Program-made: the position numbers and the translations under genes | Assembly (NCBI GenBank): GCA_963762145.1 | Contig: CAVXJS010000019.1 | Coordinates: forward strand, 32,001-96,000 | Reading direction: 5' to 3' | Source of the DNA: an uncultured Candidatus Rokubacteria bacterium | Lineage (GTDB): Bacteria; Methylomirabilota; Methylomirabilia; Rokubacteriales; CSP1-6 | Length of the DNA stretch: 64,000 nucleotides | In this document: positions 1-64,000 of the stretch, piece after piece | Position numbering within the stretch: the first letter of the stretch is position 1 | Layout: every line of letters begins with the position of its first letter | The notes under the pieces: generated by a model | What the model was told of the DNA's origin: nothing | What the model saw: only the letters and a program-made list of their open reading frames with translations | Database searches by the model: none

Positions 1-1381
1 GCGCACGGGTAGAAGGGCAGGGGCAGGCCCCAGTAGCGCTTGCGCGAGATGCACCAGTCGCCCATGTTGGCGAGCCAGTCGTCCATGCGCAGCTGCATGT
101 GGGCCGGGAGCCAGGTGACGCGCTCGTTGGCGGCCCGGGCCAGCGGCCGGATCTCGGTGGCGCTGAGGAACCACTCGTCCGCGACGCGAAAGATCAGCTC
201 GTGGCCACACCGCCAGCAGGTGGGATACCGATGGCGGTGCGAAGCCCGCGCGAAGAGCAGGCCACGCTCCTTCAGGAGGCCGGCGATCGGGGCGACGGCG
301 TCGAGGACCGCGGTGCCCGAGAGGGAGCCGAAGCCTTCCAGGTAGCGGCCCTCGGGATCCACGGGCGCGACGACGGGGAGCCCGTGCCGGCGGCCGAGGT
401 CGAAGTCCTCGAATCCGCAGCCCGGCGCGATGTGGACGAGCCCGGTGCCGTCCTCGGCCGACACCTCGTCCCAGGGGATCACGCGGTGCTCGATGCCCTG
501 CTGGGCGGGTAGATCGTCGAACGGACCCGACGTATCGCAGCCCGACGAGCTCGGCGCCCTTGACGGTTCGTCGCGGCGCCCCGAGGGCCGGGTAGCGCCC
601 GGCGCAGACCCGCGGCGACGTAGTAGACCGTGCCCGCCCGCTCGCATTCGACGTAGTCGAGGTCGGGGTGCACGGCCACCGCCACGTTGGCGGGCAGGGT
701 CCACGGCGTCGTCGTCCACACGAGCAGCCGGTGGTCGGGCCGATCCCGGAGCGGGAGGGCGACGGTCACCGACTCGTGCGTGAGCTCGGCGTAGGCATCC
801 AGCATCTCGTGCTGCGAGATCGAGGTGCCGCAGCGAGTGCACCACGGCATCGGACGGTGTCCCGCATAGAGCCAGCCCCGCTCGTGGCAGCGCTTCAGAA
901 AGCTCCAGTTGTACTCGATGTTGGTGTCGGACATCGTGAAGTAGGAGCTGGGCCAGTCCATCCACTGGCCGAGCTTCTTCGACTGCTCGGTCTGGACCTG
1001 GGCGAAGTGCAAGACCCGCTCGCGGCAGGCGCGCGAGAAGCGCTCCAGGCCATAGGACTCGATCTCCCGCTTCGAGTTGAAGCCGAGCGTCTTCTCGACT
1101 TCGACCTCCACCCAGAGTCCCTGGCAGTCGAAGCCGTTCTGGAATCGCTGGTCGTAGCCGCAGAGCGCCCGGTAGCGCTGGACCACGTCCTTGAACGTGC
1201 GCCCCCACGCGTGGTGGATGCCCATCGGGTTGTTGGCGGTGATCGGGCCGTCGAGGAAGGAGAAGCGCCGCGCTCCGCGGTTCCTGGCCACGAGACGCGA
1301 GAAGACCTGCTCGCGCTCCCAGAGCTGCAGCGTGGCGGCCGCCACGGCGACGAAATCGAGCGGTCCCGGCGTGGAAAACAT
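1..1381 (-). CDS. ileS: Isoleucyl-tRNA synthetase (type 2, GIHH signature); runs off the window start; frameshift(s) near 520-600
   Basis: LDGPITANNPMGIHHAWGRTFKD, GFDCQGLWVE and LVWTTTPWTLPAN. Another frame continues with GTGLVHIAPGCG and DWCISRKRYWGLPLP. Confidence 0.95.
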
Positions 1382-1433
1382 GCTCGCCTCCCCTTGTCTG
1401 GTGTAGAACGACCCGGGTCCCCGGCGAGCTGGG

Positions 1434-1467
1434 AAACAAAACGGCCGCCAGGAACCCTGACGGCCGT
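1434..1467 (-). terminator. Attenuator terminator upstream of ileS
   Basis: Minus strand ACGGCCGUCAGG-GUU-CCUGGCGGCCGU followed by UUUGUUU, about 50 nt before the ileS ATG. Confidence 0.85.
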
Positions 1468-1495
1468 GAGATACGTGGACGCGATGTGCCGACCG

Positions 1496-1546
1496 TCAGC
1501 TCAGAAACTTCCCTCCGGTGATGCCTGAGCGACTAATTCGGCGCAT
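1496..1546 (-). CDS. Putative ileS leader peptide MRRISRSGITGGKFLS (16 aa, two Ile codons)
   Basis: ATG lies 6 nt after an extended -10-like TGTTATTGT. Ile codons are ATT (4) and ATC (9). The stop codon lies inside the antiterminator arm. Confidence 0.7.
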   Translation of the reverse strand: MRRISRSGITGGKFLS

Positions 1547-1686
1547 GGCCAGACAATAACACAGGCCGCCCATGGTGAGCAGGCTTGTGCTCAGCGCAAA
1601 GATAGCGCGGCGGCTAAGTTCGCGCGGGCTCACCGATTTATCCCGACTCGGGGGCTGGCACGATGCGTGCGGTATGCCCAGCCACC

Positions 1687-2025
1687 ATGCTCCCGAGCGA
1701 GGTGGGTGGGCGGGCGAGAGGAGGGCAGGCGGCGGAGCTGCGGCGCCATGCGCGCGAGACCGCCCGCTGGCCCATCGTCCTCGAGACGCGCGAAGGTCAC
1801 CTGCTGCCACTTCCCCTGATCAATCTGAGCCCGGGTGGCGCGAAGGTCCGCTTCACCGAACGCCTCATGGAAGGTGTGCGGGGACGGGTCTATTTTCTCC
1901 CGCCTCACTGGCATCCCCGCGTGGTCGAGGCGGTCGTCTGGCGGATCGATCAGGACGGCGTGGTGCTCCGATTCGATGATGTGAGCCCCGGGACGCCGCC
2001 GGCCGACCGGAGCCCCCGAGGATAG
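1687..2025 (+). CDS. Stand-alone PilZ domain protein (c-di-GMP receptor)
   Basis: RxxxR (RRHAR) and NxSxGG (NLSPGG) motifs; C-terminal VVWR...GVVLRF. Confidence 0.8.
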   Translation: MLPSEVGGRARGGQAAELRRHARETARWPIVLETREGHLLPLPLINLSPGGAKVRFTERLMEGVRGRVYFLPPHWHPRVVEAVVWRIDQDGVVLRFDDVSPGTPPADRSPRG

Positions 2026-2106
2026 CGCGAGAGGACGAGCATAACCGGCCGGAATAGTCTATCCTGCCCCCGCCGAGCCGGTGAGTCACTCAAAGGAGAG
2101 ATCGCC

Positions 2107-3636
2107 ATGCGCGTCGTCCTCGCCTTTCTCCTGTTCGTCCTCGTGTTCCCCTCCGCGGCGCTGGCCCAGTCGGGCGCCCAGATCACGATCAGCCAGCCCG
2201 CCGAAGCCACCACGATGGATCCGGGGCGCAGCACCCAGGTCCTCACCGTCAACTACTTCATCAACCTCTACGACACGCTGACCCGCTGGGACAACGCGCT
2301 GAAGCTCCAGCCGGGGCTCGCCACGTCGTGGAAGCAGGTCAACGACACCACCTGGGAGTTCACGCTCCGGCAGGGAGTCAAGTTCCACGACGGCACCCCG
2401 TTGACGGCCGAGGACGTCAAGGCCACGCTGGACCGCAACCTCGTCCCCGGCAAGACTGTGGTGAACCCCGGCTTCACCACGATCGAGTCCGTCTCGATCG
2501 TGAACCCGTCGACGATCCGCATCGTCACCCAGAAGCCCGATCCGCTCCTTCTCGTGCGGGTCGCCCAGATGGGGGCCCAGATCCTGCCCGCCCGGCTCAC
2601 CACGGACGACGGCGTCAAGGAGCTGGCCCGGCGGCCGGTGGGCACCGGCGCCTACCGGTTCGTCGAGTGGGTGAAGGACGAGCGGCTCGTCATGGAGGCC
2701 AACAAGGACTGGTGGGGCTGGGAGGGCAAGAAGCCCTCGATCGAGCGGGTGATCTGGAAGCCGATCCCCGACGACTTCCCCCGGCTGGTCGCGCTCGAGA
2801 AGGGCGACGTGGACATCATCACCAACGTTCCCCCCGACCGGTCCCAGGGCATTGCGGACGGCCGCAACACGCGCCTGCTGATGGTGCCGTCCACCCGGAT
2901 CGTCAACTTCGGGATGAACTCGACCCAGGCGCCGCTCAGCGACAAGCGCGTGCGCCAGGCGCTCCAGTACGCGGTGGACGTGAACGCCATCATCAAGAGC
3001 ATCTACGCGGGCCAGGGGAAGCCGATCGTCGGGAGCGTGGCGGACGTGGATTTTGGCCACAACCCCGCGGTCAAGCCCTACCCGTACGACCCGGCCAGGG
3101 CCAAGCAGCTCCTCGCCGAGGCGGGCTATGCGTCCGGCGTCGACGTCGCGCTCTACGCGGGCACCGGCACCATGGTCAACGACAAGGCGCTGCTCGAGGT
3201 GATCGCCAGCATGTGGTCCAAGGTGGGCATCCGCGGCCGGGTGGAGATGATGGAGATGGGAGCCCGCCAGCGGATGCTCAACGACCGCGCGGTCCCGCCC
3301 AACGGCATGCTGCTGGGCAATCCCCAGTCGACCCTGCTCGACGTCGACGGCTCGCTCTGGCGCATCTGGCATCCCAACGGCTTCAACGGCAAGTACTGGA
3401 CGGGGAGCCAGCCGGGCCAGCGCTTCCACGACCTCATGGAGGAAGCCCGCTACACGCTCGATCCCAAGAAGCGTAAGGCCCTCTACGCCGAGGCGATCGA
3501 GATCCGCAACGAGGAGAAGCCCTCGCTCGACCTCTTCCAGGAGATGGTCGTGTACGGCACGAGCAAGCGCGTGACCTTCAAGCCGCGCGCGGACTACCGG
3601 CTGATCGTCGCCGAGATGACGCTGGCGGGCCGCTAG
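2107..3636 (+). CDS. ABC transporter substrate-binding protein, family 5 (peptide/nickel type)
   Basis: Signal peptide, LATSW...FTLRQGVKFHDGTPLTAEDV, GTGAYRF; AAGGAG RBS. Confidence 0.92.
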   Translation: MRVVLAFLLFVLVFPSAALAQSGAQITISQPAEATTMDPGRSTQVLTVNYFINLYDTLTRWDNALKLQPGLATSWKQVNDTTWEFTLRQGVKFHDGTPLTAEDVKATLDRNLVPGKTVVNPGFTTIESVSIVNPSTIRIVTQKPDPLLLVRVAQMGAQILPARLTTDDGVKELARRPVGTGAYRFVEWVKDERLVMEANKDWWGWEGKKPSIERVIWKPIPDDFPRLVALEKGDVDIITNVPPDRSQGIADGRNTRLLMVPSTRIVNFGMNSTQAPLSDKRVRQALQYAVDVNAIIKSIYAGQGKPIVGSVADVDFGHNPAVKPYPYDPARAKQLLAEAGYASGVDVALYAGTGTMVNDKALLEVIASMWSKVGIRGRVEMMEMGARQRMLNDRAVPPNGMLLGNPQSTLLDVDGSLWRIWHPNGFNGKYWTGSQPGQRFHDLMEEARYTLDPKKRKALYAEAIEIRNEEKPSLDLFQEMVVYGTSKRVTFKPRADYRLIVAEMTLAGR

Positions 3637-3658
3637 AAGCGTCCCGACGAGGCCGGTG

Positions 3659-4315
3659 TCACCGTGACACCAGTCCCTCCACCTTGGCGGCCAGATCGCG
3701 GTTCACGAGGCCCTGCAGCGTGACGCGCAGGTCCGGCCGCCGGTCCATGAACGTGCGCAGGCTCGGGAGCGACCAGCGCATGTAGCGCGCGGGCCCGGTG
3801 AAGGCCATGTCCACCGGCGAGGGCTCCCCGGTGAGGGCCAGCGCGGTACCGATGATCTGCCCCGGCCTCATCGTCCCGATGGCTTCGCCCCGCTTGCGCA
3901 CTTCCGCGCTCCCCGTGATCGGGATGCAGAGGTGCGACGCCGGCTCTCCTTCGGTCACGACCTTCTCGCCGGCTTCGGCGCTCCTCCACTCGCCCACGAG
4001 CGACAGCGACACGAACTCGCGCGGCCGGATCGAGCGAAACGCGAGGTCATAGAGCGTCTGTTCGTCCTCGGAGAGGACGACCGGTCGTCGCTCGAGATAG
4101 ATGCGCGCGATCTGATACAGATTCATCGAGGTGAAGACGAGCGCCCAGAGGACCGGTGGCCAGAGCACGGTCCCCTGGACGAGGAAGTAGGGGATGTTGG
4201 TGAGCGCGGCGGCAACGGCAAACCAGCGTAACCAGAGAATGTCGCGCACCGAATAGGACACCAGCAACAGGATGTTCGAGAAGTGCACCAGGTAATCTGC
4301 GGCTTGAATGTTCAT
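3659..4315 (-). CDS. Popeye-like membrane protein with cyclic-nucleotide-binding-like domain
   Basis: Three N-terminal TM segments with SYSVRDILWLRW, followed by a cNMP-fold-like C-terminal region. Confidence 0.7.
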   Translation of the reverse strand: MNIQAADYLVHFSNILLLVSYSVRDILWLRWFAVAAALTNIPYFLVQGTVLWPPVLWALVFTSMNLYQIARIYLERRPVVLSEDEQTLYDLAFRSIRPREFVSLSLVGEWRSAEAGEKVVTEGEPASHLCIPITGSAEVRKRGEAIGTMRPGQIIGTALALTGEPSPVDMAFTGPARYMRWSLPSLRTFMDRRPDLRVTLQGLVNRDLAAKVEGLVSR

Positions 4316-4346
4316 CTCGAACCTCCGCGAGGCTCCCGAGGGCGGG

Positions 4347-5042
4347 TCACGCGCAGGGCCGGGACCCGGTGCTCTTCTCGAGCAAGCCGTCACGGATGAT
4401 CTGCGACCAGAGCTTCTGCGCGACGGCGTCGAGCGACACGGTTCTGTCCTGCCGGAAGACCGGCGCGGCGACCGTCAGCTCTCCGGTGGACTCCGAGAGG
4501 ATGTGTCCGGTCTGCGTGTCCCAGACCTGTAGCCACAGCCGCAGCGCCGAGATGCGGGTCTGGACGATCTTCAGGCCGCTGAACTCGAACTTGTCGAAGA
4601 GAGACTGGCTGAACTCGGCGAGCCCCGGTTGCAGCAGGTAGCGGGAGCCGAGCGCGGTGCCGATGCGCCGGAGCCGGTCGCGCTCCGGGATTCCGCCGCG
4701 GCCGTACCCGGCGAGGAGATCGGCGTACTCCACGGCCACCCCGCGGTCGGTGAGCCGATTCAGCACCTCCGGCATCGGAATGGTCCTGATGGGCGGCGAG
4801 CCTTGTGCGAGGGCGCTGGTGAGCGCGTACGATACGGTGGGGCTCAGGCCCTGGAGGTTGGCGGGGGCGGCGATGCCGAGGGTTGCGACCGGCTCGCACG
4901 CCAGCACCGCCAGGTCGACGGACGGTGGCCGCGGTGTGGACGTGATGTGGCCGTCCGACAGATAGAAGGGCGTGGTGCAGGCGGCCGCGAAGATGGCCGA
5001 GAGTACGATGCTGATCGCGACGACACGCCGGCTCGCTCTCAT
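4347..5042 (-). CDS. Hypothetical lipoprotein
   Basis: Signal peptide with lipobox-like FAAAC; 231 aa ORF. Confidence 0.65.
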   Translation of the reverse strand: MRASRRVVAISIVLSAIFAAACTTPFYLSDGHITSTPRPPSVDLAVLACEPVATLGIAAPANLQGLSPTVSYALTSALAQGSPPIRTIPMPEVLNRLTDRGVAVEYADLLAGYGRGGIPERDRLRRIGTALGSRYLLQPGLAEFSQSLFDKFEFSGLKIVQTRISALRLWLQVWDTQTGHILSESTGELTVAAPVFRQDRTVSLDAVAQKLWSQIIRDGLLEKSTGSRPCA

Positions 5043-5110
5043 CCTGGCCCCGAGCCATGTTGCGCCCCGGAGGGGTCGCGGTCAAGGCGGAGCCGGTACG
5101 CCCGGCCGTC

Positions 5111-6385
5111 CTACACGAGCACCCCCGGGTAGCCGGACCGGCTGGCCGTGAAGCCGGGGAACAGCGGCGCCTCGGCGGGCACGCCCAGGTGGCGCTGGGC
5201 GACCTCGGCGAAGAGGAGGCGGAAGTCGGTCGTGACCGCGAGGTCGCGACCCTCGAAGAGCTGATCGGCCCGCAGCCCCGGCCAGCGCCCGAGCACCCGG
5301 CCGCCGCGAACGGGCCCGCCGAGGGCCAGCATGGCCGTCGCGTGACCGTGATCGGTGCCGCGGTTGCCGTTCTCCCGCACCTGCCGGCCGAACTCGGACA
5401 TGGTGAGGACCACCACATCCGCCATCCGATCCCCGAGATCGCGATCGAGCGCGGCGAGCCCCTGACCGAAATCGGCGAGGCGATTCGCCAGCGCGCCGCG
5501 CTCGTTGCCCTGGCCGACGTGCGTGTCCCAGCCGCCGGTGTCGGCGAAGGCAACCTCCACGCCCACGTCGGCACGGACGAGCTGGGCGATCTGCTTGAGG
5601 CTCTCGCCGAAGCGGCCGCGCGGATACTGGGCGCCGTTGGCCGGGGCAAGACTCTGCGGGCTGACCGTGCGCAGCATCTTCACGGCCTCGAAGGTCTCGC
5701 GGCCGGTCCCGTAGATGAGGTCGCGCACGCCCCGCTCGTACATGGATTCGAAGCCGCGGCGCGCGTCCACCGTCCCCGCCATGCCGGCCGATCCGGCCTT
5801 CACGTCGAAGTCGGCGATGCTGCCCATCGCGACCGCTCCCGCGTCCCCGCGGAGAATCCGCGGGAGCTGTGGCCCCATGGAGACGGCCCGGAGCGGCGAG
5901 GCGCTGCCACGCGGGATGGCCTGCACGCCGCGGGCGAGCCAGCCGTCGGCGGTGCTCTTCACGCCTGGCGTGCCGGACTCCATGTAGTCCTGCGCGTCGA
6001 AGTGGGAGCGGGTGGTGTCCGGCGACCCGCAGGCGTGCACCACCGCCAGGCGGCGCGCGTCCCAGAGGGGCTTGAGCGGCGACAGCGCGGGGTGCAAGCC
6101 GAAGAAGCCATCCAGCTCGACGGCGGTGCCGTCGCGCCCCGCGGCGGGCCGCTCGATGGCGGTGGTGGTGCGCGCGGCATAGTAGTCGGCATCGCCGTGC
6201 GGCACCACCATGCTGAGCCCGTCCACCGCGCCGCGCTGGAACACCGCGATCAGCACCTTGGGCCGGCTCGCCGGCGCCTGGGCGTGAGCGGCGCGAACGA
6301 GGAAGTGCGGGATGCCGGCGAGACCGACGCCGAAGAGCCCGAGCGCGCCCCCCTTCATGAACGCCCGTCGCGAGCAGGAATGCAT
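5111..6385 (-). CDS. DUF1501 family protein (Tat-exported)
   Basis: SRRAFMK Tat motif, FQRGAVDGL, RSHFDAQ, GGWDTH, SEFGR, GTDHG. Confidence 0.9.
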   Translation of the reverse strand: MHSCSRRAFMKGGALGLFGVGLAGIPHFLVRAAHAQAPASRPKVLIAVFQRGAVDGLSMVVPHGDADYYAARTTTAIERPAAGRDGTAVELDGFFGLHPALSPLKPLWDARRLAVVHACGSPDTTRSHFDAQDYMESGTPGVKSTADGWLARGVQAIPRGSASPLRAVSMGPQLPRILRGDAGAVAMGSIADFDVKAGSAGMAGTVDARRGFESMYERGVRDLIYGTGRETFEAVKMLRTVSPQSLAPANGAQYPRGRFGESLKQIAQLVRADVGVEVAFADTGGWDTHVGQGNERGALANRLADFGQGLAALDRDLGDRMADVVVLTMSEFGRQVRENGNRGTDHGHATAMLALGGPVRGGRVLGRWPGLRADQLFEGRDLAVTTDFRLLFAEVAQRHLGVPAEAPLFPGFTASRSGYPGVLV

Positions 6386-6386
6386 G

Positions 6387-8093
6387 CTACCTCCTCTGGA
6401 ATTCGGGTGAGCCCAGGACGAGCGCCGCGAGCTTCTCCACGTCCGTGTTGCGCGGCCCCCGGTCGTCGGCGGTGGCGCGCACGATCTCCGGGCTGTCGAG
6501 CTGCGCGCGGATCACCTCGCGAGTCCCGGGCGACACGTCGCCGTGCAGGACCACCGCGATGATGCGGTCGAGCACCGCGGCGGGCCGTGTGCGGTCGACC
6601 GGCCCGAGGGCCTGCGCCAGGTCCACGCGGACCCCGGGCAGCCGATTCTGGGAGAGCGCCAGGGCAAAGTTCATCCGGGCCAGCAGCGCGCCGGTGTTCA
6701 CCCAGGCCCCCGCCACGTCCGGGTAGCCCGTGGGGGGCTGAGCCTCGTAGAGCGGCTCGCCAAGCCTCGCCACCTGCCGGGCCAGGACGAGGCTGCCGCC
6801 CGTCGTCACGCGCCCCGGCCCGCCGGGGACAGCCGGCGCGTCGATCTGCCCGTCGAGCGTGCGCACGGCGCTGACCACGACCTCGAGCGGAGTCTTCGTC
6901 TTCGCCTGGTACGTGTCGGCGGCCATGAACTCCGGCGAGCTGAAGATCGCCACCAGGACCGCCCGGATGTCGCCATCGGTGTCGCGGAACACCTTCGCCA
7001 CGCGTTCCACGAGGGCCGGGGGCGGCTCGTCGGCCACGAACCGGCGCAGGAGCTTGGTGGACACGAAGCGGGCGGTGGAGGGGTGCCGGGTCAGGAGGGT
7101 GATCACCGTCATGCCGTCTTCCTTCCCGCCCCCCGCCGGGATCACCGTCCCGAGCACGCGCTTCTGGCCCCGGTCGTGCGCCCCGGGGCGGAACAGGAAG
7201 CCGCCGCCCTGCTGCGGCTGGTCGATGGACCAGCCGGTGAAGCAGCGGGCCACCTCGATCACGTCCTGCTGCGTGTAGCCGCCGTCGACGCCCAGCGTGT
7301 GCAGCTCCATCAGCTCGCGCGCGTAGTTCTCGTTGAGCCCGCGCCGGCCGCTCCCCGGAATCACCAGGTCCTGGCGGGTGCTCCGCCAGTTGTCGAGATA
7401 GAAGAGCATCGCGGGGTGCTGTGCGGTCGCCACCACGAGGTCGCGGAAGCGCCCGAGCGCGTGGGGCCGGATGGCCTCGCGCTCGTACGCGGGCGTCATC
7501 CAGCGCGTGGCCGCCTTCAGGATGTACACGTTGAAGTGGTTGAACCAGAAGTCGACCATCACTTCCTGGAGCTGACGCTCGGAGACGACGGCGCGCGTGA
7601 CCTTGGCGGACTGCAGCTGCGCCGCGATGGTGGAGATCCGCCGCTCCGGCGGGAAGGTCTCGCGGAGCTCCTGCGGGGTCATCTGGCCGGATTCGAACCG
7701 CTGCACGTCCTGGGGGCGCGGCGGGGGGAATTCCTGATAGAGCTGGGCCGCGCTCATGGCGACGACCGGGAAGGCTCCGAGCATCGCCTCCAGCGTCCCG
7801 TCCGCGATGCGCTCGGGCTCGAGCTGCCGCTCGATCCAGGTGTTGAGCCCCTGCCGCTTCACGCGCTCCACGTCGCCGGGCCGAGGCCCGTAGCCCAGGC
7901 GGTTGAGCACGTGGACGATCTGCTGCTTCTCCGGAAGGGGCGAGCGGGCGAGGGTGACGCGGTACCGGGGCGCGGGCTCGGGAGCGGCCGCGATGGTCGC
8001 CGGTGCGGAGCGTCCGCTCGAGCAGCCGGCCAGCAGCTCGAACGCGACGCAGATCAGCAGGGCGTGGGCACCGTGACGGCCAGATCGTCCCAT
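6387..8093 (-). CDS. DUF1800 family protein
   Basis: LNRLGYGPRPG, FWFNHFNV, NENYARELMELHTLG, SPEFQRR; usual partner of DUF1501. Confidence 0.9.
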   Translation of the reverse strand: MGRSGRHGAHALLICVAFELLAGCSSGRSAPATIAAAPEPAPRYRVTLARSPLPEKQQIVHVLNRLGYGPRPGDVERVKRQGLNTWIERQLEPERIADGTLEAMLGAFPVVAMSAAQLYQEFPPPRPQDVQRFESGQMTPQELRETFPPERRISTIAAQLQSAKVTRAVVSERQLQEVMVDFWFNHFNVYILKAATRWMTPAYEREAIRPHALGRFRDLVVATAQHPAMLFYLDNWRSTRQDLVIPGSGRRGLNENYARELMELHTLGVDGGYTQQDVIEVARCFTGWSIDQPQQGGGFLFRPGAHDRGQKRVLGTVIPAGGGKEDGMTVITLLTRHPSTARFVSTKLLRRFVADEPPPALVERVAKVFRDTDGDIRAVLVAIFSSPEFMAADTYQAKTKTPLEVVVSAVRTLDGQIDAPAVPGGPGRVTTGGSLVLARQVARLGEPLYEAQPPTGYPDVAGAWVNTGALLARMNFALALSQNRLPGVRVDLAQALGPVDRTRPAAVLDRIIAVVLHGDVSPGTREVIRAQLDSPEIVRATADDRGPRNTDVEKLAALVLGSPEFQRR

Positions 8094-8116
8094 CGGCGGC
8101 TCCTTTGGGGGAATGT

Positions 8117-8144
8117 GACGCCCCTCCGTATCTTACTGTTTACA
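8117..8144 (-). promoter_or_regulatory. Possible ECF-sigma promoter of the DUF1800-DUF1501 operon
   Basis: Minus strand TGTAAAC-N17-CGTC, upstream of an AAGGAG RBS. Confidence 0.4.
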
Positions 8145-8203
8145 CCTCCGTCTTTTTCGGGGGAATCCGGCCCCCCGGGCCGGCCGGGCGCGCCGCCCGG
8201 GGA

Positions 8204-8737
8204 CTAGCCGCCGTGCTGCCGGCGGATGTCCGCCAGGTGATGGAGCGCGTGGCCGGCCATGGCATAGGCGATCGCCCGGACGCTGCGGGTGGTCCAGTCC
8301 GACGGGGCGCGATATTGCCAGGCCGCGGCGTCCAGTCCGCGCAGGAACGCGATGAACGCGGCGCGCACCGCGATGAGCTCGGCCACGAGCTCATCGAGCG
8401 GGCGCGCGGAGAAGTTGGCGACTGCGGCGTACTTCTCGAACTCGACCGCCGTCCACATGACCGGGTCGGCGCGCGCGATGAGCAGCGCCCGGTACCCGAA
8501 GACGCGCTCGGTGTCGGCCATGTGGCCGACGATCTGGAGGACGTTCCACTCGCCCGGCGCCTCCCGCCGCCGCGCCTGCTCCGGCGTGAAGGCGTGGAGG
8601 AACACCGCGCTCTCGGCGATCTGGCGTGCGAGCGTCTCCACGATGTGCCCGTTGGGGACGAGCCGGATGTACTGAAAATAGTACGGCAGGCACTCGTCGG
8701 CGTCCGGACGTCCGGGGCCGCGGTCGGTAGGGGGCAT
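8204..8737 (-). CDS. DinB family protein
   Basis: GEWNVLQIVGHMADTERVF and GHALHH His motifs. Confidence 0.85.
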   Translation of the reverse strand: MPPTDRGPGRPDADECLPYYFQYIRLVPNGHIVETLARQIAESAVFLHAFTPEQARRREAPGEWNVLQIVGHMADTERVFGYRALLIARADPVMWTAVEFEKYAAVANFSARPLDELVAELIAVRAAFIAFLRGLDAAAWQYRAPSDWTTRSVRAIAYAMAGHALHHLADIRRQHGG

Positions 8738-8748
8738 CGTCGCCGAGG

Positions 8749-9132
8749 CTAGAACTGCGTCTCGATCAGGCCACCGCCCTCGCTCATCTCGCAGCGGCCG
8801 GTGCCGCCCTTGTCCGGCCCGACCCCCGGCTCGTTGAGGGTGAAGCGGCAGGTCATCACGCCGCCCCGATCGCCGGCGAGCGTGCTGGTCATGTGATGGT
8901 CGCGGGCATTCGGAATCAACACGTACTTGCCCTGGTAGCGCTCTCCGCTCGGCAAGACCGCCGAGAGCTTGCCGCTCCCGCCGAAGAGGCTCGACTCGTA
9001 GCTCAAGGTTACGGGCTCGGCCGGCTTCCCCGGCGCGGTGAACCGGCCGGGCATGGGCCCGGCCGCGCAGCCCACCAGCGCGCCCACCGCGACCGTCGCG
9101 AGGGTCGACCGCGCGCTCCTTCCCCGGAGCAT
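8749..9132 (-). CDS. Small hypothetical lipoprotein
   Basis: MLRGRSARSTLATVAVGALVGC lipobox; starts directly after the TauD-family stop. Confidence 0.65.
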   Translation of the reverse strand: MLRGRSARSTLATVAVGALVGCAAGPMPGRFTAPGKPAEPVTLSYESSLFGGSGKLSAVLPSGERYQGKYVLIPNARDHHMTSTLAGDRGGVMTCRFTLNEPGVGPDKGGTGRCEMSEGGGLIETQF

Positions 9133-9136
9133 GCGC

Positions 9137-10042
9137 CTAGCGGTTCGTGGCGGACGGCTCGTAGGCGCCGGCCCGCTCGTCGCGATGGGTCGGGGCGAGC
9201 TCGGTCGCCGGGTCGCCCGCGACGCGCGTGTGACGCATGACCCGCGCCTCGGAGTAGTCGTACGGCCGGGCCCGATGCAGGACGCAGCGATTGTCCCAGA
9301 TGACCACGTCGCCCGGCTGCCAGCGATGCGCGTACGTTCGCGGCGGGCGGCAGGCGAAGTCGACGAGATCGGACAGAAGCCGCTCCGACTCCGCCTCGTC
9401 GAGGCCCGGGATGGCGTGGGCATGGCGGCCGATGTACAGGGCGGGGCGGCCCGTGACGGGGTGGATCTTCACCAGCGGACGCAGCGGCGCGCCCTTCGTG
9501 TGGAACCCGTAGCCGGCCCCCGGCTGGACCACGTGACCGATCTTGGCCTGGGAGTGATAGAGGGAGTGGTGCGCCGAGAGTCCCGCGATGCGCTGGCGCG
9601 TGGCCTCGTCCAGCGCGTCGTAGGCGGCCCGCATGTCGGCCCACTCGGTCTCGCCCGCGGCGGACGGCACCACCTGGGCCGAGAGCACCGACGCCTTGGC
9701 CGACAGGGGCATGTACGAGCTGTCGGTATGCCAGCCCTCGTTGCCGCGCAACGACTTGAAGCGGTGCTCGTCGGCTCGCATGATCGTTCCGTCGGGCTTC
9801 TGGTTGCTGATGGCCACCGCCCGCTGCTCCGGATCGGGGGCCAGGAGCTCGATGTCGCCGAAGCGATTCGCGAAGGCCACCTGTTCCGCTTCCGTCAGGT
9901 GCTGCCCCGGGAAGACCAGCACCGCATGGTCGTGGAACGCCCGCTCCACCGTCTTCCAGGTCGAGGCGTCCATCCGGGCGAGCTCGAGGTCGGTGACTAC
10001 GGCCCCCAGCGTGGCGGCAAGCGGCGTGACGGTCGGCTCCAT
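9137..10042 (-). CDS. TauD/TfdA family 2-oxoglutarate/Fe(II) dioxygenase
   Basis: WHTDSS (HxD) and WDNRCVLHRA; AGGAGG RBS. Confidence 0.92.
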   Translation of the reverse strand: MEPTVTPLAATLGAVVTDLELARMDASTWKTVERAFHDHAVLVFPGQHLTEAEQVAFANRFGDIELLAPDPEQRAVAISNQKPDGTIMRADEHRFKSLRGNEGWHTDSSYMPLSAKASVLSAQVVPSAAGETEWADMRAAYDALDEATRQRIAGLSAHHSLYHSQAKIGHVVQPGAGYGFHTKGAPLRPLVKIHPVTGRPALYIGRHAHAIPGLDEAESERLLSDLVDFACRPPRTYAHRWQPGDVVIWDNRCVLHRARPYDYSEARVMRHTRVAGDPATELAPTHRDERAGAYEPSATNR

Positions 10043-10088
10043 GGGATTCCTCCTGGTCTGGCAGGATGCGTCCGGGGACAGCCCGGAG

Positions 10089-13000
10089 TCAAGCACGCGG
10101 GCGTCCGGCGAGCGCGGATTCGGCCCGCCCGAGCCAGAAGCGCATGTCCAGCTCCTTGAAGAGTCCCGCCGCCGGCTCGAGCTGCTCGCGGGCCGCGGCG
10201 GGCTCACCCGCGCCGTGCAGGGCTTCGCCCAGCGCGAGACGGCAGCGGCCGAGGAGCGGCCGAACCGCGAGGGCGCGGGCGATGCCGACGGCCTCCTCGA
10301 GGGCCGCCCGCGCCGGGCCGCCCGCCCCCTCGGCGGACCGGATCTGTCCCAGGACGCGCAGCGCCTCGGCCACGAGCCAGCGCTGATGCTGGGCACGGGC
10401 CATGCCGAGCCCGCGCTCGACATGGGCGAGCGCCTCCGCCGGGCGTCCGGCCAGCGCGCACGCCTCGGCGAGCATGGTCAGGTTCCAGGCGTGAGTCGGG
10501 CGAAGACTCAGCGCGGCCGACTGCGCTGCCGCTTCCGCGAGGAGGGTCACGCCCTCCTCGGCGCGGCCGGACAGGGCATAGGCCTGGCCGAGATCGCTCG
10601 CGACGAGCAGGAAGAGCGGCCCGAAGCTGGCGCGGCGGCAGATCTCCACGCTCCGGCCGAGCCACGAGATCGCGAGCGGGAAGTTGCCCTGGACGAGGTG
10701 CGGCCGGCCGGCGCCCGCATAGGCCACGGCCAGGGAGAGCTCGTGCTGCGCCGCCTCGGCGAGCCGCTCCGCTTCCTGCGCGTGGGTGGACGCCTCCGTG
10801 AAGTCCCCGAGATACGCCAGGGACCACGCCATGAAGGCGTGCGCGGTCGCCGAGCGAAGCGCGGCCCCGCCGGTGGGCTTGCTCTCGGCGCCGGCGACGT
10901 TGCGGGCGAACGCGTCGATGGCCTGGCGGAACTCGCCGAGGCTCAGGTAGGCCTGGCCGAGGCGCAGCGTCGCGATGGCCGCCAGGGTGCGGTCGCCCAG
11001 TGTCCCGGCGATGGCCAGCGCGCGCTGGGCGGAGTCGACCGCCCGATCGGGCTGGCCGGACCACCAGTAGCCCTGGGTCATGTACGCCGCGATCCGGCCG
11101 AGCCTCCGCTGGTCGCCGAGCGCTCCCGCCACGAGCTCCGCCTCGTGGAGCGTCTCGAGCATGCGGACCACCTCGCCGTGCGGCGTCAGCGCATTGTGCA
11201 GGTCCAGCCGGAGGTCCACCTCCTGCTCGTCCCGCTCCTTGCCGGGGGGCAGGTGCCGGAGCGCGTCCAGCGCCTGCTCGGAGCACGCGACGGCTTCCCG
11301 GTAGGCGCTGTGGGCGGCGGCCTTGGCGCCGGCCTTGCGAAAGAGGACCACCGCCTTCTCCCACAGGCCGCCCTGGAGCGCGTGATGAGCCAGCCGGTCC
11401 ACCTGCTCGGCGAGCCGCCCGGTCCCCAGCTGCTCGATGACCGACACCAGGCGCGCGTGGAGCCCGCGGCGCTGGCCGTGCAGCAGCGCGCCGTAGGCGA
11501 CCTCGTGGGTGAGGGCGTGCTTGAACGTGTACTCGAGGTCGGGGAAGAGGCTCGTCTCGTACAGGAACTCGGCGGCCTGCAGGTTGGCCAGCGCCCCGCG
11601 CAGCGGTTCCTCCGGGACGTCCTCGAGCGCCTGGAGGAGGGCGAAGGGCACGTCCTTGCCGATGACCGAGGCCGACTGGAGCAGGCGCTTCTCGCGGTCG
11701 GGCAGGCGATCGAGGCGCGCGGCGAGAATGGACTGCACCGTCGCCGGCATCTGGATGCCCGCCAGCGGCCGCGCCGCGCGGTACTGCCCCCGTTCGCCCG
11801 CCAGCGCGCCGGTCTCGACCAGCGTCCGCACGCTCTCCTCCAGGAAGAAGGGATTGCCGTCCGTGCGCTCGATCAGGAGGCGCTGGAGCGGAGCCAGATC
11901 GGGCTCGACTCCGAGCAGCGCCCGCAGCAGCTCGTCCGCGCTCTCGCGCGCGAGCGTGTGGAGGACCAGACGTGTGTAGTAGGTCTTGCCGCCCCAGCCG
12001 TCCTGGTACTCCGGCCGGAAGTTGGCCAGCAGGACGATCCGCGCGCGTGGCATGCGCTCGACGAGGCCGTCGAGCAGCGCTTGCGTCTCACGGTCCACCC
12101 ACTGGAGATCCTCGAGGACCAGGAGCAGCGGCTGGCGCTGGCTCTCGCGCAGCAGGAGCGCGCGGACCGCGTCGAGCGTGCGCTGGCGGCGCAGCGCGGG
12201 ATCGAGCCCCTGCCACCGCGCGTCGTCGGCAGAGACGTCGAGCAGGGCCAGCAAAGCGGGGAGGTCCGGCTCGAGTGCCGGATCGAGCGTGCGCAGCCCG
12301 TCCTGAACCTTGGCGTGAATCTCGCGCGCGCCGTCGCGCGCCTCGAGCTGGAAATAGCCCTTGAGCAGGTCCGTGATCGGCAGGTACGGCGTGGCCTTGC
12401 CGTAGGATACCGACCGGCCTTCGAGGACGAGCCACTGGGGCCGTGACACGGTCTGCATGAGCTCGTGGAAGAGCCGCGACTTGCCGACCCCGGGCTCGCC
12501 CACCACGGCCACGACCTGGCCCCGGCCCGCCTCCGCCCGCTCGAGCGTTTCGTGGAGCCGGTCGAGCTCGGCGGCGCGCCCCACGAAGCGGGAGAGCCCC
12601 CGCCGCGTCGAGGCCTGCAGCCGCGAGCGCACCATTCCGACCCCGGTGACCTCGAAGACCTCGATGGGAGCCTCCATGCCCTTGACCGGCAGGGAGCCGA
12701 GCGACCGCGTCTCGACGTAGCCCTCGGCGAAGCGGAGAGTCTCGGCGGTGGTCAGCACCGCGCCGGGCGTGGCCATCTGCTCCATCCGCGCGGCCAGGTG
12801 CGTGGTTTGGCCGACCGCGGTGTAGCTCATGCGCAGATCGTTGCCGACGGAGCGCACCACGACCTCGCCGGAGTTGAGTCCGACGCGGATCTGGATCGGG
12901 ATGCCCTCGGTCCGGCGCACGTCTTCGGCGTGACGCTTGACCGACTCCTGCATGCGAATCGCCGCGTAGCAGGCCCGCACCGCGTGATCCTCGTGGGCGA

Positions 13001-13442
13001 GCGGGGCGCCGAAGAGCGCCATGATCCCGTCGCCCATGACCTGATTGACCGTGCCCTCGTAATGATGAACCGCCTCGATCATGCGCTCGAGGACGGGGTC
13101 GAGAATCTTGCGCGCCTCTTCGGGATCGCGGTCCGCCAGGAGCTCCAGCGAGCTCTGGAGATCGGCGAAGAGGACGGTCACCTGCTTGCGCTCGCCCTCG
13201 AGGGCGCTCTTCGAGGTGAGGATGCGCTCGGCGAGGTGCCGGGGCGTGTACGCCTCGGGCGAGGCGAAGCGCGCCCGGCCGGCGGCATTCGCGTCCACCG
13301 GCCGACCGCACTGCCCGCAGAAGCGGACGCCCTCGGCGAGCTCGACGCCGCACGAGCCGCACGAGAGCGTGAGCCGCGCGCCGCACTCGGTGCAGAAACG
13401 CCTCGAGGCGGGCGTGTCGTGCTGGCAGCGCGGACAGTGCAT
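10089..13442 (-). CDS. Double zinc-ribbon + class III adenylate/guanylate cyclase + AAA ATPase + TPR protein
   Basis: N-terminal CxxC repeats, GERKQVTVLFADL, GDGIMALFGAP, Walker A GEPGVGKS, helical TPR-like C-terminus. Confidence 0.92.
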   Translation of the reverse strand: MHCPRCQHDTPASRRFCTECGARLTLSCGSCGVELAEGVRFCGQCGRPVDANAAGRARFASPEAYTPRHLAERILTSKSALEGERKQVTVLFADLQSSLELLADRDPEEARKILDPVLERMIEAVHHYEGTVNQVMGDGIMALFGAPLAHEDHAVRACYAAIRMQESVKRHAEDVRRTEGIPIQIRVGLNSGEVVVRSVGNDLRMSYTAVGQTTHLAARMEQMATPGAVLTTAETLRFAEGYVETRSLGSLPVKGMEAPIEVFEVTGVGMVRSRLQASTRRGLSRFVGRAAELDRLHETLERAEAGRGQVVAVVGEPGVGKSRLFHELMQTVSRPQWLVLEGRSVSYGKATPYLPITDLLKGYFQLEARDGAREIHAKVQDGLRTLDPALEPDLPALLALLDVSADDARWQGLDPALRRQRTLDAVRALLLRESQRQPLLLVLEDLQWVDRETQALLDGLVERMPRARIVLLANFRPEYQDGWGGKTYYTRLVLHTLARESADELLRALLGVEPDLAPLQRLLIERTDGNPFFLEESVRTLVETGALAGERGQYRAARPLAGIQMPATVQSILAARLDRLPDREKRLLQSASVIGKDVPFALLQALEDVPEEPLRGALANLQAAEFLYETSLFPDLEYTFKHALTHEVAYGALLHGQRRGLHARLVSVIEQLGTGRLAEQVDRLAHHALQGGLWEKAVVLFRKAGAKAAAHSAYREAVACSEQALDALRHLPPGKERDEQEVDLRLDLHNALTPHGEVVRMLETLHEAELVAGALGDQRRLGRIAAYMTQGYWWSGQPDRAVDSAQRALAIAGTLGDRTLAAIATLRLGQAYLSLGEFRQAIDAFARNVAGAESKPTGGAALRSATAHAFMAWSLAYLGDFTEASTHAQEAERLAEAAQHELSLAVAYAGAGRPHLVQGNFPLAISWLGRSVEICRRASFGPLFLLVASDLGQAYALSGRAEEGVTLLAEAAAQSAALSLRPTHAWNLTMLAEACALAGRPAEALAHVERGLGMARAQHQRWLVAEALRVLGQIRSAEGAGGPARAALEEAVGIARALAVRPLLGRCRLALGEALHGAGEPAAAREQLEPAAGLFKELDMRFWLGRAESALAGRPRA

Positions 13443-13553
13443 GGCGCAATCCCTCGGCGCGCGCCGTGAAGAGGGCGGGTCGCGCCCACGAGAGTAGCCC
13501 GCGCGGGTCCGAGGGGTCAACACTCCGCGCCCTTCTGCTATACTTCCGTCGCT

Positions 13554-14717
13554 GTGAACCGACGCAACCTCCTGTTCGAGCTGCTTCCCAGGACGCGGTA
13601 CGGGGAGCTGACCGTCGTGACGCCGGAGGGAACGTCTCGCCGCTTCGCCGGCGATCGGGAAGGCGAGCGGGCGACCTTCATCCTGAAGGACTGGCGGGCC
13701 ATCGACGCGATCCTGAGGCGCGGGGACATCGGCCTCGGCGAGTCGTACATGGCGAACCTCTGGGAGACCCCCGATCTCAAGAGCTTCCTGACCTTCTGCC
13801 AGCGCAACCGGGACGAGTTCGCCCGGCTGACGCGCTTCGACCTGGTGAACACGCTGCTCTCGCGGGTCGCGCGGTTCACCAGCACCAACTCCTTTACCGG
13901 GAGCCGGAAGAACATCGCGGCCAGCTACGACTATCCCGCCGGGCTCTACCAGTCCTACACGGACCGCATGATGACGTACTCGAGCGGCTGGTGGGACGGC
14001 CAGGAGATGTCGCTCGACGACGCCCAGGTCAACAAGTACGACCGGATCCTGAGTCGGCTCGGGCCGCCGCCGCAGCATATTCTGGAGATGGGGTGCGGCT
14101 GGGGCTACTTCCTCAAGCTCGCCGCCTCGCGCGGCTACCGGATCACCGGCTGCACGGTGTCGCAGCGCCAGTACGAGTATGCGCGGGACCTGAACGAGAA
14201 GGAGATCGCGGCCGGGCAGGTGATCCTCCTGCTGGAGGACTACCGGAACATGCCCGGCGAGTACGACGCGGTCATGTCCACCGGCTTCTTCGAGCACGTG
14301 GGATCGCAGTACTGGGTCGAGCATTTCCGCAAGGTGAAGCAGTACCTGAAGCCGGGCGGCGTGGCGATGACCCAGACCATGCTGTGCAACCGATTCGACC
14401 CCAGGAACGGCAGGGCCTTGAACTTCTTCTCCAAGTACATCTTCCCGGGGGGCGAGTTCCCGTCGGTGGGGACGTTCATCGTCGCGGCCGAGGAGGCCGG
14501 CCTGCGGTGCGAGGAGCAGCTCGCGTTCGGCCAGGACTATGCCCGGACCATGGAGGAGTGCTGGACGCGCTTCCACCGGAACCTGGCCGACGTGCGGAGG
14601 CTCGGCTACGACCAGGAGTTCATCCGCAAATGGGAGTTCTTCCTCGCGGGCTGGTACGCCATGTTCAAGTCCGGTCACTACAACGTCATGCAGGCCAAGC
14701 TGGTGCACTACCCATGA
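13554..14717 (+). CDS. cfa: Cyclopropane-fatty-acyl-phospholipid synthase family methyltransferase
   Basis: GLGESYM, MTYSS, LEMGCGWG SAM motif, KYIFPGG. Confidence 0.85.
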   Translation: MNRRNLLFELLPRTRYGELTVVTPEGTSRRFAGDREGERATFILKDWRAIDAILRRGDIGLGESYMANLWETPDLKSFLTFCQRNRDEFARLTRFDLVNTLLSRVARFTSTNSFTGSRKNIAASYDYPAGLYQSYTDRMMTYSSGWWDGQEMSLDDAQVNKYDRILSRLGPPPQHILEMGCGWGYFLKLAASRGYRITGCTVSQRQYEYARDLNEKEIAAGQVILLLEDYRNMPGEYDAVMSTGFFEHVGSQYWVEHFRKVKQYLKPGGVAMTQTMLCNRFDPRNGRALNFFSKYIFPGGEFPSVGTFIVAAEEAGLRCEEQLAFGQDYARTMEECWTRFHRNLADVRRLGYDQEFIRKWEFFLAGWYAMFKSGHYNVMQAKLVHYP

Positions 14718-14727
14718 GGAGATCCGA

Positions 14728-16329
14728 GTGAACCGGTGGCGATCGACGACGACCGCGCTTCTCCTCGTGGCGGGCCTGACGGGTCCGCCCTTCCCGCTGC
14801 TCGCGCAGACCCCCAAGCCCGGCGGCGTGCTCACCGTGATGCAGCGGGAAGAGCTGCCGCAGGGCCTGTCGATCCTCGAGACCTCGACGATCGCGACGGT
14901 GTGGCCCGCCTCGCCGTGCTTCAACAACCTGGTCTACTTCGATCCGGCCAAGCCCATGGAGACGCCCGACACCATCGTGGGCGAGCTGGCCGAGAAGTGG
15001 TCCTGGCAGGACGGCTACCGGAACCTGGTCTTCTTCCTGCGACGGGACGTGAAGTGGCACGACGGCCGGCCCTTCACCGCGCGCGACGTGAAGTTCACGT
15101 TCGACGTGGTGCGCGAGGCTCCCGACGCGCCGGCGAAGCTGCGTCTCAACCCGCGGAAGGACTGGTACGCCAACGTCGAGGCCATCGAGGCGGCGGATGC
15201 CTACACGGTCGTCTTCCGGCTCAAGCGGCCCCAGCCCTCCATCCTGATGATGCTGGCCTCGGGGCAATCGCCGGTCTATCCGGCCCACGTGCCGATCGCC
15301 GAGCAGCGCAACCGCTGCGTGGGCACCGGGCCGTTCAAGTTCAAGGAGTGGCGTCGGGGCGAGTTCGTGGAGTTCGTGAAGAATCCGGACTACTTCGTCA
15401 AGGGCCGCCCGTATCTGGACGGCCTCAAGTACGTGATCATCAGCGAGCGCGGGACCCGGACCGCCGCGCTCCAGACCGGCCGGCTCGACACCTCGGCGCC
15501 GGGCGAGATCACCAAGAACATCGCCGATCAGCTGAAAGCCGCGGTGCCCGGGATGGTGATCACCCGGGTCGGGTCGCTCACCTCGCCGAACCTGCTCGTC
15601 AACCACGCGCGGGCGCCCTTCAACGACGCGCGGGTCCGGCGCGCGGTGGACCTCGCCGTCGATCGCGACGGCTACATCAAGGGCGTGCTGCAGGGCGCCG
15701 GGGTGTCCGGGGCGCCGCTGGTGCCGCGGCCCTTCGGCTCGTGGGGCCTCAACGAGGGCGAGATCGTGGGCATCCTGGGACGCCCGGAGGGCCGCAAGGC
15801 CGCCGCGCGGAAGCTCCTCGACGAGGCCGGCTACGGCCCCGCGACCCCGCTCCGCTTCGAGGCGCACACGCGCGGCATCGCCACCTACGTGGACCTGGCC
15901 TCCTACGTGGTCAGCGAGCTGAAGCTGGTGGGGGTGGACATCACGGTCAAGCAGCTCGACAGCGTGCAGTGGTACGGGGTCACCACCCGCAAGGAGTTCC
16001 AGCTCGGCATCAACATCTCGGGCTACGGGGTGGACGATCCCGACGCGATCCTGTTCGAGAACTACACGTGCACCGCGCTGCGGAACTACACCAGCTACTG
16101 CGACGAGGGCGTGTCGCGCCTGATCGACCAGCAGTCGCAGGAGCTGGACCCGAAGAAGCGGCTGGCCCTCGTTCACGAGATCCAGCGGAAGCTCACCGAG
16201 GCGGGCGCCCGTCCGACGGTGTCCTGGGGCATCGATCACTTCACCCACTGGCCCCACGTGAAGGGCCTGGTGCCGCATCACTCGCTCTACAGCTTCGGCC
16301 GGATGCAGAACGTCTGGCTGGATCGCTAG
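14728..16329 (+). CDS. ABC transporter substrate-binding protein, family 5
   Basis: GAGGAG RBS plus GTG start, signal peptide, VKWHDGRPFTARDV, GTGPFKF. Confidence 0.9.
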   Translation: MNRWRSTTTALLLVAGLTGPPFPLLAQTPKPGGVLTVMQREELPQGLSILETSTIATVWPASPCFNNLVYFDPAKPMETPDTIVGELAEKWSWQDGYRNLVFFLRRDVKWHDGRPFTARDVKFTFDVVREAPDAPAKLRLNPRKDWYANVEAIEAADAYTVVFRLKRPQPSILMMLASGQSPVYPAHVPIAEQRNRCVGTGPFKFKEWRRGEFVEFVKNPDYFVKGRPYLDGLKYVIISERGTRTAALQTGRLDTSAPGEITKNIADQLKAAVPGMVITRVGSLTSPNLLVNHARAPFNDARVRRAVDLAVDRDGYIKGVLQGAGVSGAPLVPRPFGSWGLNEGEIVGILGRPEGRKAAARKLLDEAGYGPATPLRFEAHTRGIATYVDLASYVVSELKLVGVDITVKQLDSVQWYGVTTRKEFQLGINISGYGVDDPDAILFENYTCTALRNYTSYCDEGVSRLIDQQSQELDPKKRLALVHEIQRKLTEAGARPTVSWGIDHFTHWPHVKGLVPHHSLYSFGRMQNVWLDR

Positions 16330-16335
16330 CGCGAC

Positions 16336-17682
16336 TCAGCCCTCGATCAGCTCCACCCGGAACAGCGCGCCCGGATCCTCGACCGCGACCAGGTGGTGGA
16401 TCGTGAACTCGTAGGCCTCACCCGCGCGCAGGTCGGAGGGCGAGAAGGGGAACGCGAGGTTGCCCGCGATCGCCTGGCGGCCGGGATAGGTCACGTGCAA
16501 GGCCACCGAGCGCGCCAGGGCCAGGACGGCGGCGGAGGTCTCGGGGTCGTCGGCGATCACCTCGATGATGAGGCCGATCTCGTGGGGCCGCCCGTGGCGC
16601 ACCGGCTCGAGCGGGCCCATGACGCCGTCGCGGCCGTAGACGTGGAACATGAGCCGATAGCCGTCGGGGTAGGTGTCGGCGACGCGCGTGCGCACGTTGG
16701 CGAGGTAGGCGTCGAGGTTGGCGATGAGCTGGGGCTCGCGTACGCCCGCGATGGACAGCGTGCGGAAGCCGACGCGCGTGACGCCTTCGAGCTTGAGCGT
16801 CGGGGTGGCGGCGGGGACGAAGCGCGTGCCGGACACCCGCACCGCGCGATCCCCGGAAGGCTCGAAGCGCGTGGCCTTGAGGTCGATGTGCCCGTGGGGC
16901 AGGTGGAGCTCGTAGGGATTGGCCCGCTCGTAGAGCGAGTGCGCGGCCACCGAGGCCACCGTGCAGACCTTGTCCGGGTTCGGCGGCTCGACCGTGAAGG
17001 CGTCGTCCTCGATGACGCCGAGCAGGCTGTCCGAGCCGTGCCGCGGATAGGCGGCGGCCCCGCCGCATTCGAGGATCTTGCCCATGTGCAGCGCCAGGCC
17101 CGGGTCGAAGCCGGCCCGGATGGGAAAGGCCGCGATGACCGCGGCGTCGCACGCGCGCCCGGCGATGACCACCTCCGCGCCGGCGTCGAGGGCGGCCAGG
17201 AACGGCTCCACGCCCATCTGGGCCACGATGCGCGCGGCCCCATCCACGTCGGCGGCGGTCAGCGCGCGGTCGTGGTCGAGCGGGCGCACCCGGCCGCCCG
17301 CGACCTGCGTCCGCAGCCAGCCGCGATCCACCTCGGCGTCGATCACCGCGGTGCGGAAGCGGTAGCCCCGCTCGCGGCAGAGCTCGCGGTAGAGATCGAG
17401 CGTCCACTCCAGGTGCGGGCGGCCGCCACCCCCGCCCGCGGAGCCGATCAGCACCGGGATGCGCCGGTCGCGCGCGGCGTCGAGGATCATGGTGAGATCG
17501 CGCTTGGCCGCGCGGCGGTTGACGAACGGCACGCCCGCGCCCAGGTAGTAGGGACCGGGATCGGTCGAGCCGGCGTCGAGCGCGAGGACCGCCGGGTCGC
17601 GGGCGAGGCCGCGCTCCATGGAGCGGGCGGGTATGCCGTAGCCGAGCATGCCGAGCGGTGCCAGGACGGTCATCGGCTGCAT
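16336..17682 (-). CDS. AtuA/DUF1446 (acyclic terpene utilization N-terminal-like) family protein
   Basis: GMLGYG, DAGSTDPGPYYLG, VIAGRACD, HMGKILECG, AGNLAFPFSPS. Confidence 0.8.
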   Translation of the reverse strand: MQPMTVLAPLGMLGYGIPARSMERGLARDPAVLALDAGSTDPGPYYLGAGVPFVNRRAAKRDLTMILDAARDRRIPVLIGSAGGGGGRPHLEWTLDLYRELCRERGYRFRTAVIDAEVDRGWLRTQVAGGRVRPLDHDRALTAADVDGAARIVAQMGVEPFLAALDAGAEVVIAGRACDAAVIAAFPIRAGFDPGLALHMGKILECGGAAAYPRHGSDSLLGVIEDDAFTVEPPNPDKVCTVASVAAHSLYERANPYELHLPHGHIDLKATRFEPSGDRAVRVSGTRFVPAATPTLKLEGVTRVGFRTLSIAGVREPQLIANLDAYLANVRTRVADTYPDGYRLMFHVYGRDGVMGPLEPVRHGRPHEIGLIIEVIADDPETSAAVLALARSVALHVTYPGRQAIAGNLAFPFSPSDLRAGEAYEFTIHHLVAVEDPGALFRVELIEG

Positions 17683-17693
17683 GGAGAGCTCCC

Positions 17694-18020
17694 TCAGACG
17701 GGATCCGGCCACGGGATCGCGTGGCCGGCGAGCGGGACGTGCTGCTGCGCTCCGTACACGTCGGTCTCCCCGACCGCGCCGGAGGGCCACGGGCGGCGCA
17801 GCGTGATCTTCACCGCGAACGCCGGCTCGAACTCGATGATGTCGACGACGTCGTCGGGCGAGATGCCGTAGAGGCCGGCCACCGTGGCGCGGTCGAGCGG
17901 CTGCCCGGCCACGAACCGGCGGTAGGTCGCCTCGTCCGGGAAGACGATGTCGAGGGTGAGGAGGAACGGCCCCGCATTCTTGCTCGTCACGAACGTGGCG
18001 ATCTCGCCGATGGTCTTCAT
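17694..18020 (-). CDS. DUF4387 family protein
   Basis: SKNAGPFLLTLDI and GETDVYGAQQH motifs; usual neighbour of the AtuA-like gene. Confidence 0.8.
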   Translation of the reverse strand: MKTIGEIATFVTSKNAGPFLLTLDIVFPDEATYRRFVAGQPLDRATVAGLYGISPDDVVDIIEFEPAFAVKITLRRPWPSGAVGETDVYGAQQHVPLAGHAIPWPDPV

Positions 18021-18029
18021 CGCGAGGCC

Positions 18030-18058
18030 ATCGCACCACTCCGGCCCTGCGCTGTCAA
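18030..18058 (-). promoter_or_regulatory. Sigma70-type promoter of the DUF4387-AtuA pair
   Basis: TTGACA-N17-TGCGAT with an extended TG, 9 nt before the ATG. Confidence 0.55.
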
Positions 18059-18073
18059 GAGACGGGCGGCGCC

Positions 18074-19492
18074 TCAGTCCGGAAGCGGCGGGCGCCGCGC
18101 GTGCCACTCGGTGGCGCGCTCGTAGGCGCGGGCCGCGCGGAGCAGCGTCGCCTCGGCGAGACGCCGGGCGATGAGCTGCAGGCCGATCGGCAGCCCGCCG
18201 GTCGTGAATCCGCAGGGCAGGGAGAGCGCGGGCACGCCGGCCAGGCTCGCGGGCGTGGTGTAGGAGCGCCGGTTGAAGAAACGCCGCCCCGCCTCGGCGC
18301 GCGAGGTGATCGGGGCCTGGGCGCTGGCGATCGGCGGGGCCGGCGTGGGCCCGGTGGGCGCCAGCAGCACGTCGAAGCGCGTCAGCGCGCCCTCGACCTG
18401 CGCGCGGATCGCCCCGCGGGCCCGCGCGGCCTGCTGGCCGAGCGTGGCGGGCAGCAGCGCCGCGGTGACGAGCCGTCGGCGCGTGCCGGGATCGTACTCG
18501 TCGCCCCGGGTGGCCAGGGTGCGGTGATGCCAGGCCGCCGCCTCGCCGTCCGCCAGCGCCATGAAGACCGCGCCGGCCAGGGGCAGCAGCGGCAGGGCGA
18601 CGTCCTCCACCCGTGCGCCGAGGCGACGGAGCGTCTCGGCGGCCTCGCGGACCGCGGCGCGGACGGCGGCGTCGGTGTCCGGACTGTCGACGAGCTGGGT
18701 GACGACGCCGATCGAGAGGCCGGCGACGCCCCGCTCGAGCTCTCCCCGCGGGTCGGAGGGCGCGGCCTGCGCCCACCGGTCGTGGCCGTCGGGGCCCGCG
18801 ATGATCGAGAGGAGCAGCGCCGCGTCCTCCACCGAGCGGGTCAACGGGCCCGGCGCGTCCATCGACCACGCCACCGGCACGCAGCCCGAGCGCGGGACCA
18901 GGCCCCAGGTGGGCCGGAGCCCGACGGCGCCGCACCACGAGGCCGGGCTTCGCACGGAGCCGCCGGTGTCCTCGCCGAGGGTAGCCGCGGCGAGCGCGGC
19001 CGCGGCCGCGATGCCGGAGCCGGAGGAGGACCCGCCCGTCTCGCGCGTCTGATCCCATGGGTTGCGCGGCTGGCCGAAGGGGTGGGTGAGCGTGCCGCCC
19101 AGCGCGAACTCGGTGAGGTTCAGCTTGCCGAGCAGGATCCCGCCCGCCGCGCGGAGGCGCGCCACCACCGTCGCGTCCTCGATCGGCACGCGGTCGGCGT
19201 GAAGCCGCGAGCCCGAGGTGGTGCGCACGCCCGCGGTGTCGAACTGGTCCTTCACCGCGAACGGCACCCCGTGGAGCGGCCCGAGCGCCGCGCCGCGGGC
19301 GAGCGCCTGTTCCGCGGCCCGGGCCTCCGCGAGCGCACTCTCCCGACAGACCGTGACGTACGCGTGGAGGGTGGCATCCCAGCGGTCGATGCGCGCGAGG
19401 TAGGCCTGCACCACCTCCACCGGCGAGACCGAGCGCGCGCGGATGAGCCCGGCCAGCTCGGCCGCGGTCCGATAGGCGAGATCCGTGGTCAT
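18074..19492 (-). CDS. Amidase-signature family enzyme (GatA/AtzE-like)
   Basis: GPLHGVPFAVKD, GGSSSGS, GEDTGGSVRSPA. Confidence 0.92.
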   Translation of the reverse strand: MTTDLAYRTAAELAGLIRARSVSPVEVVQAYLARIDRWDATLHAYVTVCRESALAEARAAEQALARGAALGPLHGVPFAVKDQFDTAGVRTTSGSRLHADRVPIEDATVVARLRAAGGILLGKLNLTEFALGGTLTHPFGQPRNPWDQTRETGGSSSGSGIAAAAALAAATLGEDTGGSVRSPASWCGAVGLRPTWGLVPRSGCVPVAWSMDAPGPLTRSVEDAALLLSIIAGPDGHDRWAQAAPSDPRGELERGVAGLSIGVVTQLVDSPDTDAAVRAAVREAAETLRRLGARVEDVALPLLPLAGAVFMALADGEAAAWHHRTLATRGDEYDPGTRRRLVTAALLPATLGQQAARARGAIRAQVEGALTRFDVLLAPTGPTPAPPIASAQAPITSRAEAGRRFFNRRSYTTPASLAGVPALSLPCGFTTGGLPIGLQLIARRLAEATLLRAARAYERATEWHARRPPLPD

Positions 19493-19683
19493 CCGCGGTG
19501 CGGGAGATCGGGCGGCGCGATGGGGGCCGGCTCGGCGCCGGCGAGGTCGAGCGCGGCGAGGCCGCCGAGCACCTCCACGAACGCGTTCAGGCGGTGCGTC
19601 ACCTCGGCCAGGTCGGGGCCGTCGAGCGGCAGGCCGGCGGCGGCGGCGAGCGCGCGGACCTGGTCGGGAGTGAGCTCGATCAT
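19489..19683 (-). CDS. Small GatC/AtzG-like amidase partner subunit (64 aa)
   Basis: MIELTPDQVRALAAAAGLPL...LAALDLAGAEPAP; ATGA overlap with the amidase. Confidence 0.65.
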   Translation of the reverse strand: MIELTPDQVRALAAAAGLPLDGPDLAEVTHRLNAFVEVLGGLAALDLAGAEPAPIAPPDLPHRG

Positions 19684-19772
19684 GCGGGCCGATCCTACCG
19701 GCCGGCGGCGGTGGGGACAACCTCGTTCACGCGCGCCCGGCTGGGGGGCGCTGCTCGCCACGCCGGCGCGCG

Positions 19773-21485
19773 CTAGGCGGGCCCGAGATCCTCCGCGGCG
19801 TCGGCCAGCAGCCGCTCGAATGACGGCGGGAGGTCGATCGGGCGGCCGACCACGCCCGGGCTGTAGCCCTGCAGCCAGTAGCTGTTGGTCGGGTGACCGC
19901 CGCCCGCCACCACGATCACGAAGTTGTCGGGGCTCGCGGTGATCGGCCACGGATCGAGCGCGAGGCTCTCGCGGGCCACCTTGCTGGTGTCGATCTCGAT
20001 CCACGCCGCACCGCCCGCGCGGCGGAGCGCCTCGGCGGGGATGCGGGAGTGCTCCCAGAGGAACTGGCGCATCGAGGCCTTGGTCCAGCCGAGGCCGGCC
20101 ATGGTCTGCGCGACCACGCCCGGGATCATCAGGATACCCGGGGTGCCGTGCTCGTAGCCGGCGAGCCCGGCCATGTTGGGCACGCGCATGAAGTCGGCCA
20201 TGCGGTGCATGCCCTGGAGCGCGTCCTCCTCGGGCGTCTCCTTCTTGGCGCCGCGCCGGCGGATGTTCGTGGCCCCGTTGGCGAAGGCGAGGGAGATCGA
20301 GCTCTCGCCCGGCGCGAAGCCGTGGCGCTCGGTGCCGTGGGGCGCCCATCCCGGGGGCAGGTTGGCCTCGTCCTCCGCGAAGACCACGTTCGTGTAGCGC
20401 AGGCCGCCGTAGTTGGCCATGGTGCCGATGCCGGGCAGGGCGCCGCCGAGGTTCTGCTGCAGCAGGCGCAGCGCGCGGCCGATGCTCGCGCCCGCCGGCC
20501 GCTGCGGATCCGGGCCGAGGCAGCCGAAGCCGGCGTTCAGCCGGATCCGAGCGCCGATCGGCCCGTTGACGATCACCACCGGAAACGCGCTGCCCGACGC
20601 GGCCTGCAGCGCCTCGCTTCCCGACTCGGGATCGAGGAAGGCCTCCACCGCCGCCACGAGGACCGGGAGGTACTCGGGCCGCCCGCCCGCCATCGCCAGC
20701 GCGATGGCGCACGACTCGACCGTGGTCACGCCGCCCCGCGGGGGAAAGGCGCCGAGCTTCCGCCCGCGCGGATGCGCGGCGCCGGCGAGGATCCAGTCCA
20801 CGCGCGCCCGCGTCGGGGGCCAGAGCGGCAGGCCGTCGCCCCAGCGGTTGGCGAGCATCAGGTGGTTGGCGCGGGCGAGCGCGTCCTCGACGCTCGCGCC
20901 CTCCACGGAGATCATGGGCGCCTCGCCCGCGGCGTCGCGGTCGAGAGCCGAGCGCCAGCGCGTCAGCCCGTCGTAGAACTCCTGCTTGCGCGCCTCCACC
21001 GGGGTGATGTCGCTGCCCGGCAGGAACATCTCGATGGGGAAGGTGACCATCGCCGCGTCCGGGGCCAGCCCGAGGCCGGCCACCGCATTCGTCATCACGC
21101 CGACGAAATCGGCCCGGGTGAGCGTGACCGTCGGGATCCCCTGGGCTTCGAGCCTGGCGGCCGACCGGCCGCACGCCGTGGCGCAGGTCCCTCAGGCGGC
21201 GTTGCCGATGATGACGGCGTCGACCCCGCTCGCCTTGACGAGCGCCGCCGTCTCCTCCGAGCCGATCACCGCGTTGCCTTGGGGGAAGGCGTCGATCGGC
21301 AGGACCTCGATGCCGGGGAAGTCCGCTTCGAGCAGCGCCTTGAGCAGCGGCAGCATGCGGTAGGCCTGCCACTGCTCGTTGCTGACGAAACCGATCCGCT
21401 TGCCGGCGAGCGCGTCGATGCGCGGGGCGTGGGGCTGCTTCACCTCGATGGCGCCGGAGGGGTCGTGGAACTCGAGGGTGATCAT
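19773..21485 (-). CDS. UGSC-family selenoprotein fusion (~570 aa) with in-frame UGA at 21192-21194 read as Sec
   Basis: ORF 21192-21485 and ORF 19773-21098 are in the same frame, separated by one TGA. Read-through gives VIIGNAA-U-GTCATACGRSAARLEAQGIPTV. Confidence 0.85.
21157..21172 (-). promoter_or_regulatory. Putative bacterial SECIS hairpin
   Basis: GCGGCC-GGUC-GGCCGC stem-loop starting 19 nt after the UGA. The GGUC apical sequence matches that of the E. coli fdhF SECIS. Confidence 0.7.
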
Positions 21486-21556
21486 TCCGGAGCCGAGTAT
21501 AGCCCAAGGGCCGCGCTTGACCCGGCTCTCTCGCGTGTGTTAGGTCCGAGGGCACC

Positions 21557-22588
21557 ATGACCATCACGATCTTCGGCGCTGGCGCGATCGGAGGCACCAC
21601 CGGGGCCGCCCTGGCCCAGGCGGGGCACGACGTGCTCCTGGTGGACAGCAACGCGGAGCACGTCGCGGCCATCAATGCCCAGGGCCTCACGGTGGAGCGC
21701 GAGGGCAAGACCACCACGACGCGGGTCCCCGCGGTCCTGGCCCGGGATCTCGGTGACGGCCTGGATCTCGTGATGCTGGCCGTGAAGAGCCATCACACGG
21801 AGGACGCGCTCGGTGTGCTGGTTCCGAAGCTGGCGGCGGGGAGCACCGTGGTGTCGCTGCAGAACGGGCTCAGCGAGGAGCAGATCGCCCGCGCGGTGGG
21901 CCCGGCGCGCACCGTCGGCTGCCTGGTGAACTGGGCCGCGGACTGGGTGGCCCCGGGGCGCATCCTCCACGGAGGCCACGGGGCCTTCGTGCTGGGCGAG
22001 CTCGACGGCCGGATCACCTCTCGCGTGAAGGATCTGGCCGCGCTGCTGAGCGCGGTGGAGCAGACGCCGGTCACGGACAACATCTGGGGCTACAAGTGGG
22101 GCAAGCTCATCTACGGGGCGCTCCTCTTCGGCACCGCGGTGGTGGACGCCCACGTGTACGAGGTCGTGGAGCGGAGCCACGGCGTGCAGCAGGCGCTGGT
22201 GGGGATCGTGGGCGAGGGGCTCGCGGTGGCCGACAAGGCGGGGGTACGCGTCGAGCCCTTCGACGAGTTCGATCCGGCCTGGTACCGCGCCGCGCTGGCC
22301 GGGGACACGAGCGCGCGGACGCGCGCGATGACCGCCATCGCCGCGCACTACCGCGCCCACACCAAGACCAAGACCGGCATCTGGCGCGATCTCGCGGTGC
22401 GCAAGCGCAAGACCGAGGTGGACGGCCAGCTCGGCATGCTCGCGCGCAAGGGCGAGGGCCTCGGCGTGGCCATGCCGCTGACCCGACGGCTCGGCGAGCT
22501 GATCCGCGATCTGGAGGACGGCCGCCGGCAGATGGACTGGGCCAACCTCGATCCGCTCGTCGCCCTCGCGGGCGGGGCGCGCGCGTGA
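21557..22588 (+). CDS. Ketopantoate reductase (PanE/ApbA) family oxidoreductase
   Basis: IFGAGAIGG, LAVKS, SLQNGL, KWGKL, KTEVD. Confidence 0.88.
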   Translation: MTITIFGAGAIGGTTGAALAQAGHDVLLVDSNAEHVAAINAQGLTVEREGKTTTTRVPAVLARDLGDGLDLVMLAVKSHHTEDALGVLVPKLAAGSTVVSLQNGLSEEQIARAVGPARTVGCLVNWAADWVAPGRILHGGHGAFVLGELDGRITSRVKDLAALLSAVEQTPVTDNIWGYKWGKLIYGALLFGTAVVDAHVYEVVERSHGVQQALVGIVGEGLAVADKAGVRVEPFDEFDPAWYRAALAGDTSARTRAMTAIAAHYRAHTKTKTGIWRDLAVRKRKTEVDGQLGMLARKGEGLGVAMPLTRRLGELIRDLEDGRRQMDWANLDPLVALAGGARA

Positions 22589-24348
22589 GGCGCCCGCACT
22601 GGGGCTGGCAGGACCCGCTGGAGGCCGCGCTCCTGCCCGCGGTCTCAGCCGACTCGCTGATGACCCACGCCCGCGCCATCGCCACCTGGGAGCGCGAGTC
22701 GGGCAGCCCGGGCGAGGCGCGCGCCTTCGACTACATCGAAGCCTGCCTCAAGCGCTATGGCCTCGAGGTGGAGCGCCGCGAGATCGAGGCCTACATCTCG
22801 CTGCCGCTGGAGTCACGCGTGCTCCTGCCCGACGGCACCGTGATCGGGGCGCTGACCCATTCGTTCTCCGCCTCCACCGGGCCAGAAGGTCTCGAGGCGG
22901 AGCTGGTGGACGGCGGCGACGGCACCGTGGAGACGCTGACGCGGGTCGGCGCGCGGGGCAAGCTCGCCCTGGTGGACAACTTCGCCACCCCGGCGAAGGC
23001 GTGGGCCGCGCAGGAGGCGGGTACCCTGGGCCAGCTCTTCACGAACCTGGACCATCTGCACAACATGATCGTCACCACGATCTGGGGCACGCCCAGCCCG
23101 GAGACCGCGTGGCGGATCCCGAAGCTGCCGTGCTCCTCCATCAAGAAGGTGGACGCGGAGAATCTGCGCGCGCGGCTCCAGGCCGGCCCGCTCCGCGTGC
23201 GGCTCGTGACACGCGTGCGCACCGAGTGGATGCCGATCCCGCATCTCACCGGCCACCTCGCTGGGGCCGAGGAGGCCTTCACGCTCTTCTCCGGCCACGT
23301 GGACGCCTGGCATCACGGCGCGATGGACAACGGCAGCGCCAACGCCACCATGCTCGAGGTGGCGCGACTGCTGGGCGGCCATCGCGGCCGGCTGCGCCGG
23401 GGGCTGCGGCTGGCCTTCTGGTCCGGCCACTCGCACGGGCGCTACGCGGGCTCGGCCTGGTACGCCGATCACGCCTGGCGCGAGCTCGAGCGCGACGGCG
23501 TGCTCCACCTCAACGTGGATTCGACCGGCGCGAAGGGCGCGACCGACTTCACCGTCTTCCACGCCACCGAGGACGCGGCGGACTTCGCGGAGGCGGTGGT
23601 GGCCGACGTGACCGGCCAGCGGGGGCGGGCCCGGCACTTCTCGCGCGCGGGGGACCAGTCCTTCTGGGGCATCGGGCTGCCCAGCGCGTTCATGTCCATG
23701 TCGCAGCTGCCGCCCCAGGACACGGAGTTCGGCCGGACCACCGAGCGGCTCTTCGGCACCTCCGGCTTCCCCTGGTGGTGGCACACCCTCGAGGACACCA
23801 TCGACAAGCTCGACGGCGCCGTCCTGGCCCACGACACGAAGGTCTTCGTGGCTTCCGCGCTGCGCCTCTGCAATGCGCCGGTGCTGCCGCTGGGACCGGC
23901 CCGCGCCGCGCGAGCGGTGGCGGACGCCGCCGCGGAGCTGCACGCGGGGGCGAGCGGCCGATTCGATCTCTCGCCGCTGGTCGCAGCCGCCCGCGGGCTG
24001 GCCGCCTCCCTCGACGCGGCGGCTCCCGGGCTCGCGCGCCTGGCCGCCACCGACGGGGCCGAGACCGCGGCGGTCAACCGGCTCCTCATGCGCCTGTCGC
24101 GCGCGCTGGTGCCGCTGCTCTTCACCGGCGGCGACCGCTTCACCCATGACCTGGCCGTCGGCGTCCCGCCGCTCGCGGGGCTGCAGCGCGCCCGGGAGCT
24201 GCCCGGCATGGACGCCGCCGCCGACCTCGCCAAGTTCTCGCTCGCCGCGCTGGGGCGCGAGCGCAACCGTGCGCATCACGCGCTCGACGTGGCCTCCGAT
24301 CTCGCCGCCGAGCTCGGCACCCGCGTCCCACAAGGAGAGATTCGATGA
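22585..24348 (+). CDS. M28 family metallopeptidase/hydrolase with PA domain
   Basis: GHVDAWHHGAMDNGS, WSGHSHGRYAGS, WWHTLEDT. Confidence 0.85.
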   Translation: MRRPHWGWQDPLEAALLPAVSADSLMTHARAIATWERESGSPGEARAFDYIEACLKRYGLEVERREIEAYISLPLESRVLLPDGTVIGALTHSFSASTGPEGLEAELVDGGDGTVETLTRVGARGKLALVDNFATPAKAWAAQEAGTLGQLFTNLDHLHNMIVTTIWGTPSPETAWRIPKLPCSSIKKVDAENLRARLQAGPLRVRLVTRVRTEWMPIPHLTGHLAGAEEAFTLFSGHVDAWHHGAMDNGSANATMLEVARLLGGHRGRLRRGLRLAFWSGHSHGRYAGSAWYADHAWRELERDGVLHLNVDSTGAKGATDFTVFHATEDAADFAEAVVADVTGQRGRARHFSRAGDQSFWGIGLPSAFMSMSQLPPQDTEFGRTTERLFGTSGFPWWWHTLEDTIDKLDGAVLAHDTKVFVASALRLCNAPVLPLGPARAARAVADAAAELHAGASGRFDLSPLVAAARGLAASLDAAAPGLARLAATDGAETAAVNRLLMRLSRALVPLLFTGGDRFTHDLAVGVPPLAGLQRARELPGMDAAADLAKFSLAALGRERNRAHHALDVASDLAAELGTRVPQGEIR

Positions 24349-25938
24349 CGCGATTCCGGAACGCGTGGCTCGTCCTCATCGCCGTCGCGGTCGCCGCGGG
24401 CCTCCTGGCCGCCGCCGGCCCGGCCGAGGCCCAGAAGCGGGGCGGCACGCTCACCATCGTGCGCCCCACCGATCCCGTCTCGCTGGAGCCGAACCTCGAG
24501 ACCACCGCGCCCGGCGCGTGGGTGTACTTCAACATGCTCGAGGGGCTGCTGACCCTCGACACCAAGATGCAGGTCCAGCCCTCGCTGGCCACCTCCTACG
24601 AGGTGATGTCGCCCACGCGGGTGCGCTTCAAGCTGCGCCCCAACGTGAAGTTCCACGACGGCACGCCGCTGAACGCGGCCGCGGTGAAGTTCACCTTCGA
24701 CCGCGCGCTGAAGGGCACGCCGCCCGCGCGCTGGGCCAGCCTCGCCGGGTCGCTCGAGGGCGCCGAGGTGGTGGACAACCTCACGGTGGACATCGTCACC
24801 CGGGAGCCGTACGGCCCGGTGCTGCGCACGCTCGCGATGTACTGCATGGGCATCGTGTCGCCGACGGCGGTGGGCAAGCTGGGCGCGGACTTCAGCCGGG
24901 CGCCCGGTGGGCACGGGGCCGTTCAAGTTCGTCGAGTGGAAGACCAACACCCACGTCATCATCGAGCGCTTCCCGGACTACTGGGGCGACAAGGCGCTGC
25001 TCGACCGCGTGATCTTCAAGGTCGTGCCCGAGGAGGGCGCCCGGATGATCGCGCTCCAGACCGGGGACGCGGACATGGTGCTGTTCCCCTCGCCGGCGCA
25101 GCTCCCGCGCTCCGGAAGGACGCGAAGTTCACCGTGCACGAGAGCACCGGGGTCCGGGTGGTCTTCGCGGGCTTCCACGCGGGCATGCCGCCGCTGGACG
25201 ACGTGCGCGTGCGCCAGGCCCTGCTCCACGCGGTGGACCGGAAGGCCATCGTGGAGAACATCATGGAGGGCTCGGCGGGGCCCGCGATGGGCGTGCTCGC
25301 GCCCGGCGTGTTCGGCTACAAGGACATGCAGCTCGACAAGCTCTACCCGTTCGATCGCGCGAAGGCCAAGGCGCTGCTGGCCCAGGCGGGCTGGACACCG
25401 GGAGCCGACGGCATCCTGCAGAAGGGCGGCCAGCGGCTGTCGCTCTCCTGGCTCGCCGCGCGCGGCCGCTACCCCAAGGACGGCGAGATCACCGAGGCCA
25501 TCCAGGCGATGTTCAAGGAGGTCGGGGTCGAGGCCAAGGTGCAGGTGCTCGAGTGGGCGGCGGTGTTCCACGCAGGTCCGCGGCAACCCGCTCAACCACC
25601 ACATGTTCACGCTGGGCTGGGTCACCTCCAACGCCGACGCGGACTACTCCCTCTACGCGCTCTTCCACAGCAAGCAGGTGCCGCCCGCCGGCTGGAACAC
25701 CTCGCGCTACGCGAACCCCAGGGTGGACACCCTCGTGGAGCAGGCGCGCCGCAGCCTGAACCAGTCGGAGCGCGAGAAGCTCTACTTCGAGGTGCAGGAC
25801 ATCCTGGCCAAGGAGATGGTGTGGATCCCGGTGTACACGACCAAGGAGATCATCGTCACCCGGGCCAGCGTGAAGGGCTTCACCATTCACCCGGTCGAGT
25901 ACAACCTCTGGCTGGGGAAGGCCTGGCTCGACAAGTAG
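24345..25938 (+). CDS. ABC substrate-binding protein, family 5 (frameshifted ~24905, ~25105, ~25570)
   Basis: Pieces in three frames: VKFHDGTPL / GTGPFKF / VRVRQAL / YANPRVD...AWLDK. Confidence 0.85.
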
Positions 25939-25949
25939 CCCCGTCCGCG

Positions 25950-26876
25950 ATGCTGACGTTCCTCGTCCGGCGCCTGATGCTGGCGGTGCCGGTGCTGCTG
26001 GGCGTCGTCTTCGTCGTCATGCTCACCGTCGAGCTGATTCCGGGCGACGCGGTGGCGCTGATGCTGGGCGAGCACGCCACGCCGGAGGCGGTGGCCAAGC
26101 TCCGCGACTACCTCGGGCTCGACAAGCCGATGGTCGTCCGCTACGTGGAGTACGTCGGGCGCGTGGCGCGGGGCGACCTCGGGCGCTCCATCCAGCAGAA
26201 CCGCCCGGTGGTCGACGAGCTGGGCGACGTCTGGCCGGCCACCCTCGAGCTGACGGTGGCGGCGCTGGTGCATCGCCGCCGTGGTGGGCGTGCTCGCCGG
26301 CCTCGTCTCCGCGGTGTGGCCGAACTCGTGTGTTCGACACGCTGGCCCGCATCGGCTCGCTGTTCGGGCTCTCCATGCCCGTGTTCTGGACGGGCCTCGT
26401 CCTCATCGTGGTGTTCGCGTTCTGGCTGTCGTGGTTCCCGGTGGGCGGGCACCGGCGGCCTCTCGCACCTGGTGCTGCCCGCGGTGACGCTGGCGCTGCC
26501 CTCGGTGGCCATGGTCGCGCGCATGACGCGCTCGAGCGTGCTGGACGTGCTGCGCGAGGACTACGTGCGCACCGCGCGGGCCAAGGGCGTGGCCGAGCGG
26601 CTCGTGGTGTCCAAGCACGCGCTCCGCAACGCGGCCATCCCCATCCTGACCCTGCTGGGGCTGCAGGCCGGGCAGCTCATGGGCGGCGCGGTGCTGACCG
26701 AGACGGTGTTCGCGTGGCCGGGGCTCGGGCGGCTCATCGTCAAGGCCATCTTCGCGCGCGACTACGTGCTGGTGCAGGGGGCGGTGCTGGTCTTCGCGGT
26801 GGCCTTCGTCGTCATCAACCTCGCGGTGGATCTGGCCTACGGCGCGCTCGATCCGCGCGTGTCGCGGCAGGGCTAG
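25950..26876 (+). CDS. ABC peptide permease (DppB/OppB-like; frameshifted)
   Basis: MLTFLVRRL, EDYVRTARAKG, TETVFAWPGLG, LDPRV. Confidence 0.88.
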   Translation: MLTFLVRRLMLAVPVLLGVVFVVMLTVELIPGDAVALMLGEHATPEAVAKLRDYLGLDKPMVVRYVEYVGRVARGDLGRSIQQNRPVVDELGDVWPATLELTVAALVHRRRGGRARRPRLRGVAELVCSTRWPASARCSGSPCPCSGRASSSSWCSRSGCRGSRWAGTGGLSHLVLPAVTLALPSVAMVARMTRSSVLDVLREDYVRTARAKGVAERLVVSKHALRNAAIPILTLLGLQAGQLMGGAVLTETVFAWPGLGRLIVKAIFARDYVLVQGAVLVFAVAFVVINLAVDLAYGALDPRVSRQG

Positions 26877-26878
26877 CG

Positions 26879-27775
26879 ATGGCCATCTCCGCGGTGGGAG
26901 CGCTCGAGGGCCCGGCGGTGGCGGTGGTCGAGACGGGGCGGCTGAGCGCCTGGGGCCAGTTCCGGCGCAATCGCCTCGCGGTGGCCGGGCTGGCCATCGT
27001 GGCCCTGCTCCTCGTCGCGGCCCTGGGCGCGCCGTGGCTCTCGCCCTTCGATCCCGCCAAGCAGAGCCTGATCGAGAAGCGCGCGAAGCCGGGCGGGAAG
27101 TTCCTCCTCGGCGCGGACGAGTTCGGCCGCGACATCCTCTCGCGCGTGATCTACGGCAGTCGCGTCGCGCTGATGGTGAGCGTGCTCTCGGTGGCGGTGG
27201 CCCTCTCGCTCGGGCTCACGCTCGGCTGCCTGGCCGGATTCCTCGGCGGCTGGACCGACGCGCTCGTGATGCGCGCGACGGAGGTCCTGCTGGCCTTCCC
27301 CTATCTGCTGCTCGCGATCGCCGTGGTGTCCGCGCTCGGGCCCGGGGTGGTCAACACCACGCTCGCGGTGGGCATCTGGGGCGCGCCCACCGTGATCCGC
27401 GTGGTGCGCGGCGCGGTGCTGGTCGCGCGCGAGACCGAGTACGTGAGCGCGGCGCGGGCGCTGGGCGCCACCGCGCTGCAGGTGCTGACGCGCCACGTGC
27501 TGCGCAACATGCTGCCCACCGTGATCGTGTACTCCACGCTCTTCATGGCCAACGCCATCCTGGTGGAGGCCGCGCTGTCCTTCCTGGGGCTGGGCGTGCA
27601 GCCGCCCACACCCTCGTGGGGGCTCATGGTCTCCACCGGCCGCGATCTCCTCCTGGTGGCCCCGCACGTGGCGACGATTCCGGGGCTGGCCATCCTGGTC
27701 GCGGTGCTGGGGTTCAATCTCCTGGGCGATGGGCTGCGCGACGCGCTCGACCCGCGCCTGCGGGGCCGGATCTGA
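26879..27775 (+). CDS. ABC peptide permease (DppC/OppC-like)
   Basis: [34 protein letters not shown]. Confidence 0.92.
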   Translation: MAISAVGALEGPAVAVVETGRLSAWGQFRRNRLAVAGLAIVALLLVAALGAPWLSPFDPAKQSLIEKRAKPGGKFLLGADEFGRDILSRVIYGSRVALMVSVLSVAVALSLGLTLGCLAGFLGGWTDALVMRATEVLLAFPYLLLAIAVVSALGPGVVNTTLAVGIWGAPTVIRVVRGAVLVARETEYVSAARALGATALQVLTRHVLRNMLPTVIVYSTLFMANAILVEAALSFLGLGVQPPTPSWGLMVSTGRDLLLVAPHVATIPGLAILVAVLGFNLLGDGLRDALDPRLRGRI

Positions 27776-28552
27776 TGCGCCTCGCGGGGCGGACCGCCAT
27801 CGTCACCGGGGCGGCCAACGGCATCGGCCGCGCCATCTGCGTGGGCCTGGCGGCCGAGGGCGCCGCGGTCTGGGCCTGCGACGTGCTCGGCCCCGAGCTC
27901 GAGGAGACCCGCCGGTCGCTGGAGGCCGCGGGTCCGGCGGCGGCCCGCGCCGGGATCGTCGACGTGCGGAGCCCGGACGCGGTCGGGGACTTCGTGGCGC
28001 GGGCGGAAGGAGAAACCGGTCGGATAGACGTGCTCGTCAACACGCGCGGGCGGCGTGGCCGGCCAGGTCAACAAGCCCGTCGAGGAGGTGTCGGACGCCG
28101 AGTGGCGCGTGATCTTCGCGATCAACCTGGACGGCGCCTTCCACTTCACCCGCGCGGTGGCCCCCGCCATGAAGCGCGCCGGGCGCGGCGCGATCGTGAA
28201 CATCTCCTCCGGAGCCGGCCGCTCCTACAGCCTCACCGGCATCCAGGCCTACGCCAGCGCCAAGGCCGGGCTCATCGGCTTCACGCGCCAGACCGCCCGC
28301 GAGCTCGGCGCGCACGGCATCCGCGTCAACTGCGTGGCCCCGGGCTTCGTGCGCTCCAATCCCGCCTCCGAGCGGCAGTGGCACGCGATGGGCGAGGCCG
28401 GCCAGCAGCGGCTGGTGGACTCCATCGCCCTGCGCCGCATCGGCACGCCCGAGGACATCGCCCGCGCCGTGCTCTTCTTCTGCGGCGACGACTCGGCCTA
28501 CGTCACCGGCCAAACCATCAGCGTCGACGGCGGGATGTGGATGCTCGGCTGA
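27775..28552 (+). CDS. SDR family oxidoreductase (frameshift ~28045)
   Basis: TGAANGIG, YASAK (YxxxK), VTGQTISVDGG. Confidence 0.88.
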
Positions 28553-28561
28553 GGGCAGCCT

Positions 28562-29053
28562 TTAGCGGTTGCGGCGGATGCGCCGGACGCTGACCACCGC
28601 GAACGCGGCCAGGAAGATCCACACCAGCACCGCACCGATCCCGAAGACGGCGCGCCCGACGGTCTCGTCGCCGGGGCCTCGGCCGACGCCGGGGAGGGTC
28701 ACGGTGAAGGCGCGGGGACCGGGCCCGAACGCGATCCAGGAGCCGACCGCGCCGAGCCCGCCGATGATCCCGACCCCGAGCAGGGTCTGGGTGATGCGCA
28801 CCCACCGCGGCGTGCCGGCCGGCAGGTCGCCGTCGGGTCCGGCGCCGCCCGCCACCGCGTAGCCCACGATCAGGGCGGCGCCGAGGAGCACGAACATGGA
28901 GCCGGCGCAGGCGACCACCCAGCGGGGCGCCTCGAGCGAGGCGTCGCCGCCCGGGATCATGCCCACGGCCAGGAGCACGATGAAGACGCCCATCCCGCTG
29001 ACGACGAGGCCGAGGGCCACCGCGGCCCGGGGCGAGAGGGGCGTCGCGCTCAC
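28562..29053 (-). CDS. Hypothetical 4-TM membrane protein
   Basis: Four hydrophobic segments; GTGA overlap with the upstream oxygenase. Confidence 0.7.
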   Translation of the reverse strand: MSATPLSPRAAVALGLVVSGMGVFIVLLAVGMIPGGDASLEAPRWVVACAGSMFVLLGAALIVGYAVAGGAGPDGDLPAGTPRWVRITQTLLGVGIIGGLGAVGSWIAFGPGPRAFTVTLPGVGRGPGDETVGRAVFGIGAVLVWIFLAAFAVVSVRRIRRNR

Positions 29054-30036
29054 CGGGTCCGGGCGGCGGTGAATCCGGTCTTGGCGTACTTCACGTCGCG
29101 GTAGTCGCCCGAGAGCACCGGGGCGTGGCGAGGGGCGCCCTGCGAGGGCAGGCACTCGATGAGCGCGTCGTAGTTCGGGTGATTGAAGAAGGCGATGGAC
29201 AGGCGCGCGCCGCCCGCCGCCCCCGTCGCGGGCGGGTTCACCACACGGTGCAGGTTCGAGAGCCACCGGTCGTTGGTCCAGCGCATCAGCAGGTCGCCGA
29301 TGTTCACCACGAAGGTGGTGGGGGAGGTCGGCACGTCCACCCAGCGATCGTCGCGCGTGCGCACCTGCAGGCCGCCGGGCACGTCCTCGCCGCTCAGGAT
29401 CGTGAACCCGCCGTAGTCGGTATGGGCGCTGGCGCGAAGCTGGCCGGGCTCGGGGGGCACGGCCTGGGCCGGGTAGTAGTTGAGCCGCATGGTGCCGATC
29501 GAGCGGTCCACCTTGTCGTCGAAGAAGTCCTCCGCCACGTCGAGGGCGAGGGCGGCCAGCCGCATGAGCGTGACGATGAGCCCGCTCATGGCCCGGTAGT
29601 ACGTGGTGGCCGCGCGCTCGAAGCCCGCCGGCGCGGCCGGCCAGAGGTTCGGCTCGAAGTGCCGACGGCCCAGGGGACCCGTGTAGTACGGGTCGGAGGA
29701 GACGTCCACCGGACCCACGTGGAAGAACTCCTTCAGGTCGGGCGCCGCTGCGGTGTCGTTGGCGGACGCCAGCGTCTCGCCGGCCACCGGATGATAGCCG
29801 CGGTTGGTGCCCGCGACGGGATGCCGGGCCGCGAGCTTGGCCGCGAGGGGCAGCGCGAAGAACGCGTGGGCGCGCCCACGCAGGTCGTCCACCAGGGCGT
29901 CGGGGATCCCGTGGCCGGTGATGGCGAAGAAGCCGATCTCGCGGCAGGCCGCGTCGATCGCGCGGGCGATCGCCAGACGGTCGGCCTGACCCCCGTGGTG
30001 GGCCGGCCCCAGGTCGATGACCGGGACGGAGGCCAT
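29050..30036 (-). CDS. Isopenicillin N synthase-like 2OG-Fe(II) oxygenase
   Basis: VPVIDL, HTDYG, VNIGDLL, HRV, RLSIAFF. Confidence 0.92.
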   Translation of the reverse strand: MASVPVIDLGPAHHGGQADRLAIARAIDAACREIGFFAITGHGIPDALVDDLRGRAHAFFALPLAAKLAARHPVAGTNRGYHPVAGETLASANDTAAAPDLKEFFHVGPVDVSSDPYYTGPLGRRHFEPNLWPAAPAGFERAATTYYRAMSGLIVTLMRLAALALDVAEDFFDDKVDRSIGTMRLNYYPAQAVPPEPGQLRASAHTDYGGFTILSGEDVPGGLQVRTRDDRWVDVPTSPTTFVVNIGDLLMRWTNDRWLSNLHRVVNPPATGAAGGARLSIAFFNHPNYDALIECLPSQGAPRHAPVLSGDYRDVKYAKTGFTAARTR

Positions 30037-30039
30037 CGC

Positions 30040-30799
30040 CTAGAGCGTCGAGAACACCGAGCCGCCGTCCACCACGAGCGTCTGGCCGCTCATGAAGGCG
30101 CTGTCGTCGGAGGCCAGGAAGACCACGGTGCCTTCCACGTCGTCGGGGAAGGCGTCGCGCTTGAGCGACCGCGCCTGCATGATCGCGGCCTCCTGGAAGG
30201 CGGTGATGTCGGGGTTGGCCTGCACGGTGTCGCTCAGGATGAGCCCCGGCGCCACCGCGTTGACCGTGATCCGGTCCGGCCCGAGCTCGCGGGCGAGCGC
30301 GCGGGTCATCGCCACCACCGCGCCCTTCGACGTCACGTAGTGCATGAGTAGCGCGGTGCCCTTGGCCACGATGGCCGAGGCCACGTTGACGATGCGTCCG
30401 CCGCCCTGCGCGCGCATCGACGGGGACCACCGCGCGGGCGCAGTGCCACACGCCCTTGACGTTCACCGCCATCACGCGGTCCCACTCCGCCTCCGGGATC
30501 GCGTCGAAGGGCTGCGGCTTGAGCGTGGCGAAGACCGCCGCGTTGTTGACGAGCACGTCGACCCGGCCGAAGCGGGCCAGCGTCGCGTCCACCATGGCGG
30601 AGACGGAGCCCGCGTCGCTCACGTCGGTGCGCACCCCGAGCGCGCGCCCCGCCGCGTCGAGCTTGTCCACCGCGGCGGCCGGATCGGCGAGGTCGGCCAC
30701 CACGACGCGCGCGCCCTCGGCGAGAAAGCGCCGCGCGTAGGCGAAGCCGATGCCCGCGGCGCCGCCCGTGATCACCGCCACCTTGCCGTGAAGCCGCAT
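30040..30799 (-). CDS. SDR family oxidoreductase (frameshift ~30420)
   Basis: TGGAAGIG, NNAA, YVTSK, SGQTLVVDGG. Confidence 0.88.
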
Positions 30800-30849
30800 C
30801 GTGGCGCGAGCATAGACGACGCTCCCGGAGCGGTCAAGGCGACGCGGGG

Positions 30850-30945
30850 CTAGTCCTCCAGGAGCACGCAGTGGCGCGGCTCGGCGATGAGGAAGACCGT
30901 CTCGCCCTCGGCCACCGGGTCCGTCGCGACCTCGGGCGCGCCTTC
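30850..30945 (-). pseudogene. Orphan 3' end of a gene (TOBE/ABC-ATPase-like tail) lacking its 5' part
   Basis: ...PEVATDPVAEGETVFLIAEPRHCVLLED* has a coding-like codon pattern, but upstream the frame is antisense to the TPR fragment. Confidence 0.4.
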
Positions 30946-30984
30946 GTGGCCACCCAGTCCCGCCAGCTCGCGCCGAGCCGTCCG

Positions 30985-31203
30985 ATGCTGCTCAAGCACG
31001 GCAAGTACCAGGCGGCGGTCGAGCTGTTCCAGCGGGAGGTGGCCGCGCGGCCCGACGACGCGGGCGCGCACAACAACCTGGGCGCGGGGCTGCTGCTGCG
31101 GGGCGACGTGGCGGCCGCCATCGAGGAGTTCGAGCGGGCGCTGCGCCTCAACCCGGGCCACGAGCAGGCGCGCCGGAACCTGGCCAAGGCGCGGGAACGG
31201 TGA
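30985..31203 (+). CDS. TPR-repeat protein fragment (probably 5'-truncated)
   Basis: AHNNLGAGLLLRGDVAAAIEEFERALRLNP fits the TPR consensus; no clear RBS. Confidence 0.65.
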   Translation: MLLKHGKYQAAVELFQREVAARPDDAGAHNNLGAGLLLRGDVAAAIEEFERALRLNPGHEQARRNLAKARER

Positions 31204-31899
31204 AGACGCTCTCGATCGTGATCCCGGTGTTCAACGAGGCCCGGACCATCGCCCGGTGCTGGACCGGGTGCGCGCGGCCTCCACGCCCGGGTTCGAGAAG
31301 GAGCTGGTGGTGGTGGACGACGGCTCCACCGATGGCACCCGCGCCTATCTCGCCGGGGTCCGGGAGCCGGGCACGCACTGCATCTTCCACGAGCGGAACC
31401 AGGGCAAGGGCGCCGCCCTCCGCACCGGGTTCGCCCACGCCTCGGGCGACGTGGTGATGGTGCAGGACGCCGACCTCGAGTACGATCCCGCCGACTATCC
31501 GCTGCTGCTCCGGCCGATCCTGGACGGCAAGGCCGACGTGGTCCTGAGGCTCGCGCTTCCTCGCCGGCCAGGCCCACCGGGTGCTCTACTTCTGGCACTC
31601 GATGGGCAACCGCGTGCTCACGCTGTGCTCCAACGGGTGCACGAATCTCAACCTCACCGACATGGAGAGCGGCTACAAGCTCTTCACCCGCGAGGTGCTG
31701 CGGCAGGTGACCATCCGGGAGGACCGCTTCGGCTTCGAGCCGGAGATCGTGGCCAAGGTGGACCGGCTCCGATGCCGCGTCTACGAGGTCGGGGTGTCCT
31801 ACGCGGGGCGCACCTACGAGGACGGCAAGAAGGTCACCTGGCGCGACGGCGCGCGCGCTGTGGTGCATCGTCAAGTACTCCTGGCTCACGCGCGATTGA
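31200..31899 (+). CDS. GT2 glycosyltransferase (polyprenol-phosphate glycosyltransferase-like; frameshifted)
   Basis: LSIVIPVFNE, VDDGSTDGT, QDADLEYDP, DMESGYK, FGFEPE, GKKVTWRDG. Confidence 0.88.
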
Positions 31900-32046
31900 C
31901 CGGCGGCTCCCGCCGCCGAATCCCGCCGCTTGACGGGGTTTCCCCGCCGGGGCAGTATCCCCCAACGACACGGAGGTCGCGGGGCCTGGCCAAGGGGGCC
32001 GCGGTCGCCGCGCACAAGCAGGGCGAGCGGTCATAGGGGGACGGTC

Positions 32047-34098
32047 ATGGTCGACCTCGGGCGAATGCCACGGACACGGCAGCGCAGGTCCCGGTTCCTG
32101 ATAGCCCTGCTGGTGGGGCTCTTCACGACGATGGTGGTCGCGGGCGCCATGGCGCAGGCGGGCAAGAGCCTGATCGGCAAGCTGGAAGGGCCGGAGGTCG
32201 TCACCGATCCCGCGAAGGTCCCCAAGACGCTCAAGGAGGCGCCGCAGCTCGCCGCGCTGGTCAAGGCGGGCAAGCTGCCGCCGGTGGCCGAGCGCGTCGG
32301 GCAGGACCCGCTGGTCATCAAGCCCCTGCACGAGATCGGCAAGTACGGCGGGACGTGGCGCGCCGGCTTCACCGGCCCCGCCGACTTCTGGAACGGGTTC
32401 CGGTGCTGCTCGGGCCCGGACCACCTGATGTTCTGGGACTACACGGGCGACAAGGTCCTGCCGAACCTCGCCCGGGGCCTCGAGATGCAGGACGGCGGGC
32501 GCACGTGGCTCCTGCAGCTGCGCCGCGGCATGAAGTGGAGCGACGGCAAGCCGTTCACCGCCGACGACTTCGTGTTCTGGTTCGAGGACGTCTACCGGAA
32601 CAAGGACCTGGTCCCGACGCCGTCCGCGGCCATGGCCATCAACGGCAAGCAGGGCACGATCGAGAAGGTCGACACCTACACCGTGCGGTACAAGTTCCCC
32701 GAGCCCTACTTCATGCTGCCCGACGTGCTGGCCGGCTCCACCGACCTCGCCGGCCAGATGTTCGGGTACCGGGGCATGGGCGGCTTCGCGCCCGCCCACT
32801 ACATGAAGCAGTTCCACCCGAAGTACGCCGGAGCCGCCGAGCTGGACCGGAAGGTGAAGGAGGCGAAGTTCGACAGCTGGGTGCGCATGTTCCTGGCCAA
32901 GAACGACTGGGCCCTGAACCCGGATCTGCCGGTGCTCTCGGCCTGGAAGACGGTGACGCCGATCAACACGCCGACGTGGACGCTCGAGCGCAACCCCTAC
33001 AGCGTCTTCGTGGACACCGCGGGCAACCAGCTGCCCTACATCGACCGCGTGGTCCTGACGCTGGCCGAGAACCTGGAGGTGCTGAACCTGCGCGCGGTCG
33101 CCGGCGAGTACGACTACGCGTCGAGGCACGTCGACCTCGGCAAGCTGCCCGGTCTTCCTCGAGAACCAGCAGAAGGGCGGGTACAAGGTCTATCTGGATC
33201 CCGGCGACTACGGCGGGGACATGATCATCAAGTTCAACCTGAACTACGACGCGGACCCGGAGATCGGCAAGTGGTTCAACACCGCCGACTTCCGGCGCGC
33301 GCTCTCGCTCGGCATCGACCGCGACCAGATCAACGAGACCTTCTGGCTCGGCACGGGCACGCCGAGCTCGGTGGTGCCCGCGGACGGCAACAAGTACAAC
33401 CCGGGTCCGCAGTACCGGAAGATGTGGGCCACGCTCGACGTCAAGAAGGCCAACGAGATGCTCGACAAGCTCGGGCTCAGCAAGAAGGACGCGCGAGGGC
33501 TACCGCCTGCGCGCGGACGGCAAGGGCCGGCTGCGCATCGAGATCATGACGCTCGGCGGCCAGTTCATGCAGTACACGCAGATCGCGGAGATGATCCGCG
33601 AGCAGTGGAAGAAGATCGGCATCGACCTCGACGGTGCAGGAGGTCGAGCGCAGCCTCGCGCTCAAGCGGACCGCGGCCAACGAGCAGCAGCTCGGCGCGT
33701 GGAACAACGACGGCAGCGAGCATCTGTTCACCTTCCCGCTCCACGTGTTTCCCTTCGAGCTCGCCGCGGTGGCGTCGTCCGGGCCGCTCTACGTCAAGTG
33801 GTTCCACTCCGCCGGCGCGCAGGGCAAGGAGCCCGAGCCGCGGATGAAGGAGCTGATGGAGAAGTGGAAGAAGGCCTTCGGCGTGCCCGAGAAGGAGCGG
33901 ATCCAGCTCGGCAAGGAGGTCTGGAAGATCGCGGCCGAGGAGGTCTACATCATCGGCGTGATCGGCATGGGGCCGGCCTCCATGGGCGTGCGCGTCGTCA
34001 AGAACAACATGGGCAACATCCCGTCGCGCCAGTACAACAGCCCGGACGGCAAGACCCCGGGCATCTCGCGGCCGGCGACGTTCTTCTACAAGAACTAG
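32047..34098 (+). CDS. Large family-5 ABC substrate-binding protein (frameshifted ~33150, ~33490, ~33630)
   Basis: GKLPPVAER, GKYGGTW, MKWSDGKPFTADD, GNQLPYID; continues across frames to FFYKN*. Confidence 0.88.
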
Positions 34099-34103
34099 GC
34101 CGC

Positions 34104-34153
34104 GCCCCTCGCCCCGACCCTCTCCGCACCGGGGAGAGGGCGGGCTGAGGGGC
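34104..34153. repeat. REP-like intergenic stem-loop
   Basis: GCCCCTC..CCCTCTCC-loop-GGAGAGGG..GAGGGGC between the SBP and permease genes. Confidence 0.65.
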
Positions 34154-34173
34154 GGTGACCCGGGCCCCGACCC

Positions 34174-35166
34174 ATGCTCGCGTACATCGGCCGCCGCGCT
34201 CTCCTCGCGGATCTTCACGGTCTGGGCGATCTCCGTCCTCGCCTTCGCCATCATCCAGCTCCCGCCCGGGCGACTACGTCACCTCCTACATCGCCCAGAT
34301 GGCGTCGATGGGCAGCGTGGTCACCGACGAGGAGGCGCAGAACCTCCGGATCCAGTACGGCCTGGGCCAGCCGATGTACGTGCAGTACTTCAAGTGGATG
34401 CGGCTGATCGTCGCAGGGCAACTTCGGCATGTCGATGGAGTGGCGGCGCCCGGTCACCGAGGTGATCGGGGAGCGCCTGTGGCTGACCGTGATCGTCTCG
34501 GTGGCCGCGCTGATTCTCACCTGGGTGCTCGCCCTGCCCATCGGCATCTACTCCGCGGTCCGGCAGTACTCGGTGGGCGACTACGTGGCGACGTTCATCG
34601 GCTTCATCGGGCTCGCGGTCCCCAACTTCCTGCTGGCCCTGGTCCTGCTCTACCTGGGGTTCGTGCTGTTCAACGCCCACATCGGCGGGCTCTTCTCGCC
34701 CGAGTTCCAGGACGCGCCGTGGAGCGGGGCGCGGGCGTGGGACCTGGCCAAGCACCTGCCGATCCCCGCCGTGATCCTGGGCCTGGCGGGGACCGCGCAG
34801 CAGATCCGGATCATGCGCGCGAACCTGCTCGACGAGCTGCGCAAGCCCTACGTGGTGACGGCCCGCTCGAAGGGGCTGTCCGAGGCTCGGGTGATCCTGA
34901 GGTACCCGGTGCGCGTCGCGCTCAATCCGTTCGCGAGCACGATCGGCTACACGCTGCCGTACATCGTGTCGGGCAGCATCATCGTGTCGCTCGTGCTCGG
35001 GTTGCCGACGGTCGGCCCGCTCCTGCTGAAGGCCCTCATCGCCCAGGACATGTTCCTGGCCGGGACCATCGTGCTCCTGCTCGGGGTGATGACGGTGATC
35101 GGGACGCTGATCTCGGACATCGTGCTCGTGCTGATCGATCCGCGGATCCGCCTGGAGGAGACGTGA
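34174..35166 (+). CDS. ABC permease OppB-like (frameshifted)
   Basis: MLAYIGRR, YVVTARSKGL, LIDPRIR. Confidence 0.88.
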
Positions 35167-36337
35167 TGGCCGAGCCCGAGGCGATCCTGGAGCGCGGCGG
35201 TTCGCCCCCGGCGGGCCGACCGCGGTGGCCGACCTGCGGGAGCAGCGCAGTCTTCGTGGCCTCGCAGTGGCAGCTCATGTGGTGGCGGTTCCGCAAGCAC
35301 AAGGTGGCGGTGGCCAGCGCGCTGGTCGTGGCGGGCTTCTACATGATCGTCCTCGGCGCGGACTTCCTCGCGTACGCCGACCCCAACGCGTCCGAGGCGC
35401 ACCGCTCGCTCATGCCCCCGCAGCGCGTGTACTGGTTCGACGCGGGGCGTTTCGAGCCCTCACGTGTACGGGCTGAAGGGCGCGCGCGACCCGCAGACCT
35501 TCAAGCGCGTCTATCGTCGCGGACCCGGACCAGAAGATCCCGATCCGGTTCTTCGCGGAGGGATTCGAGTACCGTCTCTTCGGCGCTGATCCCGACCACC
35601 CGGCATCTGATCGGGGTGGACGGCGGGGCCGAGGCCAGCCAGGCGGTGTTCCTGCTCGGCACCGACGTGCAGGGACGCGATCTCTGGTCGCGGCTGATGT
35701 ACGGCACGCGGATCTCGCTCACGATCGGGCTGTTCGGGCGTGACGGTGAGCCTGATCCTGGGCGTGGTCCTGGGCGGATTCTCGGGATTCTACGGCGGGG
35801 TGGCCGACACCGTCATCCAGCGCACGATCGAGATCCTGCGATCGATCCCGACGATTCCCGCTGTGGATGGGGCTCGCGGCGGCGCTGCCGCGCGACTGGT
35901 CGGTCTTGCAGGTCTACTTCGCGATCACGATCATCATCTCGCTGCTCGGGTGGACGGAGCTGGCCCGCGTGGTGCGCGGGCGCTTCCTCGCCATGCGCGA
36001 GGAGGACTTCGTCGTCTCCGCGCGGCTGGTCGGGTGCAGCCAGATGCGGACGATCTTCGTCCACATGGTGCCGTCGTTCATGAGCCACATCATCGCGGCG
36101 ACCACGCTGGCGCTGCCCGCGATGATCATCAGCGAGACCGCGCTGAGCTTCCTCGGCCTGGGCCTGCGGCCGCCCGCGATCAGCTGGGGCGTGCTGCTGC
36201 AGCAGGCGCAGAACGTCCAGACCGTCGCGATCTCGCCGTGGCTGATGCTCCCGGCGGTGCCGGTGATCGTCGCGGTGATGGCCTTCAACTTCCTGGGCGA
36301 CGGCCTGCGCGACGCGGCGGATCCGTATGGCCGCTGA
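35166..36337 (+). CDS. ABC permease OppC-like (frameshifted)
   Basis: [34 protein letters not shown]. Confidence 0.88.
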
Positions 36338-36447
36338 GCTCGGAGGGGGACTCCGTCCCCCTTCCGCACGGTCGTTCAGCGGGCGGTGCCCGCTGGACGA
36401 CCTGCCTCCCCCTCGGATTGCGCCGGCGGAGCCGGCGCTCGGAGCGG
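36338..36447. repeat. Multi-hairpin palindromic intergenic element (REP/MITE-like)
   Basis: Three hairpins (36345-36361, 36370-36402, 36420-36438) bounded by direct repeat GCTCGGAG at 36338-36345 and 36437-36444. Confidence 0.65.
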
Positions 36448-36452
36448 TTTGT

Positions 36453-37472
36453 ATGACGGGTGCGGGTCAGCCCCTGCTGTCGGTGCGGAATCTGAAGACG
36501 TACTTCACTCAGGACGAGGGGACCGTGCGGGCGGTGGACGGCGTGAGCTTCGAGATGGCGCCGGGGGCGACGCTCGGGATCGTGGGGGAGAGCGGGTGCG
36601 GCAAGAGCATCACGGCCCGGTCGATCATGCGGATCGTCGATCGGCCGGGGCGGATCGTCGAGGGCGAGATTCACTTCAAGCGGCCGGCCGGCGGCGGCGG
36701 CTCGGGGCCGGTGGTGGACCTGGCCAAGCTCGAGCCGAACGGCGCCGAGATGCGCTCGATCCGGGGCGCCGAGATCGCCCTCATCTTCCAGGAGCCGATG
36801 TCCTCGTTCAGCCCGGTCCACACCATCGGCAACCAGATCATCGAGGCGATCCTGCTGCACCAGCCCCTCGGCCGGCAGGCGGCGCGCGAGCAGGCGATCG
36901 AGATGCTGCGACGGGTGGGCGTGTCGCCGCCGGAGGAGCGGGTGGATCAGCTCTCCAACCAGCTCAGCGGCGGGCTGCGCCAGCGCGCCATGATCGCGAT
37001 GGCGCTCTCCTGCGAGCCGACCCTGCTGATCGCCGACGAGCCCACCACCGCGCTCGACGTGACCACCCAGACGCAGATCCTCGACCTGATGCGGCAGGCT
37101 CCAGCAGGAGGACGGCATGGCGATCATGCTGATCACCCACGACCTGGGCGTGGTGGCGGAGATGGCCACCGACGTGGCGGTGATGTACCTGGGCCGCGTG
37201 GTCGAGCAGGCGCCGGTCGACGCGATCTTCCACGACCCGAAGCACCCGTACACGCGCGCGCTGCTGCGCTCGATCCCGCGCATCCGGGTCGCGCACGCGC
37301 GAGCGGCTGACGCCGATCGCGGGCGCGGTGCCGCATCCCTACGACCGGCCGACCGGCTGCCCCTTCCACCCGCGCTGCCCCGAGTTCATGGCCGGCACGG
37401 TGCGATCGGGAGGCGCCGATCCTGCGCCCGGTGGGCGACCACCACGCGGTGAGCTGCTTCCTCTACGAATGA
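36453..37472 (+). CDS. Oligopeptide ABC ATP-binding protein OppD-like (frameshifted)
   Basis: [40 protein letters not shown]. Confidence 0.9.
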
Positions 37473-38487
37473 TCGCGGCGCGCCAGCCCCTCCTGCGGGT
37501 GTCCGGGCTCCAGAAGCTCTTTCCGATCCGGAAGGGCTTCCTGAAGCGGACGGTGGGTCACGTGCGCGCGGTGGACGGGGTGAGCTTCCACATCGACGAG
37601 GGCGAGACGCTGGGCCTCGTCGGCGAGAGCGGCTGCGGGAAGACGACGACCGCGCGCTGCATCCTGCGCGCGATCGAGCCGACCGCGGGCGAGGTCTTCA
37701 TGCGGGTGACCGACGGCTCGGTCGTCGACGTGGGCCGGCTCCCGCGGGCGGAGCTCCGCGCGCTGCGGCGCGAGATGCAGATGATCTTCCAGGACCCGTT
37801 CACCTCGCTCAACCCCCGCATGACGCTGCTCGACCTCGTCGGGGAGCCACTGCTGGTGCACGGGCTGCGGAGCCGGCGCGAGCGGGAGGAGCGGGTGGCG
37901 GACCTGCTGCGCCGCGTGGGGCTGCGGCCCGAGTACATGCGGCGGTTCCCGCACGCCTTCAGCGGCGGCGAGCGGCAGCGCATCGGGATCGCGCGCGCGC
38001 TCGCCCTGCATCCGCGCCTGGTGGTCGCCGACGAGCCGGTCTCCGCGCTCGACGTCTCGGTGCAGGCGCAGATCCTGAACCTGCTGCAGGACCTCCAGTC
38101 AGAGCTCCGCCTGACCTATCTCTTCGTGGCGCACGACCTGAGCGTGGTCCGGCACATCAGCAACCGGGTGGCCGTGATGTACGTGGGCCGGATGGTGGAG
38201 CTGGCCGAGACCGAGGAGCTCTTCAGCCGGCCGAAGCACCCGTACACCGCGGCGCTCCTGTCCGCGGTGCCCGAGCCGGATCCCCGCACGCGCTCGCGAG
38301 CGCATCGTGCTGCAGGGGGAGGTCGCGAATCCGGCGTCACCGCCCGCGCGGCTGCTATTTCCATCCGCGGTGCCCGCATGCGATCGAGCGGTGCCGGACC
38401 GAGGCGCCCGCGTGGCGGGAGCTGACCCCCGGCCGCTTCGTCGGCTGTCACCGTGCGGAGGAGCTGGCGCTCGCCGGGGTGGAGTGA
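37469..38487 (+). CDS. Oligopeptide ABC ATP-binding protein OppF-like (frameshifted near 3' end)
   Basis: [32 protein letters not shown]. Confidence 0.9.
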
Positions 38488-38494
38488 CCGCCGC

Positions 38495-38677
38495 TCACTG
38501 GCGGATATCCTTGCCGGTGAAGCCAGGCGAGTGAATCTGGGCGCAGGCGATGGAGCAGTAACCGTGCGCCTTCGCGGTCGCGGGGTCGCCGCTCCGGATG
38601 GAGTAGGGGAGGAACTTCGCCTCGCCGCATCCGTGACAGACCGGTCGTTGTTCGTCCTGCGGCAGCGCTGGGAGCAT
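38495..38677 (-). CDS. Small Cys4 zinc-finger-like protein (60 aa)
   Basis: CHGC...GYCSIAC; ATG 6 nt after an extended -10 TGCTACGAT. Confidence 0.6.
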   Translation of the reverse strand: MLPALPQDEQRPVCHGCGEAKFLPYSIRSGDPATAKAHGYCSIACAQIHSPGFTGKDIRQ

Positions 38678-38711
38678 GGCGGCATCGTAGCAATGCGCGG
38701 GCTGCGGGGCC

Positions 38712-38729
38712 ATTGGACCAACGTCCAAT
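38712..38729. promoter_or_regulatory. Palindromic operator between divergent genes
   Basis: Perfect inverted repeat ATTGGAC-N4-GTCCAAT. Confidence 0.55.
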
Positions 38730-38826
38730 AGGCCGGCCGAGCCATGCCGCACTACAGTGAGCTCGTGCGCCGGCCGAAGATCGTCGGAGCGCCCGTCCGG
38801 CGCGGGAACGCCAAGGAGGATGAGCC

Positions 38827-39405
38827 ATGAGTGAGCAGGTCGTGAGAATGGGTCTGATGTGGATCCTGGCCGGCCTCGGTGCGGGCTGGTTGGCCGAGAC
38901 GTTGATCGTCCGACGGGGCTACGGGCTGCTCGCGGACATGGGCCTGGGGGTCGGGGCGGGCCTTCTCGGGGGCGGCGCGTTCATGATGGTATCCGGTCGT
39001 CCGAGTGGAACGCTGGCCATGTTCATCTGCGCGTTCGTCCTCGCCTCCGGGGCGATCGTCGCCCAGCGGCTCCTGCTGCCGCGCACACCCGGCGTGCGGG
39101 AGCGCAAGGCCGAGCTGCGCCTCCGCGAGCTGCGGAGCGCGTCGGCGGAGGAGAAGGGAACCGCCTCCGGGCTCCACCGAGTCGGGCGCGGAGTGATCGG
39201 TCGGCCCGCCGCGCACGTGCTCATGCGAGTGGCGACGACCGGGATCTACCTGCTGCGCGGGGTGCCCCTCGAGCTGCAGCGCGCGGCGCGGGTGCGCGCG
39301 GTGAGCGACGGCACCACGCTCCACCAGGTGCTGCTCAAGGGTCTGGGGGAGTACGCGGCGGGAACCTGGACCCCTCAGCCGGGCGACAAGCGCTCGGCGG
39401 CTTGA
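38827..39405 (+). CDS. GlsB/YeaQ/YmgE-like membrane domain fused to a C-terminal ribbon-helix-helix-like domain
   Basis: N-terminus WILAGLGAGWLA...GYGLLADMGLGVGAGLLGG; C-terminus YLLRGVPLELQRAARVRAVSDGTTLHQVLLKGL; AAGGAGG RBS. Confidence 0.65.
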   Translation: MSEQVVRMGLMWILAGLGAGWLAETLIVRRGYGLLADMGLGVGAGLLGGGAFMMVSGRPSGTLAMFICAFVLASGAIVAQRLLLPRTPGVRERKAELRLRELRSASAEEKGTASGLHRVGRGVIGRPAAHVLMRVATTGIYLLRGVPLELQRAARVRAVSDGTTLHQVLLKGLGEYAAGTWTPQPGDKRSAA

Positions 39406-39424
39406 GGGGCCGGAAGCGCGCGCT

Positions 39425-39673
39425 TCAGGGACGGGGCTTCGTGGGCCAGTGGCGGTCGGCCACGCCGGGCTCGAGTCGCTCGGGAGCCGCGAGCAATGCC
39501 GGCTCCTGCGGATCCTCGGTCTCCACGCTCTCGTCCATCAGGGCCCAGGCGAGCATCCGTCCCTTCGTCGTGCGACGCGGTGACCCGAACCAGACGCGGC
39601 CCTCGGTGTCGAGCCCCACCAAGTGCCAGCCGTCGCCCTGCGTGATGACCTGGATCTGCCGGAGACCGTCCAT
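39425..39673 (-). CDS. Small hypothetical beta-rich protein (paralog of 50766-50924)
   Basis: AAGAGG RBS; QIQV...LVGLDTEGRVWF motif. Confidence 0.65.
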   Translation of the reverse strand: MDGLRQIQVITQGDGWHLVGLDTEGRVWFGSPRRTTKGRMLAWALMDESVETEDPQEPALLAAPERLEPGVADRHWPTKPRP

Positions 39674-39741
39674 GGGGAACCTCTTCTTTCGCGGACCCAC
39701 GAGTGGAGCCCGACTCCATCCACACTAGCACGAACGCGAGA

Positions 39742-39770
39742 TTGACAAGGCGGACCGGGACTACTACGGT
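39742..39770 (+). promoter_or_regulatory. Sigma70 promoter of a leaderless dnaA transcript
   Basis: TTGACA-N17-TACGGT, 5 nt before the ATG; no SD sequence. Confidence 0.75.
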
Positions 39771-39775
39771 CAGAC

Positions 39776-41077
39776 ATGCTTGACGCGCTGTGGTCGCGGC
39801 TGCTCGCCACCCTCGAAGGTCGGGTGCCGGCCGCCGCGCTGGAATCGTGGCTGCGGCCGTGCCGGCTCGTCGCGGCGGACGACGACCACCTGCGCGTCCT
39901 CGCGCCCAACCGGTACATGCGCGACTGGATCGGCCAGCACCACGCGAGCACGATCGAGGCCGCCGCGCGCGACCTGCTCGGGGCCGGCGCGCGGGTCTCT
40001 ATCGAGACGGACGCGGAGCCCGCGCCGGCCTCCGCGCGCTCCGAGCGCACCCCCGACGCGCCGGAACAGCTGACGCCCCGCTACACCTTCGAGTCCTTCG
40101 TGGTCGGCAGCTCCAACCAGTTCGCGCAGGCCGCGTGCCAGGCGGTCGCCGAGCTGCCGGGTACCGCCTACAGCCCGCTCTTCCTCTACGGGGGGGTCGG
40201 CCTCGGCAAGACCCATCTCCTTCACGCGGTGGGTCACGAGATGGCGCGCCTCCACCCCACGCTGCGCATGCTCTACCTGTCGTCGGAGCGCTTCACCAAC
40301 GAGCTCATCAATGCCATCCGCTACGATCGCACCGGCGAGTTCCGGGCGAAGTACCGGAGCATCGACCTCCTGCTCATCGACGACATCCAGTTCATCGCGG
40401 GCAAGGAGCGCACCCAGGAGGAGTTCTTCCATACCTTCAACGATCTGTACGAGGGCCACAAGCAGATCGTGGTGTCCTCCGACTCCACGCCCAAGGAGAT
40501 CCCCGAGCTGGAGGAGCGACTGCGCTCCCGCTTCGAGTGGGGCCTGGTCGCGGACATCCAGCCGCCCGACTTCGAGACCCGGGTGGCCATCCTCAAGAAG
40601 CGCGCCGAGCGCGAGCGGGTCCAGCTGCCCGACGACGTGGCCTATCTGATGGCGAGCCGCATCAAGACCAACATCCGCGAGATCGAGGGCTCGCTCACGC
40701 GGATGGTCGCGTTCTGCTCCCTGACCGGCCGCGAGATGAGCGTGGACGTCGCCCAGGAGGTCCTCTCCGAGCTCTGGGGCGCGGACGAGAAGGTCATCAC
40801 GATCGAGCACATCCAGCGTACGGTGTCGGGGTTCTTCGGTCTCAAGCTGGCCGACATGCGCACGAGAAGCCGGACGAAGGCGGTGGCCTTCCCGCGCCAG
40901 ATCGCGATGTACTTCGCCCGTCAGCTCACGCACGCCTCGCTCACCGAGGTGGGACGCGCCTTCGACAAGGACCACACCACCGTGCTCCACGCGGTGACCA
41001 AGATCGAGGCGATGATCCGGGAGGACGCGAAGTTCAAGAAGACCGTCGATACGCTCGCCGAGAGCGTGGCCCGGTAG
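39776..41077 (+). CDS. dnaA: Chromosomal replication initiator DnaA (in non-canonical context)
   Basis: YTFESFVVGSSN, Walker A GGVGLGKTHL, Walker B LLIDDIQF, RLRSRFEWGL, domain IV RQIAMY...DHTTVLHA. Confidence 0.96.
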   Translation: MLDALWSRLLATLEGRVPAAALESWLRPCRLVAADDDHLRVLAPNRYMRDWIGQHHASTIEAAARDLLGAGARVSIETDAEPAPASARSERTPDAPEQLTPRYTFESFVVGSSNQFAQAACQAVAELPGTAYSPLFLYGGVGLGKTHLLHAVGHEMARLHPTLRMLYLSSERFTNELINAIRYDRTGEFRAKYRSIDLLLIDDIQFIAGKERTQEEFFHTFNDLYEGHKQIVVSSDSTPKEIPELEERLRSRFEWGLVADIQPPDFETRVAILKKRAERERVQLPDDVAYLMASRIKTNIREIEGSLTRMVAFCSLTGREMSVDVAQEVLSELWGADEKVITIEHIQRTVSGFFGLKLADMRTRSRTKAVAFPRQIAMYFARQLTHASLTEVGRAFDKDHTTVLHAVTKIEAMIREDAKFKKTVDTLAESVAR

Positions 41078-41090
41078 AGGGAGTGCTCCG

Positions 41091-41375
41091 GTGACCGCGG
41101 CCGCCTACACGACCGAGGAGTTCGTGCGCCGCACGGTGGCGGGGCTGCTGCGGGGCCGGTACCGGGGCGGCGCGGTCTGCTCGCGCTGCCTCGTGGGGAT
41201 GACGCTCGAATGCCTGCACGCGGGATGGCGGAGGTCCGAGATCGAGCACGCGATGGAGAAGGTGTTCGCCGCCCCCGGGGCGCTCGGCCGCGAGTCGGGC
41301 GGGCCCTGCGCGCGCTGCAAGCGCCCGGAGCCGTGCATCGGCGCGCCCGCGTCCCCGCCCCTGGGCTCGCTCTAG
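41091..41375 (+). CDS. Small Cys4 protein, putative Zn-binding winged helix (paralog of 51385-51651)
   Basis: GGGAG RBS, 13 nt after dnaA; CSRC...CARC...PC. Confidence 0.7.
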   Translation: MTAAAYTTEEFVRRTVAGLLRGRYRGGAVCSRCLVGMTLECLHAGWRRSEIEHAMEKVFAAPGALGRESGGPCARCKRPEPCIGAPASPPLGSL

Positions 41376-41379
41376 CCGC

Positions 41380-44300
41380 TCAGCCGAGCACGACCCGGAC
41401 GCGGCGCGTGGCCCCGTCGCCGATCAGGGGGATGCCGGCGGCGGGGGAGTGGAGGGGGACGCCGTCGACGTCCACGGTCGAGACGCCGCGGGTCACCCCC
41501 TGCGGGTTCTCGACCGAGATCTCGTAGCGCGAGGCGTGATAGCGGAACGCGATCTCGAAGCGCGGCCACGCGCGCGGGATGCACGGGTCGAGATGGAGCA
41601 CCGCCGCCGCGCAGGCGGAAGCCGAGGAGCCACTCGAGCCCGGCGCGGTACATCCAGCCCGCCGAGCCGGTGTACCAGGTCCAGCCGCCGCGCCCGACGT
41701 GCGGCGGCTCGGCGTAGACGTCGGCGGCGACGACGTAGGGCTCGACCTTGTAGCGGTGGACGCCCGGCCCGGGTGCTCGTGCGGTTGATCGGGTTCAGGA
41801 TCGAGAACAGCTCGGCGGCCCGGTCGCCGTCGCCGAGCGCGGCGAAGGCCATGACCGACCAGATCGCGGCGTGGGTGTACTGGCCGCCGTTCTCGCGGAC
41901 GCCCGGCAGGTAGCCCTTGATGTAGCCGGGATCGAGCGGGCGTCTGGTCGAACGGCGGGGTGAAGAGCAGGACGAGCTCCGTCGCTCGCGCCGGACGAGG
42001 TGCTCCTCGACCGCGGCCATGGCGCGCGCCGCGCGCGCCGGGCTCGGCGGCCCCCGAGATGACCGCCCAGGACTGGGCGATCGAGTCGATGCGGCACTCG
42101 GCGTTCGACGGCCGAGCCGAGCGGCGTGCCGTCGTCGAAGTAGGCGCGCCGGTACCAGTCGCCGTCCCAGGCGTGCTGCTCGAGCGCCGTCTTGAGGCGA
42201 GCGGCGTGGGCCCGCCAGCGCTCGGCGCGCGCGCGGCTCGCCGCGGGCGTCGGCCAGCGCGCGCGAACTCCCAGAGGGTCGTGTGCAGGAACCAGCCGAG
42301 CCAGACGCTCTCGCCCTCGGCCCTCGCGGCCGACCCGGTTCATGCCGTCGTTCCAGTCGCCGGTGCCCATCAGCGGCAGGCCGTGGGCGCCGACGGCCAG
42401 GCTGCGGTCGAGCGCGCGCGCGCAGTGCTCGAAGAGCGTGCCGCTCCTCGGCGGAGACGCTGGGCTCGAAGTAGGCGTCGTCCTCGCCCGGCGGCGAGCG
42501 GCGGGCCCTCGAGGAACGGCACCGCCTCGTCGAGGACGCGCGCGTCGCCGGTGACCTCGCAGGTAGTGCGACGACCGCGAAGGGCAGCCAGAGCGAGATC
42601 GTCGGAGATCCGGGTGCGGACGCCGCGGCCGGACGGCGGATGCCACCAGTGCTGGACGTCGCCCTCGACGAACTGCCGGGCGGCGGCGCGCAGCAGGTGC
42701 TCGCGCGCGAGCTCGCGCCGCGCGACCGCGAGCGCCATCACGTCCTGGAGCTGGTCGCGGAAGCCGTAGGCGCCGCCGGCCTGGTAGAAGGCGGAGCGCG
42801 CCCAGACCCGGCAGGCGAGCGTCTGGTAGAGCAGCCAGCGGTTCAGCAGCAGGTCCATGGAGCGGTCCGGCGTCTTCACCTGGACGGCGCCGAGCGATGT
42901 CGTCCCACTGGGTCGTGACGTCCTTCAGGGCGAGCGTCGACATCCGCGGCGCGATAGCGGACGACCAGCGCGCGCGCGGCCTCCACGGGTCGTCGCCCTG
43001 GCCGAGCAGGAAGACGACCTCGTCCCGCGGCGCCGGGGCGCAGCTCGACGCCGTCTGGAGCGCCGCGCACGGGATCGAGCCCGGCGCCGACCCGCCCGGA
43101 CAGCGCGGTCCCGCGCTCCAGCGCCGCCGGATGGTCGAGCGTGCCGTTGCGGCCGAGGAACTCCGCGCGGTCGGCCGTCCAGGCGGTCTGCCGGCCGCGG
43201 AGGTCGGCGAACGCGACGCGGCCCGCGAACTCGGCGTTCCAGGCGTTGCGGGCGAGCAGCGCCCCGGTCGCGGGGTCGATCTCGGTGACGATGAACGGCG
43301 CGGTCGCGCTGCGCGAGGCGCCCAGCACCCACTCGACGTAGGCGGTCACCGAGAGGCGCCGCGGCCGTGCCGGACCGGTTCTCGAGCGTCAGCCGCGAGA
43401 TCTTGACCGGATCGTCGGGCGGGACGAACTGCAGGAGCTCCAGCGCGATGCCGTGCGAGGTGTGCTCGAAGCGGCTGTAGCCCTGCCCGTGCCGGGCGAC
43501 GTAGGGGGACGCGTCCTCGCGGATCGGCAGAGCGTCGGGCCCCACAGCGCGCCGGTCTCCTCGTCGCGGACGTAGAGCGCCTCGCCCGGCGGGTCGCTGA
43601 CCGGGTCGTTCGACCACGGCGTGAGCTGGTTCTCGCGGCTGTTCACCGCCCAGGTGTACCCGGCCCCGGACTCCGAGACCTGGAAGCCGAAGCGGGGGTT
43701 GGCGACGACGTTGATCCAGGGCGCCGGCGTCCACTGCCCCTCGCCGAGGACGGTCACGTACTCGCGGCCGTCCGTCCGCGAAGCCGCCGAGGCCGTTGAA
43801 GAACTCGAGCTCGAGGCGCGGCGGGCGGCGCCTGCGCGGCCGCCGCGGCCCTGATCGGCCGCGGCGCGGGAAGGGCCGCGGCCGGCGAGCCGACTCGGCG
43901 CGCGCGAGCTGCTCCGCGAGCGTGCCGTGGCGGCTCAGCGAGCACGGCCCGGGCCGCCGACTGCAGGAGCCGCGTGGTCCGTGGCCGAGAGCAGGTTCGT
44001 CGCGCAGGATGAAGACGCCGCCGTGCGGCCGCGCTGCGCTCGGGCCGGGGCGCCGACTGGCTCGTCCGCACCAGGGCCTCGAGGGCGGTCTGGAGGTCCT
44101 GGACGTAGGAGTGCGCCTTCTCGTTCAGGATCACGAGATCGACCGCCAGCCCCTTCAGGCGCCAGTACTCGTGCGCGCGGAGGAGCTGGCGGACGATGCC
44201 GCGGTCCTCCGGCCTCGTCGATGCGCACGAGGACGATCGGCAGGTCGCCGGAGATGCCGTGGGCCCAGAGGGCCGACGGGCCGGCGCGTGTTCCGCCGCA

Positions 44301-47300
44301 GCACGTCCGGCGCGGCGCGCAGCGCGGGATCGGAGTACAGGACGCGGCTGGCGAGTCGCTGGAAGAGGTGGGCCTCGTCGCGGCTCGATGCCCAGGTGGT
44401 GGAGCTGGACCTGCGCCTGGGTCCAGGCCAGGGTGACGGTCGCGCTCGAAGGTCGCCGGGTCGCGGTACTTGTCGGCCAGGGCCGAGCGCGGCCTCGCGT
44501 GACGGCGCGACCAGCGTCGAGAAGATGAGCCGGGCGCGCTCGCCCGGGGCGAGCCGGATCCGGCGCCGCAGGCTGAAGATCGGGTCGAGCACCGCGCCCG
44601 CGGTGTTCGACAGGGGCCGACCGTCGATGACGGACATCGGGGTGCGGATCGCTGCGGCCGCGGCCCAGGAAGCGGGCGCGGTCGGTCTCGTACTGGGCGC
44701 CGCCCGCGGGCTGGCCTTCCACCGCGACGACGTGGGCGGCCCAGACCGCGGTCTCCGCCGGCGAGCGCGCGCGGCGCGTGGCGAGCAGCGCGCCGAGGTC
44801 GGCGACGAACTCGGTCTGGACGAACAGGTTGGAGAAGGCGGGGTGGGCCGCGTCGGCCGCCGGCGGGGCGAGCACGAGCTCGGCGTAGGAGGTGAGCTCG
44901 AGCTCCCTGACCCGCGTCACCCCGGTTCGTGACCGAGACCCGGCGGACCTCGGCGTCGTCCTCGGGCGAGACGACGACCTCGAGCGCGGTCGCGATCGTG
45001 CCGTCCCGCCGATGGAACTCCGCGCGGTCCTCCGAGAAGGTCGACGTCGGTAGACGGTCGGCTCGACGCCGGTCGGCTGGTACGCCGGCCGACCAGACCG
45101 CGCCGCTCTCGACGTCGCGCAGGAAGACGTAGGTGCCCCACGGTCCCGCGTCGCGTCCTCCCGCCAGCGCGTGACGCCGAGGCCGGCGCAGCGGCTGTAG
45201 CCCGAGCCCGCGGTGGTCAGCATCACCGCGTAGCGGCCGTTGGAGAGCAGGTGCGTGCGGGGAGCCGGCTCGTGGGGCGTGGTGAAGCGGCGGAAGACGG
45301 GCTCCACGAACTCGCGGACGTGCGCCGGCACGTCCACTTCCTCGAGCGCGGGGGCGGGTGACCGCGACGTCGCGGGGCACGCGCTCCTGCAGGAGCAGCT
45401 CGGTGGCCTGGACCATGGGCTCGGCGTGGAACCGTGCGCGCATGATCCCGTCGTGGAGCACGTTGGCCAGGGCGACGAGGGTCATGCCCTGGTGGTGGGC
45501 CATGTAGGCGCGCACGATCGCCACCGTCGCGCCGTCCGGCACGCCGCGACGGCGTGTAGTCGAGGGCCTCGTAGAAGCCGTAGGGCCCGCGCGCCCCCAC
45601 CGCGGCGAGCGCGGACGAAGTTCCGCGCCGCCGCGACCGGGTCGACCATCGCGGCGAGCGCGGTCGCGTAGGGGGCCACCACCAGGTCCTCGCCCAGGCC
45701 GCGCTTGAGGCCGAGGCCCGGCACGCCGAAGTTCGAGTACTGGTAGGTGAGATCCAGGTCGCGGACGTTGTAGGCCGACTCGGAGACGCCCCACGGCACG
45801 CCGTGCTCGGCGCCGTAGCTGATCTGGCGCTGGACCACGAGCCGGCCCGTGTGCTCGAGGAGGCTGCTGACGGGGGCCTCCATCACGAGCGCGGGCATCA
45901 GGTACTCGAACATCGAGCCCGACCAGGACACCAGCACCGACCCGCGCCCGACCGGGGTCATCGGGCGGCCGAGGTGGAACCAGTGCGAGACGGGCACGTC
46001 GCCCTTGGCGATGGCGATGAAGCTCGCGAGGCGCGCTTCCGAGGCCAGGAGATCGTAGGCGCTGCTGTCGAGGCTGCCGTCCGCGACCCGGTAGCCGATC
46101 GAGAAGAGCTTGCGGGTCGGGTCGAAGAGGAAGCCGAACTGCATGGCCTCGAAGAGCTCGGTGGCGGCGCGCGCGACGCCCAGGAGGCGGCCGGCGAGCG
46201 CGCGGGCGGCGGCGGCGGATCGCGCCAGGCTCTCGATGAGCGCGTCGATGCGCGCGATCGGCGCCGCCGCCGGGTCGGCGGCCGCGCGGAGGGCGGCGTC
46301 GCGGGCGGCGGTCAGCTCGTCCATCGCGGCGTGGCACCGCTCGGGCAGGTCGGCCGGGCTGGGCGGTGAGGAGAAGAGCCGGGTGAGCGCGCTCGCGACC
46401 TCGGGCGGCGTGTCCGCGGTGTCGGCCCAGGGGAGCAGCGTGGCCACGTCGCGCTCGTGGCTGGCGAGGGTGGCGCGGGCCGCCTGGGCCCAGGCCAGGA
46501 CGCCGGCGCCCTCGCCGCTGGTCGCCAGGACGTGCGAGATGTCCACCAGGGTGTCGGCGTACCCCGCGAGTCGGCGGACGCGGGCGAGCGCGTCCGCCGG
46601 GCTGCCGGCGCCGTCGCGCAGCGCGGCGCCCAGGCCCTCAGCGCGCCTCGGCGAGCTGCGCGGACGGTCACGGTCTGGCTGCGGTGGCCGTCCGCGAGCT
46701 CGGTGGCGGCCTCCCCGGCGAGACGGAGGGCGTCGTCGATGCCCGCGACGAGGTCCGGGTGCGGGAGCGGATCGCTGAATCGCGGCGCGGCACGCGTTGG
46801 CGAGGGCGAGGAGATGCGCGGCGAGGTTGCCGCTGTCGACCGTGGAGACGTAGCGCGGCTCGAGCGGGCGCAGCCCGGTCGTGTCGTACCAGTTGTAGAA
46901 GTGGCCGCGGAAGCGCTCCAGGCGGCGCATCGTCGCCAGGGTGGCCTCGAGGCGGTCCACCGTCTCGAGGAGGCCCAGCCAGCCGAAGTCCCGGGCCGAG
47001 ACCACCGCCAGCAGGTAGAGCCCGATGTTGGTGGGAGACGTGCGGTGCGCCAGGACCGGCCGGGGATCCTCCTGGAAGTTGTCGGGTGGCAGGAAGGTGT
47101 CGTCGTGTCCGACGAACGCCTCGAAGAAGCGCCACGTCCGCCGCGCGGTCGAGCGGAGGACGACCGAGTCCTCCGGGGAGAGCCGTCGCTGGAGCGACGG
47201 GGCGGGCGGACGGCTGACCCGACGGGCCACCGCGGGCGAGAGGCTCCAGAGCAGGAGGAAGGGCGCGGCCACCGCGAGGCTGCTCGGCCGGAGCAGGACG

Positions 47301-50189
47301 ACGAGAGCGCCCGCCGTCGCGGCGAGGATGAGCGCCCCGCCCATGCGCCGGTACACGCCGCTGAGTCCCGGGAGAGATCCGATTTGGTCTGCGCGGCGGT
47401 CGTCCATTCCAGCAGCCGGCGGCGCGTGAGGTACAGGCGGAGGAGGGTCCGCCCGATCGCGTCACTCATGAGCCACGCCTGGTGGGCGAGGAAGGTGACG
47501 GCGAGCGTGATCTGGGCCGCCGCGATCGTGAAGGTCCGCCCGACGCTGCGAAGGTGGGTTCGCTTGGAGATGCCCGCCCGCTTCGGCATGAGCTCGTCGA
47601 TCGCGGGGAGCAGGGACGGCAGCGCGATGGTGGCGAGCACGAAGCGTGGTCCACACGAGGGGGAGGCCGTGCGGGAGCAGCCAGCCGACGATCAGGGTGA
47701 GCCCGGCGGCGGGCGCCGACAGGGTCCGGCGGAGATTGTCGGTGATCTTCCACAGGCCGACGAGCGGGATCCAGGTCGGGCGCGCCCCCGCGCGGATGTC
47801 GCCCCGGATCATCCAGGGAAGGAGCTGCCAGTCGCCGCGCGCCCAGCGGTACTGGCGTCCGGCCGCGACCTCGTAGTCGGTGGGGAACTCCTCGAAGAGC
47901 TCGACGTCGGTGACGAGTCCCGCGCGCGCGAAGATTCCCTCGAAGAGATCGTGGCTGAGGAGCGCGTTCTCGGGGACGCGATCCGCGAGGGCCGCGGTGA
48001 ACGCGGCCACGTCGTAGATGCCCTTGCCGGTGTACGAGCCCTCGCCGAAGAGGTCCTGGTAGACGTCGGAGGTCGCGGTGGCGTAGGGATCGATCCCGGC
48101 CGGGCCGGCGAAGATCCGCTGGAAGAGCGAGCGGTCGCGATCCGGGGGGATCGTGGGCGTGATCCGCGGCTGCAGGATCGCGTAGCCGTCCACCACGCGT
48201 CCCGCGCGGGCGTCGAAGACGGGCCGGTTCAGCGGGTGCGCCATCGTGCCGACGAGGCGATTGACCGCGCCGCGCGGCAGGCGGGTGTCCGCGTCGAGGG
48301 TGATGACGTAGCGGACCCCGCTGGGCACCGCGGCGGCCGGCCCCGGCCGCGTCTCGAACGCCGGTCCGCCCGTGCCGGTCAGGAGCTGGTTCAGCTGCTC
48401 GAGCTTCCCGCGCTTGCGCTCCCAGCCCATCCACGTGCCCTCGCGCGCGTTCCAGACGCGCCGGCGATGGAGCAGGAGGAAGCGCGCGCCGCCGGGGAGC
48501 GCGGGGCCGCTGCGCGCGTTGAGCCGGGCGATGCCGTCCACCGCCAGCGCGAGGAGCCGATCGTCCTCCGGCGTGCGCTCCGCGGGCGCGTCCCGCCAGT
48601 CCGAGAGCAGGACGAAGTGAACGTGGCCGTCCGGGTTGGCGAGGTAGTGGATCTCCAGGCGGTTGATCTGCTCCTCGATCTCGGCCGCGCCGGTCAGGAG
48701 CGTGGGCACGACCACGAGAGTACGCATGCCCGCCGGCACGCCCTCGGCCAGCTCGAGGCGCGGGAGCGGGGTCGGACCGATCAGGCCCATGACCGCGCGA
48801 TTGATGAGGGCCAGCGCCAGATCGGAAGCCGGGATCAGCGCGAGGAGTCCGAGCAGGGCCAGGGCGCCGTGACTCATGCCCGCGGCGTACCCGGCCAGCA
48901 GCGGGAGGGCCAGGAGGAGGCCGGTCACGGTGGCGATGGTCGTCAGGTAGCCGGGTGTCGCGCCGGAGAGGAACACCCGGAGGAACCGCCGCCGCGGCGT
49001 CACGCGGTACCCGAGCTCGGCTTCCAGCACGCTCCGTCCCTGGGCGAGCAGGTAGTAGCCGGGATCGGTCGAGCGCGCCACGGGGGCCGCGTCGGTGCGC
49101 GGCGCGTGCCGCGGCCGCGCGCCGGGCGTGGGCCATCGCGAGCCGGGTGACGTCGAGCTCGGACCGCCCGGAGCCGCGCGCGAGGTCCTCGATCGCGTGA
49201 CGGTACTGATCGCGGGTGGCGAAGTCCATCGCGCGGAAGGTGCGGTTCGAGCGGAGCAGATCGTCCACCAGGCTGACGCTCTCGAAGAAGTCGGCCCAGT
49301 CGAAGGTGGCCATCATGCGCATGCTCGTGATCACGTTCCGGACGGTCACGTTCATGGCGGCCTGGTTCTGGTGCTCGAGCTGCACCAGCGCGTCGGCGGA
49401 GGTGCCGAGCGCGGTGAGCTGCTCGTCGAGCCACCGCAGCGTCGGAGTGGACTCGGGATCCTGCTCGCGCAGCCGCTGCACGAGATTCACCATGAAGGCG
49501 GGCGACAGGCGGGCGGCCTCGAACCGTTGGAAGGCGAGGGGGCGGCGGGTCCGCCCGCCGAGCCCGAGCAGCTCGTCGGCGAGCGCGTCGGCGCCGAGGC
49601 GCGCGGCCCGGCCGTTCACGATGCGCTCGGCCAGCCGGCGGAGGTTCTCCACGAGCACGAGGCGGACCGCAATCGGGATGGCCCAGAGCTCGCCGATGGT
49701 CAGAGGCTGCACGCGCTGGAATCGGCGCACGAAGCGCTGCAGCGTCTCGGGCTCCACGCGGCTGTCGGTGTGGGCGACGAACTCCCAGGCCAGGCCGAGG
49801 ACGCGCGGATATCCCTGCAGCGGCTCCTCCGCGAGCTTGGGAAGCTGGCGGTAAAATCCGCTCGGGAGGTCCTCGCGAATCTGCCGCACGGCCTCGTCCG
49901 CGACGTGGAAATTGTCGACGAACCATTCCGCGGCGGGCGTGAGCGCCCCTTCTTCCCGGATCACCGCCGCGATCTCTCGATAGCACTGCAGCAGGACGCG
50001 GCCGCTGTCCCGCGCCCGCGGCGAGAAGAGGCGCCCGGAGGTGCCGCCGGCCAGGACCGGCCGTCTCGCCACGCGCTCCGCGAGCTCCTCCAGGCGCTCG
50101 GGGCTCAGGAGCTCGGCCCGGATCGGCTCCTGGGACTCGCGTGAGAGGGGAGACGGGGCTGCGGGCGACCGGAAGTCTCGGAGACGCAT
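41380..50189 (-). CDS. ndvB: Cyclic beta-1,2-glucan synthase/phosphorylase (NdvB/ChvB-type: GT84 + glucoamylase-like + GH94), many frameshifts
   Basis: [84 protein letters not shown]. Confidence 0.9.
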
Positions 50190-50283
50190 GCGGCGCTCAG
50201 CCCTTCGAAGTCCACATCTGCGAATGAATGTACCACCGTATGAGGCAGAGGGTTGACCGAGGCGCGGTCGCGAGCGTTATCGC

Positions 50284-50312
50284 TTGACAGCGGGGGAAAC
50301 GGCCTGTAGGGT
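50284..50312 (+). promoter_or_regulatory. Sigma70 promoter of cspA
   Basis: TTGACA-N17-TAGGGT about 180 nt upstream of cspA. Confidence 0.65.
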
Positions 50313-50375
50313 GGATTCCGGTGCTGATTCACCCGGCTTTCGGTAGCAGCGAGCAGACGAAGACGATTCGCGACT

Positions 50376-50413
50376 AACGCCGCGCGGGTATCGACCGCTC
50401 GGCGTTTTTGTTT
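50376..50413 (+). terminator. Terminator-like hairpin inside the cspA 5' leader
   Basis: AACGCCG-C-GCGG-loop-CCGC-T-CGGCGTT followed by TTTGTTT. Confidence 0.65.
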
Positions 50414-50494
50414 GTCCTCCACTCCTGGAGGGCGCCCCCGCCATGGTGGCGGGGTTTCACGGAGGCGAAAGCCTCAGAATAAGAGGTCGGTTCA

Positions 50495-50695
50495 ATGGCA
50501 CAGGGCACGGTCAAGTGGTTCAACGATGCGAAGGGTTACGGCTTCATTACCCAGGAGGGTGGCGAGGACGTCTTCGTGCATTTCAATGCCATTCAGGCCC
50601 AGGGCTTCAAGAGCCTGGCCGAGGGCGACAAGGTCGAGTTCGAAGTGACCAAGGGCCCCAAGGGGCTCCAGGCCGCGAACGTTCGGAAGGCCTAG
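50495..50695 (+). CDS. cspA: Cold-shock protein
   Basis: [15 protein letters not shown] (RNP1), DVFVHF (RNP2), 66 aa. Confidence 0.97.
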
Positions 50696-50710
50696 CGAGA
50701 ACTCCGCGTC

Positions 50711-50753
50711 AAAACGAAGGCCGGGTCCCCGAAAAAGGGGGCCCGGCCTTTTT
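50711..50753. terminator. Intrinsic terminator, probably bidirectional
   Basis: AAGGCCGGGTCCCC-GAAAAA-GGGGGCCCGGCCTT-TTT with an upstream A-run, between convergent genes. Confidence 0.85.
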
Positions 50754-50765
50754 CATGTCCGGGAC

Positions 50766-50924
50766 CTAGGCTTCCCGATCGGTGGCCAGGCGGCCCCACT
50801 TCTTCTTCGAGAAGTTGAAGAGCCACACGGTGCCGGCTGAATCCAGCGCGTACAGCAGGGTCGGGGAGAGCGGGGCCACCGTCGTGGTGATCTGGACGAA
50901 CTTGGGCTGTCCCTGCGGGTCCAT
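50766..50924 (-). CDS. Small hypothetical beta-rich protein (52 aa; paralog of 39425-39673)
   Basis: GAGGAG RBS; KFVQI...LYALDSAGTVWLF...W. Confidence 0.65.
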   Translation of the reverse strand: MDPQGQPKFVQITTTVAPLSPTLLYALDSAGTVWLFNFSKKKWGRLATDREA

Positions 50925-50980
50925 GGGGTCTCCTCTGTGCGAGGCGAGAGCGGGCGCGTCGAAGAAAGCGGCCGGGCCGC

Positions 50981-51024
50981 ATGCATATATGATATAAGTT
51001 AAATAACAATAAGAACGTATATTC
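50981..51024. promoter_or_regulatory. AT-rich divergent promoter/operator region
   Basis: ATGCATATATGATATAAGTTAAATAACAATAAGAACGTATATTC in a very GC-rich background. Confidence 0.55.
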
Positions 51025-51093
51025 TCGGTGCGTACTCCGGCCGCGCCCGCATCCGCAAGCACGTCGGCGATACGCCCGAGATATGGAGGCGCA

Positions 51094-51384
51094 ATGTTCG
51101 AGGACAGAGCCCGGGTTCTGCTCATCCTCCCTCAGGACGTTCTCGATCGGGCGCGCGTGTTCGCGGGTGAGGCGATGACGAAGCTGAAGGGCCCCGTGAG
51201 CCTGCAGATGGTCCTGCGCGCGCTCATCGACCAGGGGCTCCGGCGCGAGCGCGATCGCGCCCTGCTGACCAACATCGAGGTGCAGATGCGGGCGGTCCGG
51301 GAAGTCCGGAGCCGCCGCCGCCGGCCTCCCGCGCTGGCCCGCGTCACGCGCGCGGGGGCCCGGGCGAGCGGGCGAAGGAGCTGA
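51094..51384 (+). CDS. Ribbon-helix-helix-like small regulator
   Basis: GGAGG RBS; RVLLILPQDVLDRARVFAGE...VSLQMVLRALIDQGL. Confidence 0.6.
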   Translation: MFEDRARVLLILPQDVLDRARVFAGEAMTKLKGPVSLQMVLRALIDQGLRRERDRALLTNIEVQMRAVREVRSRRRRPPALARVTRAGARASGRRS

Positions 51385-51651
51385 ATGGCCGAGACGGTCT
51401 TCACGGCGGGAGACTTCATCCGGCGGGTGGTCGAGAGTCTCCTCCGCGGTGATTGTCGAGGCCAGCTGGTCTGCGCCCGGTGCCTGGTCAAGCTGGCCAA
51501 GGGTCATCTGGACCGGAGCTACACGACGCGCGAGGTGGTCGACGTGGTGGAGGAGATCTTCGGGGCACCCGCGCCGTTGACCCACGCGCCGGCCTCCACC
51601 TGCGGGGCGTGCGCGCGGAAGAAGGTCCCATGCCTCGCGGCGGCGGCGTGA
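51385..51651 (+). CDS. Small Cys4 protein, putative Zn-binding winged helix (paralog of 41091-41375)
   Basis: AAGGAG RBS, abuts the upstream stop; CARC...CGAC...PC. Confidence 0.7.
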   Translation: MAETVFTAGDFIRRVVESLLRGDCRGQLVCARCLVKLAKGHLDRSYTTREVVDVVEEIFGAPAPLTHAPASTCGACARKKVPCLAAAA

Positions 51652-51695
51652 CGGCTCGTGGCTGACCCGCGTCGGGCGAGCGAGGGGGACGAACA

Positions 51696-52190
51696 ATGGG
51701 GGGTAGAAATCGAGTGATGGCGCGGCGGCACTTCATGGGCAACCGGACGTACAAGGGCCTCACCTATACCCTGGAGCTCGAGGCCATCCAGGAGTACGTG
51801 TTCAAGGCGCACGCGAGGCTGTCGCCCTCCGGGCCGGAGGTCTCCATCGTGGACGAGACCTCGGACGCGGCCCTCAAGCGGGCCGAGGCCGGGATCCGGC
51901 AGGTGATCGAGGAGCGCGAGGCGGGCACCGTCGTGCGGGAGCGCCTGCCCGAGCGGATGTACGGGGACGTCAAGTACACGATCATCGTGCGGACGGAGGC
52001 GACGCGCGTCGTGGCCGAGCTCTACTTCATCCGCGCCAACGCGCAACCGCGGCGCCCGGGCCCCGGCACCTTCTTCGCCCTCTTCGAGGGCAAGACCAAG
52101 CAGGGGGCGATCGGCCAGGCCGAGCGGGGACTCAAGGCCAAGCTCGACAAGGAGCGTTCGGGCACCACGGCGGCGCGCTCCAGCCGGTAG
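51696..52190 (+). CDS. Hypothetical protein with internal domain duplication (HicB-like beta-beta-beta-alpha units?)
   Basis: RTYKGLTYT...ETSDAALKRAEAGI versus RMYGDVKYT...KTKQGAIGQAERGL; start uncertain. Confidence 0.65.
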   Translation: MGGRNRVMARRHFMGNRTYKGLTYTLELEAIQEYVFKAHARLSPSGPEVSIVDETSDAALKRAEAGIRQVIEEREAGTVVRERLPERMYGDVKYTIIVRTEATRVVAELYFIRANAQPRRPGPGTFFALFEGKTKQGAIGQAERGLKAKLDKERSGTTAARSSR

Positions 52191-52192
52191 CG

Positions 52193-52480
52193 ATGCCTGA
52201 GACGGGCCTGGGCCTGAGTGCCTTGTGGGAGGAGCGCGACTACAAGGCGTGTGGGGCCTCGATGGAGTGTCGAGGCCGCTTCATCCTCGACAAGCTGTTC
52301 GACCGGGACACGCGCCGGCTCAAGGGCGCGTGGCTCGCCGCCTTCGGAACCCGCGTGCTCGGCCCGCCGGAGATCCGGACCGACGAGATCACCAAGGCCC
52401 AGTGGCAGGTGATCCTGTCCCACATGGGGGCGAGCCCGGACGAGATCGCCGACGTGCAGACCCGCATGGGGCGTTCCTGA
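52193..52480 (+). CDS. Hypothetical protein (95 aa)
   Basis: ATG 2 nt after the previous stop; GC3-rich codon pattern. Confidence 0.6.
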   Translation: MPETGLGLSALWEERDYKACGASMECRGRFILDKLFDRDTRRLKGAWLAAFGTRVLGPPEIRTDEITKAQWQVILSHMGASPDEIADVQTRMGRS

Positions 52481-52541
52481 CCGGTCGGGTGCGCGCGACC
52501 GGTTGACCGCGGTCGCCGACCGCTGCATGATCGGCACCCAC

Positions 52542-53471
52542 ATGACGCCGGTCGCCTCGCCACCCCGCTCCGCTGGTTTCCGCGCGCCCGGACGGCTGGG
52601 GGCCGGGATCGTGATCGCCGCCGGTCTCCTGCTGATCCTCGCCGCCACCACCAGGCCATTGCCCGCGCCCGCGGGCGATCCCGGCGCGAAGGTGGTGATC
52701 CGCCTGCCCGACGTGGTGCGGGCCCTGGTGCTCGGCCTCCTCGCCCTCTCCGCGGTCGTCCTGGTCTCGCTGCAGCGGCGACGCCCGGCCGACGACACGC
52801 CCGAGCCTTCCCGCCCGCCCCGGCGCCTTCCTCCGTGGGCGGCCGCGCTGGTCTCCCTGCTCCCGCTCCTGCTGGTGGTGATGGCGTGGTATCTCGTGTC
52901 GCGCTACTGGTCCGCCGGGGACGGCCAGCCGATCGAGCGGGCCTTCGCCGCGCTCGCGGGGCTTCTCGATCTCCTCACGCTGCCCGACAAGCCGCCGACC
53001 TCGATCCCGTCCCTGGACACCGCGATCGCGGTGCTCCTGCTGCTGCTCGCGTTCGGGATCTTCGCGCTGATGGTCCTGGTCGCGCTGGCCGATCGGCTGG
53101 AAACGTGGTGGGCCGCGCGAGGACCCGCCGCCGGCTCGCCCGCCGCGCCCGAGACGCTGGCCGCGATCCAGGCGGATCTGCGGACCGAGCCCGACGCGCG
53201 CCGCGCGATCATCCGCGCCTACGGCCGCTTCGAGCGCGCGCTCGCGGGTGCCCGGGCGCCGCGGGCGGCGTGGCAGACGCCGGCCGAGTTCATGCGGACC
53301 GCGCTCACCCGGTTCCCGGTGGCGGACGCGCCCGTCCGTCGCCTCACCGCGCTCTTCGAGATCGCGCGGTTCAGCGCGCATCCTCTGGGCGCGGAGGCGC
53401 GCGACGCGGCGTGTGATTGCCTGGACGAGATCGGCGCCGCGCTCGAGGAGGACGCGGCCCGTGCGCGCTGA
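52542..53471 (+). CDS. DUF4129-domain membrane protein
   Basis: TM segments; RRAIIRAYGRFE...QTPAEF...LTALFEIARFS; promoter TTGACC-N17-CATGAT at 52503. Confidence 0.8.
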   Translation: MTPVASPPRSAGFRAPGRLGAGIVIAAGLLLILAATTRPLPAPAGDPGAKVVIRLPDVVRALVLGLLALSAVVLVSLQRRRPADDTPEPSRPPRRLPPWAAALVSLLPLLLVVMAWYLVSRYWSAGDGQPIERAFAALAGLLDLLTLPDKPPTSIPSLDTAIAVLLLLLAFGIFALMVLVALADRLETWWAARGPAAGSPAAPETLAAIQADLRTEPDARRAIIRAYGRFERALAGARAPRAAWQTPAEFMRTALTRFPVADAPVRRLTALFEIARFSAHPLGAEARDAACDCLDEIGAALEEDAARAR

Positions 53472-53915
53472 GCGGCTGCTCGCCCCGATCGTCATCCGCT
53501 GCGCGGTCCTGGCCGGCGTCGTGCTCCTGGCGGTGGTGCCGGTCTACGTCTTCGTCGAGGCCTCGTGGCGCACCCTGGTGGCGCGGGTGGCGGTGGCGTT
53601 CGTGCTCGGCGTCGCCCTCCTGCAGCTCCGGGGGGTGGTCGCGGCGCGGCTCGCGCGCGCGGGCGGCTCGCCGCTCGAGCAGGAGCTCGCGCGGCCCGGT
53701 CCCCTGGCCGCGGTGCCGCTGCGCTTCGAGGAGCTGATCGATGACGTGCGGGCGACGCGGCGCAGCCGCGGCCACTTCGAGCGGATCATGTGGCCGCGCC
53801 TGACCGCGCTCGCAGGGCGCCCGCTCGCCCGCCCGCCCGTCCGGCTCGGGCGCGGACCCAGCCTGGGCGACCTCCGGCGGATGATCGCGGAGATCGAGCG
53901 CGGGGAGGGAGGACG

Positions 53916-53919
<4 letters not shown>
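53461..53919 (+). CDS. Hypothetical membrane protein of the MoxR operon
   Basis: Two TM segments; GRGPSLGDLRRMIAEIE C-terminus; overlaps both neighbours. Confidence 0.7.
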
Positions 53920-54868
<949 letters not shown>

Positions 54869-54872
<4 letters not shown>

Positions 54873-56146
54873 CCTGGCGGCCGACCGCGCTCAACGTCTC
54901 GCTCCTGACCGTGGTCGGCTGGGCCCTCTTCCTGGCCGTGTTCACGGCCCGGGTCGAGCTCGCGGTGGTCGCCATTCCCGCGGTGGTCGCCCTCGTGGCC
55001 GGGCGGCGGGCCGGGGCGCCGCCCAGCTGTCGGATCCGCCGCGAAGTCTCGAGCCGGCGCCTCCTCGAGGACGAGTGCGTGACCGTGACCGTCACGCTGC
55101 GCGCGGAGGGGCCGCTCCCGCTGGTGGAGCTGCTCGAGCCGCTGCCGCCCCGGGTCGGCCTCGAGCGCGGGAGCCATCACGCCTTCTTCACGCTGCGCGC
55201 CGGGCAGGAGATCGCCTGGACCTTCGAGCTGCGCGGCGCGGGCCGCCAGCACCTGCGCCTCGAGGGGCCGCACGTGCGGGTCTGGGGACCGCTCGGGCTC
55301 GCCGCCGCCGAGGGCCAGCAGCGGGCCGCCGCGACGATCGCGGTCTACCCGCGGCACGCCCCCATCCGGTACCTGCCGCACCCGGAGCGCACGCAGACGT
55401 TCGTGGGCAACTACGTCTCGCCCACGCAGGGGGAAGGCATCGAGCCGGGCGACATCCGGCCCTTCGCGCCGGGCGATCAGGTCCGGCACGTGAACTGGCG
55501 CGCGACGCTGAAGCTCGGCCCGCTGCACGTCACGCGACATCACCAGGAGCGGAACGCGGACGTGGTGCTCCTGCTCGACACCCTCTCGGACGTGGGTCCC
55601 GACGGCCAGACCGTCGTGGACGCCGCGGTGCGGGGCGCGGCCGCGCTCGCCTCGGCCTATCTCGCGCGCAAGGACCGCGTCGGGCTGATCGAGTACGGCG
55701 GCCAGCCGCGCTGGGTGAGGCCGGGCGCGGGCCGCGCCCATCTCGAGCGTCTGCTCGATACGCTGCTGAGCGCGTCGGTCGTGTTCACGTACGTCAGTCG
55801 AGACCTCGATCTGGTGCCGCCGCGCATCCTGCCGCCGCAGGCCCTGGTGGTGGCGCTGAGCCCGCTGCTCGACCGGCGCTTCGTGCGGGCCGCGACCGAC
55901 CTCGCCGCGCGGGGCTTCGATCTCCTGGTCATCGCGGTCTCGCCGGTCCCGGCGGCCCGCGCCGCGATGCGGCGGTCTGCGGTGGTCGACGTGGCGGCGC
56001 GCCTCTGGGCGCTGGAGCGCCGGGCCGAGCTCGAAGGGTACCGCCGCCAGGGGCTCCGCATCGTCGAGTGGGACGGGGTCGCGCCCCTCGATGCGGTCCT
56101 GGCGCCCTGGAGCCGCCGGTCCCGGCGGCGCGTGCTGGCCGGATGA
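54869..56146 (+). CDS. DUF58 domain protein
   Basis: GIEPGDIRPFAPGDQVRHVNWRAT, LLLDT, DRVGL. Confidence 0.88.
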
Positions 56147-56664
56147 TGCGCCTGGCCGCGCTCGTGCTGCTCGCGGTCCTGGCCGCGCTCCCGCTCGGGG
56201 TGCAGCCGGCCACGCCCCCGGTCACCTGGCTCGCCATGGCCGCGCTCCTGGTGGGCGGCGTCGGAGTGATCGCGTGGTCCGTGCCGCTCGTGACCGCGGC
56301 CGGCTCGCTCGTGGTGATCGCCTACGCCCTCGCGCTGGTGATCGCGGCGCCGGCCCCCGAGCTCCTCCCGCCGATCGCGCTGGGCGCGACGCTCGTGCTG
56401 CTGCTCGCGCTCGTCCACTTCGGCGGCCGAGTCCGCGGGGCCCTGATCGGCCCGGGGGTCATCGCGGCGCAGGCGCGTCAGTGGCTCGCGGTGGTGGGGC
56501 TCGGGGTCGCCGCGACCGTCGGGCTCGCCGCGCTGGCGGCGCCGATCGGCGTGGCGCTCCGGAGCGCCACGCTTCCGCTGGTGGTGATCGCGGGGGCGCT
56601 CGGCGCGGTCCTGACCGTGGCCGGCGTCATCGCGCTCGTGGCGCGCGAAGGGGAGCGGCGCTAG
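56143..56664 (+). CDS. Hypothetical multi-TM membrane protein
   Basis: Very hydrophobic 173 aa ORF; ATGA overlap with DUF58. Confidence 0.7.
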   Translation: MMRLAALVLLAVLAALPLGVQPATPPVTWLAMAALLVGGVGVIAWSVPLVTAAGSLVVIAYALALVIAAPAPELLPPIALGATLVLLLALVHFGGRVRGALIGPGVIAAQARQWLAVVGLGVAATVGLAALAAPIGVALRSATLPLVVIAGALGAVLTVAGVIALVAREGERR

Positions 56665-58062
56665 GCCGCCGGCTCCGGCGGCCGCCGCGCCCAGTCGGTG
56701 GCCTCCTCGTAGGCCTGGCCGATCCGGAGCGCCATCGCCTCGGCGCCCGCCTGCGCCACGATCTGCAGCGACGTCGGCAGGCCGCCCGCGGTGAAGCCGT
56801 TGGGCACCGCGAGCGCCGCAGAGCCCGAGGTAGTTCACCGGCCGGGTGAAGTGCGCCGCGGTGCCGGCCTGATCCGCCTGCTCGATCGGGATCGGCGGGG
56901 TCAGCGCGGTCGGGGTGAGCAGCGCGTCCACGTGGGCCAGCGCGGCGGCCACCTCGCGGCTTCGCTCCTCGCGCTCGGCCAGCGCGAGCAGGTAGTCGCG
57001 GGCGGAGACCCCGCGGCCGATCTGGATGCGCGGGCGCACGTGCGGATCCACCGGCTGGCGCTCGTCGTCGACGAGGTGGCCGACGAAGCGGTACCCCTCG
57101 GCGCCGATGATGCGGCCGGTGGCCGCCGCGTAGTCGCTGAAGCGGTGGGGGAGCTTGACGCGCTCGATGCGCGCGCCGAGCTTGGCGAAGGTCTCCACCG
57201 AGGCGTCGTAGGCGGCGAGCACCTCCTTGTCCACGCCCACCCGCTCGACGTCGGGCATCACCGCGAGGCGGAGCCCGGCGGCGCCGCGCCGCAGGGCCGG
57301 CATCGGGTCGTCGGCGGTCCAGGCGAGGGTCTGCCGATCGCGGGGATCCGGCCCGTTGAGGAGCCGGTAGATCAGGGCCGCGTCCTCGACCGATCGCGCG
57401 ATCGGGCCCGGGGTGTCGAGGGTGAAGGAGAGCGGCAGCACGCCGAACGTGCTGATGCGGCCGGCGGTGACCTTCAGGCCGACGATGCCGCACCATCCGG
57501 CGGGCAGGCGCACCGAGCCACCGGTGTCGGTGCCGATGGCGACGGGGGCGAGCCCCGCGCTCACCGACACCGCAGAGCCGCTGGAGGAGCCGCCCGGCGT
57601 GCGGTGGACCTTCGGGTCCCACGGGTTCCAGGGCGTGCCCATGTGCGTGTTGGTGCCCCAGCTCCCCATCGCGAACTCGACGGTGTGGGTCTTGCCGAGC
57701 ACGATCATCCCGGCCGCGATGGCGCGCTCGGCCAGCGTGGCGGTGACCGGCGAGACGCGCTCGGCCCAGACCTTCGAGCCGCCGGTCGTGACGCGGCCCT
57801 CGAGATCCACGAGGTCCTTCAGCGCGATCGGCACGCCGTGGAGCGGCCCGATGCGGTGGCCGGAGCGGATCGCCCGCTCCGCGCCCTCGGCGGCCTGGCG
57901 GGCCTCGTCCGCGTAGACGGCGACGAAGGCGTGGAGGCGGCCGTCGTGGCGGCGGATGCGATCGAGCAGCGCGCCGACCGCGTCCACCGGAGACAGCGTG
58001 CGCGCGCCGAAGGCCTGCGAGAGCTGGGCGACGCCGGCCCATACCGGATCGATGCTGGTCAT
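56661..58062 (-). CDS. Amidase-signature family enzyme (frameshift ~56820)
   Basis: GPLHGVPIALKD, PGGSSSGS, GTDTGGSVRLPA. Confidence 0.9.
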
Positions 58063-59303
58063 TCCGCGAGTCCTCCGTATTGGTTGGCGTGCTGGTTGGG
58101 CCCGCGCTTGTCCGAGACGATCCGCCCGTCCTTCAGGACGAGGAGGAGCCGGCGCAGGTTGGTGATGTTCTCGAGCGGATCGGCGGCCACCACGATGAGG
58201 TCCGCGATCTTCCCGGGCTCGATGGTCCCGAGCCGATCGCCGACGCCGCAGAGCTCGGCGGCGTGCCGCGTGGCGGCCAGCAGCGCCTGCCACGGCGTGG
58301 CGCCGGCCGCGACCCAGAGGCCGAGCTCGAGCAGGGCGGCCTCCTTGAGCGGCCGGATGTCGGAGCCGAGGGCCATGCGCACGCCGGCGGCCAGGGCCGC
58401 GCGAAAGGCCTCGCGATGCGGCTCGGCCGCCGCGTCCGCGCGGTGGCAGAGGTCGGCGGCCAGATTGCGCTCCTCCACCCAGCGCTTCTCCCACGGATCG
58501 CGCGCCTGGTCCGGCGTCAGGTGGGTGATGGCCAGCGTCGGCACGTACCAGGTGCGGTGCGCATGCAGGCTCTCGATGGCGGGCGCGTCCATGATGTACC
58601 CGTGCTCGACGCTGTGCGCGCCGAGCCGCGCCGCGGCCTGCACGGTCTCCGGGCTGGCCGCGTGCGCCATCACCGGGAATCCGCGCTGGCGGCAGATCGC
58701 GAAGGCTGCCTCGAGCTCCTCCGGCAGGAGGAACGCCTGCGAGTGGCGGTCCCACGCCGGCCCCATGATGCCGCCGGTCAGGTTCAGCTTGATGTGGTCC
58801 ACGCCGTTCTTGATCTGCTCGCGGATGGCGCGGACGAAGCCGTAGGGGCCGTCGCACTCCCGCGCGTGGCCGGAGGTGAGGAAGTGCCCGCCGGTGGTGG
58901 TGAGGAAGTGCCCCGCCGCGAACACCCGCGGGCCCACGTACTGCCCGGCCTCGAAGGCGCGCTTCCACGCCACGTCCATGAAGTGCGCCGCTCCCGCGCA
59001 CCGCACGCCGACCACGCCGCTCTCGGTCAGGGCCTGCATCAGGCGGTGGCCGAAGATGGCGGTCTGCTCGGCGACGGAGGCGCCGGTGGAGGCGAGGTAG
59101 TCGGGGTGGATGTGGACGTCCCAGAGGCCGGGCAGGAGGTAGGCGCCCCCGAGGTCGATCACGTGCGCGTCGCGCGTGTCGGGCGCGCGACCGGCGGCCA
59201 GCACCTCCACGATGCGGCCGCGGTCGATGACGACGCTGGCGCCGACCGCCGGGCGGGGGCTCACGCAGTCGATCACCGTCGCGTTCGCGAGCACGGTTCG
59301 CAT
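58059..59303 (-). CDS. Metal-dependent amidohydrolase
   Basis: LLPGLWDVHIH (HxH), MAHA, SVEHG, LGSD, GKIADL. Confidence 0.92.
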   Translation of the reverse strand: MRTVLANATVIDCVSPRPAVGASVVIDRGRIVEVLAAGRAPDTRDAHVIDLGGAYLLPGLWDVHIHPDYLASTGASVAEQTAIFGHRLMQALTESGVVGVRCAGAAHFMDVAWKRAFEAGQYVGPRVFAAGHFLTTTGGHFLTSGHARECDGPYGFVRAIREQIKNGVDHIKLNLTGGIMGPAWDRHSQAFLLPEELEAAFAICRQRGFPVMAHAASPETVQAAARLGAHSVEHGYIMDAPAIESLHAHRTWYVPTLAITHLTPDQARDPWEKRWVEERNLAADLCHRADAAAEPHREAFRAALAAGVRMALGSDIRPLKEAALLELGLWVAAGATPWQALLAATRHAAELCGVGDRLGTIEPGKIADLIVVAADPLENITNLRRLLLVLKDGRIVSDKRGPNQHANQYGGLAE

Positions 59304-59393
59304 CGCGCCCGATCCTGCCAGAGCGGGGGGGACAGGTCAAACGGGGCCCGCCGGGGACTTGACGGCCGCGAGGAAACTGGCCATGGTGCGGGC

Positions 59394-60266
59394 ATGCCGC
59401 GGCCGGCCGGCGTGCCCGTATCCCTCGTCAGCGTCCGCACGCGCGATGGCGTCGTCCTGGACGGCGCGGCCTCCCACCCGCGCGGGCGCCGGCGGACCGC
59501 GCTCATCTGGGTGCACGGCCTCGGCTCGACGTTCTCCTCGGGGCAGCCGCTCATCCGGGCGCTGTCGGGACGTCTGAACGCGGCGGGCCTGGGCTACGTC
59601 AAGCTCAACACGCGCGGCCACGGCGTCGTCACGCGGGCGGGCCCGCGGCTCGCGGGCGCCGCGTTCGAGGACTTCCGCGAGAGCGTTCACGACGTCCGGG
59701 CCGCCATCGCGCTGGCGGTGGCGAGCGGCTACCGGCGCGTCATCCTGGCCGGGCATTCCACCGGCGCCAACAAGGTCCTGCACTACGCGGCGCGGACCCG
59801 GGACCGGCGCGTGGCCGGGCTCATCCTGCTCGGGCCCGTCTCCGACATCGCGGGCGAGCGGAAGCGGATCGGCCGCCGCGTGCTGGCCCGGCGGGTCGCG
59901 GCCGCGGCGCGGATGGCGCGCCGGGATCCGGAGGCCCTCATCCCGCGCGCCTGGGGCTTCCGGAGCGCCGCGCGCTTCGTCAGCCTCTTCCGTCCCGGCG
60001 AGGCGGAGGACGTCTTCCAGTACTACCGGCCCGACGGCGACTGGCGCGCGCTCGCACGGATCCGGGTGCCGACCGCGGTGATCGTCGGCGGCCGCGACGA
60101 GTATCTGGACCGGCGGGCGGCGGACCTGGTCGGCGCCTTCGAGCGCCACGCCTTCGGCGCGCCGGCGTTCACCGGCATCGTCGTGCCCGGCGCGTCCCAC
60201 GGGTTCCGCGGGCACGAGGCCGCGCTCGCGCGCGCGGTCGTCCGCTGGGCGCGGGCGCTGGGCTAG
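59394..60266 (+). CDS. Alpha/beta-fold hydrolase
   Basis: VHGLGS, GHSTG nucleophile elbow, GASHGF; leaderless promoter TTGACG-N17-CATGGT. Confidence 0.85.
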   Translation: MPRPAGVPVSLVSVRTRDGVVLDGAASHPRGRRRTALIWVHGLGSTFSSGQPLIRALSGRLNAAGLGYVKLNTRGHGVVTRAGPRLAGAAFEDFRESVHDVRAAIALAVASGYRRVILAGHSTGANKVLHYAARTRDRRVAGLILLGPVSDIAGERKRIGRRVLARRVAAAARMARRDPEALIPRAWGFRSAARFVSLFRPGEAEDVFQYYRPDGDWRALARIRVPTAVIVGGRDEYLDRRAADLVGAFERHAFGAPAFTGIVVPGASHGFRGHEAALARAVVRWARALG

Positions 60267-60272
60267 CGTCGG

Positions 60273-60854
60273 GTGGACGCCCTCGTCTCCGTCCTCGCGG
60301 GCCTGGCCCTGAGCGCGGCGGTGGGCTTCAGGGTCTTCGTTCCCCTCCTCCTCACCGGCTCGGCCGCGCGGCTCGGCTATCTCCAGCTGACCTCCGACAT
60401 GGCCTGGCTCGGATCCGACGCGGCGCTCGTGGCGCTGGCCACCGCCACCGTCTTCGAGGTCTCCGCCTACTACGTGCCCTGGCTCGACAATCTGCTGGAC
60501 ACGATGGCCACGCCGGCCGCGATCGTGGCCGGGGTGATGGCCTGGGCCGCGGTCACCCCGGAGCTCTCGCCGCTGCTGCGGTGGACGCTGGCGATCGTCG
60601 CGGGGGGCGGGGCGGCCGGGCTCGTCCAGTCGGGCACCGCCGTGCTGCGGCTGCATTCCTCCGCGTTCACGGCCGGATTCGGCAATCCGGTGGTGGCCAC
60701 CGGCGAGCTGGCCGGCGCGGTCTCGCTCAGCGTGCTCGCGGTGCTCGCCCCGGTGCTCGCCGCGTTGCTCGGCGTGCTCGTGCTCGTCGGGCTGGGCGCC
60801 TTCTACCGCCGCGCCACCAGCCGCCGGAACGCGGCGCCGTACTCGAAGCCGTAG
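60273..60854 (+). CDS. DUF4126 family membrane protein
   Basis: GLALSAAVGFRVFVPL, YYVPWLDNLLD, GNPVVATGE. Confidence 0.85.
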   Translation: MDALVSVLAGLALSAAVGFRVFVPLLLTGSAARLGYLQLTSDMAWLGSDAALVALATATVFEVSAYYVPWLDNLLDTMATPAAIVAGVMAWAAVTPELSPLLRWTLAIVAGGGAAGLVQSGTAVLRLHSSAFTAGFGNPVVATGELAGAVSLSVLAVLAPVLAALLGVLVLVGLGAFYRRATSRRNAAPYSKP

Positions 60855-61546
60855 CCGGCTCCCAGCTCGGCCGCGCCCTTCTTCACCCGCTCGCCGATCG
60901 TCACGCCCTCCGGCACGTTGAAGCCCGGCATCTGGCTCTGGTGCCGCACCAGCGCGGCGATCTGCCGCTCGATGCCCGCGGTCACGTCCACGATGACGTC
61001 CGCCTCGTCGGCCCCCCAGTACCAGAGCTCACGCACCTTGTGCGGCTCGAGGCCCTCCTGGGTGATGTGCTCGGCGAAGTGCAGGTGGTCGCGGGCATAC
61101 GGATAGACCGCGTCGGTGGTGACGATGCCGGCCTTGCGGTGGTCGCGGTGCTGGAAGCCCTTGATGCGGTAGGGATCGTGCACGAAGACGGTGTGCGGCC
61201 GATGACGGCGGATGGCCCGCACCACGTCGCCCAGGAACTCGCGCGTGTCCTCGAGCCGTCCGTCGGGATAGCCCAGCATCTCCACGTGGCGCACGCCCAT
61301 GAAGTCGGCGGCGGCCCGCTGCTCGAGCGCCCGCTTGCGGGCCAGCTCCGCGGGGGTGAGATCGCGATCGGCGGTGCCCGCGTCGCCGTTGGTGCACAGC
61401 ACGTAGCTGACCTCGCAGCCGGCGGCCACCCAGGTGGCGATGACCCCGCCCGACCCGATCTCGGCGTCGTCGGGATGGGCGAAGACCACCATGGCGGATT
61501 CGGGCGCGTCGGTGACGATCTCGAGCTTGCGGTCGGAGCTGGGCAT
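60803..61546 (-). CDS. PIG-L/LmbE family deacetylase
   Basis: AHPDDAE, TNGDAG, HRDH, HQSQ. Confidence 0.9.
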   Translation of the reverse strand: MPSSDRKLEIVTDAPESAMVVFAHPDDAEIGSGGVIATWVAAGCEVSYVLCTNGDAGTADRDLTPAELARKRALEQRAAADFMGVRHVEMLGYPDGRLEDTREFLGDVVRAIRRHRPHTVFVHDPYRIKGFQHRDHRKAGIVTTDAVYPYARDHLHFAEHITQEGLEPHKVRELWYWGADEADVIVDVTAGIERQIAALVRHQSQMPGFNVPEGVTIGERVKKGAAELGAGYGFEYGAAFRRLVARR

Positions 61547-61564
61547 GGACCCGATCTTACCTCG

Positions 61565-62420
61565 TCATGACTCGTGTACCGTCGCGAGGACGGCGGGGAG
61601 GGCGGCCAGCGCCTCCTGGAGGCAGCGGCGCACCCGCGCGATGTTCGCCTCCGCCTTCTCGGGAATGCCGCCGCGCGAGATCAGGGCCGATGAACTCGTC
61701 GCGGCTGGTCGTCATCAGCAAGGAGGCGTTGATCTCGAGCTGGAGCGCGTGGATGCGCCGCGTCCAGGGCTGGCCGAAGGTGGCCACGATGTTGCCGCCG
61801 GTATAGCCGGTGATGTTCTGGTGGACCTCGAAGCCGTGGCGGATGAAGATCTCGGCCACCGTGGCCACGATCTGGGGGGCGCAGGTGGCGTCGTGGCGCG
61901 TGCCGATGATCACCTGGTGGTCCTTCATCCGCCGCGGGCTGCCGGTGTGGCCATCCAGCAGCAGGGCGTGGCCGTACGCGCGGTGCAGCTCGGTCAGCAG
62001 GCCCTGGAGCGTCGCGTAGTACGGGTCGTACAGCGCGCACAGGCGCGCCTCGAGCGCGGGGAGCCCGAGCGGCCGCGCGAAGATCGCCACGTCGCGCATG
62101 GTGTGGGTGCGCACCACCCCCCGGCGCGAGCGCACCTCCCCCTCGTGGTGCTCGAAGTCGTCCCGGCGCCGGTTGACGTCCACGAACATCCGCGAGAACG
62201 GGGTGGCCAGCACGGTGGCCCCGTGCTCGTGCAGGTCGCTGTAGACGTCGCCCACGAAGGTGTCGGCGAAGCCGTACGCGAAGGTCTCGAACCAGGGCTC
62301 GGAGTAGTGGTCGCGCGTGACGTCGGGCAGCGGCTGGGTGCCGTAGTGGGGCACGCTCACCAGGATCGGCGTGCGCCGGTCGTCCGCCGGGTGCCTGACG
62401 ATCGGGAAGGGGTGCTCCAT
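61565..62420 (-). CDS. N-formylglutamate amidohydrolase family (frameshift ~61685)
   Basis: VSVPHYG, SRMFVDVNR, YDPYY, YTGG, HALQLEIN. Confidence 0.85.
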
Positions 62421-63325
62421 CAGCTCCGGCCGAGCTGCCGGGCGATGAAGTCGCGCACGAGGGCGACGCACCGGTCGGTATCCGGGCTCGCCTGCTGGGC
62501 GAAGCCGTGGCGCGCGTCCGGGAAGTGCGCGCGCTCGATCCGGCCGCCCGCGCCCTCGTACGCCTTCACGAACGCCTCGGTGATGGCGGCGGGGACATTG
62601 TCGTCCAGGTCCGGCTGGGCGACCCAGACCGGCGGCAGCGCGGTGGCCCGGCCGGCCCCGACCAGGCGGGTCACGCTCGCCGCCTCCATCGCGGCCTCGT
62701 CGGCGAAGAAGGCCCGGTGCGAGGCGATCAGCCGCTTGGCGTCGAAGCCCGAGGGCGGCGGCGGCTCGTGCTCGCGGGACAGCGCGTAGTGATAGCGGGC
62801 CAGCGGGTCCGCGACGGGATAGAGGGCCACCACGAAGGCCACCCGGGCGTCGCCCGCGGCCGGGTCCAGCGAGCCGTCGGGCCGCACGATCGGGGTGCCC
62901 GCGGCCTCGGGGGCGTCGGGTTTCACCGCGTGGAGCAGGGCGAGCTGACCACCGCTCGAGCTGCCGAGGAGCCCGATGCGCGCCGGGTCCACGTGCAGCC
63001 GCCCCGCGTGCGCGCGGGCGTAGCGGACGCCGGCCGCGACGTCGGCGCTCGCGATCGGAAACCGGTGGTCCGGAGCCTGGCGGAAATCGAGTGCGACCAC
63101 GACCAGCCCCGACGCGGCGAGGGCCCCGCACAGGATGGCGTCGCCGGTGCGGTCGGAGCGCGCCCACGCGCCGCCGTGCACGTAGACCACCGCGCCGAGC
63201 GGCCGGTCGGCGGCCACCCGGGGGCGATAGAGTCGGGCCAGCAGCTCCGCGCCTCCCGGCCGCGCGAAGGGCGTGTCGGTCTCGTCCACCTCGTACGGAC
63301 CGGCGGGATCGAAGCGAACGGCCAT
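62420..63325 (-). CDS. Alpha/beta hydrolase (HSL-like esterase)
   Basis: YVHGGAW, GSSSGG, HGF. Confidence 0.85.
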   Translation of the reverse strand: MAVRFDPAGPYEVDETDTPFARPGGAELLARLYRPRVAADRPLGAVVYVHGGAWARSDRTGDAILCGALAASGLVVVALDFRQAPDHRFPIASADVAAGVRYARAHAGRLHVDPARIGLLGSSSGGQLALLHAVKPDAPEAAGTPIVRPDGSLDPAAGDARVAFVVALYPVADPLARYHYALSREHEPPPPSGFDAKRLIASHRAFFADEAAMEAASVTRLVGAGRATALPPVWVAQPDLDDNVPAAITEAFVKAYEGAGGRIERAHFPDARHGFAQQASPDTDRCVALVRDFIARQLGRS

Positions 63326-63330
63326 GGAGG

Positions 63331-64000
63331 TCAGCCGAGCCGGGAGAGGTACTGGGCCACGAAGTCGGTGCCGACCAGCGCCACGTACGCGTCGCTGAGC
63401 CGCTTCGTGATGGGCCCGGGCACGCGGCCGTCCCCGATCTGCTGCCCGTTGACCGATCGCACGCCGCAGAGACACAGGCTCGTCGAGGTCAGGAACACCT
63501 CGTCGGCGGTCACCGCGTCGTAGACGTCGAGGTCGCGCTCCTCGCAGGGAATGCCGAGCTGCGCCGCCATCTCCATCGCGGTTCGCCGGCTCACCCCGGG
63601 CAGCACGTACTGCTCCCGCGGGGTGTAGACGCGGCCGCCGCGCACCACGAAGATGTTGCTGCCGACCCCCTCGCAGAGATTGCCGTGCTCGTCCAGCAGG
63701 ACCGACCACGCGTCGGGGCTCCCGCGCTTCACCTCGCGGTCGGCCAGGATGAGGTTGAGGTAGTTGTGGGTCTTGGCCCGCGGGCTCAGGATCGACGGCG
63801 GGGTGCGGCGGATCGACGGCACCGCCACGTCGATCCCGTCGCGGAAGAGAGCGGCGCGCTTGCGGAGGGGCAGCGGCGTGCAGTCCACGATCACCTGCGG
63901 GCCGGTGTGCGACCATCCCTCGTCGCCGATGGCGTCCACCCCCCGGCTGATCCGCTGGGCCACCCACCAGTCCCCCGCGGAGGCCCGCAGCGGCTCGTTG
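63331..64000 (-). CDS. Class IV aminotransferase (branched-chain/D-amino-acid/ADC lyase family), 5' end outside the window
   Basis: AKTHNYLN, EGVGSNIF, VLPGVSR, ADEVFLTST, VPGPIT. Confidence 0.9.
   Translation of the reverse strand, partial: NEPLRASAGDWWVAQRISRGVDAIGDEGWSHTGPQVIVDCTPLPLRKRAALFRDGIDVAVPSIRRTPPSILSPRAKTHNYLNLILADREVKRGSPDAWSVLLDEHGNLCEGVGSNIFVVRGGRVYTPREQYVLPGVSRRTAMEMAAQLGIPCEERDLDVYDAVTADEVFLTSTSLCLCGVRSVNGQQIGDGRVPGPITKRLSDAYVALVGTDFVAQYLSRLG

Follow-up and report, generated by a model that had tools for sequence, protein, structure and literature searches.

An in-frame UGA almost certainly read as selenocysteine joins a UGSC domain to a large partner domain in a soil Rokubacteria gene

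Does an in-frame TGA in the genome of an uncultured soil Rokubacteria bacterium separate two short genes, or does it encode selenocysteine (Sec) within a single longer one? The question arises within the window, the whole 64,000-nucleotide stretch of DNA that we analysed, where a 97-aa minus-strand open reading frame (ORF; 21485..21192) with an ATG start terminates with TGA, and the frame beyond stays open until a TAG, taking in a 441-aa ORF (21098..19773). A reading made from the sequence alone had joined the two in frame across the TGA, and the ORF map and translation bear this out: with TGA translated as U, the product has 570 residues, U98 being the sole codon to differ from translation table 11, and it contains the predicted A-A-U-G-T-C-A-T-A-C (in full, I-I-G-N-A-A-U-G-T-C-A-T-A-C), whose UxxC motif is U98-G-T-C101. 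We establish here that there is one gene with a Sec codon, that only its Sec forms are constrained at the RNA level, and that its two domains are linked, either fused or adjacent; we are confident, short of certainty, in the fuller account in which this is one 570-residue, two-domain selenoprotein gene whose Sec98 is directed by a hairpin and whose function would be a redox one (Table 1).

Table 1. Minus-strand features of the selenoprotein locus, in window coordinates
Feature	Coordinates	Strand	Basis
Single selenoprotein gene	19773..21485	(-)	ATG 21485..21483, internal Sec codon, TAG 19775..19773; 570 residues
UGA codon 98, almost certainly Sec (U of U-G-T-C)	21192..21194	(-)	Cys in homologues, TGA conservation, Sec machinery
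Putative SECIS-type hairpin	21156..21174	(-)	Pairing and codon constraint, Sec versus Cys forms
UGSC domain, residues 7-151	21033..21467	(-)	Pfam PF24696 and AlphaFold2 model
'Unknown_1' partner domain, residues 186-570	19776..20930	(-)	Matches Figure S1A alignment block (PMC2398784)

The TGA almost certainly encodes Sec, because the Pfam match to the UGSC domain spans it, homologues carry Cys in its place, Sec-form loci keep it and the decoding machinery is present. Position 98 is Cys in all 16 full-length 575-aa homologues, which are 64-66% identical to the 570-aa protein across 100% of its length, and 19 Cys-form loci have TGC (18) or TGT (1) at the same codon. TGA is retained in all 106 Sec-form loci collected. 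It is found in 12/12 orthologues from related genomes, in 80/80 genome loci (Rokubacteria/Methylomirabilota and Betaproteobacteria) and in 15 metagenome loci, counts that overstate their statistical weight, because related organisms do not supply independent sequences. Every full-length match in 13 related genomes contains exactly one TGA, and synonymous and third-position changes persist on both sides of it among the 12 orthologues. Their motif reads U-G-S-C, U-G-T-C or U-G-A-C, with U, G and C constant and the third residue variable, and C101 is invariant within the subfamily. Of 29 full-length relatives that are more distant, 20 have Cys at position 98 and 9 have Ser, Gly, Ile or Arg there; the redox pair is therefore unusable in some members.

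The sequence-only reading had proposed a search for Sec machinery, and the genome holds all of it: selA (577 bits), selB (363 bits), selD (341 bits, itself with one in-frame TGA and accompanied by a second selD) and tRNA-Sec (selC; 69.3 bits, gathering score 47) exceed their curated cut-offs, and selB, selA and tRNA-Sec cluster on contig C9. A base-call error at the TGA, which that reading had allowed for, is countered by contigs from DNA runs of two studies that bridge the codon with 0 differences to the window (X1 record 4, 20915-21389; X5 record 32, 21022-21231), although the window may have been assembled from the sample behind one of these runs. Contigs from RNA libraries also bridge the TGA; we do not count them as expression, because they come from relatives of ~90-92% identity and DNA may be present in the libraries. 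As had been foreseen, gene callers split the gene: 104 of the best 120 database homologues listed are fragments of 425-457 aa, covering 74-80% of the protein, and N-terminal fragments of 97-123 aa (P0198, at 97 aa, is one) are also found in databases. Public gene calls cut the gene in two almost everywhere, so the 570-residue enzyme is hidden from protein databases.

We then consider what might direct the recoding. The SECIS-like hairpin claimed to lie just past the UGA is present: GCGGCC-GGUC-GGCCGC occupies 21172..21157, its first base separated from the UGA by 19 nt, and consists of a 6-bp stem (21172..21167/21162..21157) and a GGUC loop (21166..21163), extended by a bulged U (U21173) and an outer pair (G21174-C21156). 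The loop begins 25 nt after the UGA (loop 25-29 nt); in bacterial SECIS elements the usual spacing from UGA to loop is 16-37 nt. The SECIS of Escherichia coli fdhF is a short stem-loop a few codons past the UGA, whose 5' arm has a bulged U and whose apical loop is G-rich; the window hairpin is like it in lying near the UGA, in the bulged U of its 5' arm and in its loop, GGUC, although the two sequences are unrelated. It also differs from the hairpins at the seven other UGSC Sec sites of the same genome, each of which starts 10 nt after its UGA and has a 9-bp stem.

Comparison of Sec and Cys forms indicates SECIS behaviour of the hairpin, whose stem is probably under selection as RNA. Five core pairs form in 94/94 unique Sec-form sequences and in 0/19 Cys-form sequences, and we regard the hairpin as more than chance because its stem accompanies TGA codons and not Cys codons. 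At the level of codons, position +7 is TGC and position +8 GGC in every one of the 94 Sec forms, and position +11 is GCC in 85 and GUC, which yields a G-U pair, in 9; the 19 Cys forms, by contrast, draw on four codons each for Leu at +7, Gly at +8 and Ala at +11. A neighbouring codon varies in the Sec forms themselves (Gly +1: GGG 66, GGC 21, GGA 7). The outer pair, which falls on two third-codon, synonymous positions, covaries (AU 46, GC 25, UG 11) and is paired in 82/94 sequences, against a shuffle mean of 53.1, with 0/10000 shuffles matching the observed value. Such a natural contrast between Sec-form and Cys-form codons allows a clean definition of a SECIS without experiments and could be used to correct gene calls. 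It also bears on the 'extra Cys' that the sequence-only reading had attached to the motif: C105 is indeed there, but the column is Leu in 16/16 aligned Cys-form proteins, and because its TGC codon gives two stem bases to the hairpin, C105 may be kept for RNA rather than for redox chemistry.

Might the hairpin instead be a by-product of the peptide A-C-G-R-A/S-A-A in G+C-rich DNA, with some other element directing the recoding? Its folding energy is no better than that of shuffled sequences and is unremarkable for DNA of this composition (71-nt stretch, z = 0.34; 116/200 shuffles fold equally well or better), the mean hairpin energies of Sec and Cys forms are close (-11.8 and -10.3 kcal/mol), and the Gly-Arg-Ala-Ala peptide is conserved in Cys forms too. 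Yet those Cys forms, with nearly the same peptide, vary their codons freely and never build the core stem, while the 94 unique Sec forms contain no synonymous stem-codon change even as nearby codons vary; together with the A-U, G-C and U-G exchanges at two synonymous sites, this makes a by-product highly improbable. An Rfam scan of 20900-21600 (E up to 10) returned nothing SECIS-like, though Rfam may contain no bacterial SECIS model; its rows for CRISPR-DR23, sR1 and sR41 are at chance level.

Two further alternatives deny the recoding itself. Were the TGA a true stop, the locus would encode separate proteins of 97 and 441 aa, the latter from a GTG start at 21098, and no Sec; these are exactly the two pieces that gene callers give, and the fragments of both kinds in databases agree with them. 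A stop here would, however, halve the UGSC domain, because the Pfam match covers residues 7-151, and it sits poorly with Cys in the homologues, with the Sec machinery, and with a TGA and downstream hairpin kept in 106 loci of two phyla, so that we leave it only a very slim chance. Still less credible is a pseudogene (a TGC-to-TGA nonsense change) or an assembly error at the TGA. Other genes of the assembly do look frameshifted, for example a fused paralogue on contig C14 near 370 kb, but this explanation is effectively refuted by the conservation of the TGA across orthologues and genome loci, and third-position variation on both sides and the identical bridging contigs from two DNA studies also speak against it. 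We therefore retain the reading of a single gene with Sec at codon 98.

The Sec codon lies within a domain that meets one UGSC model and falls short of another. The proposed UGSC assignment held against Pfam PF24696 (75.7 bits, gathering cut-off 25; residues 7-151 aligned to model positions 3-145 of 172) but not against the NCBIfam equivalog NF041046, whose cut-off is 125 bits and on which the window protein reaches 47.0. On the latter model a Cys-form relative (P0076) scores 42.7 and two paralogues from the same genome 141.3 and 127.6, and we conclude that the window copy is a member of a divergent UGSC subfamily, ~33% identical to the fused paralogues of its own genome. It shares with canonical UGSC proteins (NF041046/PF24696) the Pfam family, the column that takes Sec or Cys, and a hairpin past the UGA; these are stand-alone proteins of ~150-180 aa, whereas the window UGSC is fused. 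In an AlphaFold2 model of the whole protein (pLDDT 94.7, pTM 0.94) the domain is predicted to adopt an alpha/beta, Rossmann/flavodoxin-like fold, and with DSSP assignment U98 follows strand 90-96 at the N-terminus of helix 99-114. Fold searches with the whole protein returned solely generic Rossmann/flavodoxin-like matches (residues 24-181, best Z 10.3), and a sequence search of the PDB with the subfamily profile (E up to 1) gave 0 matches. UGSC-containing proteins were reported among the most abundant selenoproteins of aquatic metagenomes (255 sequences in 37 Global Ocean Sampling (GOS) samples), where the relevant part of that paper lists them without a Pfam or COG domain and with no function assigned (PMC2398784); excerpts from reviews of 2022 and 2026 likewise place the UGSC-containing protein among uncharacterised selenoproteins.

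By contrast with the UGSC part, the 385-residue C-terminal partner, the 'Unknown_1' domain, has resisted classification. It contains conserved acidic, Thr and Arg residues and no conserved Cys; family-wide, D217, G218, P220, P223, T225, T255, M265, G267, P270, N307, G308 and P309 are conserved, as are R337, E371, E373, W380 and G528. Pfam searches of 62 family members (E up to 1) found no family for the large domain, returning only UGSC, in 37/62, and the extra parts of relatives of 713-717 aa (P0175, P0261) contain no Pfam domain. Although the domain is modelled with a pLDDT of 94.9, its comparison with 48161 PDB chains by VIA-align gave a best Z of 5.0 (83 residues, rmsd 3.6), none reaching Z 8, and Foldseek a best E of 1.6e-2 at probability 0.33. 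Encapsulin/HK97 capsid pieces, class I fumarate hydratase, 'Toblerone' cyclic amide hydrolases and YjgF-like proteins were rejected as relatives, each with Z <= 5.0 or Foldseek probability <= 0.33.

The fusion itself is no new kind of system, because UGSC/Unknown_1 fusion selenoproteins were described from the GOS metagenome by Zhang and Gladyshev in 2008, in section 9 and Figure S1A of their paper (PMC2398784). As far as that section and figure go, the GOS fusions have the same order, an N-terminal UGSC with U-G-x-C followed by Unknown_1, and their block V-M-A-G-C-R-P-E-Y ... V-N-G matches window residues ~262-309; they come from the surface ocean, whereas the window motif, U-G-T-C-A-T-A-C, is from soil Rokubacteria. 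A second difference lies after M-A-G, where most family members share with the figured GOS fusions a Cys that the figure highlights as conserved, and where the window protein and all 17 subfamily sequences have Gly268; across 62 relatives, column 268 is C in 28, G in 19 and A in 15. The soil genome holds eight UGSC/Unknown_1 units: four of its 8 UGSC Sec sites are in genes fused to Unknown_1 and four are in stand-alone UGSC genes that immediately follow an Unknown_1 gene, in keeping with the statement of the sequence-only reading that a gene of its own, next to UGSC, commonly encodes the large domain. Because all eight units are fused or side by side, the two parts very probably act jointly, and UGSC and Unknown_1 may form the one Se-dependent enzyme complex which that reading proposed. 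The fused paralogue on contig C14 gives matches in two frames.

What such an enzyme might do is suggested by the surroundings of its Sec site. Profile searches gave weak but positionally consistent matches to GrdB, GrdF, GrdH and PrdB around the Sec site of these models (TIGR01917, TIGR01918, TIGR04483; E 0.007-0.035), at 13-15 bits against cut-offs of 65-800; TIGR01918, for example, reached 13.1 bits (E 0.035) against 65.45. An hhalign comparison of alignment A1 with a PrdB-like selenoprotein encoded on contig C8 of the same genome, likewise a weak match (E 0.0054, probability only 6.7%, 68 columns), pairs the two U residues and likewise the two C residues. The window protein resembles GrdB, GrdF, GrdH and PrdB in having a UxxC redox motif following a beta-strand; it differs in its partner, since GrdB/PrdB systems work with a pyruvoyl proprotein of the GrdE/PrdA type, none of which was seen for the window gene, and its own partner is an unrelated domain without a family. 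We accordingly treat the relation as a working analogy, possibly a distant homology, and not as membership.

Our best guess is a selenol/thiol reductase, a redox reading that draws on these weak matches and also on the UxxC motif, the invariance of C101 in the subfamily and the place of U98 at a helix N-terminus. In our account UGA98 is decoded as Sec by SelA, SelB, SelD and tRNA-Sec, directed by the short hairpin, rich in G+C, with its loop at 25-29 nt past the UGA. The two domains, as modelled, pack tightly, with U98-x-x-C101 at a strand-to-helix junction of UGSC; Unknown_1 would bind and activate a small substrate, which the selenol of U98 would attack or reduce, and C101 would resolve the intermediate to a selenenylsulfide, to be re-reduced by a cellular thiol system. 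The logic would be roughly that of the selenoprotein B subunits of the glycine and D-proline reductases.

Gene context offers no substrate, since in an all-against-all comparison of 81 loci none of the window neighbours is conserved and no neighbour cluster occurs in >15 of the 81. The amidase/DUF4387/AtuA block is missing even at the locus of a 92% identical orthologue (L046), and ApbA and an M28 peptidase are common only to the window and its two closest loci. A protein with four rhodanese domains does lie directly downstream, overlapping the gene, in 10/81 loci (Burkholderiales), and a TauD-family dioxygenase recurs in 11. These neighbours would suit a carrier or transferase of sulfur or selenium, holding a persulfide or perselenide on U98/C101, in place of a reductase. 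They are a minority, however, and absent from the window, and the large, highly conserved partner, in which Glu, Arg and Thr residues are invariant, resembles a substrate-binding catalytic domain; we regard a carrier or transferase as unlikely, if less so than the alternatives to recoding weighed above. Returning to the reductase, one may tentatively go further, to a reading that we hold possible but rather doubtful: UGSC and Unknown_1 may constitute a widespread, self-contained Se-dependent reductase with a novel catalytic fold, its Sec module a miniaturised distant relative of GrdB/PrdB. The soil subfamily would then have lost the partner Cys, so that all redox chemistry would pass through U98/C101, and would have kept the Cys105 codon for the SECIS.

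Reading the in-frame TGA as selenocysteine, as the sequence-only reading had proposed in joining two ORFs into a selenoprotein of ~570 aa, we find one open frame (see table) encoding 570 residues, in which U98 (I-I-G-N-A-A-U-G-T-C-A-T-A-C) is the single codon read otherwise than in translation table 11. The Pfam UGSC model, PF24696, matches residues 7-151 (75.7 bits; cut-off 25), so that the TGA, codon 98, falls inside the matched domain. Of 7999 candidates scored in a word-indexed protein search, 2190 proved to be relatives; among the best 120 of the 2190, 104 are 425-457 aa long (74-80% query coverage, 85-97% identity), and the other 16, at 575-577 aa, align over their full length (100% coverage, 64-66% identity), contain PF24696 and carry Cys at both positions 98 and 101 in every case. 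An exhaustive search (3731 cluster representatives, E ≤ 1e-3) recovered a 97-aa database protein that matches residues 1-97 at 94% identity and represents the remaining half of a split gene call. The short relatives and this N-terminal record bear out the prediction that standard gene callers split the gene, and the homologue alignment that had been suggested as a check places Cys in the Sec column. We conclude that the window gene is a real selenoprotein gene, routinely miscalled by gene callers in relatives' records, and regard the single gene and its Sec codon as demonstrated rather than inferred.

Features of the window and fused UGSC/Unknown_1 genes of its genome
Feature	Position	Strand	Remarks
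97-aa ORF	21485..21192	minus	stops at TGA 21194..21192
Read-through frame	21485..19773	minus	no stop before TAG 19775..19773; includes 441-aa ORF
Hairpin GCGGCC-GGUC-GGCCGC	21172..21157	minus	19 nt past UGA
Ketopantoate-reductase-like gene	21557..22588	plus	divergent from selenoprotein gene
64-aa ORF	19492-19683	minus	downstream of selenoprotein gene; no Pfam match at E up to 0.01
Amidase	18074-19492	minus	PF01425, 366.9 bits
Block: 64-aa ORF, amidase, DUF4387 gene, AtuA-like gene	16336-19683	minus	downstream of selenoprotein gene
Fused UGSC/Unknown_1 gene	window
Fused UGSC/Unknown_1 gene	contig C11, near 389 kb
Fused UGSC/Unknown_1 gene	contig C7, near 195 kb
Fused UGSC/Unknown_1 gene	contig C14, near 370 kb		matches in two reading frames; apparently frameshifted

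The TGA itself is conserved. A search of 41 genomes, the window's own and relatives, gave matches at E up to 1e-60 in 14 (its own and 13 of 24 others of the same family) and in none of the 16 that belong to the order but lie outside the family; every match spanning the site contains exactly one TGA, as do all 12 loci extracted from related genomes. With each GTDB species represented by one genome, a scan gave 356 relatives, and each of the best 80 of these (68-94% identity) has the TGA, 69 by a first pattern and 11 by a wider one, within the motif U-G-[T/S/A]-C-A-T-A-C; the names among these 80 are Rokubacteria/Methylomirabilota, Betaproteobacteria/Burkholderiales and a few odd bin labels. A base-call error is ruled out, since contigs identical to the window cross the TGA in DNA runs from two studies, one run of which may be the source sample.

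The genome (6.26 Mb in 25 contigs, 88% complete) holds the full set of selA, selB, selC and selD whose presence had been proposed as a check: selA (577 bits), selB (363 bits) and tRNA-Sec (69.3 bits; gathering score 47) cluster on contig C9, and the best selD scores 341 bits. This selD (L001, G000:C11:419505-420437, plus strand) has one in-frame TGA of its own, and its product is therefore probably a Sec-containing SelD; a second selD on C14 (280 bits) is without TGA.

We then asked whether the hairpin beyond the UGA could be its SECIS. In DNA this rich in G+C its folding energy is ordinary (z = 0.34, equalled or bettered by 116 of 200 shuffles), and the evidence lies in comparison. Querying metagenomes with a Cys-form protein gave 41 loci, 34 with the site (19 Cys, 15 TGA); the pooled set comprised 19 Cys-form and 106 Sec-form loci, the latter reducing to 94 unique 120-nt sequences (the genome sets overlap in part). 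Counting codons from the TGA, all 94 unique Sec forms have TGC at +7 and GGC at +8, and +11 is GCC in 85 and GUC, giving a G-U pair, in 9; codons beside the stem vary freely (Gly +1 is GGG in 66, GGC in 21 and GGA in 7; Gly +18 uses four codons). In the 19 Cys forms, where the peptide is similar (A-L-G-R-A-A-A), Leu +7 is spread over four codons, +8 is divided among GGC (9), GGT (4), GGG (2), GGA (1) and Ala codons (3), and +11 among GCG (10), GCC (7), GCA (1) and GCT (1). The core of the stem, five pairs, is formed in 94/94 unique Sec forms as against 0/19 Cys forms. Beyond a bulged U, an outer pair links two third-codon positions (A-U 46, G-C 25, U-G 11, unpaired 12), forming in 82 of 94 sequences against a shuffle mean of 53.1, a value that none of 10000 shuffles reached. 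Rokubacterial hairpins have a 6-bp stem and a GGKC loop, betaproteobacterial ones 5 bp and a 6-nt loop with GU inside. The sequences are related and hence not independent observations, which makes the counts look more significant than they are; even so, Sec and Cys forms contrast clearly. From these alignments we count selection on an RNA element, in Sec forms only, as established, and the SECIS-like hairpin of the sequence-only reading becomes a well-supported SECIS of the window gene. Of the UxxC motif and extra Cys described there, the U98/C101 pair stands, while the position of Cys105 is occupied by Leu in each of the 16 Cys-form proteins aligned; the TGC codon of this Cys contributes two stem bases, and the residue may therefore be retained for the RNA.

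Zhang and Gladyshev (2008; PMC2398784), who counted 255 sequences in 37 samples, ranked UGSC-containing proteins among the major selenoprotein families and described a 'UGSC/Unknown_1 fusion'; one alignment block of their Figure S1A is recognisable as residues 262-309 of the window protein. Reviews of 2022 and 2026 still list the family as uncharacterised, and the passages on UGSC selenoproteins seen in the literature contain no functional study. The window gene is thus a divergent member of a known fusion type and no new kind of system: it is ~33% identical to its fused paralogues, and, although PF24696 recognises it, the other UGSC model, NCBIfam NF041046 (cut-off 125), gives it 47.0 bits (a Cys-form relative 42.7, a stand-alone paralogue 141.3, a fused paralogue 127.6). 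The genome has eight UGSC Sec sites, all with TGA; the seven besides the window's lie on contigs C7, C11, C14 and C21, in three fused genes and four Unknown_1/UGSC pairs, and have in common a hairpin unlike that of the window gene, with a 9-bp stem that begins 10 nt past the UGA. Each stand-alone UGSC gene immediately follows a stand-alone Unknown_1 gene, the reverse of the order in the fused genes. The statement of the sequence-only reading that the large domain is usually a separate neighbouring gene was therefore right, and we count the partnership of the two domains as fixed.

AlphaFold2 modelling of the whole chain (61-sequence alignment; pLDDT 94.7, pTM 0.94) predicts that the two domains pack in a fixed manner, with U98 between a strand (90-96) and a helix (99-114). 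The N-domain model resembles generic Rossmann/flavodoxin-like folds only (best match Z 10.3 over 125 aligned residues at rmsd 2.7; numerous unrelated chains fall at Z 8.3-10.3). The C-domain, modelled by itself (pLDDT 94.9), has no convincing solved relative among 48161 chains (best Z 5.0, none at 8) or by Foldseek (best E 1.6e-2, probability 0.33), and matches no Pfam family in 62 relatives scanned and none in NCBIfam. Across these 62, E371 is invariant and D217, G218, P220, P223, T225, T255, M265, G267, P270, N307, G308, P309, R337, E373, W380 and G528 are near-invariant; no Cys of the C-domain is conserved, position 268, Gly in the window protein, being C in 28, G in 19 and A in 15. A C-G-x-x-x-C tail (C-G-x-x-x-C-x-I) ends Cys forms such as P0076 and at least 15 betaproteobacterial Sec forms (L068, L070, L073 and others); the window and other rokubacterial copies are without it.

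Selenoprotein B of the glycine and D-proline reductases offers an analogy: the large domain would hold a substrate on which a selenol/thiol redox cycle at U98/C101 would act; a less likely rival explanation is a role as sulfur or selenium carrier. For the redox cycle, models of GrdH, GrdF, GrdB and PrdB match the window protein weakly (E 0.007-0.035, 13-15 bits), all about their Sec region, and hhalign against the genome's own PrdB-like protein sets U on U and C on C over 68 columns (E 0.0054, probability 6.7%), a weak but positionally consistent hint of a sequence link to GrdB/PrdB-type proteins. That PrdB/GrdB-like selenoprotein (L166, G000:C8:71668-72294, plus) has one in-frame TGA, in the motif T-U-P-F-C, and at 37 bits stays short of the TIGR01918 cut-off of 65.45.

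None of the window neighbours is conserved next to orthologues, which argues that the selenoprotein gene, as judged from gene order, is a self-contained unit whose context names no substrate. The downstream block is missing at an otherwise syntenic, 92% identical orthologue locus (L046), indicating a local insertion or deletion beside the gene. The commonest neighbours elsewhere, each at no more than 15 of 81 loci, are a four-rhodanese protein, TauD, CoA-transferase III, acyl-CoA dehydrogenase and amidohydrolase. The four-rhodanese gene (L103:7747-9360 and nine other Burkholderiales loci; 10/81) lies directly downstream and overlaps the end of the selenoprotein gene (median distance -43.5 nt). 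Within the window, the TGA stop of the 64-aa ORF overlaps the amidase ATG (ATGA), which suggests translational coupling of the two; the ORF may be similar to the small GatC/AtzG-like proteins that accompany some amidases.
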